A DNA stretch of 64,000 nt from Candidatus Bathyarchaeota archaeon. GTDB lineage: Archaea > Thermoproteota > Bathyarchaeia > 40CM-2-53-6 > RBG-13-38-9. Positions 1 through 64,000 of the stretch are shown piece after piece. The position numbers and the translations under genes are program-made. The number at the start of each line of letters is the position of its first letter. Within the stretch, counting starts at the first letter, position 1. Location: NCBI GenBank assembly GCA_963807605.1, contig CAWECG010000004.1:512001-576000 (forward strand), given 5' to 3'. The notes below the pieces were generated by a model, which was not told the DNA's origin, did not search any database, and was given only the letters and a program-made list of their open reading frames with translations.

Positions 1-1531
1 CTACTTTATCCTCGGTCTTGATTATTGTGAAGGGGGCACCGTGGATCTCTGCGTGAAAAACCAGATCGTTCCGCTGGAGATGGCGTCGTATAAGTAGATC
101 ATTAGTTGAGGCATCCTTTCCTGCTAACACGAGAAATCCGTCGGAACTCTTGAACCAGTGAAATTTCTCATACCAAGCTCTCTCTCGAATGGGTGTTGGA
201 ATCTTGGCCTGTGCCTTCCTGAGAGCTGCCCTAGACGAGAGATCCTGGATCTTAGACTCTATTTCGCTAGTCGATTGTTCCAGCCCTTTGAGTTTTTGGA
301 CCGCCTTCTTCGCAGCAGCGTAGTACTCTTTGGCGACCTGCTGAGGGCTCTTGTCTAGACGTATTTGAAGGGCCACACCCTCAATGCTGAGTTTCACTTC
401 GTCTAGCAGAATCTCAAATGTTACCTCCGATTCTAAACCTGGAATCTCTCGGCTCACCACTTGATTGAGTTCTTTGATATTAGATTCCTTGTCCCTAGCT
501 TTGTAGATAGCCTGCATAAGCCTGGTTATGGTGTGGAAATGTTGGTAGATGATGTCGCCTCTTTCTCTGTTTGTTTTGATCGTCTCTTGAAGTAATATCC
601 TCTGTTCTGCTTGTTCTTTCGAGACGCGCCTTAGTCTTGCTTCTTCCTCTTTTTGAACGGTCTGAACTTTCTCGAGTTCAATGGTAGTTGCTTGCGTTGA
701 GAAGAATTCATCAACGACTTCATTATATGTCTTGAATTGCGTGAAGGTTTTCCCTTCGTATATCTTCAAAGGAAATGGGATGGCATCAATAGGATTGCTC
801 TTATCATCTGTTATAATAGCAGGCTCAAATTCCCTTTCGATTATGCGGCGTTTGAGAATTACAAGTGATCGGGCTATCCCCTTTACTTGAGTTTCATTAA
901 GATCCTTTGCAGGTAGTTTGTTGTCGATTCCTGAATGAAGCAGGATCTCTTCAGCGTAGAGAGGGCCTAGGGAAACGAGGGACATTAATGCTTTCAAACA
1001 TGTAGTATCACCGGTTTTCTTGATTGCTTCTAGTTCATCAGACTGCATGCTAAGAGGGTTCAGTCCGCTCAGGGGGGCAGGTCGGTAGGGTTCATTCCTG
1101 ATTACATCTCTGTCGCGCATTCTTGCATATCTTAGGCTGAGTCGGACCCTATTCTCGGGGTCAACGACTATCAAGTTCCCTCTTCTGAAGACTTCGGCAA
1201 CAAGAAGAAACTTCCCTTCACCGGTTGATATCGTCAAAGTGACCACCCTGTCGAACTCATGTTGCTCAACAGTCTGGATGGTCCCATCAACCAGGTATTT
1301 CCGCAGGGCCATGCAGAAGTTGCTTGGCTTCTGTGGAATTGGATAGTCGAATCTAGTGAGATGTATTCTTCTCTCAATCTCGACCAGAAGTCTGAGATTG
1401 TCTGGTCGTAGTCTGATTATGAAGGTTTTTGGAATAATGTGGTAAATGTTATCTAGCCGTTGCCCAACTATTTTGTCTGCCAATTCGAGGGTAACGACCG
1501 CAATGTCCACACTTGAGAGAGCATCTTTCAT
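1..1531 (-). CDS. rqcH: Ribosome rescue protein RqcH/NEMF (NFACT family); 3' end runs off the window
   Basis: Not in the ORF track. Manual translation from ATG 1531 gives MKDALSSVDI...PSNFCMALRKYL...EFDRVV...GNLIVVD, then WYEKFHWF..SDGFLVLAGKDASTND and FHAEIHGAP (NFACT-R); these are in the same frame as the window edge. Confidence 0.93.
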   Translation of the reverse strand, partial: MKDALSSVDIAVVTLELADKIVGQRLDNIYHIIPKTFIIRLRPDNLRLLVEIERRIHLTRFDYPIPQKPSNFCMALRKYLVDGTIQTVEQHEFDRVVTLTISTGEGKFLLVAEVFRRGNLIVVDPENRVRLSLRYARMRDRDVIRNEPYRPAPLSGLNPLSMQSDELEAIKKTGDTTCLKALMSLVSLGPLYAEEILLHSGIDNKLPAKDLNETQVKGIARSLVILKRRIIEREFEPAIITDDKSNPIDAIPFPLKIYEGKTFTQFKTYNEVVDEFFSTQATTIELEKVQTVQKEEEARLRRVSKEQAEQRILLQETIKTNRERGDIIYQHFHTITRLMQAIYKARDKESNIKELNQVVSREIPGLESEVTFEILLDEVKLSIEGVALQIRLDKSPQQVAKEYYAAAKKAVQKLKGLEQSTSEIESKIQDLSSRAALRKAQAKIPTPIRERAWYEKFHWFKSSDGFLVLAGKDASTNDLLIRRHLQRNDLVFHAEIHGAPFTIIKTEDKV

Positions 1532-1838
1532 TCTGCAATCACCTAGGGGAGCAACGACTAAGTCTGGACGTTATAGGCCTTCCACATTTGTTTATTGGTC
1601 TAGATTCGGATTGGGAATTCTTGCTGCACTGCTCTCTTATGGTTTGCACTTGAAGGGTTCAAGTGGCCTAACCATGGCAACATTCCTCTATTTGCTCTCG
1701 ATTATAGTGGTCAGGCGCCTCTACTTGAGTGAGAAGTCTCTTCAAACAGGCGGCAAAACAGTGATCTTAGGACTGGGAACCTATATCTTCGCCTGGGCGG
1801 CGATCTGGATTTTTCTCTACACTCTCATGCCGTACTAG
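1503..1838 (+). CDS. Small 3-TM membrane protein, EMC6/Rab5ip-like
   Basis: YWSRFGLGILAALLSYGL...GLGTYIFAWAAIWIFLYTL resembles the EMC6 pattern (..GGLFTYVLFWTFLY). Start uncertain (ATG 1503 or CTG 1533). Confidence 0.6.
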   Translation: MSTLERASFILQSPRGATTKSGRYRPSTFVYWSRFGLGILAALLSYGLHLKGSSGLTMATFLYLLSIIVVRRLYLSEKSLQTGGKTVILGLGTYIFAWAAIWIFLYTLMPY

Positions 1839-2247
1839 CCGGGGACTCTTCCGAGCTGACTTCAGAGTCTAGTTCTGTCTCCCTAGCGGTCTCAGAGCGG
1901 TTCCAAGGCTTTACTTCTTCCAGCGTCACTGTGTAGTCTGTAAGGGCTGTGAAGTAGCCTTTATCGTAGTCAGCGTGAAGTTCATTTGTTGAGTGCTTCT
2001 TAAATTCTTCTTTGAGCTTCTTAACTATGTTCTCATCTAGCTTGATCCTCTGAAGATAGAGATATCTACCGTCGTTTGACCTTAAAGTTAGGAGTAGGCC
2101 TTCTAAGGCTTTGAGGTATCCCCGGTTCCATTCAGAGTTGTCTAGGACGCCTTTTAATGCCTCGATTTTTTCCTCGCTCTCTTTGAGTCTCCGCTGAGCA
2201 ACAGCGTTAAGATAAGGGGTGGCTGCTTCCAGGTTCGAAGGTTTTAT
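1825..2247 (-). CDS. Conserved-looking helical hypothetical protein (140 aa), probable non-canonical ATA start coupled to the radA stop
   Basis: Open frame not in the ORF track: IKPSNLEAATPYLNAVAQRR...EWNRGYLKALEGLL...DYDKGYFTAL...; ATA overlaps the radA TAA (ATAA). Confidence 0.7.
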   Translation of the reverse strand: MKPSNLEAATPYLNAVAQRRLKESEEKIEALKGVLDNSEWNRGYLKALEGLLLTLRSNDGRYLYLQRIKLDENIVKKLKEEFKKHSTNELHADYDKGYFTALTDYTVTLEEVKPWNRSETARETELDSEVSSEESPASTA

Positions 2248-3251
2248 TTCCCAGCTTCCTCCTCGTCGACATCTTCTATCCCGTTCTCCGTGATCTTGAA
2301 GAGTCTCTCACCCTCTGGCAGGTAGGGGCTGGAGACGAGTCTTGCGATTCTGACGGGGCCGCTGGCTGTCCTGCGTAAGAAGATCCTTGTGTGGCTTGTG
2401 TGTGCAACTATATGTCCGCCAACAGCCTCAACGGCCATGGCGAAGAAAGCATCTGGCCTTGACATCACTTGATTTGTTACTACGGCCACTGCGTTGAAGG
2501 CCCTTGCCAGTCTCGAGAGTCTGTGCATATGTTTGTTTATCTTTTGCTGTCTCTCAGCCAGCATTTCCCTTCCCAGATACTCGCTTCGGAAGTGGGCTGT
2601 CAATGAGTCTATTATTATGAGGCGGATGTTGTTCTGTTTTATTATTTGGTCAGCCTTCTCGAGGAGAAGTATTTGGTGGTCGCTATTGTATGCTTCTGAG
2701 TAGATTATGTTCTTTGCGACAGTCTCCGGCTCCATACCAAGGTGTTTGGACATTCGCACTATCCATTCGGGTCTGAAGGTCTGTTCTGTATCTATGTAGA
2801 GTGCTCCTCCATTCAGGCCTCCTTGGTCAACCGGCTTCTGAACATTGACGCAGAGCTGGTGGCACAATATTGATTTACCGACACCATATTGCCCATAGAA
2901 CTCAGTGATCGTCATGCTCTCCAAGCCGCCACCTACCAGTTCATCAATAGTCTTACTTCCTGAGCTGAGCCGCAGTAGATTCTCTCGCATCTTTATGAGT
3001 TCATTTGCCGGTATGAAGGATATTGAAATGCTATCTCGTGCTTGAGAGATTATCTTGGCTGCCTGCTTCTCACTTATTCCCACTGGGACTAGCTCTTTCA
3101 CAGTGGCGGTTGCCAGAGACTCGATAGTCTGGTATCCTAGCTCTCTTAGTTTGTCTGCGGTGGCAGGTCCGACTCCTCCAAGATCTTCTATCGAATCGAA
3201 CTTTTGCTTGGTCTCCTCAGTGACCTCATTTGCGCTTTTCTTGGCAGGCAG
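2244..3251 (-). CDS. radA: DNA repair and recombination protein RadA
   Basis: Walker A GQYGVGKS, YIDTEQTF, DSLTAHFRSE, VGGHIVAH. The frame extends upstream of 3101 through the HhH (IEDLGGVGPATADKL) to CTG 3251, with SD GAGGTGA 7 nt upstream. Confidence 0.96.
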   Translation of the reverse strand: MPAKKSANEVTEETKQKFDSIEDLGGVGPATADKLRELGYQTIESLATATVKELVPVGISEKQAAKIISQARDSISISFIPANELIKMRENLLRLSSGSKTIDELVGGGLESMTITEFYGQYGVGKSILCHQLCVNVQKPVDQGGLNGGALYIDTEQTFRPEWIVRMSKHLGMEPETVAKNIIYSEAYNSDHQILLLEKADQIIKQNNIRLIIIDSLTAHFRSEYLGREMLAERQQKINKHMHRLSRLARAFNAVAVVTNQVMSRPDAFFAMAVEAVGGHIVAHTSHTRIFLRRTASGPVRIARLVSSPYLPEGERLFKITENGIEDVDEEEAGK

Positions 3252-3451
3252 TTTATCTTCACCTCAATAAGATTTTGTAACTTCTGTCTTCGCTGGATCC
3301 GGGGCAGAATGTTCTCTACTTCTAGACTGTTTGAGAGAGCGGATATAAGAGGAAGAGTGGTCTGAAAGTTCTTCCCATCCTGAATTCGGAGTTAGACGCT
3401 TGTATTTGTTCATTGTACTATACTTTTACCTTCTCAGTCTTGCGCGTGTTC

Positions 3452-4201
3452 TTACCTCATTCCACGACCGCCGCCTACTGTAAGAACCTCGCCCGTGATG
3501 AAGTCTGATTCCTCAGATGCCAGAAAGAGCGCCGCATATGCGATTTCATCAGGCTTTCCTATCCTCTTCATGAGCGTCTCATCGATGACTCTATTCTTCC
3601 ACTCAGGAGTGAAGAAAGTCACCATATCAGTCTCAATGACTCCAGGAGAGATTGCATTGACGTTGATGTTTGGCCCCAAGTTTACCGCCAGTGAACGTGT
3701 CAGACCAATTACTCCAGCTTTGGACGCTACGTAAGGCGTGTTTCCAAGGGCTGTCCTCTGAGCCAGTCCGCAGACCGATGCTATGTTGACTATCTTGCCT
3801 CTCTTCTGGTTGAGCATGATCGGTGCAACCTCTTTACAGCAGAGGTAGGCGCCTTTCAGGTTGATGCCCATCGTCTTGTCCCAAATCTCTTCTGTGGAGT
3901 CAAGAAAGGTCGCTGGAACTAGTATCCCCGCGTTGTTGACGAGAATGTCTATTCGGCCGAATTTTTCAATGGTTTTCTCAACCATCCTCTTGACTTGGTC
4001 TGCCTTGGAGACATCGCCCTTCACAAGTAACGCTTCCCCCCCATTCTTCCTGATCTCTTCCGCTAGGCTTGTGGCCTCTTTCTCGGATCTGCTGTAGTTA
4101 ATTACGACTTTGGCTCCTTCTTGAGCGAAGAGTCTTGCTGTCGCGCGGCCGATTCCACGGCCGGCGCCTGTTACGATTGCAACTTTGCCTTTCAATCTCA
4201 T
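3452..4201 (-). CDS. Short-chain dehydrogenase/reductase (FabG-like)
   Basis: TGAGRGIG, NNAG and YVASK motifs. Confidence 0.92.
   Translation of the reverse strand: MRLKGKVAIVTGAGRGIGRATARLFAQEGAKVVINYSRSEKEATSLAEEIRKNGGEALLVKGDVSKADQVKRMVEKTIEKFGRIDILVNNAGILVPATFLDSTEEIWDKTMGINLKGAYLCCKEVAPIMLNQKRGKIVNIASVCGLAQRTALGNTPYVASKAGVIGLTRSLAVNLGPNINVNAISPGVIETDMVTFFTPEWKNRVIDETLMKRIGKPDEIAYAALFLASEESDFITGEVLTVGGGRGMR
3885..4160. repeat. Near-identical ~275-bp tract shared with the SDR paralog at 19384-19658
   Basis: By-eye comparison shows only a handful of substitutions plus one C-run indel. Confidence 0.85.
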
Positions 4202-4502
4202 ACATTACACCCGGATCATAAGTTGAGCAGGAAGCATGGTCTTTTCTAGACGCTTCTAAAGCTTTCGAGAGAACTGCTGGCAGAGTGGTGAGCGAGCGCG
4301 TGGTGACGAGCGCCTCCTATCTCACAGGGACAGAATGAGTTTACCAGTCATAGTGTCCAAGAACAGAGTTCCAGTATTGCCGACGGATAGCCTCCACTAG
4401 AACTCGTGTATGTTTGAATTCTCACAATTCTAGGAGGAACTCGTCTTCTTGTAGACGTGCTTAGCAGCTACGGCAGGGAGGTGCCGTAAGATCGGACACA
4501 CA

Positions 4503-5048
4503 TTACAAACCGCGAGCCAATTCGTACGCATCTTCACTAATCTTTTCAAGCTCTGTCTTTGTGGGTTTTCCTCGTATATCCCCCATTCTGCCTTTGGTGC
4601 TCAGCTCCTCAGATCCATGAAACTCACCAAGCACACACCATTCACCAACTGACGTGAAACCAAGATGCTCGAGGAATTGCCCCATGATCTTGCAGACAGG
4701 GATGGCTTCGTTCATTCCCGTATGGGGACCCGAGTATGTACAGAATGGCAGCACATATTTCCCAGAAATTGCAGGTGAGCCAGTCTTAACCAATCCTTTG
4801 CCTCGATAGTACTCATGCTTCTTCATCAAGAAGTCACTGACCGATTTCATCGGCTGCCATTGGTACGACGGTGAACCGATACAGACGAGATCAAAATCGA
4901 AGTAGCCTATATCCCCGGCATCCGCCGCCTTCCGGAGGAGAACACCCACTCCTGCTCGTTCCAACCCATTCTTTATTGCATGAGCGACCTTCTCCGTGTT
5001 GCCACCCTTTGAATCGTATATTATGATCGCTTGTTTCAAACTGTCCAA
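4503..5048 (-). CDS. Flavodoxin family protein
   Basis: IIYDSKGGNTEKVA FMN loop, IGSPSY, FCTYSG. Confidence 0.85.
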   Translation of the reverse strand: MDSLKQAIIIYDSKGGNTEKVAHAIKNGLERAGVGVLLRKAADAGDIGYFDFDLVCIGSPSYQWQPMKSVSDFLMKKHEYYRGKGLVKTGSPAISGKYVLPFCTYSGPHTGMNEAIPVCKIMGQFLEHLGFTSVGEWCVLGEFHGSEELSTKGRMGDIRGKPTKTELEKISEDAYELARGL

Positions 5049-5403
5049 GACACCTGTCGAAGATTTGATTCAGAAAATATAGGTACGCTTGGAGAATGAT
5101 ATAAGCGGAATGCTGCACTCGCAAGTTACGGACACTACTTTGGTTACGCGAGCTATGACAAGCGCTTTCTTATCTGGGTCAATCGATCTAATCATGTATC
5201 TTAATTATTCAAGGGAGGTTTTGCAGGACCATCGTGGGCATTATCGAGAAAGCGCTCGCGTAATGGCCGATCTACGCTAGACTCAATTTGGCCAAAGCTC
5301 TTCAGTAGAGACTCGTGGGCATGACGTGCGCCAAATCCGTCTACCTTCAAATTTCAGAATGTCTATTCATCGTTGAAAAGCGCTGCCGGATTCCATGTTA
5401 CAG

Positions 5404-7977
5404 TCAGTTTCTATTTAGGATCTTTAGTGCTAGCAATGGGACGAATAGGGATCCTAGAATTATAGTTGATAGAACCAGAATCGAAGAAGTAATCATAATC
5501 AGAGTCGACATGTAAGTGAGCAGGCCGACTGTCAAGAGTAAAATGGAGAACACTAAGACCAAGGCTGTCCAAGTGAGCAGTCTTTTACATCTCTTCTGGC
5601 CTGCTCTTCTGGACGCGACGGCCAGTACCGGACCAAGGTAGATGATACCAATCAAAAGACTGGCGATGAGTCCTGCAATTGTAACCGCAACCTCCGGTGC
5701 GAATGCTAGGTTCGTATATGATATCTCTGACAAATGGAGAATGCCCAGCAGTGGGAGAAGGAGAACCTTGATAGGATCCCTCACCGAGGGAGTCTGCACG
5801 ATCCAACTGGCGACTTTAGGGCTGAACGAGTAGTACCAGGTGTTGAAGACTTTCATGAATTCTGTGCCTGCAACTGTTGAGAGCACGAGATTATCCCGGA
5901 AACCTCTTAGGAACTGTACCTCTGGGGCGAGTTCAGACCCGTAGGTGGCGGTCGCGATTATGCATTTACCGATTGAGGAGGTCTTGTTGATCACGTCGAG
6001 CCCTAGAGGAGTTGTATGAGTTTTGCTGGCGCTGGATGCCGTTAAAGTCAAACTGTAAAGTCCAGGACTGGTCGAATTGCTGGTTTGAATTGTCAACTTG
6101 GTGTACACGTAGCCACCGGAAAAAGGAGCGATAGCTGGATTTGTTATTGAATAGGTAACGCCGGTTGGGACATTTTGAAGTGCAAGATTAACTGTATCTG
6201 TAAAACTGTTTATTGAGACTACTTGAATTGTGGCCGTACCGGAGCTATTCTGAGTAACCGAGAGTGTAGCGGGTAACACGTATACTGAAAAGTCAGGCGC
6301 ATTAAGCGTGCTAATAGTAATTGTTACTTGAGAAGACTTTGAAGAGACGCCGGGGCTGCTTCCAGTTACTGTGATGTTGTATGTGCCGGGGATGGCATCG
6401 GGAGCAACTGAGACATTTAGCGTTGACTGCACAGGTGAATTAGGATTAGGGGTTACACTGCTGGGTGAAAATACGCCGGCGGTTCCCGGTGGATTATTCG
6501 TCAATGCCAGCGATACGGGAGAATTGAAGTTGTTGAATGAAGTTACTGTGACCGTGAATGTTGTGGAGCTGCCTCGAAAGGCATTGTTCGCAGTGGGCGA
6601 TGCTGAGAGGGTGAAGTAGGGTGTTGTTGACTGGCTGACAGTAACAGATGCGGTTGCACTATGTGTGAGAGAGCCCCCTGTGCCAGTTACAGTAAACTGG
6701 GAAGCTCCAGTAGCAGTGCTTGAACTGGTCGATATGCTCAGCATGATTGGGATGCCTGCGCTTGTCGGAGTGACACCATTGCTGTTGAAGGCAGCTGTAC
6801 TTCCGGTAGGAATACCTGAAATACTCAGAGTTACAGGTGAGGAGAAGCTGCCACCAGAGAGCAACATCACCGTATAGGATGCTGTTGAGCCTACGACTAC
6901 GCTCTGGGTAGGCGGAGTTACTCCTATACTGAAATCATTTCCTGCGAAAACATTTAGGATAACTGAGACTTGGTGTACTGCCGCGGTATCTTGGCCCGTA
7001 ATGGTTACCAGAAACTTCCCGGTTCCAACGCCGATTGCTGTAGAAGGCCTAATTATCAGGTTCAAACGACTGGGCGTACTAGTGTCGGTGACGTTTTGAG
7101 GAGTGAAAGTGTAAGAGGAGCCTGGAGGTAAACCGGTAGCGCTCAAGGTGACAGTACTTACAGTTTGATTCAATATCCGGTTAGGAGTCACAGTAATAAC
7201 GTAGGTTGCTGAGGAGCCCTGAGTTGCAGTATTGGTTCGCGTTAAAGTTTTAAGGAAGAAGTCTGGGGTGCCTATGGGTAGAGTTGGTGGAGTTGCCACT
7301 GAATATTGGTCGCATTGGAACTGCAACCGGTAACTCTTTATATCATCTGTATTTGAAGCGGTAATCCCAAAACTCGCAGAATAAGCGCCAGGCATGTTGG
7401 GGTAAGTTAGGTTAATTGAACTTACGTACGACCAGTTTGCATAATTCACGCTACCAAGGCTATCGTAAAAGGTTGCAATTGCCTGGACAAAAGTCACATT
7501 GTTCTTAGCTGTGTTGCTGACTTGACCACTTAGATGGTATCTGCCTGAATTATCTACAGAGGGTAGGATGTTGTAAGCGGTAAAGTTTCTGTAAGGCACG
7601 TTGTCAAAGACATTCGTGGCAACGCTAGGCGCGTCGAAACTCGGGTATTGGGAGCTTAGAGTACTGTTCGCCAGCATCAAGTCAAAAGGAGCTTTCTGAC
7701 CAGGGATCAATAAATCGACCATGGTATTTGTTGAAACAGGTACAGAGACGCCGCTGGGGAGTCGAAATGTGGTGGAGACTAGAGCGGAAATATTTGTCGA
7801 ACCAGTGTTAGTCACTTCACCGAACACATGGAACCATCCATCGGCGTAAATTCCTCCGGTAGTGTTGGTGCCTACCACCTGCCCTTCGACTCTGCCGCTT
7901 GGCAGTAGAAAAGAAGAGCATCCAAGTAGGACAATAAGTAGAATCAGCCTTTTTGCTAGCTGCATGGCTAAAGCCAC
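5404..7977 (-). CDS. Surface protein: signal peptide, two FxLYD-like domains, ~4 Ig-like repeats, CFI-box-CTERM and TM helices
   Basis: VFGEVTNTG..L.PGQKAPF; repeated DF.L...P....V..G.S..YTV; GKCIIATATYGSELAPEVQFLRGFRD. Confidence 0.85.
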   Translation of the reverse strand: MALAMQLAKRLILLIVLLGCSSFLLPSGRVEGQVVGTNTTGGIYADGWFHVFGEVTNTGSTNISALVSTTFRLPSGVSVPVSTNTMVDLLIPGQKAPFDLMLANSTLSSQYPSFDAPSVATNVFDNVPYRNFTAYNILPSVDNSGRYHLSGQVSNTAKNNVTFVQAIATFYDSLGSVNYANWSYVSSINLTYPNMPGAYSASFGITASNTDDIKSYRLQFQCDQYSVATPPTLPIGTPDFFLKTLTRTNTATQGSSATYVITVTPNRILNQTVSTVTLSATGLPPGSSYTFTPQNVTDTSTPSRLNLIIRPSTAIGVGTGKFLVTITGQDTAAVHQVSVILNVFAGNDFSIGVTPPTQSVVVGSTASYTVMLLSGGSFSSPVTLSISGIPTGSTAAFNSNGVTPTSAGIPIMLSISTSSSTATGASQFTVTGTGGSLTHSATASVTVSQSTTPYFTLSASPTANNAFRGSSTTFTVTVTSFNNFNSPVSLALTNNPPGTAGVFSPSSVTPNPNSPVQSTLNVSVAPDAIPGTYNITVTGSSPGVSSKSSQVTITISTLNAPDFSVYVLPATLSVTQNSSGTATIQVVSINSFTDTVNLALQNVPTGVTYSITNPAIAPFSGGYVYTKLTIQTSNSTSPGLYSLTLTASSASKTHTTPLGLDVINKTSSIGKCIIATATYGSELAPEVQFLRGFRDNLVLSTVAGTEFMKVFNTWYYSFSPKVASWIVQTPSVRDPIKVLLLPLLGILHLSEISYTNLAFAPEVAVTIAGLIASLLIGIIYLGPVLAVASRRAGQKRCKRLLTWTALVLVFSILLLTVGLLTYMSTLIMITSSILVLSTIILGSLFVPLLALKILNRN

Positions 7978-8370
7978 ATACTCCTTGTTAACTCAAGGCT
8001 ATTTAGTTCTTTTCGCAGGAAGCACGAGCTATCTTTCCACTGGAGCCCCTCCTAGGATGATCTGTTAGCAGTACAAAAAAGCAGTGTCGACACCAAGCAC
8101 AATCAATTAACGGTGGCGTCGGAGCCTGCCCGTTCTTCTCGATTATACGCGCTTAGATCCCGGTAGCACTCCAGAGTTTGTGGTAACTTATCCTTTTGAG
8201 GTTAGGAGAAAAGTGAAGGAGGTCGAGAGAATCATAAGGGGTCTGCGGCAGTCCCGAGGGTTCAACAGCCTCAAAAGAACTTGAGTGATAGAGGCGTACA
8301 ATAAATGGAAAAAGCGGAACAGAGCTCATACGGACGACGTGTAGTGGCCCTGTCCCTTCAGGTCATTGGG

Positions 8371-8817
8371 TTACTTGCCTGCTATACCTAGAATTGCGCC
8401 TATGACTCCAAAGATCAGCGCTATCAGTCCTATCGCCAGCACTACGTAAACCCAGACTACGGTTATGAAGTAGACAACCACCAAGTAGACATTGGCTAGG
8501 GAGCATAAGAATACCATGATCCCGCCTAAAGCTAGGTAGCGCTGCCATATGAGGAAAGCCCCGAGGAAGATGAGTATGCCAAGAATTGTACCCGCCACAA
8601 CTCCGCCATACATGTAAGGAGCTAACCATCCGGGCACGTCACCCGGAAACAGATAGGCTACGAGTGTTGCTGCGATCCCTGCAAGGATTGTTATGATGCC
8701 GGCGATTAGGGATAATGCAAATCCTTTGACGGCTCTAGGCCTCGGAATAAATGTTGGCGGCGGCGGATAACCTACAATAGGAATAGGGATAGCGCGTAGA
8801 AGTTCACGGCTCATCAT
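8371..8817 (-). CDS. Hypothetical 4-TM membrane protein with Pro-rich N-terminus
   Basis: Four hydrophobic segments; 148-aa ORF. Confidence 0.7.
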   Translation of the reverse strand: MMSRELLRAIPIPIVGYPPPPTFIPRPRAVKGFALSLIAGIITILAGIAATLVAYLFPGDVPGWLAPYMYGGVVAGTILGILIFLGAFLIWQRYLALGGIMVFLCSLANVYLVVVYFITVVWVYVVLAIGLIALIFGVIGAILGIAGK

Positions 8818-8944
8818 TTTCCCAGCTACTAAGAGTAGTAGGTTGAATAATTCTTAAGACTTTGGATTCTCACAAGTTGCCAGCCTATCGGTCTTAGGTT
8901 CTTTGATCCTTCGTCATGTGTTGAAGATGTTAATCGTCTGAGGT

Positions 8945-10210
8945 TTAGGTAAGTACAAGAACCGCCGATATCAGGAGCACTGCACCGATTATTGTCCTCT
9001 GCACAAGCCTTCCTTTGAACTGGACTGTACTCAGACGGTTGACTTTGATCATGCCTAGCCCTATGAGTAAACCAATCACAATAATGGGCGTGGCCACTCC
9101 CAATGTGAAGATAATGATGTCCATCAACGGAGTAACTGAATTGACCAGCAGGATCAAAAGAAATAGTGCAATGCATGGGAGTTTTATCAGTGAGAATATA
9201 ACGCCGAGGACGAAGTCGTAAACGGGACTGTTCGTGCTTCTGGCTGTATCGAGAAAATTCTTTACGGGTTGGGGGGTTTTGAACAGGGGCACCTTTGGTT
9301 CAATGCTGCTGCCGCCCCCCCATTTTCGGGAATAGATGTCTTGACCAACTTCTACAAAGTAGAGAAGTCCCATGCCGATCAGGATCAAGGCGATTAGCCA
9401 AGTCAGTGATACCAGAGATCCCATTACAGCTGGGTTCGATGCGATTAGAGAGAAGAAGATGATGTACGCGTAGATCAGCCCCAGTGAGATTAGGCCGATC
9501 CTCCTAGCTACGCTTTTGAGTTCAGTCTTTGTTGCGGTTGCAAAGAAGAAGGACACAAGTGCGATCAAGCATGGATTGAAACCAGATATCGCTCCGAGAG
9601 CAAAAACCAGAGGCTGCGAGAACCGCGCTTCCTTCTTCACCTGAACTGGTCGTATCACAGATCCCCTTGCAAGGTAGTAGGCTGCTTTCTGAACTTTCAT
9701 GTCGTCAAGCGGTGGAATAAAGACCATGCCAACTTTCGAGTTATGGATGACAACCACGGTCCCGCCGAACTCGCTTCCGGAGATGTTGAACGCTTTGAAG
9801 TAGGCTTCTCCAACATCCTTCCTTCTGAAGTAGTTGATCGCGTTGATTGTTATCTCATTGTCAGTGAGGTTTCCTTTCCATGTCGGATATGATTTCGTGA
9901 TATACAGGTTCTTTGTGTCCTCGCAAGCGGGGCAACTGGTATAGTAGAGAAATACAATGTGGGTCTTGTTGTCCAAGTTCAGTCCCTTCTGCGGTTCGAA
10001 AAATATGGCAGGGACTCCAAGAATATTCTGTGGTTGAATACCTTCGCTTTGCGGACTTTTGTTTACATTCTTTGCCATCAAGAACCAAGCATTTCCGAGA
10101 GTTGCAACGAGGATAACCAGGATTACCAGTAGGAAAAGAAGATACTTCGCGTTCTTTGAGGACACCTCGCTTCCACATCTCCTTCCGAGTGATCTTCGCA
10201 GGTTATTCAT
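8945..10210 (-). CDS. Thioredoxin-like (CxxC) domain fused to a CcdA/DsbD-beta membrane domain
   Basis: CPAC; GFNPCL and LPCIA transmembrane cysteines. Confidence 0.8.
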   Translation of the reverse strand: MNNLRRSLGRRCGSEVSSKNAKYLLFLLVILVILVATLGNAWFLMAKNVNKSPQSEGIQPQNILGVPAIFFEPQKGLNLDNKTHIVFLYYTSCPACEDTKNLYITKSYPTWKGNLTDNEITINAINYFRRKDVGEAYFKAFNISGSEFGGTVVVIHNSKVGMVFIPPLDDMKVQKAAYYLARGSVIRPVQVKKEARFSQPLVFALGAISGFNPCLIALVSFFFATATKTELKSVARRIGLISLGLIYAYIIFFSLIASNPAVMGSLVSLTWLIALILIGMGLLYFVEVGQDIYSRKWGGGSSIEPKVPLFKTPQPVKNFLDTARSTNSPVYDFVLGVIFSLIKLPCIALFLLILLVNSVTPLMDIIIFTLGVATPIIVIGLLIGLGMIKVNRLSTVQFKGRLVQRTIIGAVLLISAVLVLT

Positions 10211-10278
10211 CTAGGCAATAAGCTTCCAAGCTAAACGTAATGTTCCTATTAGAACCTATTCATACTGTCTGAGCGACA

Positions 10279-11760
10279 TCAATCTAGCGGGCGTACATGC
10301 TGGAAGAACCTACTAAAAGGCTTACTGGTCCAGATTGTCGATAATAGAAGGACAGCGTAGAGTGGAACATATTCAAGCAGTGCAATCGTCTGCGGCTCAT
10401 AATCGAGAGAGAACTGATACAGATAAGGAAGGACTACAACCGCCGTGAAATAGAGCCACCCGACCATTCTCTTGTCAAGCCCTCTTATCGCCAAGAAAGG
10501 CAGAAGCCAGATCAAATACCACTGAAACACGGATGGCGAAAATAGGAGAAACACGCCGAAAATCCAGATCAGACTCTCGGCCAATCCAGTCAGGTTATCG
10601 ACACTCTTCAATTTTAGTAATGTCGCAAAAACGAACATGAAAATCGCATAGTCAAGTATTGTGGCCACAAAAACGGAAGACTGTAGCGGAGCAAGAAGAT
10701 CTTTGACGAGTAAGAAGAGCGAAGGGTTGTAGGTTATGTTCTGAGAGTACCAGACAATCTGATTAAGAAAATTAAGACCCGAAGAAAACAATACCGGAGA
10801 AAACAGAAGCAACGATGAGCCGACAAAGCAGAGAATGAACTCTTTCAAGTGTCTCCTATACGATTTCCCCAAATACTTCAGGTAGACGGGTAATAGCAAA
10901 ATTGGGAAGAGTTTTGACCAGCAGGCAAGCGAATACATAATAGAAGATAGTCGGAAACGCCTTTTCGAAAGAAGGTACAGGCTTAACAACAAGAAGAATA
11001 GTGGCAAAGGCTCGATATGTCCGTTCCCGGCAGACTCAACTATCAGTAAAGGTGACCAAGCGTATACTACCAAACCTGAGAGCGAGAATCTCCCTTTTAA
11101 GCCACGCAGAATAAGCGTGAGAAGGCAGATGTTCAGAAGATCGAAAGTAATCATAGCAGCTTTGATTCCAATAGGATCATCGCCCACTACAGCGTAAGCA
11201 CCGGCGAAGAGGAATTGCGCCACGGGCGGATAAATCGTGAAGGTGCTCTTGAACTCATAATCCATGAAATAGGGAACATTCTTCAGTCCACTTAGCTCAG
11301 GGGAGTCCGGTCTGTAAAGGTAAGGATTCACTCCGTGACTTAACAACCTGCCATCCCAGAGAAACCGCATCATGTCGTGACTAAGACTGGGCTTCAAAGG
11401 CAGCATAATCAGTCTGAAAGCAAATGAGAACAAGAATACCGTGACGACCAAGGCCGGTGATATAGTAGACGGCCCGCGAGCTAGTCTGCTTGAAATCAAG
11501 ACCGATGATGCGTATAGCAAGAAACAGAAAAGAAAGAGCGCAACAAATTCACTTATCTTAGTCGCCGAGTCGCCCAACGATAGGATGGCAGAATATACAC
11601 CAAGCTGGACAAAACCAGAGAGAGCCAGGAGAATAATGTATCTAGATCCGAAGCCCTTCAGGCATGATATGCTGAGATTAGGAGTCCCCCTCCCGTCTAT
11701 GCTGGCGGATACCTTGTAGCGTCCGATACTTGTGGATCTTTCATGACGCTTCCAGCACAT
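10279..11760 (-). CDS. GT-C fold glycosyltransferase (GT87/DUF2029-like)
   Basis: S.D..R..WDG, NPY, TIYPP, AWSPL..E..GNGH.E, KLFP; multi-TM. True start may be downstream. Confidence 0.8.
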   Translation of the reverse strand: MCWKRHERSTSIGRYKVSASIDGRGTPNLSISCLKGFGSRYIILLALSGFVQLGVYSAILSLGDSATKISEFVALFLFCFLLYASSVLISSRLARGPSTISPALVVTVFLFSFAFRLIMLPLKPSLSHDMMRFLWDGRLLSHGVNPYLYRPDSPELSGLKNVPYFMDYEFKSTFTIYPPVAQFLFAGAYAVVGDDPIGIKAAMITFDLLNICLLTLILRGLKGRFSLSGLVVYAWSPLLIVESAGNGHIEPLPLFFLLLSLYLLSKRRFRLSSIMYSLACWSKLFPILLLPVYLKYLGKSYRRHLKEFILCFVGSSLLLFSPVLFSSGLNFLNQIVWYSQNITYNPSLFLLVKDLLAPLQSSVFVATILDYAIFMFVFATLLKLKSVDNLTGLAESLIWIFGVFLLFSPSVFQWYLIWLLPFLAIRGLDKRMVGWLYFTAVVVLPYLYQFSLDYEPQTIALLEYVPLYAVLLLSTIWTSKPFSRFFQHVRPLD

Positions 11761-11818
11761 ACGCTCCCATCTGGTAGTTGGGAATCCGCTTGCTAGATAA
11801 TAGCGTTGGGCTTGAGAC

Positions 11819-12280
11819 TTAGTTCAAGCCCTTTTGGAGAGAAACTCTCTTCCGCGTTAATGCGATCACAAGCAGAAGAGATAATGCAGTGACAAGAGGG
11901 GCTGCATATTGAGGGAATTCGGGTATTGGGACGCCAGACTCCGTCAGATAGAAGTTTAATGGTGTCGTAGACCCATCAGTGACGCTTACCGGAACGCTTT
12001 GTGACTTGCATCCAGGCACGCTACAAGTGACCATATAACTGCCGGACGGTAGGAAAAAGTAGTAGCCCCCACCAGCATTGAATACCACACTGGGAGTAAT
12101 GGTGACACTGCCACCTTTTGCAGTGATGTTTGCCCAACCAACTTGGTTGAGATCTCCCATGTGGTTCTTCACGTACACTGTCCCTTCTATCTCTCCGCCT
12201 TGCGCAACAGTCTTGTCGATACCTAATAAGAAGGCACAAGACAGAACTAATAACACCAGGATAAAAACCGCCCTTCTCAA
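11819..12280 (-). CDS. Secreted carboxypeptidase-regulatory-like beta domain protein with PEF-CTERM-type sorting signal
   Basis: Signal peptide; C-terminal VPIPEFP + TM helix + RKR. Confidence 0.78.
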   Translation of the reverse strand: MRRAVFILVLLVLSCAFLLGIDKTVAQGGEIEGTVYVKNHMGDLNQVGWANITAKGGSVTITPSVVFNAGGGYYFFLPSGSYMVTCSVPGCKSQSVPVSVTDGSTTPLNFYLTESGVPIPEFPQYAAPLVTALSLLLVIALTRKRVSLQKGLN

Positions 12281-12451
12281 AATCTCTACCTTACTGAATA
12301 ATCTCTCTAACTGCTAGAAAAACTTGTCTGCAGAGAAGTGGAATAGCTATTGAGTCAACGCGCGCTTCTGGAAAGATCAAGTTTTTGAGATACACTGGCA
12401 GCTTCGATCAAAAACTGGTAGCGTACGATTCGGTGCAGGAGACTGCCGTGA

Positions 12452-13144
12452 TTGATAATACTCAAGGATGTACCCTTGGCATTCAGCATTGACGACGCAC
12501 TGGCTGTGGGAGGCATGAGCCGCGTAGCTGACAAAATACGCAACCTGAGCGTCCTCCTAGAAGAATGCAAGAGTCTTGTCCGACCGGCTGCGGCCTACAC
12601 CTACGTGAAGATCAAGGAAATATCTGACGATGGAATCCTCGTAGAAGACGGCAAAATGCTTAGCAGCAGGAAACTCGCCGAGCAACTCAAATGCGCAACT
12701 GAAATTGCACCCTTCATAACTACGATTGGCCCACACTTGGAGCGAAGAGTAACTTCGATTGCACAAAGCCGGCTTCTCGATTCATGGGTGCTCGACAATT
12801 TAGGAACCTATGCCCTCCGTCTGGTGAACAGACATCTTGAAGAGAAAATCGCCGCTGAGAAAAAATGGAAGATATCAATATTCAATCCTGGATCCACTCC
12901 ATCATGGGAACTTGAACAACAAGAAGTCCTCTTCAGCATATTCCCCAAGGATAAGATTAGAGATGCGATTGGAGTAATCTTGAATGATAAATTCGTTATG
13001 ATGCCTAGGAAATCGATCTCAGGAATCATGGGCCAGACGATACAGGCGTATCATAATTGTTACGAATGCCCGAAGTTATGTGAATACAGACAGAAGCCTT
13101 ACATTGAACTAGCAAGAAAGCTCACCCCTTCAGGGGTGGGATGA
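12452..13144 (+). CDS. Cobalamin-dependent methionine synthase activation-domain-like protein; last residues encoded by the IS left end
   Basis: TIGP..E, NPGS...WELEQQ..LF, IGV.L....MM.P.KSISG, C..C...CEYR..PY. Confidence 0.8.
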   Translation: MIILKDVPLAFSIDDALAVGGMSRVADKIRNLSVLLEECKSLVRPAAAYTYVKIKEISDDGILVEDGKMLSSRKLAEQLKCATEIAPFITTIGPHLERRVTSIAQSRLLDSWVLDNLGTYALRLVNRHLEEKIAAEKKWKISIFNPGSTPSWELEQQEVLFSIFPKDKIRDAIGVILNDKFVMMPRKSISGIMGQTIQAYHNCYECPKLCEYRQKPYIELARKLTPSGVG

Positions 13145-14487
13145 ATTGCGACCAGTGTGAGACGTTTGGGGCTTAAATGTCTGGTGTTTCAATAATAATA
13201 CCGGTAGTTTCATGCAGAGAACCAACACCTTCATCCTTGCCCCAACAATGGAGCAAGAAAGAACACTGAGGGATAAAGCTACCAACTGTGCTAAACTTTG
13301 GAATGAGACGACATACCACAAAAGACAAGCATACATGAACTATCAACCCCTAAATTGGGAGTGCAAAGACCTCTATCGAAAGTATACACCACTAATCGAT
13401 TCGGCGACATCTCAACAGATCATCAGGAAGAGCAACGAGTCATGGAGAAGCTTCTTTGCCCTCAAGAAGCTGGAGCGAGAAGGCAAACTTCCGCCAAACA
13501 TGGAGAAGGTGTGTATGCCTGGATTCTGGAAGCGAGATGGAAAATACAAACTAATGATGATTCTGAGGAACGACTGCTACAATCTAAAGGATGGAGTGAT
13601 GAGACTACCAAAAAAGTTGCAGATACCCATCCGAGGCAAACCCAGATGGAGTGGGAAGCAGGGAAAGGCCGAGGTTATCTATGATGATGTTGATGGGAAG
13701 TGGCGTGTCTTTCAGGCTGTAAAGGTGAAGCCATTATTCAAGCCGAAAGGCTCCAAGACATGCTACATCGACCCCGGCGTAATCAACCTGTTCACCATTT
13801 GGCTTGAAGGATGGAGGCAACCAATATCATACAGTGGGAGAAATCTACTCTCTGATTGGTGGTACTGGGTCGATAGAATAGCAGAATGCCAGAGCAGACT
13901 CGAAACAATAAACGACAAGAAAAGTTCGAGGCGACTCAGCAAACTCTACAGGATAAGGCAACGGAGATTCCGACAAGCCATCAACACCATGATAAGAAAC
14001 ATGGTAAGAGACCTCTACGATCTCGGTGTTTCAAAGATTGTGATAGGAGACCTAACAGGCATAAGAGAGAACAATGATAATGGAAAGAAGAGCAACGCCA
14101 TAATCCACAACTTCTGGAGCTTCAACTACATCATTCAAAGACTGAAACATACAGCGCAAGAGTATAGGATACGGATCAAAGAAGTCAGCGAATACAAGAC
14201 TTCGAGCAAATGCGTGAGATGTGGGTCAGAAAACATTGAAAGGAAAGGCAGACTCTTCAAATGCCTTAATTGTGGACTAGAAGCAAATAGGGATGCTATT
14301 GGTGTTGTAAATATAGGACTCACTCAGGGGGTTAAGCTCCCTGCGGGAGTCATTAACAGGGCGATGACACGCCCTAACCTTCTAAAGTGGGATGGCATGA
14401 AGTGGGAGGCTAACAGGCCAGTGAACACTAGACCGTTGAACACTATAGAAGCTAGAATCACCCTGCCTTTAGGCGGGTGAGTGTCAA
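13103..14487 (+). mobile_element. IS200/IS605-family tnpB-only element T1
   Basis: Target TTAC (13099-13102); left-end hairpin preceded by AAAG; right end GAAT-hairpin-TCAA. Confidence 0.88.
13212..14480 (+). CDS. tnpB: RNA-guided endonuclease TnpB (intact)
   Basis: RuvC IDPG / IGDL / NRD and CxxC...CxxC zinc ribbon. Confidence 0.92.
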   Translation: MQRTNTFILAPTMEQERTLRDKATNCAKLWNETTYHKRQAYMNYQPLNWECKDLYRKYTPLIDSATSQQIIRKSNESWRSFFALKKLEREGKLPPNMEKVCMPGFWKRDGKYKLMMILRNDCYNLKDGVMRLPKKLQIPIRGKPRWSGKQGKAEVIYDDVDGKWRVFQAVKVKPLFKPKGSKTCYIDPGVINLFTIWLEGWRQPISYSGRNLLSDWWYWVDRIAECQSRLETINDKKSSRRLSKLYRIRQRRFRQAINTMIRNMVRDLYDLGVSKIVIGDLTGIRENNDNGKKSNAIIHNFWSFNYIIQRLKHTAQEYRIRIKEVSEYKTSSKCVRCGSENIERKGRLFKCLNCGLEANRDAIGVVNIGLTQGVKLPAGVINRAMTRPNLLKWDGMKWEANRPVNTRPLNTIEARITLPLGG

Positions 14488-15003
14488 ACTGACATACTCG
14501 CAAAGGTCTCTTGCCACCTTTCAGATGATCTAAAGAAAAGGATCACGGATTCCATATTTCTTAGAGAAATAGGGAGGTATAAAGGTCCTAGTCGAAGGCT
14601 CCAGACACTCGGCATCCTTAACTTGGCATTGCCAGAACTGATCGAGAAGATCGAGAAGATTGAGGCTGAAGCGGATATCCTCCAGAAGGATAAGATTGAG
14701 CTCAATTCTACAATTAGAAATAATAATGATGTTATTGGAAGTCAGGCTCGTAGGATCAAACAACTAGGGGACGAAAATACGTCACTAGCGTCGGATCTCG
14801 TTCGGACGCGTAAAGCGTCTATGGACCTCTGGCAAGTCATGGTCAAGTTTTCGGAGATCTCTTTTAGGTCTGATATGGCTGACCTTGAACAGACAAGCAC
14901 TTGGTTATCGTTAGTTCAGGTTAACGAGGCAATAGCAAAAGATCTATCGTCAGTTCTCATAGCTGTAAAACCTGAAGCCCAGAAGCATAGAGATTATATA
15001 TGA
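14488..15003 (+). CDS. Coiled-coil hypothetical protein, probably 5'-truncated by T1
   Basis: The frame of ORF 14623-15003 stays open for 45 more codons, right up to the IS right end. Confidence 0.5.
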   Translation, partial: TDILAKVSCHLSDDLKKRITDSIFLREIGRYKGPSRRLQTLGILNLALPELIEKIEKIEAEADILQKDKIELNSTIRNNNDVIGSQARRIKQLGDENTSLASDLVRTRKASMDLWQVMVKFSEISFRSDMADLEQTSTWLSLVQVNEAIAKDLSSVLIAVKPEAQKHRDYI

Positions 15004-15193
15004 TCGCCAGAAACCCCTGATAACCGCAACGAAAGAGCAACTCAACACAGCCAAACAATTGCTGAAACAACCCTGAATGTGTTCTGGCCTCCTCAGAAAC
15101 ACGTAGTAATCTCGCAGGAACAAATTGCATGTGAGTTAACCCTGCTCCTTTATACGGGTCTCAGCCAGTCTACGCGCGGGGCTTGATTGTCTA

Positions 15194-17122
15194 TTAGTTT
15201 ACTATTCTAAGCTTGCGGATGTCTTCGGCGATTTCATGGAGTCCGAGTGTCTCAAGTTTCTCGGGTTTCGGTAAGCCCGTAGCTACTTGCCATCCGCGTG
15301 CATCATAGTATTCGTCGAGTATTCTGTCAAATCTCTCCTGGTCGACCACAGCTCCTCCGCTCGGTCCTCCACCCATGAGGGGTTCCTCAAAGAATCTCTT
15401 GGGTATAGTATCGTCCTTCCTAGACGCTCCCTCTCTCGCATTGAAGGCTTTCTCAATGTTGAAGACCCGTTCACCTGCGAGCAGCATCTCCTCGACGCCA
15501 AGACTTGACCCTGTAATTGTGTTGTAAAGGCGAGTTGCTATATCCAGGCCTTTCCTTCGAAGGTATTCAAATGTGGCAGAGCGGTAGTAGGCGAACTTGC
15601 AGAGGCCTAACAGGTCTCCTATTGTGACGAAGTCCTCGCTCCATTTGACGAGCCTCCCCTTACCTTTCACGCCGTTCCTGATGTCAGCGGCTTCTTCACT
15701 TCCAAACCACTGCTTCGCTTCAGTCGGTGTTGCAATCTCCTCAATGTAGGGGTTTGATCTGAGATGGTCCGCTCCGCGAGTCCCTGTTGCATAAGAGACT
15801 GCCCTAACAGGCATACCTCTTGGGTCACCGGCACTCATCTCAACCCCTTTTATTTGCATAGCAAATCGTTCAGATCCCTTGCCAATCTTTGAGGCTGCTC
15901 TGAGAGTTCCCTCAGCCAAGAGGTCACCTAAGTTCTCCCTCAACGCAATCCTTCTTGTGAGCTCAAGCATCACATCGGCATCCCTGAACTGCAACTTCAA
16001 TCCGGCGGTATCATCATCGGTGAGTAGACCTTTCTCATAACACTCCATGGCGAATGCAATTGTATCTCCAGTGCTCTCAGCATCAAGACCGTACATATTG
16101 GCCTGCATGGCCTGGTAGATTATGGACTCAGCATCGGTTACCCCGCAGGTGATTGCTCTCGCGATGGATTCCCACTCCATTTTAGCAACAGTGCCTGCAA
16201 ACCGTCCGGAGTTTATCCGGAACTCCCTTCTACACATCACAGAGCAGTTAGGACACGATGCAGCCTTGATAGTGTACTTATTCCTTAACAGGTCAGGATC
16301 AACACCACTCCAATCGTACGGTCCAATCCTCCAGTTTTCTGCACCGTGAATCCCAAACTTGGCCCGGTGATAGATGAACCGAGGAGTACCATACTTCTTG
16401 GCTGGAGGAACGTACGGATCCGCCGAAATGACATCCAGGTAATCTTGGACGGCTGCTTTGAAGCCTGCAGTATCTCCCAACCCAATGTCCTTATGCCCTC
16501 TCGCTGCGATCGCCTTTAGGTTCTTAGCGCCGAAGACAGCACCGCCGCCGCATCTGGCATGTGCTCCCAACCCACCGTCAGTCATTACGGAGGCGTAACG
16601 AACTAGTTTCTCACCCGCCGGGCCTATAGTTACAGTTGCGAGATCAGGGACGTCAAGTTCTTCCCTTAACGTCTTATGCGTGTCCGCGGTCAGTCTTCCC
16701 CAAAGCTTTGATGCATCGCGTATCTCCACGTCATCATCCTTTATGGCTACGTAGACAGGGTTTGATGCTCGCCCTGAGACTATCAGACAATCATATCCGC
16801 AATGTTTGAGGTTGGCGCCCAATAGTCCGGAGGAGGTTGCATCTCCGTGAAGGGAGCTCAGGGGAGACTTGAAAGTAATAGTGGTTCTGCTTGCAGCTGG
16901 GGCCGCTGTTCCCGTCAGGGCTCCAGGGGTCAGAACCATGATGTTCTCAGGCCCTAGAGGGTCGATTCCGCGCTGCACTTCCCTGTAGAGTATGATGGAG
17001 CCGAATCCTCTTCCACCAATGAATTTTGCGGCAAACTCCGGATCAAGATCTTCAATTCTATGTCTGTCTCTTGAGAGGTCTATTCTCAGGATCTTTCCAG
17101 CGTAGCCGCCCTTGAACGCCAC
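15194..17122 (-). CDS. aor: Tungsten aldehyde:ferredoxin oxidoreductase family protein
   Basis: GYAGKILRIDLS, GGRG, IGPAGE, KNLKAI, GADH, DLLGLCKF. Confidence 0.93.
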   Translation of the reverse strand: MAFKGGYAGKILRIDLSRDRHRIEDLDPEFAAKFIGGRGFGSIILYREVQRGIDPLGPENIMVLTPGALTGTAAPAASRTTITFKSPLSSLHGDATSSGLLGANLKHCGYDCLIVSGRASNPVYVAIKDDDVEIRDASKLWGRLTADTHKTLREELDVPDLATVTIGPAGEKLVRYASVMTDGGLGAHARCGGGAVFGAKNLKAIAARGHKDIGLGDTAGFKAAVQDYLDVISADPYVPPAKKYGTPRFIYHRAKFGIHGAENWRIGPYDWSGVDPDLLRNKYTIKAASCPNCSVMCRREFRINSGRFAGTVAKMEWESIARAITCGVTDAESIIYQAMQANMYGLDAESTGDTIAFAMECYEKGLLTDDDTAGLKLQFRDADVMLELTRRIALRENLGDLLAEGTLRAASKIGKGSERFAMQIKGVEMSAGDPRGMPVRAVSYATGTRGADHLRSNPYIEEIATPTEAKQWFGSEEAADIRNGVKGKGRLVKWSEDFVTIGDLLGLCKFAYYRSATFEYLRRKGLDIATRLYNTITGSSLGVEEMLLAGERVFNIEKAFNAREGASRKDDTIPKRFFEEPLMGGGPSGGAVVDQERFDRILDEYYDARGWQVATGLPKPEKLETLGLHEIAEDIRKLRIVN

Positions 17123-17692
17123 CTATTTGACCTCCTTGCCCAGACTCCTTTGCAGGGAGAATGCCCGCTCCCGTTCAAGAAACCTGGCTTCATGGCGAGA
17201 TCCTGTCAAAAGAGTCTCATCACGTGCCAGCGAGGATGCGAACATAGTTCTCCGGGCATTGATGGATTTCACGCCTGAAGTCTCAACCATGTGAAGTACC
17301 TTGCTTGGGCAGTACTTCGCACATTCAGGAGAACCGCTGCAGAGATCGCACTTAAGAGCCTTAGACGTGATAGGATCCTTGGTTATGGCGCCGATTGGAC
17401 ACCATTCTAGGCACACGCCACAACTTGTGCATCTCTCCTCATCTATTACTACGGCACCTGTCTTTTCGTTGAGCTTGATCAGATCGAGCGGACATTTTCC
17501 TAAACACAAACCACACTGAATGCAGGTCGCAGGAAGATCAAGGCCTCCGTCAAAAGAGACCACCTTGATCCTTGCTCTGTCAGGATTGAATACATTCACG
17601 TGCCTGAGGGAGCACATGAGCTCGCATAAGCGGCAACCGGTACAATGTCCTTCGAGCTCTGATCTGGGGACGTAAAGAATCTGCTTTTTCAC
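17123..17692 (-). CDS. 4Fe-4S dicluster electron-transfer subunit of the AOR
   Basis: Multiple CxxCxxCxxxC motifs; abuts the aor start. Confidence 0.9.
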   Translation of the reverse strand: MKKQILYVPRSELEGHCTGCRLCELMCSLRHVNVFNPDRARIKVVSFDGGLDLPATCIQCGLCLGKCPLDLIKLNEKTGAVVIDEERCTSCGVCLEWCPIGAITKDPITSKALKCDLCSGSPECAKYCPSKVLHMVETSGVKSINARRTMFASSLARDETLLTGSRHEARFLERERAFSLQRSLGKEVK

Positions 17693-17826
17693 CGTTTCTT
17701 ATCGCCTTAGCAACTTTGAAGGCAACTCGTAGGACGCCCAATCCCGTATTTAAACAGCTTCGAACTAGAGCGACTATTGTCAAGCGATAGACGAACAGGC
17801 CTCAAATCATAGGGAGCGCTCGCTAG

Positions 17827-18792
17827 TCATTTCCAGATTGTCTTCATGAGCTTGAGTGTCTTGAGGAATCCTGTGTCTCTATCTATTGTGACGTCTTCAG
17901 GTTTGAATTTCGTGTAGTCGTAGAAGCCTTTCCTAGTTTTCATGCCAAGTTCACCTTTAGCAACCTTCTCAGTCATAGCCTTGGGGACCCTTTTTGAATT
18001 TGATAAGCTCGGCAGTATGTACTTCCAGACTTTACAGGAAGTATCTATGCCTGCTGAATCCATCTGGTGAAATGGTCCAACCGTTGCCCATCTTAGACCG
18101 AGAACACTGTTGAGGCAGATGTCGACATCCTCAATGGTAGCAACTCCTTTCTCAACAAGGTAGAAAGCCTCCCTTCCAAGAGCATGTTGAAGTCTATTGA
18201 GCAAGAATCCATCGATCTCTTTCTTAACCACGAAAGGTACTTTGCCGATCTTCTTAATCAAATCGTATGATATCCTGAAGGTCCTGTCTGAAGTCTTCCT
18301 TCCCCTAATTATCTCTACACCAGGGACAATGTGGGGAGGTACGGAGAAATGTGTTCCAATGACTCTATCAGGCCGTTTAAGTCCTTGAGCTATCTTGGTG
18401 ATCATTAGACCCGACGTGTTAGTTGCGAGTATCGCATTGTCAGAAGCGTATTTTTCTAACTGAGTGAAGACTTTTCTTTTCATTTTGAGATCTTCCGTTA
18501 CAGCTTCCGTGACGAAGTCACAGCCTTCAGCAGCGTCTTTGATGCTTGTTGCAGAAGATATCCTGTTCAGCGCTTCTTCAGATTCATTCTCAGTAACAAA
18601 CTCGTTATTGACCAGTGTTCTGAGTTCCGCTCTTATCTGCCTCATTCCCCTCTCTAAGAGCTCGTTGTTAACATCCATCATCGTAGTTGGGTAGCCGTTC
18701 AGAGCGTAAACCTCAGTTATTCCGTGACCCATAACTCCCGAGCCTATTACGGCCATTCTGTGAATCTCTTCAACTGAGTTCATTTGATTCAT
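17827..18792 (-). CDS. 3-hydroxyacyl-CoA dehydrogenase family protein
   Basis: GSGVMG, EAVTE, TNTS, GTHF, GFLLNR, G.KTRKGFYDY. Confidence 0.9.
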   Translation of the reverse strand: MNQMNSVEEIHRMAVIGSGVMGHGITEVYALNGYPTTMMDVNNELLERGMRQIRAELRTLVNNEFVTENESEEALNRISSATSIKDAAEGCDFVTEAVTEDLKMKRKVFTQLEKYASDNAILATNTSGLMITKIAQGLKRPDRVIGTHFSVPPHIVPGVEIIRGRKTSDRTFRISYDLIKKIGKVPFVVKKEIDGFLLNRLQHALGREAFYLVEKGVATIEDVDICLNSVLGLRWATVGPFHQMDSAGIDTSCKVWKYILPSLSNSKRVPKAMTEKVAKGELGMKTRKGFYDYTKFKPEDVTIDRDTGFLKTLKLMKTIWK

Positions 18793-18950
18793 TCCTTAAA
18801 TTACGTCTATATCGTCCCATTACTAAATCTGTGTATGCGCCTAGATTATTACTGCTTATCGCACACCAACGTAAACGAGCGGTAGCATACGCTAGAAGAC
18901 GATTATGACGGGGCAAGAGCAGATGATACGTCAGGGGTAACGATCGCAGG

Positions 18951-19708
18951 CTACCTCATGCCTCTTCCGCCAGATACCGTAATGATTTCTCCTGTGATGA
19001 AGTCTGATTCCTGGGATGCCAGAAAGAGCGCCGCATATGCGATTTCATCAGGCTTGCCGTTTCTCTGAAGAGGTGCCTCTTCAATCGGTATCCTTCTCCT
19101 CTCTGGTGGCAGAGAGGCGGACATATCAGTCTCTATCAGACCCGGGCAGATGGCATTAACATTCAGATGGGGACCAAGGTTAACTGCAAGTGCCCGTGTC
19201 AGACCTATGACGCCCGCTTTTGAAGCTGCGTAGGGGACATTTCCAAGAGCTGATTTCTGAGGTAAACCCGAGACAGATGCTATGTTGATTATCTTGCCTC
19301 TTTTTTGGTTAAGCATTATAGGTGCAACTTCTTTGGCGCACAGGTAACTCCCCTTAAGATTTACGTCCATCATTCTATCCCACATCTCTTCTGTGGAGTC
19401 AAGAAAGGTCGCTGGAACTAGTATCCCCGCGTTGTTGACGAGGATGTCTATTCGGCCGAATTTTTCAATGGTTTTCTCAACCATCTTCTTGACTTGGTCT
19501 GCCTTGGAGACGTCGCCTTTAACAAGTAATGCTTCCCCCCATTCTTCCTGATCTCTTCCGCTAGGCTTGTGGCCTCTTTCTCGGATCTGCTGTAGTTAAT
19601 TACGACTTTGGCTCCTTCTTGAGCGAAGAGTCTTGCTGTCGCGCGGCCGATTCCACGGGCAGCACCAGTAACAATTGCAACCTTACCTGACAATCTTTTG
19701 TTTGACAT
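18951..19708 (-). pseudogene. SDR oxidoreductase split by a 1-bp deletion in a G-run
   Basis: ORFs 19448-19708 and 18951-19484 join; C6 at 19535-19540 versus C7 in the intact paralog. Confidence 0.85.
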
Positions 19709-19771
19709 TTAATATCACATCAGATGGAGTCTAGAATTAGTGGATCCCTATAGCTTGAATGTATTGTCAAC

Positions 19772-20689
19772 TCAACTCTTAGACAGATATCGTTTTGGGC
19801 ATTTCAAAGCTGCTGTATACAACGGATTTGTTATCTGGCTGCATTCGATTTCTGCTACTGATGTCAACAGGAGATTAGCATCCCACATGTCAAGACCGTA
19901 GTCATCCTTTAGCCAAGATATCATCTCTGTCAAGGCAATCCTGATGGTATTCTCCAGCGGTTTGGAGCTTCCAATTGTTATCAAGTACTCATCTGATTCT
20001 ATGCGAGGCCACGAGATCTTCCAATTCTTGATTAGATTTATTGTTAGTTTTGTTTCGGTTGAAACCTCGATTGGTGCGCCTCCAAGTTCTCCGTGTCCTT
20101 GCAGAGCGTGGACATCACCAAGGAACAGTAGTCCTCCAGTGACAAAGACGGGGAAATACAGCTTATTCTTCGGTCGTACTTCTAGGCAATCCATGTTTCC
20201 CCCGTGAGGGCCTGGAACGTTGCTGGGCACTTCTACCTCTGGAGCCGTTCCTATCGTTCCGACCAAAGGTTTCACAGGCAGGATTATCTCTTTTCCATTC
20301 CTCAACGGGAAGTGTATCTTGTTCTCTGTGATCTTGCAGATTTTGATTATGGTTGGGATAGTTTCGGTAAACAAGTTCCAGATGGGGCTGCCCATCTCTA
20401 TGAATCCCCAATCTGAAGTCTGTCCGGTCCAGCCGTATCCTCTTAATATCTTTACGTCTTCTATGATGACTTCTAAGGCGTCTCCCTTCTCAGCATTTTC
20501 GACAAATATTGGTCCGGATAGCGGATTTAGAGGGGGGTGTATCTGGTCTCTGTCATTTACAGAATTGACTCTATTGCCCACATTGTCAAGGGTCTCGATC
20601 GTGACGGTCTCGCCTGATCTTATTCTTAGTTCCGGTTCTATGCTGGGGCTAATAGTGTGGTAGCGCTTTTTTTGTCTTAAGCACGTCAA
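19772..20689 (-). CDS. Acetamidase/formamidase family protein
   Basis: NPLSGPIFV, GGNMD, GDVHALQGHGE. Confidence 0.9.
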   Translation of the reverse strand: MTCLRQKKRYHTISPSIEPELRIRSGETVTIETLDNVGNRVNSVNDRDQIHPPLNPLSGPIFVENAEKGDALEVIIEDVKILRGYGWTGQTSDWGFIEMGSPIWNLFTETIPTIIKICKITENKIHFPLRNGKEIILPVKPLVGTIGTAPEVEVPSNVPGPHGGNMDCLEVRPKNKLYFPVFVTGGLLFLGDVHALQGHGELGGAPIEVSTETKLTINLIKNWKISWPRIESDEYLITIGSSKPLENTIRIALTEMISWLKDDYGLDMWDANLLLTSVAEIECSQITNPLYTAALKCPKRYLSKS

Positions 20690-20773
20690 AATACTTCACC
20701 ATAATGTTTCTATCTTTTAAATGCGCGATTATCCGAAAAGGCCCGGCGCAGCGACTTATTCAACAGCGGATCG

Positions 20774-22060
20774 TTAAAGCGATCTCTCCATAGCGGCCAA
20801 TATGGCATCCAGATCTTCTTTGCCGTGTGCTGCACAGATTCCGTTATGGAAGAGGAATCCGTCGTAGGTGTATACCCCATTTTCCAGGAGGTTTCTGTGG
20901 AATTGTTGAGATCGTGCCTTGTCGGATTTTGCGGCTAATCTATAATCTACAATCTCCTTGTCGGTGAAGTAGACGCAGAATTGTCCACCTAATCCTATCA
21001 GCTGAGCCGCGAGTTTGCGATCTGCTGCAATTTCTTGAAATCGCTTGGACAGGTACGCTGTGGACTCATTCATCTTCCTCTGGATGTCCCCGTTGCGTAT
21101 CTGATCTAGAGTGGCAACGCCGGCGGCTACGCAAACCTGGCTCCCATTATAAACCCCACCGTACATGACGCTTCCCCCTGGCGCGCATACCTCCATTATC
21201 TCCTTCTTGCCGGCAACAGCACTTATCGGGTATCCATTTGCCATAGCTTTTGCGAAGGTAGCGACATCGGGAGTCACCCCGTAGTACTCTTGTCCTCCAC
21301 CAGGAGCCAGTCTGAAACCTGTTATAACCTCATCAAAGACCAGAAGAATATCGTGTTTTTCTGTTATCTCACGAAGTTGTTTCAAATATCCTTCTTTCGG
21401 CATGACCGCGCCGCTGTTGAAGACAATCGGCTCGACAATTAGGGCAGCAACTTTCCTTCTGTTTTTCTTTATGGCTTTCTCTGCAACTTCTGCATTATTG
21501 AAAGGTATTACTATCGTGTTCTCTTTGGCATTCTCAGGAATGCCTCCAGTGTCGTAGATCTTGTTGGGAGAATCTTTGGGTCCTGCCTTCCTCAAATCTG
21601 GGTGCAGACTGACTATGACGGTGTCACTCCAACCGTGATAGCCCCCCTCCATCTTGATTATTTTGTCTTTCTTGGTGTAACCTCTGACAATCGTCAAAGC
21701 ATGTGCAACTGCTTCGGTTCCGGATAACGAGAACTTAACCATCTCAGCGCAAGGAACGATCTCATGCATTCTTTCAGCTAATCTGTTACTGGTCTCGCTT
21801 TCGACGCCGCAAGTGAGACCCGATTCAAGTTCCTTTCTCACAGCGTCGGTAACAATGGGGTCTCCATGACCTAGGATTAGAGCCCCATAATTCACTACGC
21901 AGTCAATGTAAGCGTTCCCGTCTATATCGAAAAGCTTGGAACCCTGGCCTCTCTCAAATACATATGGAAATGGTTCCACGAATCTTATGTTTGAATGAAT
22001 GCCACCTGGAACGATTTTGCTCGCTCGATCGTACAGCTCTTTCGTTTTCGGCCTATCCAT
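20774..22060 (-). CDS. Class III PLP aminotransferase (GSA aminomutase-like)
   Basis: SGTEA, GGYHG, FDEVITGFR, FAKAMANG. Confidence 0.9.
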   Translation of the reverse strand: MDRPKTKELYDRASKIVPGGIHSNIRFVEPFPYVFERGQGSKLFDIDGNAYIDCVVNYGALILGHGDPIVTDAVRKELESGLTCGVESETSNRLAERMHEIVPCAEMVKFSLSGTEAVAHALTIVRGYTKKDKIIKMEGGYHGWSDTVIVSLHPDLRKAGPKDSPNKIYDTGGIPENAKENTIVIPFNNAEVAEKAIKKNRRKVAALIVEPIVFNSGAVMPKEGYLKQLREITEKHDILLVFDEVITGFRLAPGGGQEYYGVTPDVATFAKAMANGYPISAVAGKKEIMEVCAPGGSVMYGGVYNGSQVCVAAGVATLDQIRNGDIQRKMNESTAYLSKRFQEIAADRKLAAQLIGLGGQFCVYFTDKEIVDYRLAAKSDKARSQQFHRNLLENGVYTYDGFLFHNGICAAHGKEDLDAILAAMERSL

Positions 22061-22159
22061 GATAATTCACAATTTTTATGTCGTAAGAACGGCACATATT
22101 TAAGACTTGACCGTACGAAGCTCATGTCAAGCCCATCATTTCACCGAGGAGATAGGAGA

Positions 22160-22924
22160 ATGCCCGCAAACCGATTTGGTCTAGAAGGAAAGGTGGCCAT
22201 CGTTACTGGGAGCGGTCGAGGGATCGGGAAAGCCATCGCACTTGGGTTAGCGGAAGGTGGGGCTGACGTTGTGGTTTGCTCTCGCACGCAACCGCAAATA
22301 GAACGTGTGGCGCAAGAGATCCGAAGCCTAGGGCGAAAGGCCTTGCCAATAGTTGTTGATCTGACGAAAATGTCAGATTTGGAGCGACTGGTGGAGGAGA
22401 CACTAAGAAGCTTCCAGCACATCGACGTACTTGTCAACAATGCGGGTTATGCTAATCTAGCTCCGGCTGAGCAGGTGCAGGAGCGGGACTGGGATTGTGG
22501 GATGACTGTGAATGTCAAGGCTCCTTTCTTCCTTTCTCAGAAAGTTGGAAGGATAATGATCCGACAGGGAAAAGGTGGCAGTATCATAAATATCACCTCT
22601 GAGGTCGTTGAGAAAGTAGAGCTGAACGTTGGCTCTTATTGCCCCAGCAAGGCAGCTCTAAACAGTGTAACCAAGGTTCTAGCCAAAGAATGGGGCAAAC
22701 ACAAGATCAGGGTAAACTCCCTAGCCCCCTGTTTTGTTGACACGGAGCTCAATGCGCCGTTCTTCGCACAGAAGGAATGGTACAAATCAAAATTAAGTCT
22801 TGTTCCTCTGGGCCGTCATAGTGTTCCAGAGGATCTGGTAGGAGCAGCCATCTTCTTAGCCTCGGATGCTTCCAGCTATATTACAGGGACAACTCTACTG
22901 GTAGACGGAGGACTTACTGCCTAG
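22160..22924 (+). CDS. SDR oxidoreductase (gluconate 5-dehydrogenase/KduD-like)
   Basis: TGSGRGIG, NNAG, YCPSK, VDGG; ATG 22160 follows a GGAG SD. Confidence 0.88.
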   Translation: MPANRFGLEGKVAIVTGSGRGIGKAIALGLAEGGADVVVCSRTQPQIERVAQEIRSLGRKALPIVVDLTKMSDLERLVEETLRSFQHIDVLVNNAGYANLAPAEQVQERDWDCGMTVNVKAPFFLSQKVGRIMIRQGKGGSIINITSEVVEKVELNVGSYCPSKAALNSVTKVLAKEWGKHKIRVNSLAPCFVDTELNAPFFAQKEWYKSKLSLVPLGRHSVPEDLVGAAIFLASDASSYITGTTLLVDGGLTA

Positions 22925-23206
22925 CGCTCTGGTATTCTCCGGCACGGATCTCCATATTACCTGATTCGCCTAGGATTTGAGCAAGTTCATATTTTCTCCG
23001 CATCCTTTTGGCAGCCCATCCTCCCCCTCGTATTGACATATCGTTTCCAGCCAGAATCCTGAAGCAGCCAGTCTCGGCGCTACAATCTGAGCAGATTTCA
23101 GGTGGAGATTAACCTGTTTCTTTGGCTGCTTTGTTAACCTTCGATAGTATTCTCAGATTCCGGGATGAATCGAATAGAGTCCCATCTCATCGTTGAACTT
23201 AATTAG

Positions 23207-24543
23207 AGAGGATTTGAGCAAGAAACCCCACATGCTTTAGCGGTGGGATGAATTGCGTTCCAGAGCGAGACGCCAGATGTTTAAATTTTTAGGTCAACAT
23301 ATGTTTGTGAGGTGCTGTGATGCTTCTAGCCTACAAGTACCGCATCTATCCGAACAGGGACCAAGAGGAAAAACTCGCAAAGACACTCAACACCTGTCGA
23401 ATCCTCTATAACCTTATGCTTGCGGAACGCAGAGACAAATATGGAAACGACGGAAGATCACCATCTTTCTACGAGCAGAAACGAGGACTCGTAAACGCCA
23501 AAAACACCAGCCACTATCTCCAAGATGTCCACTCACAAGTCTTGCAAGACGTCGCTCTACGCATAGACAGGACTTTCAACGCTTTCTTTGATAGAGCAAG
23601 AAAGAAGAAAGAAGGCAAGTGGAATGGCAAGGTCGGATACCCCCGCTTCAAGGGACGCAACCAGTACGACAGTTTCACATACCCACAATACGGGAACGGA
23701 TGCAAGCTAACTACTGGAAAGTTGTTTCTCTCAAAGATAGGCTCGATACGAATTGTACAACACAGACCTATAGAAGGAACAGTGAAGACTTGCACCATCC
23801 GCAGAGACGTCGACAGGTGGTATGCATGCTTCCCAGCGGAGATACATGTCACAGTACTGGAGACGAGGCATCCAAAGAACCCAGTCGGCGTTGATGTCGG
23901 TCTGAAATCATTCATAACCCTGAACAATGGCGAGAAGATAGAGCCACCAAAATACCTACGGAAGATGCAAAAAAGGTTGAGGAGAGAGCAACGCCGACTA
24001 TCAAGAAAGAAGAAAGGATCGAATAATCAAGATAAACAACGCATCAAGGTGGCGAGAGTCCATCGCAAAGTGCGCTTGCAGAGAACAGACTTCAACCATA
24101 AGCTAAGCCATACGCTCGTGAATAGATTCGACCTAATAGCATTTGAACGCCTATCAATAAGAAACATGATACGAAATCATCATCTTGCCAAATCAATAGC
24201 AGACGCTTCATGGCATCAACTACAAACCTTCACCTCTTACAAAGCAGAATACGCTGGTAAGAACGTGAGATTTGCTGAATCACGTGACACAACTACAGAA
24301 TGTTCAAGATGTGGATTTCCAGTACCGAAGAACCTTTCCGAGCGGATGCACCTGTGTCCAAACTGTGAACTCATGAAGGATAGAGACTGGAATTCCGCAG
24401 TAAATATTCTGAATCGAGTAGGGTGGGACACACCCGAATCTACGCCTGCGAAGATTGAACCTATACCTCTACCGCAAAAGAGAGGAGGCAAGTTCGGTCG
24501 ATGAAACAGGAAGCCCACAGCTTTAGCCGTGGGAGGATGTCAC
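23207..24543 (+). mobile_element. IS200/IS605-family tnpB-only element T2
   Basis: Target TTAG (23203-23206); AAAC-hairpin left end; GAAG-hairpin-TCAC right end. Confidence 0.88.
23317..24504 (+). CDS. tnpB: RNA-guided endonuclease TnpB (intact D/E/D triad)
   Basis: AYKYRIYP HTH, GVDVG, FERL, DRDWNSA, zinc ribbon. Confidence 0.95.
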   Translation: MMLLAYKYRIYPNRDQEEKLAKTLNTCRILYNLMLAERRDKYGNDGRSPSFYEQKRGLVNAKNTSHYLQDVHSQVLQDVALRIDRTFNAFFDRARKKKEGKWNGKVGYPRFKGRNQYDSFTYPQYGNGCKLTTGKLFLSKIGSIRIVQHRPIEGTVKTCTIRRDVDRWYACFPAEIHVTVLETRHPKNPVGVDVGLKSFITLNNGEKIEPPKYLRKMQKRLRREQRRLSRKKKGSNNQDKQRIKVARVHRKVRLQRTDFNHKLSHTLVNRFDLIAFERLSIRNMIRNHHLAKSIADASWHQLQTFTSYKAEYAGKNVRFAESRDTTTECSRCGFPVPKNLSERMHLCPNCELMKDRDWNSAVNILNRVGWDTPESTPAKIEPIPLPQKRGGKFGR

Positions 24544-24563
24544 ATTCTTATCTACCAACGAAT
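24400..24563 (+). ncRNA. Predicted TnpB omega/reRNA of T2 with ~20-nt 3' guide from the flank (ATTCTTATCTACCAACGAAT)
   Basis: Position follows established TnpB biology (overlaps the tnpB 3' end and right end); 5' boundary is a guess. Confidence 0.5.
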
Positions 24564-25024
24564 CAATAATCTCCTCTCTTCTCTTTCCAAGAAGACGCGC
24601 GCGCCAAACTGGGGGATACAGCCTTCGGCTACCCACGAGAAAGTCAGCACAGCCATAAGAGATGACTTGTTTTTCTCCACACGCTCTGCAGTTTTGGCGC
24701 TAAGGCAAAGAACACCATTTGATAATCTCCGCAGATCAGCGAGAGCTAGGAAACACCAGAGCCCGTAACCCTCCGAGCTGTTCTGATTTGTCATCGGAAT
24801 CATATAAGGCCAGACAGGAAGAACCCTTGCTTGAGAGTGGCTTCGCTTGCGGTAACAGTTCACTTAGCTGACGGATGATCAGGCGAGGAATAAAATGTCG
24901 ACAAACGTTGAAGCCGATAAGTCAGTCATGAAGATAAATGTTCTCGTAATCTGATGGGCTTCACGCTGTCTAGCGCGCCTATGTTACGACCTTCGCCTAA
25001 TGATCGGCAGTACATCGATACTTT

Positions 25025-26122
25025 TTACATAGGGTATGGTGCCCAGAGAAATTGATGCCAAAGAACAAGGCAATGAATGTAAAAGAGGAAGAGTATTAGA
25101 ATTAATACGAGTATGTTCTTTATCTTGACATTCAACCATATTGGAAAAATAAAGGATGTATAACGAATTATACCATTAGTGTACCCGAATAGTATGATAA
25201 GCATGAACATGGCTATTGAGTAGACTGCGAGTTTCCAATCGATTTTGTAAGAGCTTATGGCGAAATATCCGATCAAGACTATGAAGGCTAAGGCGTATGC
25301 ATGGAAGTAGTGAAAGAAACTTATAGGTCTGGCCGATGTGAAAATTGGAACTATAAAGTCTCTGAACCAATAGTTGCCGAAGTTTATGCGTGAAACTTGC
25401 CATGTCGCCGTATTCAGCTCCAGAACAAGTCGATTCGCTAGGCCCTTCTGGATAAAGGAAAGCATTACTGCAAACAAAATGAATACAGGTATCGATGTAA
25501 GGAGGGCATCTTTCCATTTCCTACGGATGAGATTATCTAACAAAATGGGCAAGACTATTAGAACTCCATAGGTTTTGCTTAGTACAGCAAGTAAAGAGCA
25601 GAGACTTGAAAGGAGCGCTTTGTCTTTTAGATGGAAGTATCAGGAGGTCAATACAGCAAAGAGAAAAAGAGACTCAGAATATGCTACCGTTGTAAATAAG
25701 AAAATGTAAGGGAAGAATGACATGACAATTGTGCTTCCTAGGGCCTCACCTTTTGTCATATAACATTCAGCGATAGCTTGGAAGATCGGCAGCGAAACAA
25801 AACCAAGAATTACGGAGATCAAGAAGGCTGAAAGCCAAAAGTTGCCCGAAGCGTATCCAAAGACTCTGATTAGAAATGGGTAGCCGGGAAAGAATGTTCG
25901 ATCCAGTGAGAATGATAAACTCTGAGCCATACTAACATACCAAGACGTATCCCAAGCCATGAAAAGGTACAGCCACCGAGGCTCTATCGGGCCCCATATA
26001 TTCATCCACGGCGTTCCGAAGATGCCGTCCTGAAGCGACTTATTATATGTCCAGATGCTACCAAGAATCTTGAAGACGCCCACCAAGATGACGGGAACAG
26101 CAAAGCGCACCCTGCTTCTCAT
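25025..26122 (-). pseudogene. PIG-V-like GT-C mannosyltransferase with an in-frame TGA
   Basis: AWDTSWY, FFPGYP, AYSESLF motifs. The two ORFs share one frame, separated only by TGA 25640-25642 (LTS*YF, Trp expected). Confidence 0.75.
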
Positions 26123-26490
26123 GAGGAGTCCTGAGATGCGCGGGAGAATATGCCTATCAAAACGCAACATGGACAAGGCAGATCTCCATACCTGACCCAG
26201 CTGTACAGAGTACGTCAGCAACCAGACCAGTCCCCTCATCAGCGTAGAGCTACTTATCTCTTCCCTTAGTTGATTGAGCTGAGAATTTGTCGGTTACCTG
26301 TCTGAGTTGTAGCAACAATAGATTCAGGTTTACCCTTCATCGCCCGCGTCACGGACGCGCGTGCTATGGCAGAGTTTCAAGAACTCGATTGAATACACTC
26401 AATGTTGGGAATGTCGATATCTCAATATGACTATGGATAATAAGGCTAAATAACGCTGCCTCACCACCAATAATAATAGCCGGCTTCAGT

Positions 26491-27885
26491 TTGGTCAAAA
26501 CATTTCGGAGTGTCGGCACACAATTAGACAACGAACAGTACAACAAGCTGATCCAACTCATTATTATTATTTTCATGGCGTTCTTGCTGCGTTTTCTACT
26601 CGCTACGTCTGCGGCACTTGACTATGACGAGGCATTTACGTATGCGCCAGCGGCTCAATCATACTTGAGCGGAATTTGGACGGCAAACATTGGACACCCC
26701 ATGGTAATGAAGCTCCTCTTTGCCGGCAGCACCGTGCTTTTTGGCGCCAACGGAAAAATTGTGTTCCTGTTCCCGTGGTTACCTGAGAATATTGGCGCAA
26801 TTCGTCTCGTCTCCGTGATAATGGGCACGCTGACAGTTCTAATCGTCTACTTTCTAGCTAGAGATCTGGGCTGTACGCATACGGGTGCAATCATTCCATG
26901 CATTGTACTGGCCTTCGACCCGATCTCAATTGCAGAATCATCGTATGGTCTGTTGGACCCCGGAATGACTTTCTTCTATATGTGTTCGGTGCTCTTCTTC
27001 CTTCGATATATCAAAGGAGGGAAGACGATACATTTCTACCTAAGTGCAGTCCTGTTTGCGTTGTCAATCGCAAGTAAGTATTATGCGTTCATCGGCATTT
27101 TCGTGCTGCTAGGAATTCTGCTTTATAAGAGGAGACTTCAATCGGAATGGAAGTCAATGGCGGTTTATTTCTGGATCGTTGTGTTCGTGGTTTTTGCGGT
27201 TCAGCCTTATCTGTGGTCAAGCCCACTTGTCCATCTCTCACAGGTTTGGATATACAACAGAATCCATCTTACAGTTGGTCATCCAGTCAAGGTTCCTGGA
27301 AATCCATTCTTAATCCCCAGACAACAATTATCGGGGTTGCCTTGGCCGCACGTCGACTCAAACCCACTCTCTTCGAAACCTGACTTCTATGCGGACCCAT
27401 CGCAGGCTGTTCAAAGCCCGTGGTGGTACATGGTCTACATCCAAGCGATGTACAGCACACCATTCGAGATTCTCGTCTATCCGCTTGCCCTGTACAAGAT
27501 TGGCATATCAATCATCAAACGCCGAGTAACCGATCTGATTGCGATAGGAACACTATTGACCTCAGTCCCACTTCTTTACTTCGCTCTGCAAACCGTTAGA
27601 CTCCCTCAATACGGCATTCTCATGAGCACTTCATCCGTAATCCTGACCTCGATAGTTTTTCTTCATCTTAACAGAGGACGCCAACGGTATTTCCTAGTCT
27701 CGCTGACGTTCCTCCAGGTAATCTGGACCCTTATCTTCTTCCTGACTTCTGCTAATCGCTTCACTGGATGGGAGTTCTACTATACCCCACTTACACCGGT
27801 GCTCGCTCACCTCTTTCATTTGTTGTACACGCGGAGTGCTTCTTCTCTTCTTATGGTCTCTTTCAAAAACGCCCTAACTCTGTAG
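26491..27885 (+). CDS. GT-C glycosyltransferase (PMT/ArnT, GT39/83-like)
   Basis: YDE..Y, HP.V.K, R..S, LLDP, ASKY; multi-TM. Confidence 0.82.
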   Translation: MVKTFRSVGTQLDNEQYNKLIQLIIIIFMAFLLRFLLATSAALDYDEAFTYAPAAQSYLSGIWTANIGHPMVMKLLFAGSTVLFGANGKIVFLFPWLPENIGAIRLVSVIMGTLTVLIVYFLARDLGCTHTGAIIPCIVLAFDPISIAESSYGLLDPGMTFFYMCSVLFFLRYIKGGKTIHFYLSAVLFALSIASKYYAFIGIFVLLGILLYKRRLQSEWKSMAVYFWIVVFVVFAVQPYLWSSPLVHLSQVWIYNRIHLTVGHPVKVPGNPFLIPRQQLSGLPWPHVDSNPLSSKPDFYADPSQAVQSPWWYMVYIQAMYSTPFEILVYPLALYKIGISIIKRRVTDLIAIGTLLTSVPLLYFALQTVRLPQYGILMSTSSVILTSIVFLHLNRGRQRYFLVSLTFLQVIWTLIFFLTSANRFTGWEFYYTPLTPVLAHLFHLLYTRSASSLLMVSFKNALTL

Positions 27886-27960
27886 GCAGTACCACAGATG
27901 CCCTTAATTGGTATAGCGCGCTCGCGCTAGAGGCCTTCACATAGGCGCTAACACGATAAT

Positions 27961-28884
27961 CTATTTGAAGATCATAAACACGGGATGATTACTGGTCAGT
28001 GGCTTTATCCCGAATTCTTGCCTCATGCTGTATGAGACGTAGGCGTCCGCTAGGGCGCATGCGGGATATATTTCAGCAGCTCTTTTTGCAGGACCGTATA
28101 GTAGGAAATTGGCGCCCATCACTATTGGGGTTACGTGAGCTACTGCATTGTTGATCCTGTAAGCTAAGGGGTCTTGCTTCTTTCTGGAGACCCATCGGTC
28201 CACTGCGTTGTGGACCCCCGCTCCTGATGGGAGACCGAACTCCTTTTTCACCGTGTAGCAAGCTTTAGCGACGGGCCCCGGATCAGGAATATCAAGGACT
28301 GTTGTGTCGACCAGCATCTTCTGGACTCCGGCCTCTGACGCGACACTGATCAAGCCCTTTCTTTCTGGTGAGTCTCTGAGCGTTGATAGTTTGCCAGCGA
28401 TCGTCATGTTCCTAGAATTGTAAGTCAGTAGAATAGATGCCGTTATCTTGGCGTCCTTAATAGCATCCAGCTCTTCAGGTTTAGCCTCTGGACTTATTGA
28501 GTTGAATACTGCTCTGTCTGAGAGGCCGATCTCACCCACGTGTTTCGTAGCTGTGGCTCTGACTGCTGCAGTGGTGCCGTCTACCAAGAATGGTCCTTCA
28601 ATCTTCTCTGAAACGAAATCTATGAACTTCGCGATGGCCTTCGGCCAAGCTCCACAAACATCGACTATTCTAGGATTTCCAGTCTTCTGCGACATCTCTG
28701 CTTCGGCTCGGAGTATCTCCTCGGCCTTAACCTTGTCGAAGGTTCCTTCCTCCTCATTATTGATGATTTTGTCGCCATGGTAGAATATGCTGCCGATCAT
28801 TACTGTAGGAAGCTGACCAGGTTGTCCTCCGATCTTCACGCCACCAATGTCAAAGATCTTTTGTTCTTTTTCAAATTTGAACAT
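27961..28884 (-). CDS. mtrH: MtrH-family methyltransferase (corrinoid:H4MPT methyltransferase-like)
   Basis: MFKFEKEQK..DIGGVKIGGQPG.LPTV.IGSIFY; G.G.HNA; GANFLLYGP. No other mtr subunits adjacent. Confidence 0.88.
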   Translation of the reverse strand: MFKFEKEQKIFDIGGVKIGGQPGQLPTVMIGSIFYHGDKIINNEEEGTFDKVKAEEILRAEAEMSQKTGNPRIVDVCGAWPKAIAKFIDFVSEKIEGPFLVDGTTAAVRATATKHVGEIGLSDRAVFNSISPEAKPEELDAIKDAKITASILLTYNSRNMTIAGKLSTLRDSPERKGLISVASEAGVQKMLVDTTVLDIPDPGPVAKACYTVKKEFGLPSGAGVHNAVDRWVSRKKQDPLAYRINNAVAHVTPIVMGANFLLYGPAKRAAEIYPACALADAYVSYSMRQEFGIKPLTSNHPVFMIFK

Positions 28885-29065
28885 GTATCTCACGTTCTTT
28901 AATGCGTCGCAGCAGATTGCTCGTAAGGGGGTGTACGTTGATATACAAATCTATTAAAACTATTTGTAGCATCCGAATGCGGGGTGCTCTTCTGACCATG
29001 CGTTTTCACCTCTATAGACAGAAATAATATATCCAAAGCTGGGTTGTAGAATCTGGGTAAAGAGT

Positions 29066-29947
29066 ATGAATAATATTGACATAGTCTCAGACTTGATTCG
29101 AGACTCGATTGACGTTCACATGCATACGGCGCCAGACGTGCACCCTAGAAGTGTAGATGATGTCGAGGCAGCAATGCAGGCAAAGCAAGCGGGCATGAAG
29201 GCAATTCTGATAAAGTGTCACCACACCAACACCTCTGACAGAGCCCAGATCGCTAGCAAAGTCTCAGGCTTTCCTGTGTTTGGAGCAGTCACTTTGAATC
29301 ATGCGGTTGGAGGCCTGAATCCGGATGCTGTCTTGGCTGCGATAGAGATGGGGGCAAAAGAGGTGTGGATGCCAACGATCAATTCTGTCCCCTTCCTGAA
29401 ACGCGCTGATTCCGTGCCCGCGCTTGCAAAAGCGATCCCTGAAGGGACAAAGGGAATAAGCCTCATCGATGAGAAGGGAAGGCTGGTTCCGGAACTCTAC
29501 CGGATTATTGAGCTGGTGGCGAAACACAAAATAGCCCTTGGGACTGGTCACGTCTCACCAGAAGAGGCCAAAGTACTGGTAGACGAGGCTAGAAGGGCCG
29601 GGGTTGAGCGTATTCTTCTGACACACCCTACCATAGACTTCCTGGATTACTCTAAGGAAGCAATGAAAGAATTTGCGAAGTTGAGCGTACTTATTGAACA
29701 CGACTACGTAATCTGCACAAAGCAGGTCAGAGACTCTGTTCCGCCCAGCCGGCTGGCGGATGCAATAAAGTACGTCGGGGCTGAGAACTGCATAATGGCT
29801 ACTGATGGCGGCCAGAAGATCAACCCGCCACCGGTGGAAATGTTCAGGCAATTCATCTCAGACATGCTGGAGAATGGAATAAAGAAGGAAGAAATCAGAT
29901 TAATGATCTCTGACAACCCAGCAAGAGTTTTGGGACTGAAAACCTAA
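29066..29947 (+). CDS. DUF6282-type amidohydrolase/PHP-like metalloprotein
   Basis: IDVHMHTAPD, K.H, GGLN, WMPT, TGH, THP, TDGGQ, NPA. Confidence 0.8.
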   Translation: MNNIDIVSDLIRDSIDVHMHTAPDVHPRSVDDVEAAMQAKQAGMKAILIKCHHTNTSDRAQIASKVSGFPVFGAVTLNHAVGGLNPDAVLAAIEMGAKEVWMPTINSVPFLKRADSVPALAKAIPEGTKGISLIDEKGRLVPELYRIIELVAKHKIALGTGHVSPEEAKVLVDEARRAGVERILLTHPTIDFLDYSKEAMKEFAKLSVLIEHDYVICTKQVRDSVPPSRLADAIKYVGAENCIMATDGGQKINPPPVEMFRQFISDMLENGIKKEEIRLMISDNPARVLGLKT

Positions 29948-30000
29948 GTCGTGCATTGCTTGCCCATACTCTGAACCGTTGATTGCTAAGAGGTGGATTC

Positions 30001-31293
30001 ATGACGCAGGTATCAATTCCATATGGCGAAGACAGGCTCAAGCTTGGGGTAGAAGACAAGCATCTAGTTACAGTTGCAGCACCGAGGCAAACCCGGCCTA
30101 TTAGCGATCTCGACACGGCTGTGATGCAGGCTCTTGAGAGGCCTCTCAGAAGTCCGAGCTTCAAGAGTCTTCTTGGTCCAGACAAAAAGGTTGCGTTGCT
30201 AATAGACAACTTTGCACGGCCGACACCAGAACATTCGATTCTACCGCCAATTTTGAAGGCAATCCGAGATGCCCGGGCTGAACCTTCAATAATTGTCGCA
30301 AATGGTGGACTAAGAGCCACCACAGATGATGAGCTTGAGGTAAAGCTTGGAAAGGAGATTCTCAAAAGTGGAATTCCAGTGATCCAAAGCGTCGCGAAGC
30401 GCAAGGAGGATTTTGTGTTTCTCGGTGTTACAAGTTACGGAACACCTGTGGAGGTCAACAGAGCATTTCTCAACGCAGATGTCAGGTTAGGCATACACAC
30501 GACACAGATGACTTTGTGGGGGTATGGTGGCGGGGGCTCAATCGTCCTGCCTGGAGTCTCTTCATTCCAGACCATAGAGTGGAATCATCGCTTGGCTATC
30601 TCTCCAAGATCGATAGAGCCAGGATACGTTGGGGAAGAGAATCATATGAGAAACGATATCGAAGAGGCTGCGAAGCTCGCTCGAATTGACATAGTCCTTA
30701 ATGCGGTCCTCGATGTTGATGGCAATGTTGTCGATATGGCGGCCGGAGCCTCTCGCGAGTCACATATGGCCTCCATAGAAAAATTTGATGAAATATACTC
30801 CTACCCGGTAAACTGGTCAGACAAGGTGGATATTTCGATAAGCGGGTCCTTAAGCTGGGATAAGTACCTGGCGCATTCCTGCTGGCCCATCTCAACATTG
30901 GATCCCGTGACTAAGGATGGTGGGACAATAATCTTGGCGACGCCTAGCCCGGGAGGCTTGGCGCATTTCTCCTACATACGGGATTATCTTCCTGCCACGG
31001 AAGAGAGTTGGCGAAGACTCCTAGGCGATATCTTCAATGGTAAACAGGAGCTCTGGCATGCTATACTCTGGTACCCGATCCACTGCGTCCTCCAGAAAAA
31101 GAAGGTCATAGTCGTAACTGGAAAAGATAACGTCAAATCACTAAACGATATGGGGATCGAGTCGACAATCTCGATTGATGAAGCTTACGATCTTGCGCTT
31201 GGTAGGAGCCCGAGAGACGCCAAAGTTCTAGTCGCTCCTTACGGCAAATGGATGAAGCCAAAGCGTCTAGGGTCGAAGAACTCTTCTAGGTAG
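30001..31293 (+). CDS. LarA (nickel-pincer lactate racemase) superfamily protein
   Basis: IPYG, D..RPTP, GVTSYGTPV, GYGGG..S.LPG, GGTII. Confidence 0.82.
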   Translation: MTQVSIPYGEDRLKLGVEDKHLVTVAAPRQTRPISDLDTAVMQALERPLRSPSFKSLLGPDKKVALLIDNFARPTPEHSILPPILKAIRDARAEPSIIVANGGLRATTDDELEVKLGKEILKSGIPVIQSVAKRKEDFVFLGVTSYGTPVEVNRAFLNADVRLGIHTTQMTLWGYGGGGSIVLPGVSSFQTIEWNHRLAISPRSIEPGYVGEENHMRNDIEEAAKLARIDIVLNAVLDVDGNVVDMAAGASRESHMASIEKFDEIYSYPVNWSDKVDISISGSLSWDKYLAHSCWPISTLDPVTKDGGTIILATPSPGGLAHFSYIRDYLPATEESWRRLLGDIFNGKQELWHAILWYPIHCVLQKKKVIVVTGKDNVKSLNDMGIESTISIDEAYDLALGRSPRDAKVLVAPYGKWMKPKRLGSKNSSR

Positions 31294-31300
31294 CGTGTGC

Positions 31301-32685
31301 TTGACACTCCCCTGCCTAAAGACAGGGGATTCTAGCTTCTATCATGTTCATCGGTTGATGGGTCATAGCGTTGTCGCGCTCCCACCTCATTCCATCCCAC
31401 TTTAGAAGGTTAGGGCGTGTCATCGCCCTGTTAATGACTCCCGCAGGGAGCTTAACCCCCTGAGTGAGTCCTATATTTACAACACCAGTAGCATCCCTAT
31501 TTGCTTCTAGTCCACAGTTAAGGCATTTGAAGAGTCTACCTTTCCTCTCAATATTTTCTGACCCACATCTCACGCATTTGCTTGAAGTCTTGTATTCGCT
31601 GACTTCTTTCACTCTTATGCCGTATTCTTGTGCCGTACACTTTAGTCTTTGAATGGTGTTTTTGAAGCTCCAGAAATTATGGATCATCGAGTTGCTCTTC
31701 TTGCCTTTGCTATTGTCCTCTCTAATGCCTCTCAGATCCCCTATCACAATCCTTGAGAACTCCCAGTTCGTAGAGGTCTCTTACCATGCTTCTTATCATG
31801 GTGTTGATGGCCTGTCGGAATCTCCGCTGCCTCACCCTGTACAGTCTACTGAGGTTCTTTGAACTCTTCTTGCCGTTGATTGTCTCAAGCATGCCCTGGC
31901 AATCCGCTATTCTCCTATTCCAGTACCACCAATCAGAGAGTAGATTTCTCCCACTGTATGCTATTGGTTGCCTCCATCCTTCAAGCCAAATGGTGAACAG
32001 GTTAATGATACCGATGTCGATGTAGCATGTCTTAGAGCCTTTCGGCTTGAACAATGGCCTAACCTTTACAGCCTGAAAGACACGCCACTTCCCACCCAAA
32101 TCATCATAGATGACCTCGGCCTTTCCCTGCTTCCCACTCCATCTCGGCTTGCCTCGGATGGTTATCTTTAACTTCTTTGGCAGTCTCATCACTCCATCCT
32201 TGAGGCGGTAGATGTCGTTTCTCAGAACCATCATCAGCCGGTACTTTCCATTCCTCTTCCAGTATCCAGGCATACACACCTTCTCAATGTTTGGTGGGAG
32301 TTTACCCTCTCGCTCCAGCTGCTTTAATGTGAAGAAGCTCCTCCATGACTCGTTGCTCTTCCTGATGATCTGTTGAGATGTCGCCGAATCGATTAGTGGT
32401 GTGTACTTTTGATAGAGGTCTTCGCACTCCCAGTCTATGGGTTGATAGTTCATGTATGCCTGTTTTTTGCGGTAGGTTGTCTCATTCCAAAGTTTAGCAC
32501 AGTTGGTAGCTCTATCCCTCAGTGTTCTTTCTTGCTCCATTGTTGGGGCAAGAATGAAGGTGTTGGTTCTCCGCATGAAACTACCATTATTACTATTGGA
32601 GTACCAGACGTTTAAACCTCAAATGTTTCTGTCTGGAGTGCAATTCATCTCCCTGCTAAATCAGGGAGCTTTCTTGCTGAGTTGG
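31301..32685 (-). mobile_element. tnpB element T3 (sibling of T1)
   Basis: Right end GAAT-hairpin-TCAA at 31301; left end AAAG-hairpin after CTAC (degenerate TTAC; boundary +/-1). Confidence 0.82.
31316..32576 (-). pseudogene. tnpB: Frameshifted tnpB
   Basis: Two ORFs collinear with T1 TnpB; frameshift near 31755. Confidence 0.88.
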
Positions 32686-33047
32686 GTAGCTCAGGATAGC
32701 GCCAGGCTATTTTTGTTCAATCGGGGTTCTATCCAATCCATATGTGATGCTGCACTCAGAACAAACCGATAGTCATGACGGGCATGCGCATAACCATAGT
32801 CATTGAGAGCAAGCAGAATTCTCGGGCTGAAGAACCATTATTTCAAGAAGGAAAGTCTTCCTTGCCATAATTGTGGCTTTGGTAATCATAGGTGCCAGGA
32901 GTCTTCTTATCCCTTCAACAACACCCCTTTGTGAGCGACGATACGACACGGATTCCACACACTGTCATGAATTGCTTCAGTCGGCGGGAATGAAAAAGAA
33001 ACGTGGTCACTGCGAGGATCCTTGTCTTGGGGGGATGCTGGCCCCAG

Positions 33048-35321
33048 CTATTGATTGTTGAAGTGTGTCCTGAATCGTTTTCGGATTTGTAGGATTATGA
33101 ACAGTGGCGTGACAACGTAGATTGCTGTTGATGTTATGGCTGCAGATAGAAATGCGATTACTGCTGCAAAGGAGGTGTTGACAGTCGCAGTTAGGGTGTA
33201 GATGCTTGCTGTCAGATGTATTATTCCGACAAGGGGCAGTAATAGGACTCGGAATGTTGATTGAAGCGCATCGTTTGATGCGATAAGTTGTGCGAGGGGG
33301 GGCGACCATGAATAGTAGAATGTATTCCATCCATTGACGAGGGTCCTTCCAGTTTGGCTTGAGCCTATCATGTTGTCTCTTACATGTCGCATGTAGACTA
33401 CTTCAGGAGCCATCGCACTTCCATACGCGGCAGTAGCGATAATGCACTGGAATGTGCCTGGTGAGGTCGTAGGTGATGGGTTAAAAGGTGGCGTAGAAGT
33501 TGGTAATGGATAGACTGGCGTTGGTGATGTGGAAGGTGTCGTTGTACTCGTCGTCGTCGTGGTTGGTTGATTCTGGGCTGGTCCCACGCTGAAAACTGTG
33601 CCTGTAAGCTGGGAGAGATTCGGCGTAGTACTAGCTGTAACCTGCATCCAGACACTATTGGTTGTGTTATCAACTTGTGAGCCTATGCATTGTTGCCATA
33701 AGGATCCGTACAGGTAGTAAAGCGCAAGGTTAGACTCGCTTAGTCCAGAACTAGTAAGATCAGCCTGAGTAAAGTAAACCCGAACCACAACCCAGTTTAC
33801 CCCACCCGCACTGCTCAGGCGGAAGTCAACCCACTTTCCTAGAAGAGGGTATGAGGTTGGATTGCCGGGATTTACAGGAAAAGATGAGAGTGTCACCGTG
33901 GGGGTTCCTGTTTGAGTGTTGATTTGACCGGTTAAATTGAAGGATGGGCTGCCAACAGTCGTGGTTGTTTGAGATGGAATGTTGAATGACTCCAAGTACT
34001 GGTTGTAAAACTTGAAAACGAACGAGTTGTTCGTGGGTGTCCCGCTCAACTGTTGGTTGGAATACCACCGTTCAGATGAAGTTGAGCCTGTTAGCGGATT
34101 CGGTCTGACAGACCATGATGCGTCACTAGCAACCCTAAGGGTGGTAGGGGTGGTTGTTAGTGTGTATTGCTGGCTTGCATATCCCTGGGTTCCATTAAAG
34201 TAGAATATGGGGGGGGAGTAGCCTGAACCTCCTCCTATTACAGAGTAACTAACAGTCAATACAATAGTCGTGGTTGGAGCAACCGTGAAGTTCGCCTGCG
34301 CGCTAACTGAAGTATCACTAGCCAAAACAGTGTAAGTGCCATACGCTGCAGAAGGAACCGAAAACCTTACTCCAAGAAACCCTCCAGAACCATTAATATA
34401 TCCTCCACTGGCAACCGCAGCCCCATTAAACTTTATCGTCAAAGGATTATTAGGAACAAAGCCAGCCCCTGAGACAGTTACTGCGGTACCTGGAGGCCCC
34501 GTCGTCGGACTCAGAGTAATGGATGGACCAACCGTGAAGGGTGTCACAGCAACGTTTCCGAAGTAATCACTAGCCTGAACAGTCCAACCGCCAGCCGGTG
34601 AAAGAGGAATCGTAAAATTTAGGTCACTGAAATTCCCAAGTTGATCAGTATAAACGGTATTACTCGTAGTCGTAAACGAACCCCAAGTTCCCCACAACGT
34701 TACAATGATCTGATTATAAGTTGGATATGATGAGGGGGAAGGAACGAAGCCAGACCCTGAGGCAGTTATTAACGTGCCTACAGGCCCCTTCGTCGCCACC
34801 GTACCATTCGAATATTCCAGCTTAAGGGAAGTAAGCCAGAAGGTTGCCGTAGCAAATACGCCATTGCTATCAGTAACCGTAACAGTGTGAGGGCCAACGC
34901 CAAGCGCTGGAGAAGGAACCGTAAACGTTACTCCAGCAAAAGATCCAGAAAAATCAGTTTGAGCACTACCGTAAGTATTACTAGGACCGGGCGTAACCGA
35001 CATCCCACCATACTTTATCGTAATCGTAATTGTGCTTCCTGTGGTGGAAGGAGTAAAGCCAGACCCTGTGACAGTTACTACGGTAAGTGCAGCTCCACTC
35101 TTTGGAGTCAGAGTAATGGCTGCTGCTGCTGATGATGGTGTTACGATGAGAACTGCGCTCAGGGTGAACATTAGCACCAGAATGAAGGCGGCTACAAAAC
35201 CCTTTCGTGTTCTCGATGTTTGTATTCGATGATAACCGCTGTTCTTCCGGACAGTTCTTCCCCTTACTCGGAAGCACCTTGAAGGATAGCTAAATAGCTT
35301 GGAAATAGCTCCAGCCAACAA
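33048..35321 (-). CDS. Surface protein: IPT/TIG-like repeats, Thr/Pro linker, CFI-box-CTERM
   Basis: Repeated ITL.P..G..GT.VTV.G.GF; FQCIIATAAYGSAMAPEV..MR.VRD. True start probably ~100 nt downstream. Confidence 0.82.
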   Translation of the reverse strand: MLAGAISKLFSYPSRCFRVRGRTVRKNSGYHRIQTSRTRKGFVAAFILVLMFTLSAVLIVTPSSAAAAITLTPKSGAALTVVTVTGSGFTPSTTGSTITITIKYGGMSVTPGPSNTYGSAQTDFSGSFAGVTFTVPSPALGVGPHTVTVTDSNGVFATATFWLTSLKLEYSNGTVATKGPVGTLITASGSGFVPSPSSYPTYNQIIVTLWGTWGSFTTTSNTVYTDQLGNFSDLNFTIPLSPAGGWTVQASDYFGNVAVTPFTVGPSITLSPTTGPPGTAVTVSGAGFVPNNPLTIKFNGAAVASGGYINGSGGFLGVRFSVPSAAYGTYTVLASDTSVSAQANFTVAPTTTIVLTVSYSVIGGGSGYSPPIFYFNGTQGYASQQYTLTTTPTTLRVASDASWSVRPNPLTGSTSSERWYSNQQLSGTPTNNSFVFKFYNQYLESFNIPSQTTTTVGSPSFNLTGQINTQTGTPTVTLSSFPVNPGNPTSYPLLGKWVDFRLSSAGGVNWVVVRVYFTQADLTSSGLSESNLALYYLYGSLWQQCIGSQVDNTTNSVWMQVTASTTPNLSQLTGTVFSVGPAQNQPTTTTTSTTTPSTSPTPVYPLPTSTPPFNPSPTTSPGTFQCIIATAAYGSAMAPEVVYMRHVRDNMIGSSQTGRTLVNGWNTFYYSWSPPLAQLIASNDALQSTFRVLLLPLVGIIHLTASIYTLTATVNTSFAAVIAFLSAAITSTAIYVVTPLFIILQIRKRFRTHFNNQ

Positions 35322-35448
35322 TCGGCACCTGAATATAGTGGTTACAGCCCGAAATTAAAACTTGACCCCGACCAGACGATGCAACCCCTGGGGGTTTAGC
35401 TAGGAAGGAAGTATTGAAATCTGTGTGCGGGTTTCTGAGGTGTGCCTG

Positions 35449-35838
35449 TTAGACTCTGCCTGTAGAGGCGTCTTTTTCCTTGAGAACCTCAATCAGCGTA
35501 GTGATGCTGTAGAGCAGACTCAAGGCTCCTCCCGGGAAGAATGCACATTTGAGGGCTTCAAGGATCTCCTCCTTAGTCGCGCCTTTCTCAAGGGCTCGCT
35601 TCATGTGATTCTTCATACCAGAGGCATCCCCTGGATTACGCGCCGCGATAGCGCATATGAAGAAGAGCTCCTTTACTTTCTCTGGAAAGATTCGTGTTCT
35701 AAGCATCGCCAGCTCGTAGAGCTTGTCGTAGGTCTCAAGGAATTCAGGGTCGTCCTCCGCCAGCATTCTATAAGAAGGGTATATGTAGCCTCGCTTCTTC
35801 ATCATGACCTCAAGAAGCTTCCTTGACCTTTCACTCAT
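35449..35838 (-). CDS. Carboxymuconolactone decarboxylase/AhpD-like protein
   Basis: K.KEL, H...AL..GAT.EEI.EAL. Confidence 0.85.
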   Translation of the reverse strand: MSERSRKLLEVMMKKRGYIYPSYRMLAEDDPEFLETYDKLYELAMLRTRIFPEKVKELFFICAIAARNPGDASGMKNHMKRALEKGATKEEILEALKCAFFPGGALSLLYSITTLIEVLKEKDASTGRV

Positions 35839-35940
35839 CTTGTTTCACTCATGAATAAGCGCCAAGGTCTTAATTTAACGCTATCTGGCGATTACAATAT
35901 CGCTTAGATTCCGGATGTTCATGACCTCCGGTGGGTGTTG

Positions 35941-35957
35941 AAAATAAAAAAAGGGAA
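35941..35957 (-). terminator. Oligo-T archaeal terminator after the 35975-38263 gene
   Basis: CTTCCCTTTTTTTATTTT just downstream of the stop on the minus strand. Confidence 0.55.
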
Positions 35958-35974
35958 GTGGAGTTTAGATGTGC

Positions 35975-38263
35975 TTAGTGGAGAATTCTCTGGGTTTGTG
36001 TTACAGTGATCATCACTGCAGAGGCAATGGTTGTCAGGACGAATGCGGCTGTTCCAATCATCATTAGCGGCGATATTGCTGAGATTTCAGCTACCAATAT
36101 CAATGCCGCACTTGAAAGCCATGCTACGGCCAGAGGTTTACCTGACATGTGGATGGTTAATCTTCTCCTTCTGGCCAGTTCGATAGCTAGCAATGTTATC
36201 GGGGCAAAGTAGACTATTCCAATTAGAGTGCTGGCCACAATACCGGCTACGACTACTGCTAATTCAGGAGCAAAGCTTAGGGCTGAATATGACCATTGGG
36301 CCAAGTAGAGCGTGCCTAGCAGCGGGTATATGACTGCTTTTGAAATGTTTCTCAGTACTAGGTTGCTCTTCACCTGCTGGGCAACGGCTGGACTGAACGA
36401 GTAGTACCACGCGTTGAACACGTTCATGAACTGGTTGCCTGCGAAGGTTGTCTGGATCGAACGGTCTCTGAAGAGTCTGAGGAAGTATACCTCAGGAGCC
36501 ATTTCTGAGCCGTAGGTCGCTGTGGCTATTATGCATGGTCTTCCGGCTGTTGGCGATATAGTCAAAGTTGCATAGGCATAGCGTGTCTTCGTTCCACTTG
36601 TTCCTGTGACTGTAATTGTGCCAGTCCCTGCTGGAGCTGTCGGTGCTGTCGTGATTGTCAGAGTAGATGCGACCAAACCATTCGGTGGAGGTGTGACTGT
36701 CGGAGGAGCTATCGCTGCTGTTGCACCAGAGCTAGATGGCATTATGATGGAGAGTGCCACTGGATTGTTGAAGGAGTTTATTGAGTTAACATCTACCGTG
36801 ACGCTCGTCGATGAGCCATTGCGTACACTGGGTGAGTTTGGACTCAATGTCAGAGAGAAGTCTGTCGGGGCCACAATTATCAGCGTGACCTGGGCCATGT
36901 GACTCTCCGTTCCAGATGTTCCAGTGATATTGAGAGTATAGGTTCCGAGCGGAGCGGTAGGAGATATCGCCAGGCTTAGGGTTGACGAGATAGAGCTCGC
37001 CGGAGGTATCAGTATTGATACTGGATTGAAGCTTGGTGTTACTCCTGCAGGTAGACCCGCGACTGTCATGGTCATTGTTGCACTATAGTCATTTGATGAG
37101 GTACCATTTACTGTGTAGGTTACCGTTGAATTCTGTTGCGCCGGAATTGAGGCAGGCGTGACGCTGACAGCGAAGTCACCTACACTGATAGACACTGTAA
37201 CAGCACTCGTAAGGTACCCATACGTACCTTTTAACGTCAGAGCGTACGTGCCTTCAGCTAGAGAGGAGTTTGTGCAGACTGTCGCAACCGAGGTAGCAGT
37301 TCCCATAGGTGCAGGCGTAACGGTCGATGGATTCATGTGCGCAGTCATTCCAGCGGGCAGGCCTGTAAGGTTCAGCGCCACCTGCGAACTGAAGGTCCCC
37401 ACCGACATGACTGCTATCTGGAAGTTTGCGCACTTTCCGCGTATCACTGATTGAGCGAAGGGTGTTGCCGTGACGGTGAAGCCGTTTACTCTTAGCGTTA
37501 TCGCCCATGTATGAATCCTTGTATTTGGTATGGTACCTGTTGTTCCCGTGATAACCAGGGAGTAGTTTCCGGCTTGCGTGAGAGTTGTGGTTGACAATTT
37601 TAGGGTTGCGGTAGCAGTCGAGTAATCAGAGAGAGAAATTGTTGGTGATGGGGTGAATACTGCTGATATTGAGCTTGGAATACTGGGTGCCACCAGCAGA
37701 GCAACAGTGAAATTCGTTGAACCCGGCGAGTAGGCCTCTAGGGTAATCTGGATTGTTCCGTAGCCTCCTGGCACAACATCAACTATTGTCCCAGGAGTAC
37801 TGGAGAGTCGGAAGTCTGTAGATGCTTGCGTGTATTGAAATACATCTAGAGTTGCCGTTCCCGTTGCAGACGGATAAGCAGTGTTTACAGGAGTACCCGT
37901 CACTGTTATCGTGTAGGTGGTTAGAGGGACTCCCGCTCCAACGGTGGCCAATAGATAGGTGAAAGCCTGCCCGTTCGTTGGGACATTTACGGTGCTACCT
38001 CCAGGAAAGCTAAATGATAGCCCAGCGGTGATCGTGCTAGTGACGTTAAGGTTCACTAGTCCGGCGAATCCGCTGACTGATTGAACCAAGACAGAATAGT
38101 AGCCAAACTGGTTCAGTGTATTATCACACGTCTGAGTTACCGGGCTGACCACCACGTTGACTCCTGTCAGTTGAGCTTTAGATTCCCCAATGTTGGGTAC
38201 TGCTCCAGCGGTCAACAATGATATCAAAGACAATATCAGAAGTAGAGAAGCGTATCGTTTCAT
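35975..38263 (-). CDS. Surface (S-layer-like) protein with ~5 Ig-like repeats and CFI-box-CTERM
   Basis: Signal peptide; DF.L...P repeats; RPCIIATATYGSEMAPEVYFLRLFRD; 3 C-terminal TMs. Confidence 0.87.
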   Translation of the reverse strand: MKRYASLLLILSLISLLTAGAVPNIGESKAQLTGVNVVVSPVTQTCDNTLNQFGYYSVLVQSVSGFAGLVNLNVTSTITAGLSFSFPGGSTVNVPTNGQAFTYLLATVGAGVPLTTYTITVTGTPVNTAYPSATGTATLDVFQYTQASTDFRLSSTPGTIVDVVPGGYGTIQITLEAYSPGSTNFTVALLVAPSIPSSISAVFTPSPTISLSDYSTATATLKLSTTTLTQAGNYSLVITGTTGTIPNTRIHTWAITLRVNGFTVTATPFAQSVIRGKCANFQIAVMSVGTFSSQVALNLTGLPAGMTAHMNPSTVTPAPMGTATSVATVCTNSSLAEGTYALTLKGTYGYLTSAVTVSISVGDFAVSVTPASIPAQQNSTVTYTVNGTSSNDYSATMTMTVAGLPAGVTPSFNPVSILIPPASSISSTLSLAISPTAPLGTYTLNITGTSGTESHMAQVTLIIVAPTDFSLTLSPNSPSVRNGSSTSVTVDVNSINSFNNPVALSIIMPSSSGATAAIAPPTVTPPPNGLVASTLTITTAPTAPAGTGTITVTGTSGTKTRYAYATLTISPTAGRPCIIATATYGSEMAPEVYFLRLFRDRSIQTTFAGNQFMNVFNAWYYSFSPAVAQQVKSNLVLRNISKAVIYPLLGTLYLAQWSYSALSFAPELAVVVAGIVASTLIGIVYFAPITLLAIELARRRRLTIHMSGKPLAVAWLSSAALILVAEISAISPLMMIGTAAFVLTTIASAVMITVTQTQRILH

Positions 38264-38419
38264 CTAGTTCTCCTCCTTATGGTGTTCCAAGTATTCGGAT
38301 ATAGCGATCTCGAGCTCTTCGCTTTGTTTCTTGGTTGTTCCATGTTTCTTTATTACTTGTCCAAGAAATTTCTTCCACAATTTATCATCTATCTGCATCG
38401 TAGTTTTATGTTTTGGCAT
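38264..38419 (-). CDS. Ribbon-helix-helix DNA-binding protein (51 aa)
   Basis: Below the ORF-track cutoff: MPKHKTTMQIDDKLWKKF...SEELEIAISEYLE. TAG abuts the next ATG, and the GGAGG SD for that gene lies inside this ORF. Confidence 0.78.
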   Translation of the reverse strand: MPKHKTTMQIDDKLWKKFLGQVIKKHGTTKKQSEELEIAISEYLEHHKEEN

Positions 38420-38450
38420 CAGGGTTTTTCCCCGTAAGAGCGTGAATGCG

Positions 38451-38473
38451 TGGTACCATATTTAATATTTTTC
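38451..38473 (-). promoter_or_regulatory. BRE/TATA promoter of the RHH-surface protein operon with adjacent TGGTACCA palindrome
   Basis: Minus strand GAAAAATATTAAATATGGTACCA about 40 nt upstream of ATG 38419. Confidence 0.5.
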
Positions 38474-38699
38474 AATCATTTTTTGTTGATTGCTCACTAC
38501 AAAATCAAAAACAATTCGAACAGCGCTCTTTGGGTTCGAATAGACCAACTTCCGAGTATTTTCACAAAATTGTGGGCTCTCTAAGGCGCACGGTTTCCCT
38601 CAGACTTGTTAATGCTTTCTCTCGCATAATCCTAAGATATACGTACATTAATGTACACAAAAGCTTAAAATAGAGTATTCATAACCATAGTTGTCCTAG

Positions 38700-39422
38700 T
38701 TGAAATCTTCATCAACCAGACTATCAGTCGTGACAGGAACATTGGATCCAAGCCATTATCCTCTCATGCTTGAAATCGAATGCCTCCGACCACATGAGCA
38801 AGTAGACCCATTCAGATTAGAGGACTTGAAGAAACAACTTGCAGATGACGGCTTCCAGAAAGATCCCATAATAGTTGATGAAAAGTATCTGATAGTGATC
38901 GATGGACATCACAGGATATTAGCTCTGAAAGCCCTCGGCTACCACAAGGTTGTCGCGCACAAGATAAAGTATCTTGATGATGATAGAGTCGTTCTAGGAA
39001 CATGGTATCCAGTCATCAGAGGCTCCAGAGCCAAACTCCTCAAAGCACTTCAGAGATTCATGGAGACCTCAAATCAGGTGAAGGAGGGAGCACAGTCACC
39101 TTTACTCATTCTCAGCAATCGAGAGTACGTCCTCAAAGCCAATAGAAAGGCCATCATGGATTCGTTGTTGGGAAGGTTCAAGATAGAATACGTTTCAGAC
39201 GTAGAGACTGCGAAGAGGCTCGCACAAGACGAAGAATGCGCGGGGATAATAGTGTTCGGATCAATAAACAAGGAAGATGTTGTAAGAGCCGCTTTGTCAG
39301 GCACAATCTTACCTCCGAAGACTACCCAGCACATAGTCCCAAACAAACCTGCAGACTGGTTCATACCTCTTGAGATGCTGGGCAACGGCGTCCAGCTTCA
39401 ACCCACAATAGGAAGAGGATGA
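38700..39422 (+). CDS. ParB/Srx-domain protein, SerK-like
   Basis: L.PHE, PIIVD..IDGHHR, LPPKTT.H. Confidence 0.75.
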   Translation: MKSSSTRLSVVTGTLDPSHYPLMLEIECLRPHEQVDPFRLEDLKKQLADDGFQKDPIIVDEKYLIVIDGHHRILALKALGYHKVVAHKIKYLDDDRVVLGTWYPVIRGSRAKLLKALQRFMETSNQVKEGAQSPLLILSNREYVLKANRKAIMDSLLGRFKIEYVSDVETAKRLAQDEECAGIIVFGSINKEDVVRAALSGTILPPKTTQHIVPNKPADWFIPLEMLGNGVQLQPTIGRG

Positions 39423-39470
39423 GACCTCACCAGACACTAGATATTCTGTATCAAAACAGAGTGCAGTAAT

Positions 39471-40268
39471 TTAAGGTGGTTCAAAGAATTCGCTGATCTT
39501 CTTGGTTGCTTTCTTCTTGATGAATTGAGCGCACGTACGGGGGGTCAGCCTCTTGAACTCTAATCCAAGAACTGCCATCATTCCTTGGGCTCCAGATTTT
39601 AGGCCTGGAGCCGCGACAACTCCCCTAACGTGTAACCCAGTGGTTTTATTCACTGCATCAACGTAACGCTTCAACTGAAGGACCGCATCCTTCCCTGCGG
39701 CAGATCGCTTCAATTCGACAACCACAACTCTCCCCTTAGCATCTCTGCCGTAGAAATCAATGAAGCCAGGTTCAACCTTCCGCTCAAAATCAACAAGTTT
39801 CAAACCCTCCTCCAAAATATTCGGGTTTGAGGTGAGAGCGTCCCTCATCTGGTCCTCACTGACGTACAGGTTGAATTCTGCTTTGTCCATGGGCCTGAAT
39901 GATGCGACAAACAGCAAGTCATTGAAGAATATTTCCAAAGTCTCCCTAGGCTTTGGTCGCTGAACTCTGATCCTGAGCAGAGATTGATCAGCAGAGACGT
40001 GGAGAGTGCATCTGGGAGGCTGCCAGTTCACGGGCTCATAACCTGTTGCCCTATGAACCTGAACAGAGCCGTCTTCTTTTATCAGCGTGACTCTCTCTCC
40101 CCAGTCTAGGCTTGAGGACGCCCTTCCATGGTATTTGCATTGGCAGTTTCCCGCAATTATTACGAGATCTCCTCTTCGAAATGAGTCTTGAAGACAGCCT
40201 GCCGCCTTCTGCAAATCCGGCTTTTCCAGCAGTAGCATCTTTGCGCTTGTCTTTGGTCGCTCGTGCAA
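39471..40268 (-). CDS. nucS: Mismatch endonuclease NucS/EndoMS
   Basis: Y.GRA.S.L, K.DGSV.VH, PVNWQP, G.ID, VELK, QL.RY. Confidence 0.93.
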   Translation of the reverse strand: MHERPKTSAKMLLLEKPDLQKAAGCLQDSFRRGDLVIIAGNCQCKYHGRASSSLDWGERVTLIKEDGSVQVHRATGYEPVNWQPPRCTLHVSADQSLLRIRVQRPKPRETLEIFFNDLLFVASFRPMDKAEFNLYVSEDQMRDALTSNPNILEEGLKLVDFERKVEPGFIDFYGRDAKGRVVVVELKRSAAGKDAVLQLKRYVDAVNKTTGLHVRGVVAAPGLKSGAQGMMAVLGLEFKRLTPRTCAQFIKKKATKKISEFFEPP

Positions 40269-40359
40269 TTTCGCTCGGCCCCCACCTTTGATCGTAATCG
40301 AGGCAACATGTTCAAAAGTTTTATAGGGACTTGCTGGTGCACATCAGCATGGGATAGTC

Positions 40360-40593
40360 TTGGAACCATCGAAGAAGCCACTGAACCTGCTTATTAAGAA
40401 GATAAATCAAGAAGTCGCTGTCAGGCTGAAGAATCATTCTGAGTACAGAGGGAAGATGATAGATTGCGACGGCCACATGAACATCATTCTTGAAGGAGCC
40501 ACCGAGTATATAGGGGATGAGCCGTCGGCTAACTTCGGAAACATAATAGTTAGAGGCAATAACGTTCTGTATGTTTGTGTCGAGAAAGCATGA
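40360..40593 (+). CDS. Sm-like archaeal protein (LSm)
   Basis: V.LKN...Y.G....D..MN..L, G.I.VRGNNV. Confidence 0.92.
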   Translation: MEPSKKPLNLLIKKINQEVAVRLKNHSEYRGKMIDCDGHMNIILEGATEYIGDEPSANFGNIIVRGNNVLYVCVEKA

Positions 40594-40634
40594 CCATTCT
40601 TGGTTGCTAGTTGATTCATAGATACTTATGCAGA

Positions 40635-41564
40635 CTACAATCTTGGAAGGCTTCTGCTATCTCCTGTGACATAGGCTAGAACTCTCTCAAGGTCAGGTTT
40701 CAGACCTGCCTTCTTTCTGAAACAATTGATAACATTAGAGATATCCTTCCTGAGATAGTCTGAAGAATTAGGATGGTTAACTCCCACGCTTTGGGGCCAA
40801 TCGATTATCAGGATTTTTCCGTCTTGTTTTATGAGGATATTATACTCGCTCAAGTCGGAATGGATTAGCCCTGCCTTCAGATAGGTCCTTCTCACATTTC
40901 TCAGGATTTCTCTCAGGATTGGTTCAGCCTCCTCCATCTCAGCATACTTGAGTTCAGTGCCCGCCACTAAGCCCATTGCAATGACATGCCTATTCTGAGC
41001 AATCGGTTTGGGAACGCTGACGCCCGCCGAATAGAGGCTTTCTAGGGAAGCATATTCTTTTTCAGCCGAAAGCCTTGACTGATAAAGCCAGGAGATATGG
41101 TAGCGGTCAGCTACATACCCTCTCGTTCTAGAAGTCTGCCTGAAACTCGTCCTGCCTAGCCTGTGAAATTTTACAGCGCACCTTCTTCCTCTTGAATCAA
41201 GCGCCTCATAGATATCTGATTCTTTGCCAACGCCCAGGGACTTGCCAATGGCTTCTACTGCCCCAGAGCTTACCAGAGCTCTGAGGGCAAGAGCATCGTA
41301 GCCAAAGGTCGTCAGGGCATAGCCTTCATAGCCTAGGGAGTCTCTCGGGGGCCTGGATAAAAAACGGTCTTTGGATAACTTCCCAATCCTGTAAGTGACT
41401 TCATCGCCTCTGAGTTTAGAGGATCGGACTATTTCCTCGATAGGGGCATATTGGTGATTCTTCATCTTTAGTTCGGTTATCGAAAGAATTCTAAAGTCGT
41501 TTTTTTCAAGAAGCCTGAACTTATCGAGGAGAAGCAAGTTCGATTCGCCTAGTACTAGTGACAA
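40635..41564 (-). CDS. rio2: RIO2-type Ser/Thr kinase
   Basis: N-terminal wHTH, GVGKESD, KFHRLGRTSF, HSDLSEYN, IDWPQ. Confidence 0.92.
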   Translation of the reverse strand: MSLVLGESNLLLLDKFRLLEKNDFRILSITELKMKNHQYAPIEEIVRSSKLRGDEVTYRIGKLSKDRFLSRPPRDSLGYEGYALTTFGYDALALRALVSSGAVEAIGKSLGVGKESDIYEALDSRGRRCAVKFHRLGRTSFRQTSRTRGYVADRYHISWLYQSRLSAEKEYASLESLYSAGVSVPKPIAQNRHVIAMGLVAGTELKYAEMEEAEPILREILRNVRRTYLKAGLIHSDLSEYNILIKQDGKILIIDWPQSVGVNHPNSSDYLRKDISNVINCFRKKAGLKPDLERVLAYVTGDSRSLPRL

Positions 41565-41589
41565 AAGAGGATATTAACCAACTTACAGA

Positions 41590-41704
41590 ATGGGTATACG
41601 ATTCTCCACGTCAGAGATCAACCTCAGAGGACATAAGAATGTACAAATCGAGGGGCAGTAACTGGACGCTGAAGGTCAGCTTGGTCGCTGTCTTCACGGC
41701 ACTC
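41590..41704 (+). pseudogene. Possible internally deleted DUF371 remnant
   Basis: MGIRFSTSEINLRGHKNV resembles the DUF371 N-terminus (I.ARGH.NV); frame closes after 23 codons. Confidence 0.35.
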
Positions 41705-43030
41705 GTGACATCCTCCCATGGCTAAAGCCGCGGGCTTCCCGCTTCAACATCTTTGCTTACCATTCCCCTTAGGGATGGCAGAGGCTCAGACTCTACGGGC
41801 GTATTCACCCACCGTCCGTGGGCATAGTCGGGTTTGAAGCCTGACAGACCAATCTTTTTGATTAGTTTAGCTGAATTCTCGTCTCTTGGAATCGACTCAC
41901 CGCAATTCGGGCATATATGATCTCTCTCGCTCAGGTCTTTCGGCACCCATGATAGGCAGTTGTGGCAGAATTGTGTGGTACCCCATGGATCGATTGGTAT
42001 GAACCATTTACCGAGTAGGTTGGCTTTGAAATGGGTTTTCCGTATGAATGTTCCTGGTGAGGCGTCTTGAATGCTTTTGGCTAGGCAGTGGTTCTTTATC
42101 ATGTTAGCTACAGCTAGTCTTTCCAAGAATAGGATATCAGTGGTTTTGTACAGCGTTGCCAGTGTCTTGTTTTGGTGGTCGTCTCTCTGACATGCTACAT
42201 GATGGTGTTGCTTTGCCAGTCTCAAAGCCAGCTTTCTCTTATTTCTTGAGCCCTTCTTTGCTCTTGACATTACTCGCTGTAGTCTCTTGATTCTTTCCTC
42301 AGACTTTCTCAGAAATTTCGGTGGCCCCGTCGTGATTCCATCTGAGAGTGTTAGGAACTTAATCAGCCCTATGTCTCCTCCTTTGATCCGCTCATCTGGG
42401 ATCTTCTCGATGGGGGTCTTCTCTTGATTTGGAATTTTGCAGGCGAATACCACATACCACTGTCCAGCGTTGTATTTTACAGTCAAAGTTTTGACTTGGC
42501 CTTCCACCGGTCTATGCATGAAGATTCGGACATTCCCTATCCCCGAGAGGTACAGTTTACTGTTGCATAGTTTGAAGCCTGATTGTGGATAGGTGAGAGA
42601 GAGATACTTCTTTGGATGTTTATTTTTGGGAAATCTTGCTCTACCCTCAAAGTAGTTCTTGAATGATTCTCGCAAGCCTTGTAGCAACGCTCTGGACAAC
42701 CTGACTATGTATTCCCTGAAGATTCTCGTCTTCTCGTCTAAGCCCTAGCGCCTTCAGCCTCAAGTCGGTTCTGCTCAGGCTGACATGCTCCTGTTTCCAA
42801 GTACCAATCTTCAGATCCCTAAGTCTATTGTATAGCTCACACAATGTGGATAGGTGGCTTTTCATCAGCCTTCCCTGCCCCACCTTAGGGTAGATACGGT
42901 ACTTGTAGGCTAGAAGCATCTCAACCATCAACAAATACATGTTTTGAACAAAATTTAAACATCTGGCATCTCACTCTGGAACGCAATTCATCCCCCAGCT
43001 AAAGCTTGGGGGCTTTCTTGCTAGTTTTCT
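41705..43030 (-). mobile_element. tnpB element T4 (sibling of T5)
   Basis: Target TTAC (43031-43034) inside the pyrG 3' end; AAAG-hairpin left end; GAAG-hairpin-TCAC right end. Confidence 0.87.
41722..42919 (-). pseudogene. tnpB: Frameshifted tnpB
   Basis: One extra base near 42667 relative to T5. Confidence 0.88.
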
Positions 43031-44643
43031 GTAAGCGCTCTTTCGAGAGCGGCAGTGATGAACCCGTTGTATGGTGGGGCAGGCCGATTTGGCCTTGATT
43101 TGAATTCCCCATGGAACTGCGTTGCAAGATGAAAGCGTTGTCTTGGGATCTCGAGAATCTCCATGCGTGAGTCGTCCGTGCTTCTTCCAGAGAAGACAAG
43201 TCCTGCCTCCTCCAGCTTCCCTATGTATGTTTGGTTCGCCTCATACCGGTGACGATGCCTTTCATAGATGACATCCGTTCCGTATAATCGATGGGCCAGT
43301 GTTCCGGGCTTCAATGCGATACCGTTCGCACCCAACCTCATCGTGGCACCCTTCTCGTCTATCGACTTTTGTTCAGGCATCAGATCAACCACAGGGTGTT
43401 CAGTGTCAGCTCTTATTTCTGTAGAGTTGGCTCCGCCGAAGCCTATGTGCCGAGCAAACTCGACAATCGCCATCTGAAAGCCAAAGCAGATTCCTAGAAA
43501 AGGAATGTTCTTCTCGCGTGCATGGGAAATGGCCATTATCTTGCCCTCGGTACCTCTAGCCCCAAATCCACCGGGTATTAGGACTCCATGATGACTATCA
43601 AGTTCTTGGAGTCTAGACGGATTCTCCTCGAATGTCTCGGTCTCAACCCAGCTTATCTTGACATGGGCATCGTTGGCAGCACCAGCATGTCTGAGAGCCT
43701 CGTTTATGCTGACATATGAGTCGGCCAGTTCAGCATACTTTCCGCAGACCGCAATCTTTACTGTATATTTTGGATTGAGAAAGCGCGCAACCATTCTTCT
43801 CCAGTTTTGCCAGTCAGGCATCTTTGTTCGGGCGCCCATTCTCTCGACGAAATAGTCGCCCATTCCTTGGTCGTCAAGTACCAAGGGAAGCTCATAGATG
43901 CTTTTGGTGTCAGGTGAGGAGAAGACTGCCCTCTCTTCTATGTTACAGAATAGCGCGATCTTCCTTTTTGGATCGTCCTTTAGAGAACTTTCACTCCTGA
44001 CTACTACTGCGTCCGGCTGAATTCCGATTCTTCGAAGCTCTTGGACACTATGTTGGGTGGGTTTCGTTTTCTGCTCGCCTACAACGTCGAGTATCGGGAC
44101 GAGTGTGACGTGAGCATATACAACATTCAGCGGGCCTTCTTCCAACCTCATTTGGCGTGCAGCCTCAAGAAAGGGAAGGCTCTCGATGTCTCCTACTGTT
44201 CCGCCAATTTCAACGATTACACAGTCGACGCCACTTTTCCTGGCGATGGATCTTATCCGTTCCTTGATCTCGTCTGTGATGTGCGGTATTATTTGGATGC
44301 ATTTTCCAAGAAGCTCCCCCTTTCTCTCTTTGCCTATCACAGCGAGATAGATCTGACCTGTGGTTATGTTGTGTTCCTTGGGTATGTTCACATCTAAGAA
44401 TCGCTCGTAAGTGCCCAAGTCCATATCTGTCTCGCCACCATCCTCTGTGACAAAGACTTCGCCGTGAACAGTTGGGTTCATTGTTCCGGCGTCAACGTTG
44501 AGGTAGGGATCTATCTTCACTGCTGTAACACTCATCCCTCTTGACTGGAGAATCTTCCCTACAGAAGCTGCGGTGACACCTTTCCCAATCCCAGACATCA
44601 CTCCGCCAGTTATGAAGAGGTACTTCTTAACCACGCCCGACAC
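43021..44643 (-). CDS. pyrG: CTP synthase
   Basis: [39 protein letters not shown]. Confidence 0.97.
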
Positions 44644-44710
44644 CTTGACAATAGAAAAACGGCTTCAATTCACATAATACTCTGGTTAAACAAAGCCCCA
44701 GACTCTGCAA

Positions 44711-44974
44711 TCATTCACCAGAGTCGTCCTGCTTAGCTTGCACCTTGCTTCTTTCGGGGAGCTGCGAGTACTTTCCGTCGGAGGTTCTATAGACAGCCAG
44801 CCTTCCGACAGTCTCCCAGAGATTCTCTTTGAGACGCCGAACCTGTATGGTGAGGACTTCTGCAGAGGGATCGGACTTACCGGGCCACATTGCGAAACTC
44901 AGAAAGTCACCGTCCACCGTCCTTGTGGAGAAACGAAACTTTGGTTGTGGTCTTTCAGACAACAGTTCCACCAA
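44711..44974 (-). CDS. Small hypothetical beta-rich protein
   Basis: 87-aa ORF with protein-like composition, co-oriented with pyrG. Confidence 0.65.
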   Translation of the reverse strand: MVELLSERPQPKFRFSTRTVDGDFLSFAMWPGKSDPSAEVLTIQVRRLKENLWETVGRLAVYRTSDGKYSQLPERSKVQAKQDDSGE

Positions 44975-45006
44975 TTACTTCATCACAAGTATGAGATCTC
45001 TTATAG

Positions 45007-46331
45007 GTGACATCCTCTCACGGCTAAAGTCGTGGGCTTCCCGCTTCAACATCTTTGCTTACCATTCCCCTTAGGGATGGCAGAGGCTCAGACTCTACGG
45101 GCGTATTCACCCACCGTCCGTGGGCATAGTCGGGTTTGAAGCCTGACAGACCAATCTTTTTGATTAGTTTAGCTGAATTCTCGTCTCTTGGAATCGACTC
45201 ACCGCAATTCGGACACATATGATCTCTCTCGCTCAGGTCTTTCGGCACCCATGATAGGCAGTTGTGGCAGAATTGTGTGGTACCCCATGGATCGATTGGT
45301 ATGAACCATTTGCCGAGTAGGTTGGCTTTGAATTGTGCCTTACGGAAGAACCTTCCGGGCGAAGCGTCTTGGAGGCTCTTGGCTAGGCAGTGGTTCTTTA
45401 CCATGTTGGCTACAGCTAGTCTTTCCAAGAATAGGATATCAGTGGTTTTGTACAGCGTTGCCAGTGTCTTGTTTTGGTAGTCGTCTCTCTGACATGCTAC
45501 ATGATGGTGTTGCCTTGCAAGTCTCAAAGCCAGCTTTCTCCTATTTCTTGAACCCTTCTTTGCTCTTGACATCGCTCGCTGTAGTCTCTTAATCTTTTCC
45601 TCAGACTTTCTCAGAAATTTCGGTGGCTCCATCGTGGTTCCATCTGAAAGCGTCAGAAACTTAATCAGCCCTATATCTCCCCCTTTGATCCGCTCACCTG
45701 GAATCTGCTCTATGGGGGTCTTCTCCTGATTTGGAATTTTGCAGGCGAATACCACATACCACTGTCCAGCATTGTACTTCACAGTCAAGGTCTTGACTTC
45801 ACCTTCCATCGGCCTATGCATGAAGATTCGGACATTCCCTATCCCCGAAAGGTACAGCTGATTGTTGTACAACTTGAAGCCTGATTGTGGATAGGTGAAG
45901 GAGAGATACTTCCTCGCATGTTTCTGCTTGGGGAATCTTGCTCTACCCTCAAAGTAGTTCTTGAACAATCTCGCAAGCCTTGTAGCAACACTCTGGACAA
46001 CCTGACTATGTATTCCCTGAAGATTCTCGTCTTCTCCTCTAAGCTCTAGCGCTTTCAGCCTCAAGTCGGTTCTGCTCAGGCTGACATGCTCCTGTTTCCA
46101 AGTACCAATCTTCAAATCCCTAAGTTTATTGTATAGCTCACACAATGCGGACAGGTGGCTTTTCATCAGCCTTCCCTGCCCCACCTTAGGGTAGATACGG
46201 TACTTGTAGGCTAGAAGCATTCTTAACCATCAACAAATACATGTTTTGAACAAAATTTAAACATCTGGCATCTCACTCTGGAACACAATTCATCCCACCA
46301 CTAAAGCCGTGGGTTTTCTTGCGCATTTTCC
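45007..46331 (-). mobile_element. tnpB element T5
   Basis: Target TTAG (46332-46335); hairpin ends; TCAC right end. Confidence 0.87.
45024..46220 (-). CDS. tnpB: RNA-guided endonuclease TnpB (intact)
   Basis: GGDIG, LERL, PRDENSA, zinc ribbon. Confidence 0.94.
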   Translation of the reverse strand: MLLAYKYRIYPKVGQGRLMKSHLSALCELYNKLRDLKIGTWKQEHVSLSRTDLRLKALELRGEDENLQGIHSQVVQSVATRLARLFKNYFEGRARFPKQKHARKYLSFTYPQSGFKLYNNQLYLSGIGNVRIFMHRPMEGEVKTLTVKYNAGQWYVVFACKIPNQEKTPIEQIPGERIKGGDIGLIKFLTLSDGTTMEPPKFLRKSEEKIKRLQRAMSRAKKGSRNRRKLALRLARQHHHVACQRDDYQNKTLATLYKTTDILFLERLAVANMVKNHCLAKSLQDASPGRFFRKAQFKANLLGKWFIPIDPWGTTQFCHNCLSWVPKDLSERDHMCPNCGESIPRDENSAKLIKKIGLSGFKPDYAHGRWVNTPVESEPLPSLRGMVSKDVEAGSPRL

Positions 46332-46372
46332 CTAAATTACCCTAACCTGAAGCTCAGGGGGTTCTATGCTGC

Positions 46373-46846
46373 TTAGGCTACGTATTCGCTGAGGGATTTC
46401 TGTTTGAATTGTAGGTAGATGTCGTGGTCCACGGCTTTCCAGTGTTTCCTCTGGCTGTGTTCAAGGTAGTACCTGATGGCTTCATTCGTGGTGGCGCCGA
46501 CTGAGCGGTAGAAGTAGCCTGCTGTCCAGAAGGCGTCACCCCAAAGCTTCGCCCTGACCCTGCTCCAGCATTTCTGGCGGATCCGCCTTGAACTGGCGCC
46601 TTTCAGGAAGCGTGCCAGCTCCGAGACGGCCAGATTCTTGCATGCACCCACGAATATGGGGGCATAGTCTGGACTAAACTCTATGGCGTGAACCGCAAAA
46701 CCATATCTAGCCGCTGTCTCGCGGAAGCTATCCTCGCAGGCCCTTTTCACCTCGCCATCGCGGAATATGTCGCGCCTGTACTTGGGTGTGAACTGCAGGT
46801 GGAAGTTAGCCTCGCCGAGGCTGTGTGCTGACCTGACCAACTCCAT
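46373..46846 (-). CDS. tnpA: IS200/IS605 Y1 transposase TnpA with degenerate HUH motif
   Basis: H..F.PKYRR, LKG.SSR, LW...FW..GYF..SVG, Y...Q. HUH reads DYAPIF. ATG 46846 follows GGAGGTG. Confidence 0.9.
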   Translation of the reverse strand: MELVRSAHSLGEANFHLQFTPKYRRDIFRDGEVKRACEDSFRETAARYGFAVHAIEFSPDYAPIFVGACKNLAVSELARFLKGASSRRIRQKCWSRVRAKLWGDAFWTAGYFYRSVGATTNEAIRYYLEHSQRKHWKAVDHDIYLQFKQKSLSEYVA

Positions 46847-47059
46847 ACCGTAACACCTCCTCGCCGGCGAGGACAAGCCCGAATACGCTCCGCTACCCGC
46901 TGAGAGCGAAGAAAGCCTCCCAGATAGAAGTATCATGGGAAGAATATCAACCGACTTTTTGCATTCAGAAAGCAGTGACCCATCAACCGAAGACTTGGCA
47001 GAACCCGTCTCAGCAAATCTTTTAGGGAATCCTTCTCAAAGGCTCTTGGGGTCATTCTT

Positions 47060-48073
47060 ATGCCATGCAACGTAGTGGTCGGAGGCTTCTTCGGGGATGA
47101 GGGGAAGGGAAAACTGATCGCCTATCTAGCTCTCAAGGACAAGCCGTCTATTGTTGCAAGGGGTGGAGCCGGACCAAACGCGGGACACACGGTTGAGTTT
47201 GAGGGAAAGACGTACTCTCTTCGGATGGTTCCCAGCGGTTTCACGAATAAAGATAGCAGACTTCTGATTGGACCGGGAGTTGCAGTGAACCTGACTGTTC
47301 TGTCAAAGGAGGTTGCACTGACTCAAACAGAATCCAGAATAGGTTTAGACTCCCAATGTGCCATAATCGAGGACAAACACATCAAAGCGGAAATTTGGTC
47401 TGACCACTTATCAAGAAAAGTTGGCTCTACAAAGAGTGGGGTTGGAGCATGTAATGCTGACAGAGCTCTGCGGACCGTGAAAGTAGCAAGAGATATTTCT
47501 GAGCTATCTAAGTACGTTGTTGATGTTCCTTATGAAGTGAATAGCTCATTAGACAATGGCGAGAACGTGTTAGTCGAGGGCACTCAAGGAACATTCCTCT
47601 CACTATATCACGGAACCTATCCATACTGCACCTCTAAGGACGTTTGCGCCTCAGCGATATGCTCTGACATAGGCTTGGGGCCGACGAGAGTATCTGATGT
47701 CACACTGGTCTTCAAGTCGTTTGTCACGAGAGTAGGCGAGGGCGAACTACAGGGTCAACTTAGTCGAGAAGAAGTTCTCAAGAGGGGCTGGTCTGAGTAC
47801 GGAACCGTCACTGGGAGGGAGCGCAGAGCTGCACCATTTGATTTCAACCTTGCCAAAAGAGCGGTCATGCTGAATGGAGCGACTCAGCTTGCAATCACAA
47901 AGATAGATTTGATCTCCCCAGAAGCATCTGGGCTGAAGAGATTCGAAGAACTGCCCGACGAAGCCAAGGACTTCGTCAAGAGAATTGAGAAGGAGACAAA
48001 GAGACCGGTTGTTCTGATCGGAACTGGCCCTTCAACATGGGATGTGATTGACAGAAGAGAAGATCATCACTAA
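47060..48073 (+). CDS. purA: Adenylosuccinate synthetase (short archaeal form)
   Basis: GDEGKGK, GPNAGHT, EGTQG, GTYPY.TS, GTVTGR.RR. Confidence 0.96.
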   Translation: MPCNVVVGGFFGDEGKGKLIAYLALKDKPSIVARGGAGPNAGHTVEFEGKTYSLRMVPSGFTNKDSRLLIGPGVAVNLTVLSKEVALTQTESRIGLDSQCAIIEDKHIKAEIWSDHLSRKVGSTKSGVGACNADRALRTVKVARDISELSKYVVDVPYEVNSSLDNGENVLVEGTQGTFLSLYHGTYPYCTSKDVCASAICSDIGLGPTRVSDVTLVFKSFVTRVGEGELQGQLSREEVLKRGWSEYGTVTGRERRAAPFDFNLAKRAVMLNGATQLAITKIDLISPEASGLKRFEELPDEAKDFVKRIEKETKRPVVLIGTGPSTWDVIDRREDHH

Positions 48074-48145
48074 TCCAAGAGATCTGACCTTACCCTAAAT
48101 GCAATAGTACGAACCATAGAAACGGAAGTAATTGCAATTACATAG

Positions 48146-48343
48146 GGAAGAGAGCATTACTCGGCAACCAAGAGCGTCGCTCTTATGGCATCGATGGTGG
48201 CGCTCGGAAACGTCCTCGCTCTCATCTCAATGTATGTTGGCGATTTTCATCCGGAAATTGCTCTTGATTTCTCACACCTTGCTACTGCAATAGTTGCTAT
48301 CTATTCAGGGCTGGCAATGGGCGTGATCACTGGAGCGCGCTAA
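48146..48343 (+). pseudogene. Truncated ECF transporter S-component fragment
   Basis: TKSVALMASMVALGNVL...LDFSHLA..I..I.SG...G...G, then a premature stop; in-frame TAG just upstream. Confidence 0.55.
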
Positions 48344-48462
48344 TCTTCAGATAAAATCTATTTTTATTTTTTACAGAAAGCGTGTACACCTACGTTTTAT
48401 TGAAGTCCTTCACCCGACTAGTCTTACCTCCCCAGATCGCGTCAGCCTTCACCGACGTTATC

Positions 48463-48510
48463 GTGACATCCTCCCACGGCTAAAGCCGTGGGTTTTCTTG
48501 CGCATTTTCT
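48463..48510 (-). mobile_element. 48-bp IS605 end-fusion remnant with a single hairpin
   Basis: T5-type left-end sequence and right-end sequence joined through one shared hairpin. Confidence 0.8.
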
Positions 48511-48568
48511 ATAAAAGCAATCTCAATATTTCACAGAAGTGCTCCCGGTTCTTAGCTCATCAAGCATC

Positions 48569-49914
48569 GTGAACTCACCCACTCCTAAAGGGTGTGGGCT
48601 TCTCCCCTTGCGGATAGAGAAGTTCCTGCTTCAGCGACGAAGCATGCCCACCAATAATGGTGGGTGGAGGCTTCATCTCCACAGGCGTGTATTCGGATGG
48701 TTCCCACCCTATTTTTTCCAGTCCTAAACGCCTTATATTGAGTGATGCATTGAAGTCCCTATCAATATTTAGCCCACAATGGGGGCACTTGTGTATCCTC
48801 ACTGCAAGAGTCTTAGGAACCTTAGCGCCACATCCACTGCAATCCTGGCTGGTGTTCTGGGATGGTACTTGGATTCGTAGTTTACAGGCGGTTTCAGCCT
48901 TGTACCCTACCATCATTCCAAATCTTCCCCATGAAGCATCAGCCATATTCTTGGCATTAGGGATCCCCTGCATCAAATCCTGAATATTCAGATCTTCCAT
49001 GCAGATTACATCGTGTTTGTCAACGTAGTATCTTGAGAGTTTGTGCAGGAAGTCATTCCTGCAATTTGTTATGTCCTCATGGATTGATGCAACCTTGACC
49101 TTCTGCTTCATCCTGTTTCTTGATCCCTTCTTCTTTCTTGATAGCTGCCTTTGCTCTCTTTGGAGTCTCTTCAGTTTTTTGTCGATGTTATGCGGGTGAG
49201 GGGTCACTCTTCCATTAGAATCGTAGGCATAGTTTATTATGCCAACATCTACCCCAACAGTTTTGCTTCTGTCCGCTGGCTCAGTATTTATCGGATGGTC
49301 GTATTCAATGGAGGTTATTGCATACCAATTGTTGTTTGCAGAATGTTTGATGGTAACCTGTTTGATCTCACCATCAATCTCTCTATGCAGCCGTATTGGG
49401 ATGTCTCCTATCTTGCTAAGGTGGAGTAATCCCATCTGTCGTATGTGCTTTGCACCATGCTTGATTGAGAATCCAGATTGGTTGTAGATGAAGGCCTTGA
49501 ACCATTCACGTCCCTTGAATCTTAGTCTCCCAACCTTCCTGCCTTTCTTCTTCATCTGTGAGAGTGCCCTGAGATTGGAGTACAGTTGGTAGAGGACGTA
49601 TTGCCGTGTCTTTGAGTGTAGCTTCTCAAGCTCAGGCTTGTATCTGCATAGGGCAGGGATCATCTCTTGTAGAAGTATCCTGTTTGGCACCTTTACACTG
49701 CACCTAACTATTCCCAAGAAGTAGTTGTAGAGCCACCGGCAAAGCTCAAGGATTGCAGACATCTCCTCCTCTTGTTCCCTTGTTGGGTAAAGCCTATAGC
49801 GCACTGAAGACTGCATTGTACTCACCATATTTTTTGTAAACTCCGCTTATAATGCTGATGCCAGTTCGCTTTCATCCCAACCCTAAAGGGTGTGGGATTT
49901 CCCGCTCACCTTTT
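48569..49914 (-). mobile_element. tnpB element T6 inserted in the cofC 3' end
   Basis: Target TTAA (49915-49918); AAAT-hairpin left end; GAAG-hairpin-TCAC right end. Confidence 0.88.
48575..49828 (-). CDS. tnpB: RNA-guided endonuclease TnpB (intact)
   Basis: GVDVG, MEDL, DRDFNA, zinc ribbon. Confidence 0.94.
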   Translation of the reverse strand: MVSTMQSSVRYRLYPTREQEEEMSAILELCRWLYNYFLGIVRCSVKVPNRILLQEMIPALCRYKPELEKLHSKTRQYVLYQLYSNLRALSQMKKKGRKVGRLRFKGREWFKAFIYNQSGFSIKHGAKHIRQMGLLHLSKIGDIPIRLHREIDGEIKQVTIKHSANNNWYAITSIEYDHPINTEPADRSKTVGVDVGIINYAYDSNGRVTPHPHNIDKKLKRLQREQRQLSRKKKGSRNRMKQKVKVASIHEDITNCRNDFLHKLSRYYVDKHDVICMEDLNIQDLMQGIPNAKNMADASWGRFGMMVGYKAETACKLRIQVPSQNTSQDCSGCGAKVPKTLAVRIHKCPHCGLNIDRDFNASLNIRRLGLEKIGWEPSEYTPVEMKPPPTIIGGHASSLKQELLYPQGEKPTPFRSG

Positions 49915-50513
49915 TTAAGGTCGTCGGGAGTATCGATATCAAATGAGAACCCGGGGGACCAGAAAACCTTGAACCTTCTGCCTCTCTCCATCGCCATTTT
50001 GAGATGCCTCGCAAAGCTGTTAGCACCGAAACTAACAGGCATCGTTCTGGGAGGACGGAGAAAGAGTGCGTTGGTTCCGCAATCCTTTGAAGGACATATC
50101 ACGACTGCTTCATCTTCAGTGTTCTCCAGCAGCTTTTCAAGCTCATAATATGACAGAAGAGGCAGGTCGGCAGCCATCAGCAAGACCGCATCGAAACCAC
50201 TTCTAACACACCTATCAACAGCTTGAGCAACGGCACCATTCAGTGACGTGGCCTTGTCTAACTCAAACAGGACATTGCATTCCTTGGAGACTGCCTTGAC
50301 CTCGTCATCTGAACCTATCACCAAGACTTCTCCGATCGACTTGGTCAAAATACTCAGAACGTGCCGTAGCATCTTCACAGTCAAATCTCTCCTCTCTCTC
50401 AGACTCAACGAGGCTGCAAGTCTAGCCTTTGAAGTGGACAAGCTCTTTACCGGAATAATGATACAAAGCCGCACCAAATCACACCTCGAGTGTTCGCAGA
50501 GCCAACTCTGCAA
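49872..50513 (-). CDS. cofC: 2-phospho-L-lactate/PEP guanylyltransferase (F420 biosynthesis)
   Basis: IIPVK....K.RL, ADLP, GTNAL, FG..SF..H, DIDTP.DL. True start probably ~50480. Confidence 0.9.
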   Translation of the reverse strand: MQSWLCEHSRCDLVRLCIIIPVKSLSTSKARLAASLSLRERRDLTVKMLRHVLSILTKSIGEVLVIGSDDEVKAVSKECNVLFELDKATSLNGAVAQAVDRCVRSGFDAVLLMAADLPLLSYYELEKLLENTEDEAVVICPSKDCGTNALFLRPPRTMPVSFGANSFARHLKMAMERGRRFKVFWSPGFSFDIDTPDDLKKGEREIPHPLGLG

Positions 50514-51405
50514 GACCGATCTTGGACTGAAGCGATCCCATTAGGATGTCTGTAACAATCACCTGGATCCCTAAACCCTCAATCCTGTCCCGAAGCCTTG
50601 AATCTGCTTTGTCAATGATGAGAGTATCAATGAGACCTCGGTAAATCGATGCCAGGCCGAACACTGAAGGATCGATTCCTAACCCCCTCATCATTCTGTC
50701 AGCTGGGCCTCTGATTGGTTTACCGGCTATTAATGGGCTTATAGCAAGTCTTCTGGCTTGAGATTTCTCAATGGCATCCCTTAAGCCAGGGATAGAGAGT
50801 ATACAGCCGATACTGACGATCGGATTGCTGGGCGCAAAGATTATGCCGCGAGACTGCCGAAGTGCCTCCAAAACCTGAAGGTTCGGACGCGCAGACCCAG
50901 AACCTTCGAAGATCACATTCTTCACATTGACATCAAACTTTCTCTTGACGAAGTACTCTTGAAAATCGAGGAGCCCCGCATCAGAATCTATTTTTGTTCT
51001 CACCGAATCGTCCGTCACCGGCAAAATCTGCTGCTTTACCTTGAGACTCTCACATAGCTTCTCCATCACCTCGGAGAGGGTTAAACCCCTCCTTAGAAGT
51101 GAGGTGCGAAGCACGTGTGTAGCTAGATCCTTGTCGCCGATCCTGAACCACGTTTCAGAGCCATACCGCTGCAACATATTTAGGAAACTGAAAGTATCAC
51201 CTTTAAGCCCCCAACCCCTTTCTTCATCGACTAGACCTGCTAGAGTGTACATTATTGTGTCAAGGTCCGGTGAAATGTGAAGCCCTAAGAATTCTAGGTC
51301 ATCACCAGTATTACCCACAATAACGAGTCTCTCATCGCCCATGACTCGGCTTAGACCGTCAAGAAACTTTGCTCCTCCTACACCGCCAGCGAGAACGACT
51401 ATCAT
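50479..51405 (-). CDS. cofD: 2-phospho-L-lactate transferase (F420 biosynthesis)
   Basis: LAGGVGGAKF, NTGDD, SPDLDT, WF.IGDKD, FQEYFV, PSNP.VSI. Confidence 0.95.
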   Translation of the reverse strand: MIVVLAGGVGGAKFLDGLSRVMGDERLVIVGNTGDDLEFLGLHISPDLDTIMYTLAGLVDEERGWGLKGDTFSFLNMLQRYGSETWFRIGDKDLATHVLRTSLLRRGLTLSEVMEKLCESLKVKQQILPVTDDSVRTKIDSDAGLLDFQEYFVKRKFDVNVKNVIFEGSGSARPNLQVLEALRQSRGIIFAPSNPIVSIGCILSIPGLRDAIEKSQARRLAISPLIAGKPIRGPADRMMRGLGIDPSVFGLASIYRGLIDTLIIDKADSRLRDRIEGLGIQVIVTDILMGSLQSKIGLAELALRTLEV

Positions 51406-51459
51406 CGCGTGTTAGGCCAGCCCGAATCTTAGAAACCTTAGAGTGACTTTGCACCGTGA

Positions 51460-52803
51460 GTGAACTTACCCACCCCTAAAGGGTGTGGGCTTCTCCCCTT
51501 GCGGATAGAGAAGTTCCTGCTTCAGCGACGAAACATGCCCACCAATGGTGGGTAGAGGCTTCATCTCCACAGGCGTGTATTCGGATGGTTCCCCCCCTAT
51601 TTTTTCCAGTCCTAAACGCCTTATATTGAGTGATGCATTGAAGTCCCTATCAATATTTAGCCTACAATGGGGACACTTGTGTATCCTCACTGCAAGAGTC
51701 TTAGGAACCTTAGCGCCACATCCACTGCAATCCTGGCTGGTGTTCTGGGGCGGTACTTGGATTCGTAGTTTACAGGCGGTTTCAGCCTTGTACCCCACCA
51801 TCATTCCAAATCTTCCCCATGAAGCATCAGCCATATTCTTGGCATTAGGGATCCCCTGCATCAAATCCTGAATATTCAGAATCTTCCATGCAGATTACAT
51901 CGTGTTTGTCAACGTAGTATCTTGAGAGTTTGTGTAAGAAGTCATTTCTGCAATTTGTTATGTTCTCATGGATTGATGCAACCTTGACCTTCTGTTTCAT
52001 CCTGTTTCTTGATTCCTTCTTCTTTCTTGATAGCTGCCTTTGCTCTTTTTGGAGTCTCTTCAGTTTTTTGTCGATGTTATGCGGGTGAGGGGTCACTCTT
52101 CCATTAGAATCGTAGGCATAGTTTATTATGCCAACATCTATCCCAACAGTTTTGCTTCTGTCCGCTGGCTGAGTATTTATCGGATGGTCATATTCGATGG
52201 AGGTTATTGCATACCACTTGCCGTTCGCAGACCGCTTGATAATGATCTGTTTGACTTCGCCCTCAACCTTCCTATGCAGCCGTATTGGGATGTCTCCTAT
52301 CTTGCTGAGGTGGAGCAATCCCATCTGTCGTATGTGCTTTGCACCATGCTTGATTGAGAATCCAGATTGGTTGTAGATGAAGGCCTTGAACCATCCACGT
52401 CCCTTGAATCTTAGTCTCCCAACCTTCCTGCCTTTCTTCTTCATCTGTGAGAGTGCCCTGAGATTGGAGTACAGTTGGTAGAGGACGTATTGCCGTGTCT
52501 TTGAGTGTAGCTTCTCAAGCTCAGGCTTGTATCTGCATAGGGCAGGGATCATCTCTTGTAGAAGTATCCTGTTTGGCACCTTTACACTGCACCTAACTAT
52601 TCCCAAGAAGTAGTTGTAGAGCCACCGGCAAAGCTCAAGGATTGCAGACATCTCCTCCTCTTGTTCCCTTGTTGGGTAAAGCCTACAGCGCACTGAAGAC
52701 TGCATTGTACTCACCATATTTTTTGTAAACTCCGCTTATAATGCTGATACCAGTTCGCTTTCATCCCACCCCTAAAGGGTGTAGGATTTCCCGCTCACCT
52801 TTT
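51460..52803 (-). mobile_element. tnpB element T7 (sibling of T6)
   Basis: Target TTAA (52804-52807); ends as in T6. Confidence 0.88.
51466..52717 (-). pseudogene. tnpB: Frameshifted tnpB
   Basis: One extra base at ~51881, right after the RuvC-II ED. Confidence 0.88.
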
Positions 52804-52873
52804 TTAAGGTGTAGCTGAAGACACGCTTCGGCGGCTCAAAATCTTCGCAACACTCAATGAGATTAAGTGTGGG

Positions 52874-54694
52874 CTATTCCACTGTAACGGACTTCGCCAA
52901 GTTTCTAGGCTTGTCTGGATCACAACCCCTTTCAACAGCCATCCAATAGGCGAATAGTTGCAACGGTATGACATACACCAAAGGTGTAAGAAGACTCATA
53001 ATAGAGACTGGAATCTCAATAGTATCGTCGAGTATCTCTCTCAGCTTATCGTCGTCCCCGTCGATCACGCCGATGACCGACGCATTTCGAGCCTTCATCT
53101 CCATGATGTTTCCAATAATCTTATGATGCGTCGCGTCTTTTGGAGCGATGAAGATTATCGGGTATTGTGGCTCAACAACAGCGATGAAGCCGTGCTTGCT
53201 CTCACCCGCCGGATACGAAAGAGAAGGAATATACGTCAGCTCAAGAAGCTTCAGCCTCGACTCCAAGGCGGTGGTTACATTTATACCCCGTGCCAAGAAA
53301 CAGAAACTCAATCTATCTTTATACTTCTTCGCCAACTCACGAACCCTGGGTTCTGTCAACAGGGCCTTCTCCATTGCTGTTGGTACGTCCCGGAGGCTTC
53401 TCTTGAGCTTCGCCAATTCTTCATCGGAGAGTGTCTTCCGCTTCTCAGCTAGGACAAGGGCAAGATTTGTCAGAACTGAGACTTGAGACGTGAAGGTCTT
53501 GGTTGCGGCAACACCCACCTCAGGCCCCGAATTCTGACCTATGTAAACCTCGGAGAGCCTTGTAAGAGTCGAAGCCATAACATTCGTGATGCCGAGTATG
53601 GAGGCGCCCATCTTCTTTGCGACACGTACGGCTTCAAGTGTGTCTGCAGTCTCACCAGATTGGCTAACCGCCAAGATGACCGAATGCTCATCAACTGTAT
53701 GACCGTACTGCTCAGTAAACTCAGAAGCGATCACAGGCTGCGTGCGGAGTCCCGCCAACTTAGTGAACAGATAAGACGCCGCGAGACAGGCATGATAAGA
53801 CGTGCCGCAAGCAAGCAGAAATACTTGCTTGGCCTTGTCTAACTTGGACGCCATCAACCCATAATATATCGGCTGTATCCTTAAGACGTTCCTGATTGCT
53901 GAGGGTTGCTCATGAATCTCTTTAATCATGAAATGCCTATACCCAGCTTTTGTTGCATCTTCAGCACTCCAGGTGATCTCTAGGACTTCTCGTTCCAGCT
54001 CTTGGCCAGTCTTGAGATTAGTCAGCCTAACTCTGTCTGATTCAAGGACAGCAAGATCTTCTTCTTCTAAGACAATGGCTCTTCTAGTAAGGGGCAAGAA
54101 GGCGGAGATATCTGACGCACAATACTTAGCAGAGCTTCCGAGTCCGATTACAAGTGGGCTCTCCTTTTTGACACAGACGATTACGTCAGGTTGGGCGGTT
54201 GAGATTGCCGCAATTGCGTATGAGCCCTCTAGCCGTTTGGCGGCAAGCCTTACCGCCTCTACAAAATCTTCGCCGTCTGCCAGATACTCTTCAACAAGAT
54301 GAGGGATAACTTCAGTGTCTGTCCTCGATCTGAATACGTGGTTTCTTCCCTCAAGCTCCTTCCTCAGCTCTAGAAAATTCTCTATTATTCCATTATGTAC
54401 GACCGCAACATCGAACTTACAGCTGTAATGGGGGTGGGCATTCTCCATTGAGGGCATACCATGCGTAGCCCATCTGGTGTGGCCCACACCAACGCTTCCG
54501 TCCATCTCATCTAACTGCAGCTTCAGATTTACTTCTTCGATCGACCCACGGTCCTTCTTCGTCTCCAAACCCTTGTTCGAGACCGTGCTAATACCTACTG
54601 AGTCGTAGCCTCTGTACTCAAGACGCTTTAATGCGCTATGTATGATCGGTGCGGCTCTGTCTTCCTTCAAGACAACTCCGAAAATGCCACACAA
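52874..54694 (-). CDS. glmS: Glutamine--fructose-6-phosphate aminotransferase
   Basis: MCGI, EYRGYDS, HTRWATHG, SQSGET, PRNLAKSVTVE. Confidence 0.97.
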   Translation of the reverse strand: MCGIFGVVLKEDRAAPIIHSALKRLEYRGYDSVGISTVSNKGLETKKDRGSIEEVNLKLQLDEMDGSVGVGHTRWATHGMPSMENAHPHYSCKFDVAVVHNGIIENFLELRKELEGRNHVFRSRTDTEVIPHLVEEYLADGEDFVEAVRLAAKRLEGSYAIAAISTAQPDVIVCVKKESPLVIGLGSSAKYCASDISAFLPLTRRAIVLEEEDLAVLESDRVRLTNLKTGQELEREVLEITWSAEDATKAGYRHFMIKEIHEQPSAIRNVLRIQPIYYGLMASKLDKAKQVFLLACGTSYHACLAASYLFTKLAGLRTQPVIASEFTEQYGHTVDEHSVILAVSQSGETADTLEAVRVAKKMGASILGITNVMASTLTRLSEVYIGQNSGPEVGVAATKTFTSQVSVLTNLALVLAEKRKTLSDEELAKLKRSLRDVPTAMEKALLTEPRVRELAKKYKDRLSFCFLARGINVTTALESRLKLLELTYIPSLSYPAGESKHGFIAVVEPQYPIIFIAPKDATHHKIIGNIMEMKARNASVIGVIDGDDDKLREILDDTIEIPVSIMSLLTPLVYVIPLQLFAYWMAVERGCDPDKPRNLAKSVTVE

Positions 54695-54718
54695 TCTACC
54701 CGATCCTCCCTGATTTCA

Positions 54719-55774
54719 TCAAGATCCCCCAAGGAAACCCACACCATTTATGGGTGGGAGGAATTGGGGGGCCTCGTACCTACTGAATATTTGCTGATTG
54801 AAAAGTCGCTTGCACTCTTCTAGTTTCGCAGTCTGTGTAAAACGTTTGTTTGTCAGACTAAATCTATGCAGTGATAGGCCATCCATGAATCCTCCAACTC
54901 TAGCAAGTCTGTTCTGATACTGTACTACGTCACCTTTCCTAAATGGTGGAATACTCCATGAACCACCGTACCTTCTGCGGATGTCACCCTTGTCAGGTTC
55001 AAGCCTGTGGAGCTGACGCCTAGTGTACTCGAAGCGTTTCCATACCCAGAACTCAGGTGGGTAGGAATTTTCACAGCTTAACTCTGCACACCCAATAGCG
55101 ATAGCATCTACAGCATGGGAATCCCAAGTTAGACTGTTCTTCTTACTATTCTTTGGTAATCTAAATTTCTCTCTATACTTGGCAGTCTCAACGCCAGTAC
55201 AGAGTACAAGTTCTCCCTTCTCCTTCAAGTGTTGATAATATCTTGCTTTGCCAATCTCAACGGTGCTGAAATGTTTACCCCATCTCTTCTTGTAGTGGTT
55301 GAACCGAACATCTTCCACTACAAATCGGCTGATTGGATAGATTTTGCATAATTCGTCCGCAGCCCCAATACGGAAGTCTACTTTCGCTTTCTGGCTTGGA
55401 GCAATCCAGCCATCAGGCCTACGTCTATTATCAAAACGTTTAGCCCTTCTAGGAGTGTTCCTGTACCGTCTTGCTCTGCGCATTTCTCTACGCTGTTCAA
55501 GTTTCTTAACAATTCTTGATGGAAGCACAAGCATACCACTTGTTAAGACAACCTCTTTAGAAACTACTGCCACTCCATCCCATTTACTCCCCGGATCAAC
55601 GGCAAGGCAAATTGGTTGTATTTCAGTGCCAACTTGTCTTAGCATTTGTATGTAGAACTGCCCAAGTTTGTTCCAATGTTTCTCCGCTAATCCATCTTTG
55701 ATTAACTTTCTAGCTCTCTGAGGAGTTGTAGGCATCAATGGTTTCCCATTAACGCCCACAACAGGTATTCTCAG
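54719..55774 (-). CDS. isrB: IsrB (HNH-less IscB relative; RNA-guided nickase), ~351 aa
   Basis: GKPLMP, DPGSK, RRxRR bridge helix, VEDV, H.VDA; no HNH or zinc motif. Likely start CTG 55774 (LRIPVV) downstream of AAGGAGG; the ORF-track extension is the omega-RNA. Confidence 0.88.
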   Translation of the reverse strand: MRIPVVGVNGKPLMPTTPQRARKLIKDGLAEKHWNKLGQFYIQMLRQVGTEIQPICLAVDPGSKWDGVAVVSKEVVLTSGMLVLPSRIVKKLEQRREMRRARRYRNTPRRAKRFDNRRRPDGWIAPSQKAKVDFRIGAADELCKIYPISRFVVEDVRFNHYKKRWGKHFSTVEIGKARYYQHLKEKGELVLCTGVETAKYREKFRLPKNSKKNSLTWDSHAVDAIAIGCAELSCENSYPPEFWVWKRFEYTRRQLHRLEPDKGDIRRRYGGSWSIPPFRKGDVVQYQNRLARVGGFMDGLSLHRFSLTNKRFTQTAKLEECKRLFNQQIFSRYEAPQFLPPINGVGFLGGS

Positions 55775-56021
55775 AGCTGGCGATAAACACCCTCCTTTCG
55801 GAGTTTTGTGACTTTCGACGTTGCATGGAAGGCTTAGGCCGCCAATTTTGGTGACCATGCCATTGAGTGGTTCTGGCGAAGAGGGTAGAACTAGGTCTCG
55901 CATTCTACCGTTCTTGTAGCCTTTCACGCCGCTAACCCGACCATGATGGCCGGGCCATCTAGTCAAAGTTTGCATCAATACCACCATTTCAAGCCCACGG
56001 TTTTAACCGTGGGTCCTTGAC
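54720..56021. mobile_element. IS200/IS605-superfamily isrB element
   Basis: + strand: target TCAT | GAAA-hairpin left end ... CAAG-hairpin-TGAC right end. Confidence 0.87.
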
Positions 56022-56041
56022 TGTCTTGATTTGTTCCTTAT
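55795..56041 (-). ncRNA. IsrB omega-RNA scaffold plus 5' guide from the flank
   Basis: Begins GTCAA..CCCACGG TTAAAA CCGTGGG CTTG..TTGACTAGA..CCTAGT..CTCT..GTCGA, the usual omega-RNA layout upstream of a PLMP ORF. Confidence 0.75.
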
Positions 56042-56261
56042 CTTGGGGATCCGTTACGGAATATCAGGAATCGCTTCGATAGATTAATATATCTCGGACA
56101 GAAACGGAGTTTCCAATTCACATAGCAGGCGAAGAATATGGGTGTCCACTTTTTCGGTGATGGCGTTTACACAGGTTGTTACACTAGGCGTACCTGCCCA
56201 GTCGCCAACGATTCCTAACAAATGGTCTTTTAAGTGTACCAGACATCTAGAAGCAAGTAGC

Positions 56262-57545
56262 TTGAAGAAGACTCCTTTGGAAGTGCGCTCTGCCACATCA
56301 GCGGAGCAAGTCAGAACAAAAAGAATTATAATTGCAAAGTTCGGCGGCACGAGTCTAGCTGATAGCGAAAGAATAAGGAAGGCCGCAAAGTCCGTCACGA
56401 GAGAAATCACGAGAGGAGTCAAGGTTGTGGTAGTCGTTTCTGCAATGGGCAAGACCACTGATGCCCTTCTTGATATTCTGCAGAACTCTTCTGGAAAAGT
56501 AGTTGAGAAACACGATGCTGATGATATCCTCTCGATGGGCGAAAGAACAAGTGCAAGAGTATTCGCTGCCACCTTAAAGTCCGAGGGGATGCGCGTCAGA
56601 TATTTCGACCCAACCGATGAGGACTGGCCCATAATTACCGACGAGAACTTCTCCAATGCAAACCCAATCCTTACCGAGTGTGAGCAAAGAATCAGGAATC
56701 GCATATATCCGTTGTTAAGGGACGGAGTCGTCCCAGTCATAGCAGGATTTGTCGGTCGGACGATAAAGGGGGCCATAAGCACAATCGGAAGAGGCGGCAG
56801 TGATACAACAGCGTTTATTCTAGCCAGAGCCTTAAGGGCTGACGAAGTAATTCTGGTAACAGACTCGGACGGAATAATGACAGCAGACCCAAAACTGGTA
56901 CCAGATGCCAAGAGGCTTGAGAGAGTTGATGTCAATACCCTAGTTGGACTCGCAGATTCAGGTCAAAAGTTCATACATAGAAAAGCTCTCAAGTACAAAG
57001 ATCCCTTGATAGACGCCAGAGTCATCAACTTCTCAAGAGGCAGCCTTGAGGTGGAGGGAACCAAGGTCACGGGGGCAATAGCCTCCGAACTTGAGGTTGA
57101 TATAGCCACAGCCAATCCAGCATCAGCCTTCATGGTGATCGGTCAGGGACTCTCCGGAAACCCAAAGATAATCTCAGAACTAGCCGAGACGATTGAGAGG
57201 TATTCAGAGATTCTCGGCTTGTCAGCGAACTCTGACTCAATAATCCTTTATGTTTCACAGAAAGAAGGTATCGATCCGTTGTACAGTGACTTTCACAAAG
57301 TCTTGCTGAGACATCGCGAGGCTGTTTCTATGACCGTTCGTAAGAGCCTCGCCTATTTGAGGGTCAAAGGGGTCGGACTTGAGGAGACCCCGGGAGTCGT
57401 CGGCAAGATCTCAGAAGTTCTCAGAAGAAACGATATCAACATCTTCGGAATACTCACCATCACCTCCAGTATTCTGATCTTTGTAGATAATGCTGAGAAG
57501 GACAAAGCTCTCTCATTGATCAGGCAAGAATTAGGTGTGAACTAG
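56262..57545 (+). CDS. lysC: Aspartate kinase
   Basis: KFGGTS, VVSAMG.TTD, GE, GRGGSDTTA, ACT domains. Start taken as TTG 56262 downstream of a TTTTAA box. Confidence 0.92.
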   Translation: MKKTPLEVRSATSAEQVRTKRIIIAKFGGTSLADSERIRKAAKSVTREITRGVKVVVVVSAMGKTTDALLDILQNSSGKVVEKHDADDILSMGERTSARVFAATLKSEGMRVRYFDPTDEDWPIITDENFSNANPILTECEQRIRNRIYPLLRDGVVPVIAGFVGRTIKGAISTIGRGGSDTTAFILARALRADEVILVTDSDGIMTADPKLVPDAKRLERVDVNTLVGLADSGQKFIHRKALKYKDPLIDARVINFSRGSLEVEGTKVTGAIASELEVDIATANPASAFMVIGQGLSGNPKIISELAETIERYSEILGLSANSDSIILYVSQKEGIDPLYSDFHKVLLRHREAVSMTVRKSLAYLRVKGVGLEETPGVVGKISEVLRRNDINIFGILTITSSILIFVDNAEKDKALSLIRQELGVN

Positions 57546-57547
57546 GA

Positions 57548-58585
57548 ATGTTGAAAGTGGCCATTCTTGGAGCAACCGGCATGGTCGGTCAGAAATTCAT
57601 TGAGGTACTGCAGGGACATCCATGGTTCAGGATAGTCGCCGTCGCCGCTTCAGAGAGGAGTATCGGTATGAAGTATGGGCAGCTCGCCAAATGGAGACTT
57701 CCAATTCCTATTCCCGATGACGTTAAGGATCTTGAAGTCCTTCCCGTCGAGCCCAAACTGATAGGCGATGTAGACGTAGTGTACTCAGCCTTGCCTACTG
57801 AGGAGGCTGGCAGCGCCGAGGAGGAATTTGCCAGAGAAGGTTACATGGTCTTCAGCAACGCCTCATCTCACAGAATGGACGACGATGTTCCAATTCTCAA
57901 TCCTGAGGTCAACTGTGAGCATTCGACAATGATCGATGAGCAGAGAAGAAGGAGAGGCTGGAAGGGCGCCATCGTCACCAATCCAAACTGCACGACTGCA
58001 ATATTGACCCTCTCACTCAAACCGTTGCAGGAAGAATTCGGGATAAAGAGGATCCTAGTATCGACTATGCAGGCCATCTCTGGAGCTGGATATCCCGGCG
58101 TCGCCTCACTGGACATAGTGGACAACGTGATACCCTTCATCAAGAATGAAGAGGAGAAGGTTCAGAAAGAGACCTTGAAGATCATGGGAGAACCAAAGAG
58201 ACCTGCAGAGTTCAAGGTTTCTGCTAGCTGTCACAGAGTCAACACTATAGACGGGCACGTTGAGGCCGTATTCATCGAGACGCAGAAGGAAGCAACACCC
58301 GAAGCGGTGGCCGATGTCATGGCGAATTTCCAAGGCGAACCTCAAAGACTAGGGTTACCGACAGCGCCGAAGAATCCGATAATCGTCAGGCATGAAGAGG
58401 ATAGACCCCAACCTAGACTAGATAGAATGAGTGGGAGAGGAATGTCAGTAGTCGTCGGACGCATTATGAACGATACCGCTCTTGACGGCATCAAGTACAT
58501 AGTGCTCGGCCACAATACTGTCAGAGGAGCGGCAGGTTGCTCGATATTGAACTCGGAGTATTTCAAGACAATCGGCTACCTCTAG
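57548..58585 (+). CDS. asd: Aspartate-semialdehyde dehydrogenase
   Basis: GATG.VG, NPNC, QAISGAG, HNTVRGAAG. Confidence 0.96.
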   Translation: MLKVAILGATGMVGQKFIEVLQGHPWFRIVAVAASERSIGMKYGQLAKWRLPIPIPDDVKDLEVLPVEPKLIGDVDVVYSALPTEEAGSAEEEFAREGYMVFSNASSHRMDDDVPILNPEVNCEHSTMIDEQRRRRGWKGAIVTNPNCTTAILTLSLKPLQEEFGIKRILVSTMQAISGAGYPGVASLDIVDNVIPFIKNEEEKVQKETLKIMGEPKRPAEFKVSASCHRVNTIDGHVEAVFIETQKEATPEAVADVMANFQGEPQRLGLPTAPKNPIIVRHEEDRPQPRLDRMSGRGMSVVVGRIMNDTALDGIKYIVLGHNTVRGAAGCSILNSEYFKTIGYL

Positions 58586-58588
58586 GAG

Positions 58589-59389
58589 GTGATGTCCATG
58601 GATATTGGCAAGAGACGAAGAATCCAGAGAATATTCAGACAGGATAGCAGAACGGTCATCATTCCGATGGACCACGGCGTATCCGTAGGTCCGATCCAAG
58701 GACTGACAGATATGAAGAGCATCATTCAAAAACTCAACCAGGGAGGTGCGGATGCAATCCTCGTTCACAAAGGGATAGCGAAGAACGTAGAAACAGGACC
58801 AACAGGCCTGATAATACACCTCTCCGGAAGCACATCACTCGGACCAGACCCGCTATGGAAACGCCAAGTCTGCACAGTTATCGAGGCAATCAGACTGGGC
58901 GCAGACGCAGTCTCAGTTCACATAAACGTTGGGGCACCCAAGGAACACCATATGCTCAGCAAACTTGGAAGAATAGCAGACCGATGCGACGAACTCGGAA
59001 TACCACTCTTGGCTATGATGTACCCCCGGGGTCCAGCTGTAAAGAGTGAGCACGACCCCAAAGCCGTTGCCCACGCAGCCAGAGTCGGGGCAGAGCTCGG
59101 CGCAGACATTATCAAGACAAACTATACCGGAGACAGAGAGACTTTCAGAGAAATAGTTGCCAGCTGCCCAGTCCCGATAGTAATCGCAGGCGGACCCAAG
59201 ACAGAAAGCCTTGAAGATTTCCTCACGATGGTCTGCGACTCAATGAAGGCCGGTTCGGCTGGCGTATCCATTGGGAGGAACGTCTTCCAACATCACAACC
59301 CCGAACTGATGACCAAAGCACTCTCAGCCATTGTACATGAGGGCAGCGACGTTCAAACGGCAGTTAGAATGGTCAGTGAAAAAAGTTGA
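58589..59389 (+). CDS. aroA': 2-amino-3,7-dideoxy-D-threo-hept-6-ulosonate (ADH) synthase
   Basis: PMDHG, HKG, IHLSGST, MYPRG, GADIIKT.Y, AGGPK; precedes DHQ synthase II. Confidence 0.9.
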   Translation: MMSMDIGKRRRIQRIFRQDSRTVIIPMDHGVSVGPIQGLTDMKSIIQKLNQGGADAILVHKGIAKNVETGPTGLIIHLSGSTSLGPDPLWKRQVCTVIEAIRLGADAVSVHINVGAPKEHHMLSKLGRIADRCDELGIPLLAMMYPRGPAVKSEHDPKAVAHAARVGAELGADIIKTNYTGDRETFREIVASCPVPIVIAGGPKTESLEDFLTMVCDSMKAGSAGVSIGRNVFQHHNPELMTKALSAIVHEGSDVQTAVRMVSEKS

Positions 59390-60456
59390 AACGACTATGG
59401 ATCGAGATACCTGCCGAGCTGTCGGACACGATAAGACAGAAGCTTATGACCACCGCCTCAGAAATTGCTGACGTCTTGATGGTTTCCCCAAAGGACCTAC
59501 CACTAGCCCAAACCTTCATGAAGCCGATTGCCGGCTCCTTCAACGACGCCGATATAAGAATAGTAGAGTTCAAGGAATCCGAAGGTATTCTCTCAGCAAA
59601 GACCACGTCAAGAGAAATAGCAGTCAGGGTGACCGTAGAGACCGGTCAGGACGAAGCGAAGGTTGCAGAGGTTGCTAACCTTGGAGCCAGGTACATCATT
59701 CTTAGATGCACAAACTGGAAGACTATCCCGTTGGAGAACATAATCGCAAAGTCACGAAGCAAATCGGAGATAATAGTGGAGATATCGAGTCCAGATGAAG
59801 CAAGACTCGCAATCGAAACGTTGGAGTTGGGGGCGGACGGAGTTATCTACAAAGCCTCGAACACTGATGAAATAGCCAAAGTCGGCAACACAGTAAAGAA
59901 AGTGCTATTCAAGGTTGATTTAACCGAGGCTGAGGTCGTTCGCCTTAAGCCTTTAGGCACGGGCGCTAGAGTCTGCATCGACACATGCGACCTGATGAAG
60001 ACGCGAGAAGGCGTACTTGTTGGAAGCCAGTCGTCAGGCCTCTTCCTTGTAGAGTCAGAGACCGTAGAGAACCCCCATGTTGAAACAAGACCTTTCCGGG
60101 TTAACGCCGGCCCAGTAGCATCCTATCTATTAACCAATCCCGAGAGGACTCGCTACCTTTCCGAACTCAAGAGCGGAGACGAAGTCATGATAGTTGACTC
60201 AGAAGGGAATACTAGAACAACCAACATCTGCAGAGTTAAGATAGAATGGCGACCAATGATGATGCTTGAAGCCAGAAGCGAAGGCCGCAACTTCAATGTA
60301 ATCCTCCAGAACGCCGAGACTGTTCGACTGGTCACAAAACAAGGATCACAATCGATCTCAGAAATTAAACCCGGAGACAGGATTTTGGCAAGAATCGAGA
60401 CCGGTGGAAGACACTTCGGAATCAAAGTCGAAGAGGAATCGGTGATAGAACGGTGA
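59386..60456 (+). CDS. aroB': 3-dehydroquinate synthase II
   Basis: W..IPLEN, LE.GADG, RVCIDT, RPFRVNAG, LQNAETV, GRHFG. Confidence 0.94.
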   Translation: MKRLWIEIPAELSDTIRQKLMTTASEIADVLMVSPKDLPLAQTFMKPIAGSFNDADIRIVEFKESEGILSAKTTSREIAVRVTVETGQDEAKVAEVANLGARYIILRCTNWKTIPLENIIAKSRSKSEIIVEISSPDEARLAIETLELGADGVIYKASNTDEIAKVGNTVKKVLFKVDLTEAEVVRLKPLGTGARVCIDTCDLMKTREGVLVGSQSSGLFLVESETVENPHVETRPFRVNAGPVASYLLTNPERTRYLSELKSGDEVMIVDSEGNTRTTNICRVKIEWRPMMMLEARSEGRNFNVILQNAETVRLVTKQGSQSISEIKPGDRILARIETGGRHFGIKVEEESVIER

Positions 60457-61136
60457 AACCCAAGATTTGTCTCTCCATCATGCCACGATCCGCGGACGAG
60501 GTTAGGACGCTTCAGAGAATGGCTGAGCATAAAGGAGCCGATTTTGTGGAGATTAGACTCGACCACTTAAGGCAACCGTTGGAACTGGAAGGGCTCAGCT
60601 TGCGGACAGAGATTCCTAGAATAGCAGCAAACAGGACAGTCAAGCAGGGCGGAAAGTTCACAGGTAGCGAAGATGAGCGATTTCAGATTCTCCTCGACGC
60701 AGCTCACTCTGGATTTGATTACATCGATCTTGAAGACTCAGCTGAAAACCTTCGCGACAGAATAGATGCGATCCGATCATCGGGAGCCAAAACCATAATC
60801 TCTAATCACAATCTAGAATCGACCCCCCCTCTACGAGAATTAAAGGAAGTTTTAAGAAAGATCTCAAAATACAGACCTGATGTCTGCAAAATTGTTACGA
60901 GCGCTAAATCCCTTCAAGACAACCTTGTCACACTAGCCTTCTTGCAAGAAGCATCCAGAGAACTCAAGCTTGTGTGTTTCGCAATGGGTGAACATGGGAA
61001 GATCTCCAGAATAGTCTGCCCGATCTTTGGATCCTTTTTTACAATTGCTTCCCTAGAGAGAGGAGCCGAGACAGCGCCAGGTCAACTAACCATTGACGAT
61101 CTCAGAGCGATATATGAAAGAATGAGCCTCAATTGA
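60453..61136 (+). CDS. aroD: Type I 3-dehydroquinate dehydratase
   Basis: EIRLD, R...GG, S.H...TP, FAMG..G..SR, TAPGQ. Confidence 0.92.
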   Translation: MKPKICLSIMPRSADEVRTLQRMAEHKGADFVEIRLDHLRQPLELEGLSLRTEIPRIAANRTVKQGGKFTGSEDERFQILLDAAHSGFDYIDLEDSAENLRDRIDAIRSSGAKTIISNHNLESTPPLRELKEVLRKISKYRPDVCKIVTSAKSLQDNLVTLAFLQEASRELKLVCFAMGEHGKISRIVCPIFGSFFTIASLERGAETAPGQLTIDDLRAIYERMSLN

Positions 61137-61288
61137 TCTGCCCGAAAGACCGGGTTAGTTTCTCAGAAAACAGAGTATTGCTCAACACTGACAGAAGCTA
61201 TTTCATGCATCAATATGCTCACGGTCCACAGACCAATTACAGATACAGAAGAAACGCCATTCATTGGAGATTCAGGAGCAAACGCTAG
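61133..61288 (+). CDS. 51-aa ORF bridging aroD and aroA (possible deletion scar)
   Basis: TTG overlaps the aroD TGA, and its TAG abuts the aroA ATG. Confidence 0.35.
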   Translation: MICPKDRVSFSENRVLLNTDRSYFMHQYAHGPQTNYRYRRNAIHWRFRSKR

Positions 61289-62566
61289 ATGAAGCTGATA
61301 GTTGAGAAGACTGAAGAGATCAGCGGAGAATCAAATGTACCAAGTTCAAAATCGTACACAATTCGCGCTTTCATATTCGCTTCTCTTGCCGAAGGAAAAT
61401 CGACCCTCAAGAACGTGTTGGAGTCAGAAGACACGAATGCCGCAATAGACGCATGCTCAGCATTAGGGGCAAGGATCATTAGAAAGACTGAAGGCGAGTT
61501 TGAGATTATCGGCTTCAATGGACATCCTAACGTGAGAAAAGGTACGATTAATACACTCAATTCGGGAACAACGACGAACTTCATCGCGTCTGTCGCCACG
61601 CTGGCAAACAAGAGAATAACTATCGACGGTGACGAGTCAATAAGAAAAAGGCCTGTTGAGCCTCTGCTGTCAGCATTGAGAAATCTTGGTGCAACAGCCT
61701 TCTCCGTCAACAATAATGGTTGCCCCCCTATAGAAGTGCGGGGAAAAATGAAGGGTGGAAAAACAACGCTGGATTGTGGGAGTTCACAATACCTGTCTAG
61801 TCTTTTGATATCCTGTCCCTTATTGGATCATGACACCGAGATAGAGATCTTGAATCCCTGTGAGATGCCCTATATTGAAATGACATTAAAGTGGCTAGAT
61901 GAACTCGGCATAAGATATGATAACAGAGCTTTCAAGACGATCATTGTTCCTGGAAAACAGAGATACCCTTCGTTTAGGCGGACAATTCCTGCAGATTGGA
62001 GTTCGGCAACATTCGTACTTGTGGCAGGCGCTATGCTCGGATGCAATCTCGCCATTAAGGATCTAGATCTGAAGGATACTCAAGCAGACAGAGAGGTCGT
62101 GAACTATCTCAGGAGAATGGGCTCAGACATTGAGACGAGCGAGAGGAGGATCGTGGTCAACAGGGCACGACTGCTTGGGTGTGAACTTGACCTTAACAAC
62201 ACTCCTGACGCATTGCCCGCAATGGCGGTAATAGGATGCTACGCCGAGGGCAAGACTACTATAAAGAACGTTTCTCACGCTAGAATAAAAGAAACAGATA
62301 GAATCTCCGTGATGACCGAAGAACTCTCCAAGTTGGGTGCCCGAATCAAGGAGACTGATGACGGAATGATTATTGAGCACAGTAGGCTGAAGGGAACGAA
62401 GGTAAGTGGCCATAACGATCATCGTGTCGTCATGGCTTTGAGTCTCGCAGGGATGATTGCTGATGGAAAGACGGAGATTGATACGGCTCAAGCTATAAGC
62501 GTAACATTCCCCAGCTATGTTGAAATAATGAAGAATCTGGGCGCGAGGATGAAATTGGAGGGGTAG
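61289..62566 (+). CDS. aroA: EPSP synthase
   Basis: PSSKS, NSGTT, SSQYLS, KETDRI, DHRVVMA. Confidence 0.95.
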   Translation: MKLIVEKTEEISGESNVPSSKSYTIRAFIFASLAEGKSTLKNVLESEDTNAAIDACSALGARIIRKTEGEFEIIGFNGHPNVRKGTINTLNSGTTTNFIASVATLANKRITIDGDESIRKRPVEPLLSALRNLGATAFSVNNNGCPPIEVRGKMKGGKTTLDCGSSQYLSSLLISCPLLDHDTEIEILNPCEMPYIEMTLKWLDELGIRYDNRAFKTIIVPGKQRYPSFRRTIPADWSSATFVLVAGAMLGCNLAIKDLDLKDTQADREVVNYLRRMGSDIETSERRIVVNRARLLGCELDLNNTPDALPAMAVIGCYAEGKTTIKNVSHARIKETDRISVMTEELSKLGARIKETDDGMIIEHSRLKGTKVSGHNDHRVVMALSLAGMIADGKTEIDTAQAISVTFPSYVEIMKNLGARMKLEG

Positions 62567-62570
62567 TCCA

Positions 62571-63722
62571 TTGTTAGGGAATACGTTTGGCAGGATGTTT
62601 AGGGTCACAACATGTGGAGAATCTTACGGAATAGGTAAAGGAAGCGGCCTAGCCGTAATTGTCGACGGCGTCCCACCCGGAATGGAGATTACTGACGAAA
62701 TGATCCAGAAAGAGATGGACAAGAGACGCCCCGGACAAGGCCAACTTGATTCTCCAAGAAAAGAAACTGATCAGGTTCACATCTTTGCTGGAATCGGCCA
62801 AGACAAGATAACAACAGGTGCCCCCATAGGAATGATTGTCTACAATGTTGACACTCAACAGGTCCACATAGACCAATACCGTGGATACAAGGATCTGATC
62901 AGGCCGGGACATGCAGAATACACTTACTTTCTAAAGTATGGAGATGCCGCCGACTGGTGCGGTGCAGGCAGAGCCTCAGGAAGAGAAACGGTCGGAAGAG
63001 TTGCCGCTGGAGCTTTGGCGAAGATCATTCTCGCCCGAGATCATATTGAGGTAATCGCCTACACGAAGGAATGCATGGGAATAAGAGCCGGGGAGATGAG
63101 TTTTGAAGAGATCAAGCAGGGCTACCGCAAGAATGAGATAAATTGTCCGGATAATGAAGCAGCCGAGAAAATGATACGGAAAGTTACCGAAATAAAGAAA
63201 GAAGGAGACACTGCAGGAGGCGTCGTAGAACTAATTATTCACAATATTCCGGGCGGCTTGGGTGAACCTGTCTTCGATAAATTCAGTGCAATATTGTCGC
63301 ATGCCATAATGAGTATAGGAGCGGTTAAGGGCATTGAATTTGGAGCCGGATTCAAGTGCAGCGATATGAAGGGCTCAGAATTCAATGACCATCCTTACCT
63401 TGAAAATGGCAAAGTCAGATTCAAGACGAATAACGCGGGCGGGGTATTAGGAGGAATGACTAACGGCGAGGATGTCGTTGTTCGAGTCGCTGTAAAGCCT
63501 ACGCCAACAGTCTCCGTGGAACAACCTTCAATCAACATGAAGACACTGAAGGAAGAGATGCTAACCCCGATAACAAGAAGAGATGCAACATTGCTGGGAA
63601 GAATCTATGCTGTTATTGAAGCGATGGGCGCCATTACGACGGTAGATGCATTGTTCATGGATCGCGGCTGGGAAGGAATGACAAGACTTAACAAGAAATG
63701 GATCGATCTGAAAAGGAAATGA
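62571..63722 (+). CDS. aroC: Chorismate synthase (divergent)
   Basis: GNTFG, RRPGQ, RPGHA, RET..RVAAG, GEPVF, NNAGG.LGG, KPTP. Confidence 0.92.
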   Translation: MLGNTFGRMFRVTTCGESYGIGKGSGLAVIVDGVPPGMEITDEMIQKEMDKRRPGQGQLDSPRKETDQVHIFAGIGQDKITTGAPIGMIVYNVDTQQVHIDQYRGYKDLIRPGHAEYTYFLKYGDAADWCGAGRASGRETVGRVAAGALAKIILARDHIEVIAYTKECMGIRAGEMSFEEIKQGYRKNEINCPDNEAAEKMIRKVTEIKKEGDTAGGVVELIIHNIPGGLGEPVFDKFSAILSHAIMSIGAVKGIEFGAGFKCSDMKGSEFNDHPYLENGKVRFKTNNAGGVLGGMTNGEDVVVRVAVKPTPTVSVEQPSINMKTLKEEMLTPITRRDATLLGRIYAVIEAMGAITTVDALFMDRGWEGMTRLNKKWIDLKRK

Positions 63723-63802
63723 GCATTGCCACCAATCCCGCCTTCTTTCTGCTACCTTCTCTTCATTCATTTTGAAAACATAGCCCTTGCGGGAGACCGA
63801 CG

Positions 63803-64000
63803 TTGACGGAAGAAATGGTCAAGTTAAGAAATCACATCGATGGATTAGACGATCAAATACTCACGCTCCTCGAAAAGCGTGTGACGCTGGCAAAGCGAAT
63901 TGCTTTAGTGAAGACAAAGAGCGGAATTCCTATTCGAGATGAGCAACGGGAGAAAGAATTACTGGAGAGAGTCGCCTCACAGGCCGAGAGTCTGGGACTC
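63803..64000 (+). CDS. Chorismate mutase (AroQ type), runs off the window
   Basis: Not in the ORF track: LRNHIDGLDDQILTLLEKRVTLAKRIALVK..SGIPIRDEQRE. Confidence 0.88.
   Translation, partial: MTEEMVKLRNHIDGLDDQILTLLEKRVTLAKRIALVKTKSGIPIRDEQREKELLERVASQAESLGL

Follow-up and report, generated by a model that had tools for sequence, protein, structure and literature searches.

Is the insertion in the glmS leader of this archaeal genome a working, mobile IsrB system that takes both its guide and its transcription from the host, and where does translation of its nuclease begin? The insertion lies in a window of 64,000 nucleotides (the whole stretch of DNA analyzed), from the genome (G000) of a Bathyarchaeia-type archaeon, 2.65 Mb in five contigs with an archaeal rRNA operon. 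We consider it highly probable that the locus is a non-autonomous ISC1/IsrB element that inserted 5′ of an ATGA sequence in the glmS leader without target duplication and that acts by the mechanism set out below. The features on which this reading is built are collected in Table 1; those listed by the first-pass annotation were all recovered at the coordinates given there.

Table 1. Features of the insertion and its surroundings, in window coordinates.
Feature	Positions	Strand	Description
Promoter box, AT-rich (very probable)	56076-56093	-	GATATATTAATCTATCGA; TATA-like core 56083-56092; host sequence, outside the element
Predicted 20-nt guide	56022-56041	-	ATAAGGAACAAATCAAGACA; host flank adjoining the 5′ side of the scaffold
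Element	54720-56021	-	1,302 bp; 5′-GTCA...TTG-3′, then ATGA
Omega-RNA scaffold	55760-56021	-	Starts GTCAAGG at 56021; HEARO match 55803-56021
isrB ORF	54719-55987	-	422 aa from ATG 55987; 418 aa from ATG 55975; stop TGA 54721-54719
3′ transposon end	54720-54758	-	Imperfect hairpin CCCAC-CCATAAATGGT-GTGGG (54738-54758) plus 18 nt TTTCCTTGGGGGATCTTG to the cleavage point
Target site/TAM	54716-54719	-	ATGA; host sequence directly 3′ of the element
glmS	52874-54694	-	TTG start 54694; SD GGGAGG 54705-54710; Pfam GATase_6/7 and two SIS domains

The protein encoded by the element is IsrB, an HNH-less relative of IscB. The first-pass annotation had described a PLMP and RuvC protein without HNH, and the IscB/IsrB profile search that it proposed agrees: RRXRR (PF14239) was the sole Pfam match (E 1.5e-45, RRXRR positions 1-158 matched), the NCBIfam model guided_IscB matched partially, and no HNH family was found in the Pfam search at E <= 0.01. 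The closest solved structure in a sequence search was DtIsrB (PDB 8DMB, E 3.8e-91), with the matching stretch beginning at 55786 and comprising 355 aa. In a family alignment of 54 homologues, no variation was seen in the PLMP motif (P83-L84-M85-P86), which lies in a region aligned with DtIsrB residues 1-59, or in the RuvC residues D131 (AVDPGSK), E225 (VVEDV) and H291/D294 (SHAVDA). These catalytic residues are colinear with those of DtIsrB. RuvC-II (E225) and RuvC-III (H291) are ~65 residues apart, and this segment aligns without gaps to the DtIsrB HNH-linker region. An AlphaFold model built with the 54 homologues returned 8dmb_P as the top Foldseek match (E 1.2e-34, TM 0.72), with IscB structures next and RuvC after them; identity to DtIsrB is 44% over the 343-column Foldseek alignment. 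By analogy with DtIsrB, the protein is predicted to act as a RuvC-only nickase. The first-pass proposal of a candidate new nickase thus holds as a reasonable candidacy, whereas the newness is modest, given 44% identity to DtIsrB and the earlier description of archaeal IsrB with insertion between N and ATGA.

The C-terminal part of the protein is less easily compared by sequence. DtIsrB reads its TAM through R323 and Q326, located in its C-terminal ~60 aa (PMC9581776). A phmmer search of the last 68 aa of our protein against PDB sequences gave no match, and the 54-sequence profile ceases to align at DtIsrB residue ~292, so that the last ~60 aa have no sequence alignment to DtIsrB. The AlphaFold model has a beta-rich C-terminal domain, and the C-terminal part contains two R-x-x-Q-like motifs, R382/Q385 and R394/N397-Q398, either of which may be the counterpart of R323/Q326. 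From the flanks of the element only, we infer that the IsrB protein would read the TAM.

We delimited the element by comparing four copies, A to D. Homology to copy B (C3:1149539-1150845, 81% nt identity) begins exactly at 56021 with GTCA and ends after TTG ATGA A at 54715. Copy C, the third in the genome, encodes a protein that is only 39% identical, and copy D lies in the same-genus genome G001. All four start with GTCA(A/G) and end with TTG followed by ATGA, and similarity ceases on either side. We also collected 80 metagenome loci, which represent 54 distinct insertion sites. Upstream of GTCA, neither the sites nor the copies resemble one another in sequence. Directly after the element, 50 of the 54 sites have ATGA, and the other four have GTGA, ACGA, ATGG and ATAA. 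The bases preceding ATGA vary by subfamily, and those after it also vary. The 3′ end, which doubles as coding sequence for the IsrB C-terminal tail, is 91-97% identical in copies A-D, the divergent copy C included, and is kept in ~50 metagenome loci. Both ends named in the first-pass annotation are thus the same limits found in the four copies and in ~50 metagenome loci. Its reading of the isrB stop also held, the TGA being composed of the element's TG and the A of the target ATGA. The element has subterminal hairpins (55994-56013 and 54738-54758) and neither inverted terminal repeats nor a target-site duplication. We conclude that it is a non-autonomous member of the IS200/IS605 superfamily, of the ISC1/IsrB type. 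A truncated omega-RNA remnant of the family was observed at C2:20072-20119, and an internally deleted family copy in G001.

The same limits are seen where the element is absent. A search of related glmS leaders, set beforehand as a refuting test of the predicted empty junction (CA directly followed by ATGA), found that junction in two sister-strain metagenome contigs, L124 and L125, identified through GlmS proteins 94-95% identical to ours (glmS 92.9% identical at the nucleotide level). In both contigs the aspartate kinase gene and glmS are 185 nt apart with no element between them, and the junction reads GGGAACAAACTAGA(A/G)CA joined directly to ATGAAAC, with a single ATGA. Both also carry 19 nt beyond the G000 sequence directly after ATGA. 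Since strains with 93% identical glmS are without the element, it was gained or lost after the strains diverged. The leaders of same-genus G001 and of four other genera (G002, G006, G008 and G014) likewise have no element, and in these the surroundings of the junction are too diverged to show it. A second empty site corresponds to copy D: its counterpart at G000:C3 ~465.56 kb reads GGCTGAGTTG ATGAAGAC, again with one ATGA.

The empty sites also bear on the guide. In L124 and L125 the predicted guide is contiguous with ATGA, as expected from the earlier claim that the 20-nt flank is a guide followed by an ATGA TAM, and in the occupied site the guide match is followed by GTCA instead. Elsewhere in the genome, no sequence matches the guide in full. 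Its length of 20 nt was adopted from DtIsrB (PMC9581776).

An omega-RNA had been predicted upstream of isrB, and a covariance-model match was found there: cmscan aligned the full Rfam HEARO model (RF02033, positions 1-211) to the minus strand with E 2.3e-11 and 61.6 bits, a score that falls short of the Rfam gathering score of 83. Seven related loci scored against the same model gave 51-90 bits, and copy C alone reached the gathering score, with 90.2 bits. The HEARO model was built mostly from IscB-type RNAs. RNAalifold on 47 aligned scaffolds from genome and metagenome loci predicted 60 pairs, 42 of which show compensatory double changes, and all predicted helices are retained in the element. 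This covariation indicates that the omega-RNA fold is real and conserved. The first scaffold hairpin, CCCACGG-TTAAAA-CCGTGGG (55994-56013), also serves as the transposon-end hairpin. For the 3′ limit, at ~55760, the 262-nt DtIsrB scaffold served as the model. Relative to HEARO, the clade shares the full-length model match, the 5′ stem, the nexus and the helices, and differs in having ~11 nt extra in the 5′ stem region, with the isrB ATG inside, and 3′ helices beyond the model.

We next consider where IsrB translation begins. The codon aligned with DtIsrB Met1 is TTA here (55784-55786), ATA in copy B and ATC in most of the clade, and no canonical start codon adjoins PLMP in this element. The frame instead continues upstream, so that the omega-RNA scaffold codes for IsrB residues 1-67. 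In most of 54 scorable related loci the frame is likewise free of stops from an ATG ~80 codons before PLMP, with no PLMP-proximal ATG, whereas the other two frames of the scaffold contain means of 6.2 and 4.5 stops across these loci. Where a locus does have an ATG of its own 11-14 codons ahead of PLMP, the frame contains 2-6 stops, L084 being the single exception. Among 17 indel-free scaffolds of the open type, the isrB frame contains 0 stops and the two alternative frames 87 and 60; column shuffles of these scaffolds, which ignore relatedness, gave 5.9 in-frame stops and never reached 0 in 1000 trials. By hand tally, limited to the core 70-83% clade, 11 of the ~13 distinct indels in the scaffold have lengths divisible by 3. 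Scaffold diversity is flat over codon positions, the N-terminal extension has a dN/dS of 0.70 relative to copy B, and residues 1-67 have an AlphaFold pLDDT below 30. We conclude that selection acts only on the openness of the frame and not on the sequence of the leader peptide. Within the 5′ stem region, the ATG falls in a segment that DtIsrB does not need for nicking, and about half of the best 120 of more than 1,900 homologues are annotated with this N-terminal extension.

These observations suggest that IsrB is probably translated from an ATG inside the omega-RNA, at 55987 or 55975. The earlier description of the gene as apparently intact stands in that the frame is uninterrupted, and it holds only with a start at one of these codons. 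Alternatively, IsrB could be translated from a non-AUG codon at PLMP behind the conserved GGAGG at 55791-55795, with the omega-RNA left untranslated. The SD-like GGAGG/GGGGAG 4-6 nt before the codon aligned with DtIsrB Met1 would suit such a start, and the flat codon-position diversity, the dN/dS of 0.7 and the lack of a predicted fold for the leader are what would be seen if the peptide sequence is not under selection. However, the aligned codon, TTA, is no start codon in table 11, and a non-AUG start would leave unexplained the stop-free frame, the indels in multiples of 3 and the finding that in-frame stops occur mostly in loci with a proximal ATG of their own. We regard this alternative as unlikely.

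Taking the start inside the omega-RNA further, we propose that in this clade the omega-RNA gene is at the same time the first ~67 codons of isrB, with its AUG placed in a loop at the periphery of the 5′ stem region, the counterpart of DtIsrB SL1. One transcript could then serve as mRNA or as guide RNA, and its ribosomes might be handed on to the host gene. The 3′ end of the element has an SD-like GGGGGAT/GAGGTGAT tract, which is followed by the stop codon overlapping the target ATG. We judge this proposal to be evenly poised between right and wrong. If true, a transcript used either as mRNA or as IsrB-bound guide RNA would amount to built-in autoregulation. We found no published description of a translated omega-RNA in a literature search, and translation of the omega-RNA across the clade is the sole feature of the locus able to change the understanding of these systems.

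We then considered if the element is still active. Over the IsrB core (codons 68-400, 333 codons), comparison with copy B gave a dN/dS of 0.09 at a dS of 1.1, and isrB is thus under strong purifying selection. The genome encodes four TnpA-like ORFs (PF01797) of one family. The ORF at C5:72411 is the only one of the four in which HUH and the Tyr region are kept; the ORF at window positions 46457-46810 is HUH-dead, and the remaining two are interrupted by a stop and truncated, respectively. A short-word BLAST of the genome with both ends turned up no element that combines a tnpA with these ends. There is also no sign of recent transposition within the genome, given that even the closest copy shares just 81% identity.

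An immobile relic, inserted once and persisting since its removal is not selected, with IsrB and omega-RNA both inactive, would be in keeping with several of these results: no second copy is near-identical to the element (the best is 81% nt identical), no element with tnpA shares its ends, most TnpA copies are damaged, the canonical start at the PLMP N-terminus is missing, and the family decays in this lineage, as in the remnant on C2 and the internally deleted copy of G001. Against it stand the low dN/dS of the core together with an uninterrupted frame and invariant catalytic residues, the retention of every predicted scaffold helix, and the element-free sister strains, which point to movement since divergence. 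We therefore consider a relic very unlikely.

The remaining question is how the element is transcribed. The first-pass annotation had placed the element between an AT-rich box and the glmS SD, and this placement was confirmed: 55 nt separate the insertion site from the box upstream and 22 nt from the glmS TTG downstream, with the SD of glmS left in place. The box is near-identical in four other genera and in G001, in which glmS has a different upstream neighbor, and is 100% identical in L124 and L125 at the same distance to the junction. Because of this conservation across genera, next to a different neighbor and in sister strains, the box is very probably the glmS promoter, common to the divergent aspartate kinase gene. 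No second full-length glmS was found in the genome by tblastn. Over the 1.4 kb from the box to the glmS start there are no runs of five or more T, a result of little weight as ~0.85 are expected by chance. A search of the final ~400 nt of the element gave no TATA-like motif. Among 36 sites in related loci, the host ORF upstream runs in the direction of the element at 23 and in the opposite direction at 3.

Since the element lies downstream of the conserved box and glmS is single-copy, it is likely that the guide, omega-RNA, isrB and glmS are co-transcribed from the host promoter. Host-driven expression would fit the conserved box, the single-copy glmS, the absence of an oligo-T run and the 23:3 same-strand bias. 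With a TATA box at ~56087, transcription would start ~40 nt before the scaffold, and the guide would thus be longer than 20 nt or trimmed at its 5′ end. A promoter inside the element that drives isrB and glmS, so that the locus makes no guide-bearing RNA, is very unlikely: archaeal promoters are short and easily missed and the first hairpin doubles as a transposase-binding site, such that the fold alone is no proof of expression, but the end of the element is without a TATA-like motif, the upstream host genes show the same-strand bias expected if outside transcription is needed (PMC10055086), and the box is fully conserved in the sister strains at an equal distance to the junction. We also considered that the element might regulate glmS or have been domesticated for it, and dropped this idea, as sister strains and other genera lack the element and the family is plainly mobile.

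We suggest the following mechanism for host-driven expression and movement. Transcription from the host promoter box would proceed through the guide flank, the scaffold and isrB into glmS. IsrB, translated from ATG 55987 or 55975 with the scaffold also encoding a disordered leader of ~67 aa, would bind the scaffold as a RuvC-only nickase, and the flank would steer it to an element-free allele, in which the guide match is followed by ATGA. Such an allele would arise only once TnpA, acting in trans, has excised the element. A nick in the element-free allele could then lead to the element being re-copied by recombination, and the occupied locus would be immune as it has GTCA instead of ATGA after the guide match.

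The locus is among the cleanest natural IsrB loci, with nuclease gene, omega-RNA, guide, TAM, exact empty site and putative host promoter together, and the host gene behind the element is single-copy and presumably essential. It is suited to testing host read-through as the source of OMEGA guide RNAs in an archaeon, and to testing whether 1.3 kb inserted in the leader is tolerated by the host gene. Its practical use is as a model locus for which the empty site is known and the host promoter probable. As an enzyme, the protein is a moderately diverged DtIsrB relative and a reasonable, not exceptional, candidate nickase, from a host that is probably mesophilic or moderately thermophilic.

Much of what is described here has precedent. 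Archaeal ISC elements became known in 2016, and earlier publications already cover the target site, the TAM and the dependence on host transcription; the more than 1,900 database homologues include proteins from Asgard archaea, Hydrothermarchaeota, Methanoperedens and Bathyarchaeia. DtIsrB, from the bacterium Desulfovirgula thermocuniculi, recognizes an NTGA-type TAM that includes ATGA (Hirano et al. 2022, PMC9581776). It shares with our protein the PLMP motif, the split RuvC with a short linker replacing HNH and a C-terminal domain, TAM-interacting in DtIsrB and putatively so here, and is similar in size (353 aa versus 355 aa from the aligned start). The RNA layout is the same as well, with a large scaffold and a 5′ guide, upstream of and overlapping the ORF start. 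In contrast to DtIsrB, the present protein has an archaeal host, no sequence alignment over the last ~60 aa, and no ATG at the Met1 position, its frame extending ~67 codons upstream into the scaffold.

At the level of the transposon, the closest counterparts are the ISC1 elements described by Kapitonov, Makarova and Koonin in 2016 (PMC4810608), in a study that precedes the discovery of omega-RNA and guide. ISC1 transposons, such as ISC1-1_MA of Microcystis aeruginosa, insert between N and ATGA, as verified by empty sites (PMC4810608). Like our element, they are non-autonomous members of the IS200/IS605 superfamily that encode only HNH-less IscB1 (= IsrB), with a 5′-GTCA terminus, subterminal hairpins, no target duplication and the same insertion site. 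ISC1-1_MA differs in belonging to another host domain and in its 3′ terminus, which ends in CG and not in TTG. A further parallel is GstIscB of Geobacillus stearothermophilus, which has TTCAT as its TAM and whose nuclease targets the donor joint (Meers et al. 2023, PMC10055086). The same study reported that genes upstream of IscB are co-oriented with it and explained this by a guide that lies outside the element and requires an outside transcription start. GstIscB differs in having an HNH domain and making double-strand breaks, whereas the present IsrB is expected only to nick, and in having a demonstrated cognate TnpA. The two systems are alike in that the guide lies beyond the transposon end, and the ATGAA found here reverse-complements to TTCAT.

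The IsrB element in the glmS leader carries, within its final 18 nt, a G-rich tract resembling a Shine-Dalgarno (SD) sequence, and among the related elements this tract, which takes the forms GGGGGATC, GGAGGT and GAGGTGAT, is separated by 5-9 nt from the ATG of the target downstream. The duplex energy of the tract with the host anti-SD averages -9.0 kcal/mol, compared with -4.5 for control windows within the elements. The SD-like tract may replace the ribosome-binding site that is displaced by insertion. Its conservation could equally be owed to recognition by TnpA or to the tail of the IsrB protein.

Insertion sites were taken from the 3′ flanks of the related metagenomic loci L033-L112 and of copy D, the IsrB copy in the same-genus genome G001. 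At 17-21 of 50 distinct insertion sites, a long host ORF oriented like the element starts at the ATG of the target ATGA, examples being an ORF with a Rossmann N-terminus at L065 (beginning MRILVTGGAG) and a PIN-type ORF at L093 (beginning MNILDTD). At such sites the isrB stop and the host start overlap as TGATGA. The glmS-leader locus is not a start-codon case, as its ATGA sits within the leader. Copy D (L026, G001:C309), which lacks ~155 nt inside isrB, is inserted precisely at the first codon of an ORF of 253 aa, in a position that resembles an operon junction. In G000, the genome carrying the window, the orthologous position is empty (G000:C3:465383-465566).

The isrB reading frame was also followed upstream across the omega-RNA scaffold. 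In most of the 54 scorable related loci the scaffold is free of in-frame stops, with the open frame beginning at an ATG at scaffold positions 35-37, and scaffold indels among loci L033-L112 have lengths that are multiples of 3. Where a locus has its own PLMP-proximal ATG, 2-6 in-frame stops are found in the scaffold, with L084 as the one exception. Together, the stop-free frame, the indel lengths and the presence of stops where a proximal ATG exists suggest that the guide-RNA gene doubles as coding sequence for a disordered leader.

Elsewhere in G000 we found a truncated IsrB-element remnant, consisting of a 5′ omega-RNA fragment, and four closely related TnpA (Y1_Tnp) ORFs, among which one has an internal TAG and one is truncated at its N-terminus. 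Copy B, the second IsrB copy in G000, is flanked by a ~116-nt repeat (L002:700-815) that occurs at 92-99% identity at 10 or more genomic positions, including two within the window, and is probably the end of an abundant TnpB element family or a miniature derivative.

Coordinates of the features described, in the window unless a contig or locus is named
Feature	Location	Strand	Remark
SD-like G-rich tract	54720-54737	-	final 18 nt of element, which carry the tract; compared across 40 distinct element ends at this position
isrB frame inside omega-RNA scaffold	55784-55987	-	compared with loci L033-L112
omega-RNA 5′ fragment, ~48 nt (GTCTGAGACCCAGGGCTAAAACCATGGGCTTGAAATGG...)	G000:C2:20072-20119	-	followed by unrelated sequence
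TnpA ORF, HUH lost	46457-46810	-	PDYAPIF vs PDHAHIF in other TnpA ORFs
TnpA ORF, HUH kept	G000:C5:72411-72749		C-terminal tail shifted
Remaining two TnpA ORFs	C4:76255-76536; C4:636953-637189
Copy-B-flanking repeat	51460-51572 and 48569-48684	-	at least 8 further places in G000
19-nt difference	54715/54716 junction; L124:~645-665; L125:~2958-2978		sister-strain comparison
Mini-ORF MKSGRIG, 7 codons	54696-54719	-	opens at target ATG
Region 3′ of glmS	52718-52873 and 51845-52717	-	compared with L124/L125

Sister-strain contigs (L124 and L125) carry 19 extra nt (AACATTAGCAGAAGCATAG) immediately after the target ATGA that are missing from G000. Because these nucleotides adjoin the ATGA, the change abuts the TAM, whether it arose by deletion in G000 or by insertion in the sister strains. 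The mini-ORF in the G000 leader, whose sister-strain counterpart has only 3 codons, overruns the glmS SD and ends at a TAG 1 nt upstream of the glmS TTG start, forming a chain in which the isrB stop overlaps the mini-ORF start and the mini-ORF stop adjoins the glmS start. On the other side of the gene, L124 and L125 have cofD and cofC directly downstream of glmS, and G000 has a truncated TnpB-like ORF (OrfB_IS605) of 290 aa just 3′ of it. Therefore, glmS in G000 lies between two different OMEGA-type elements.
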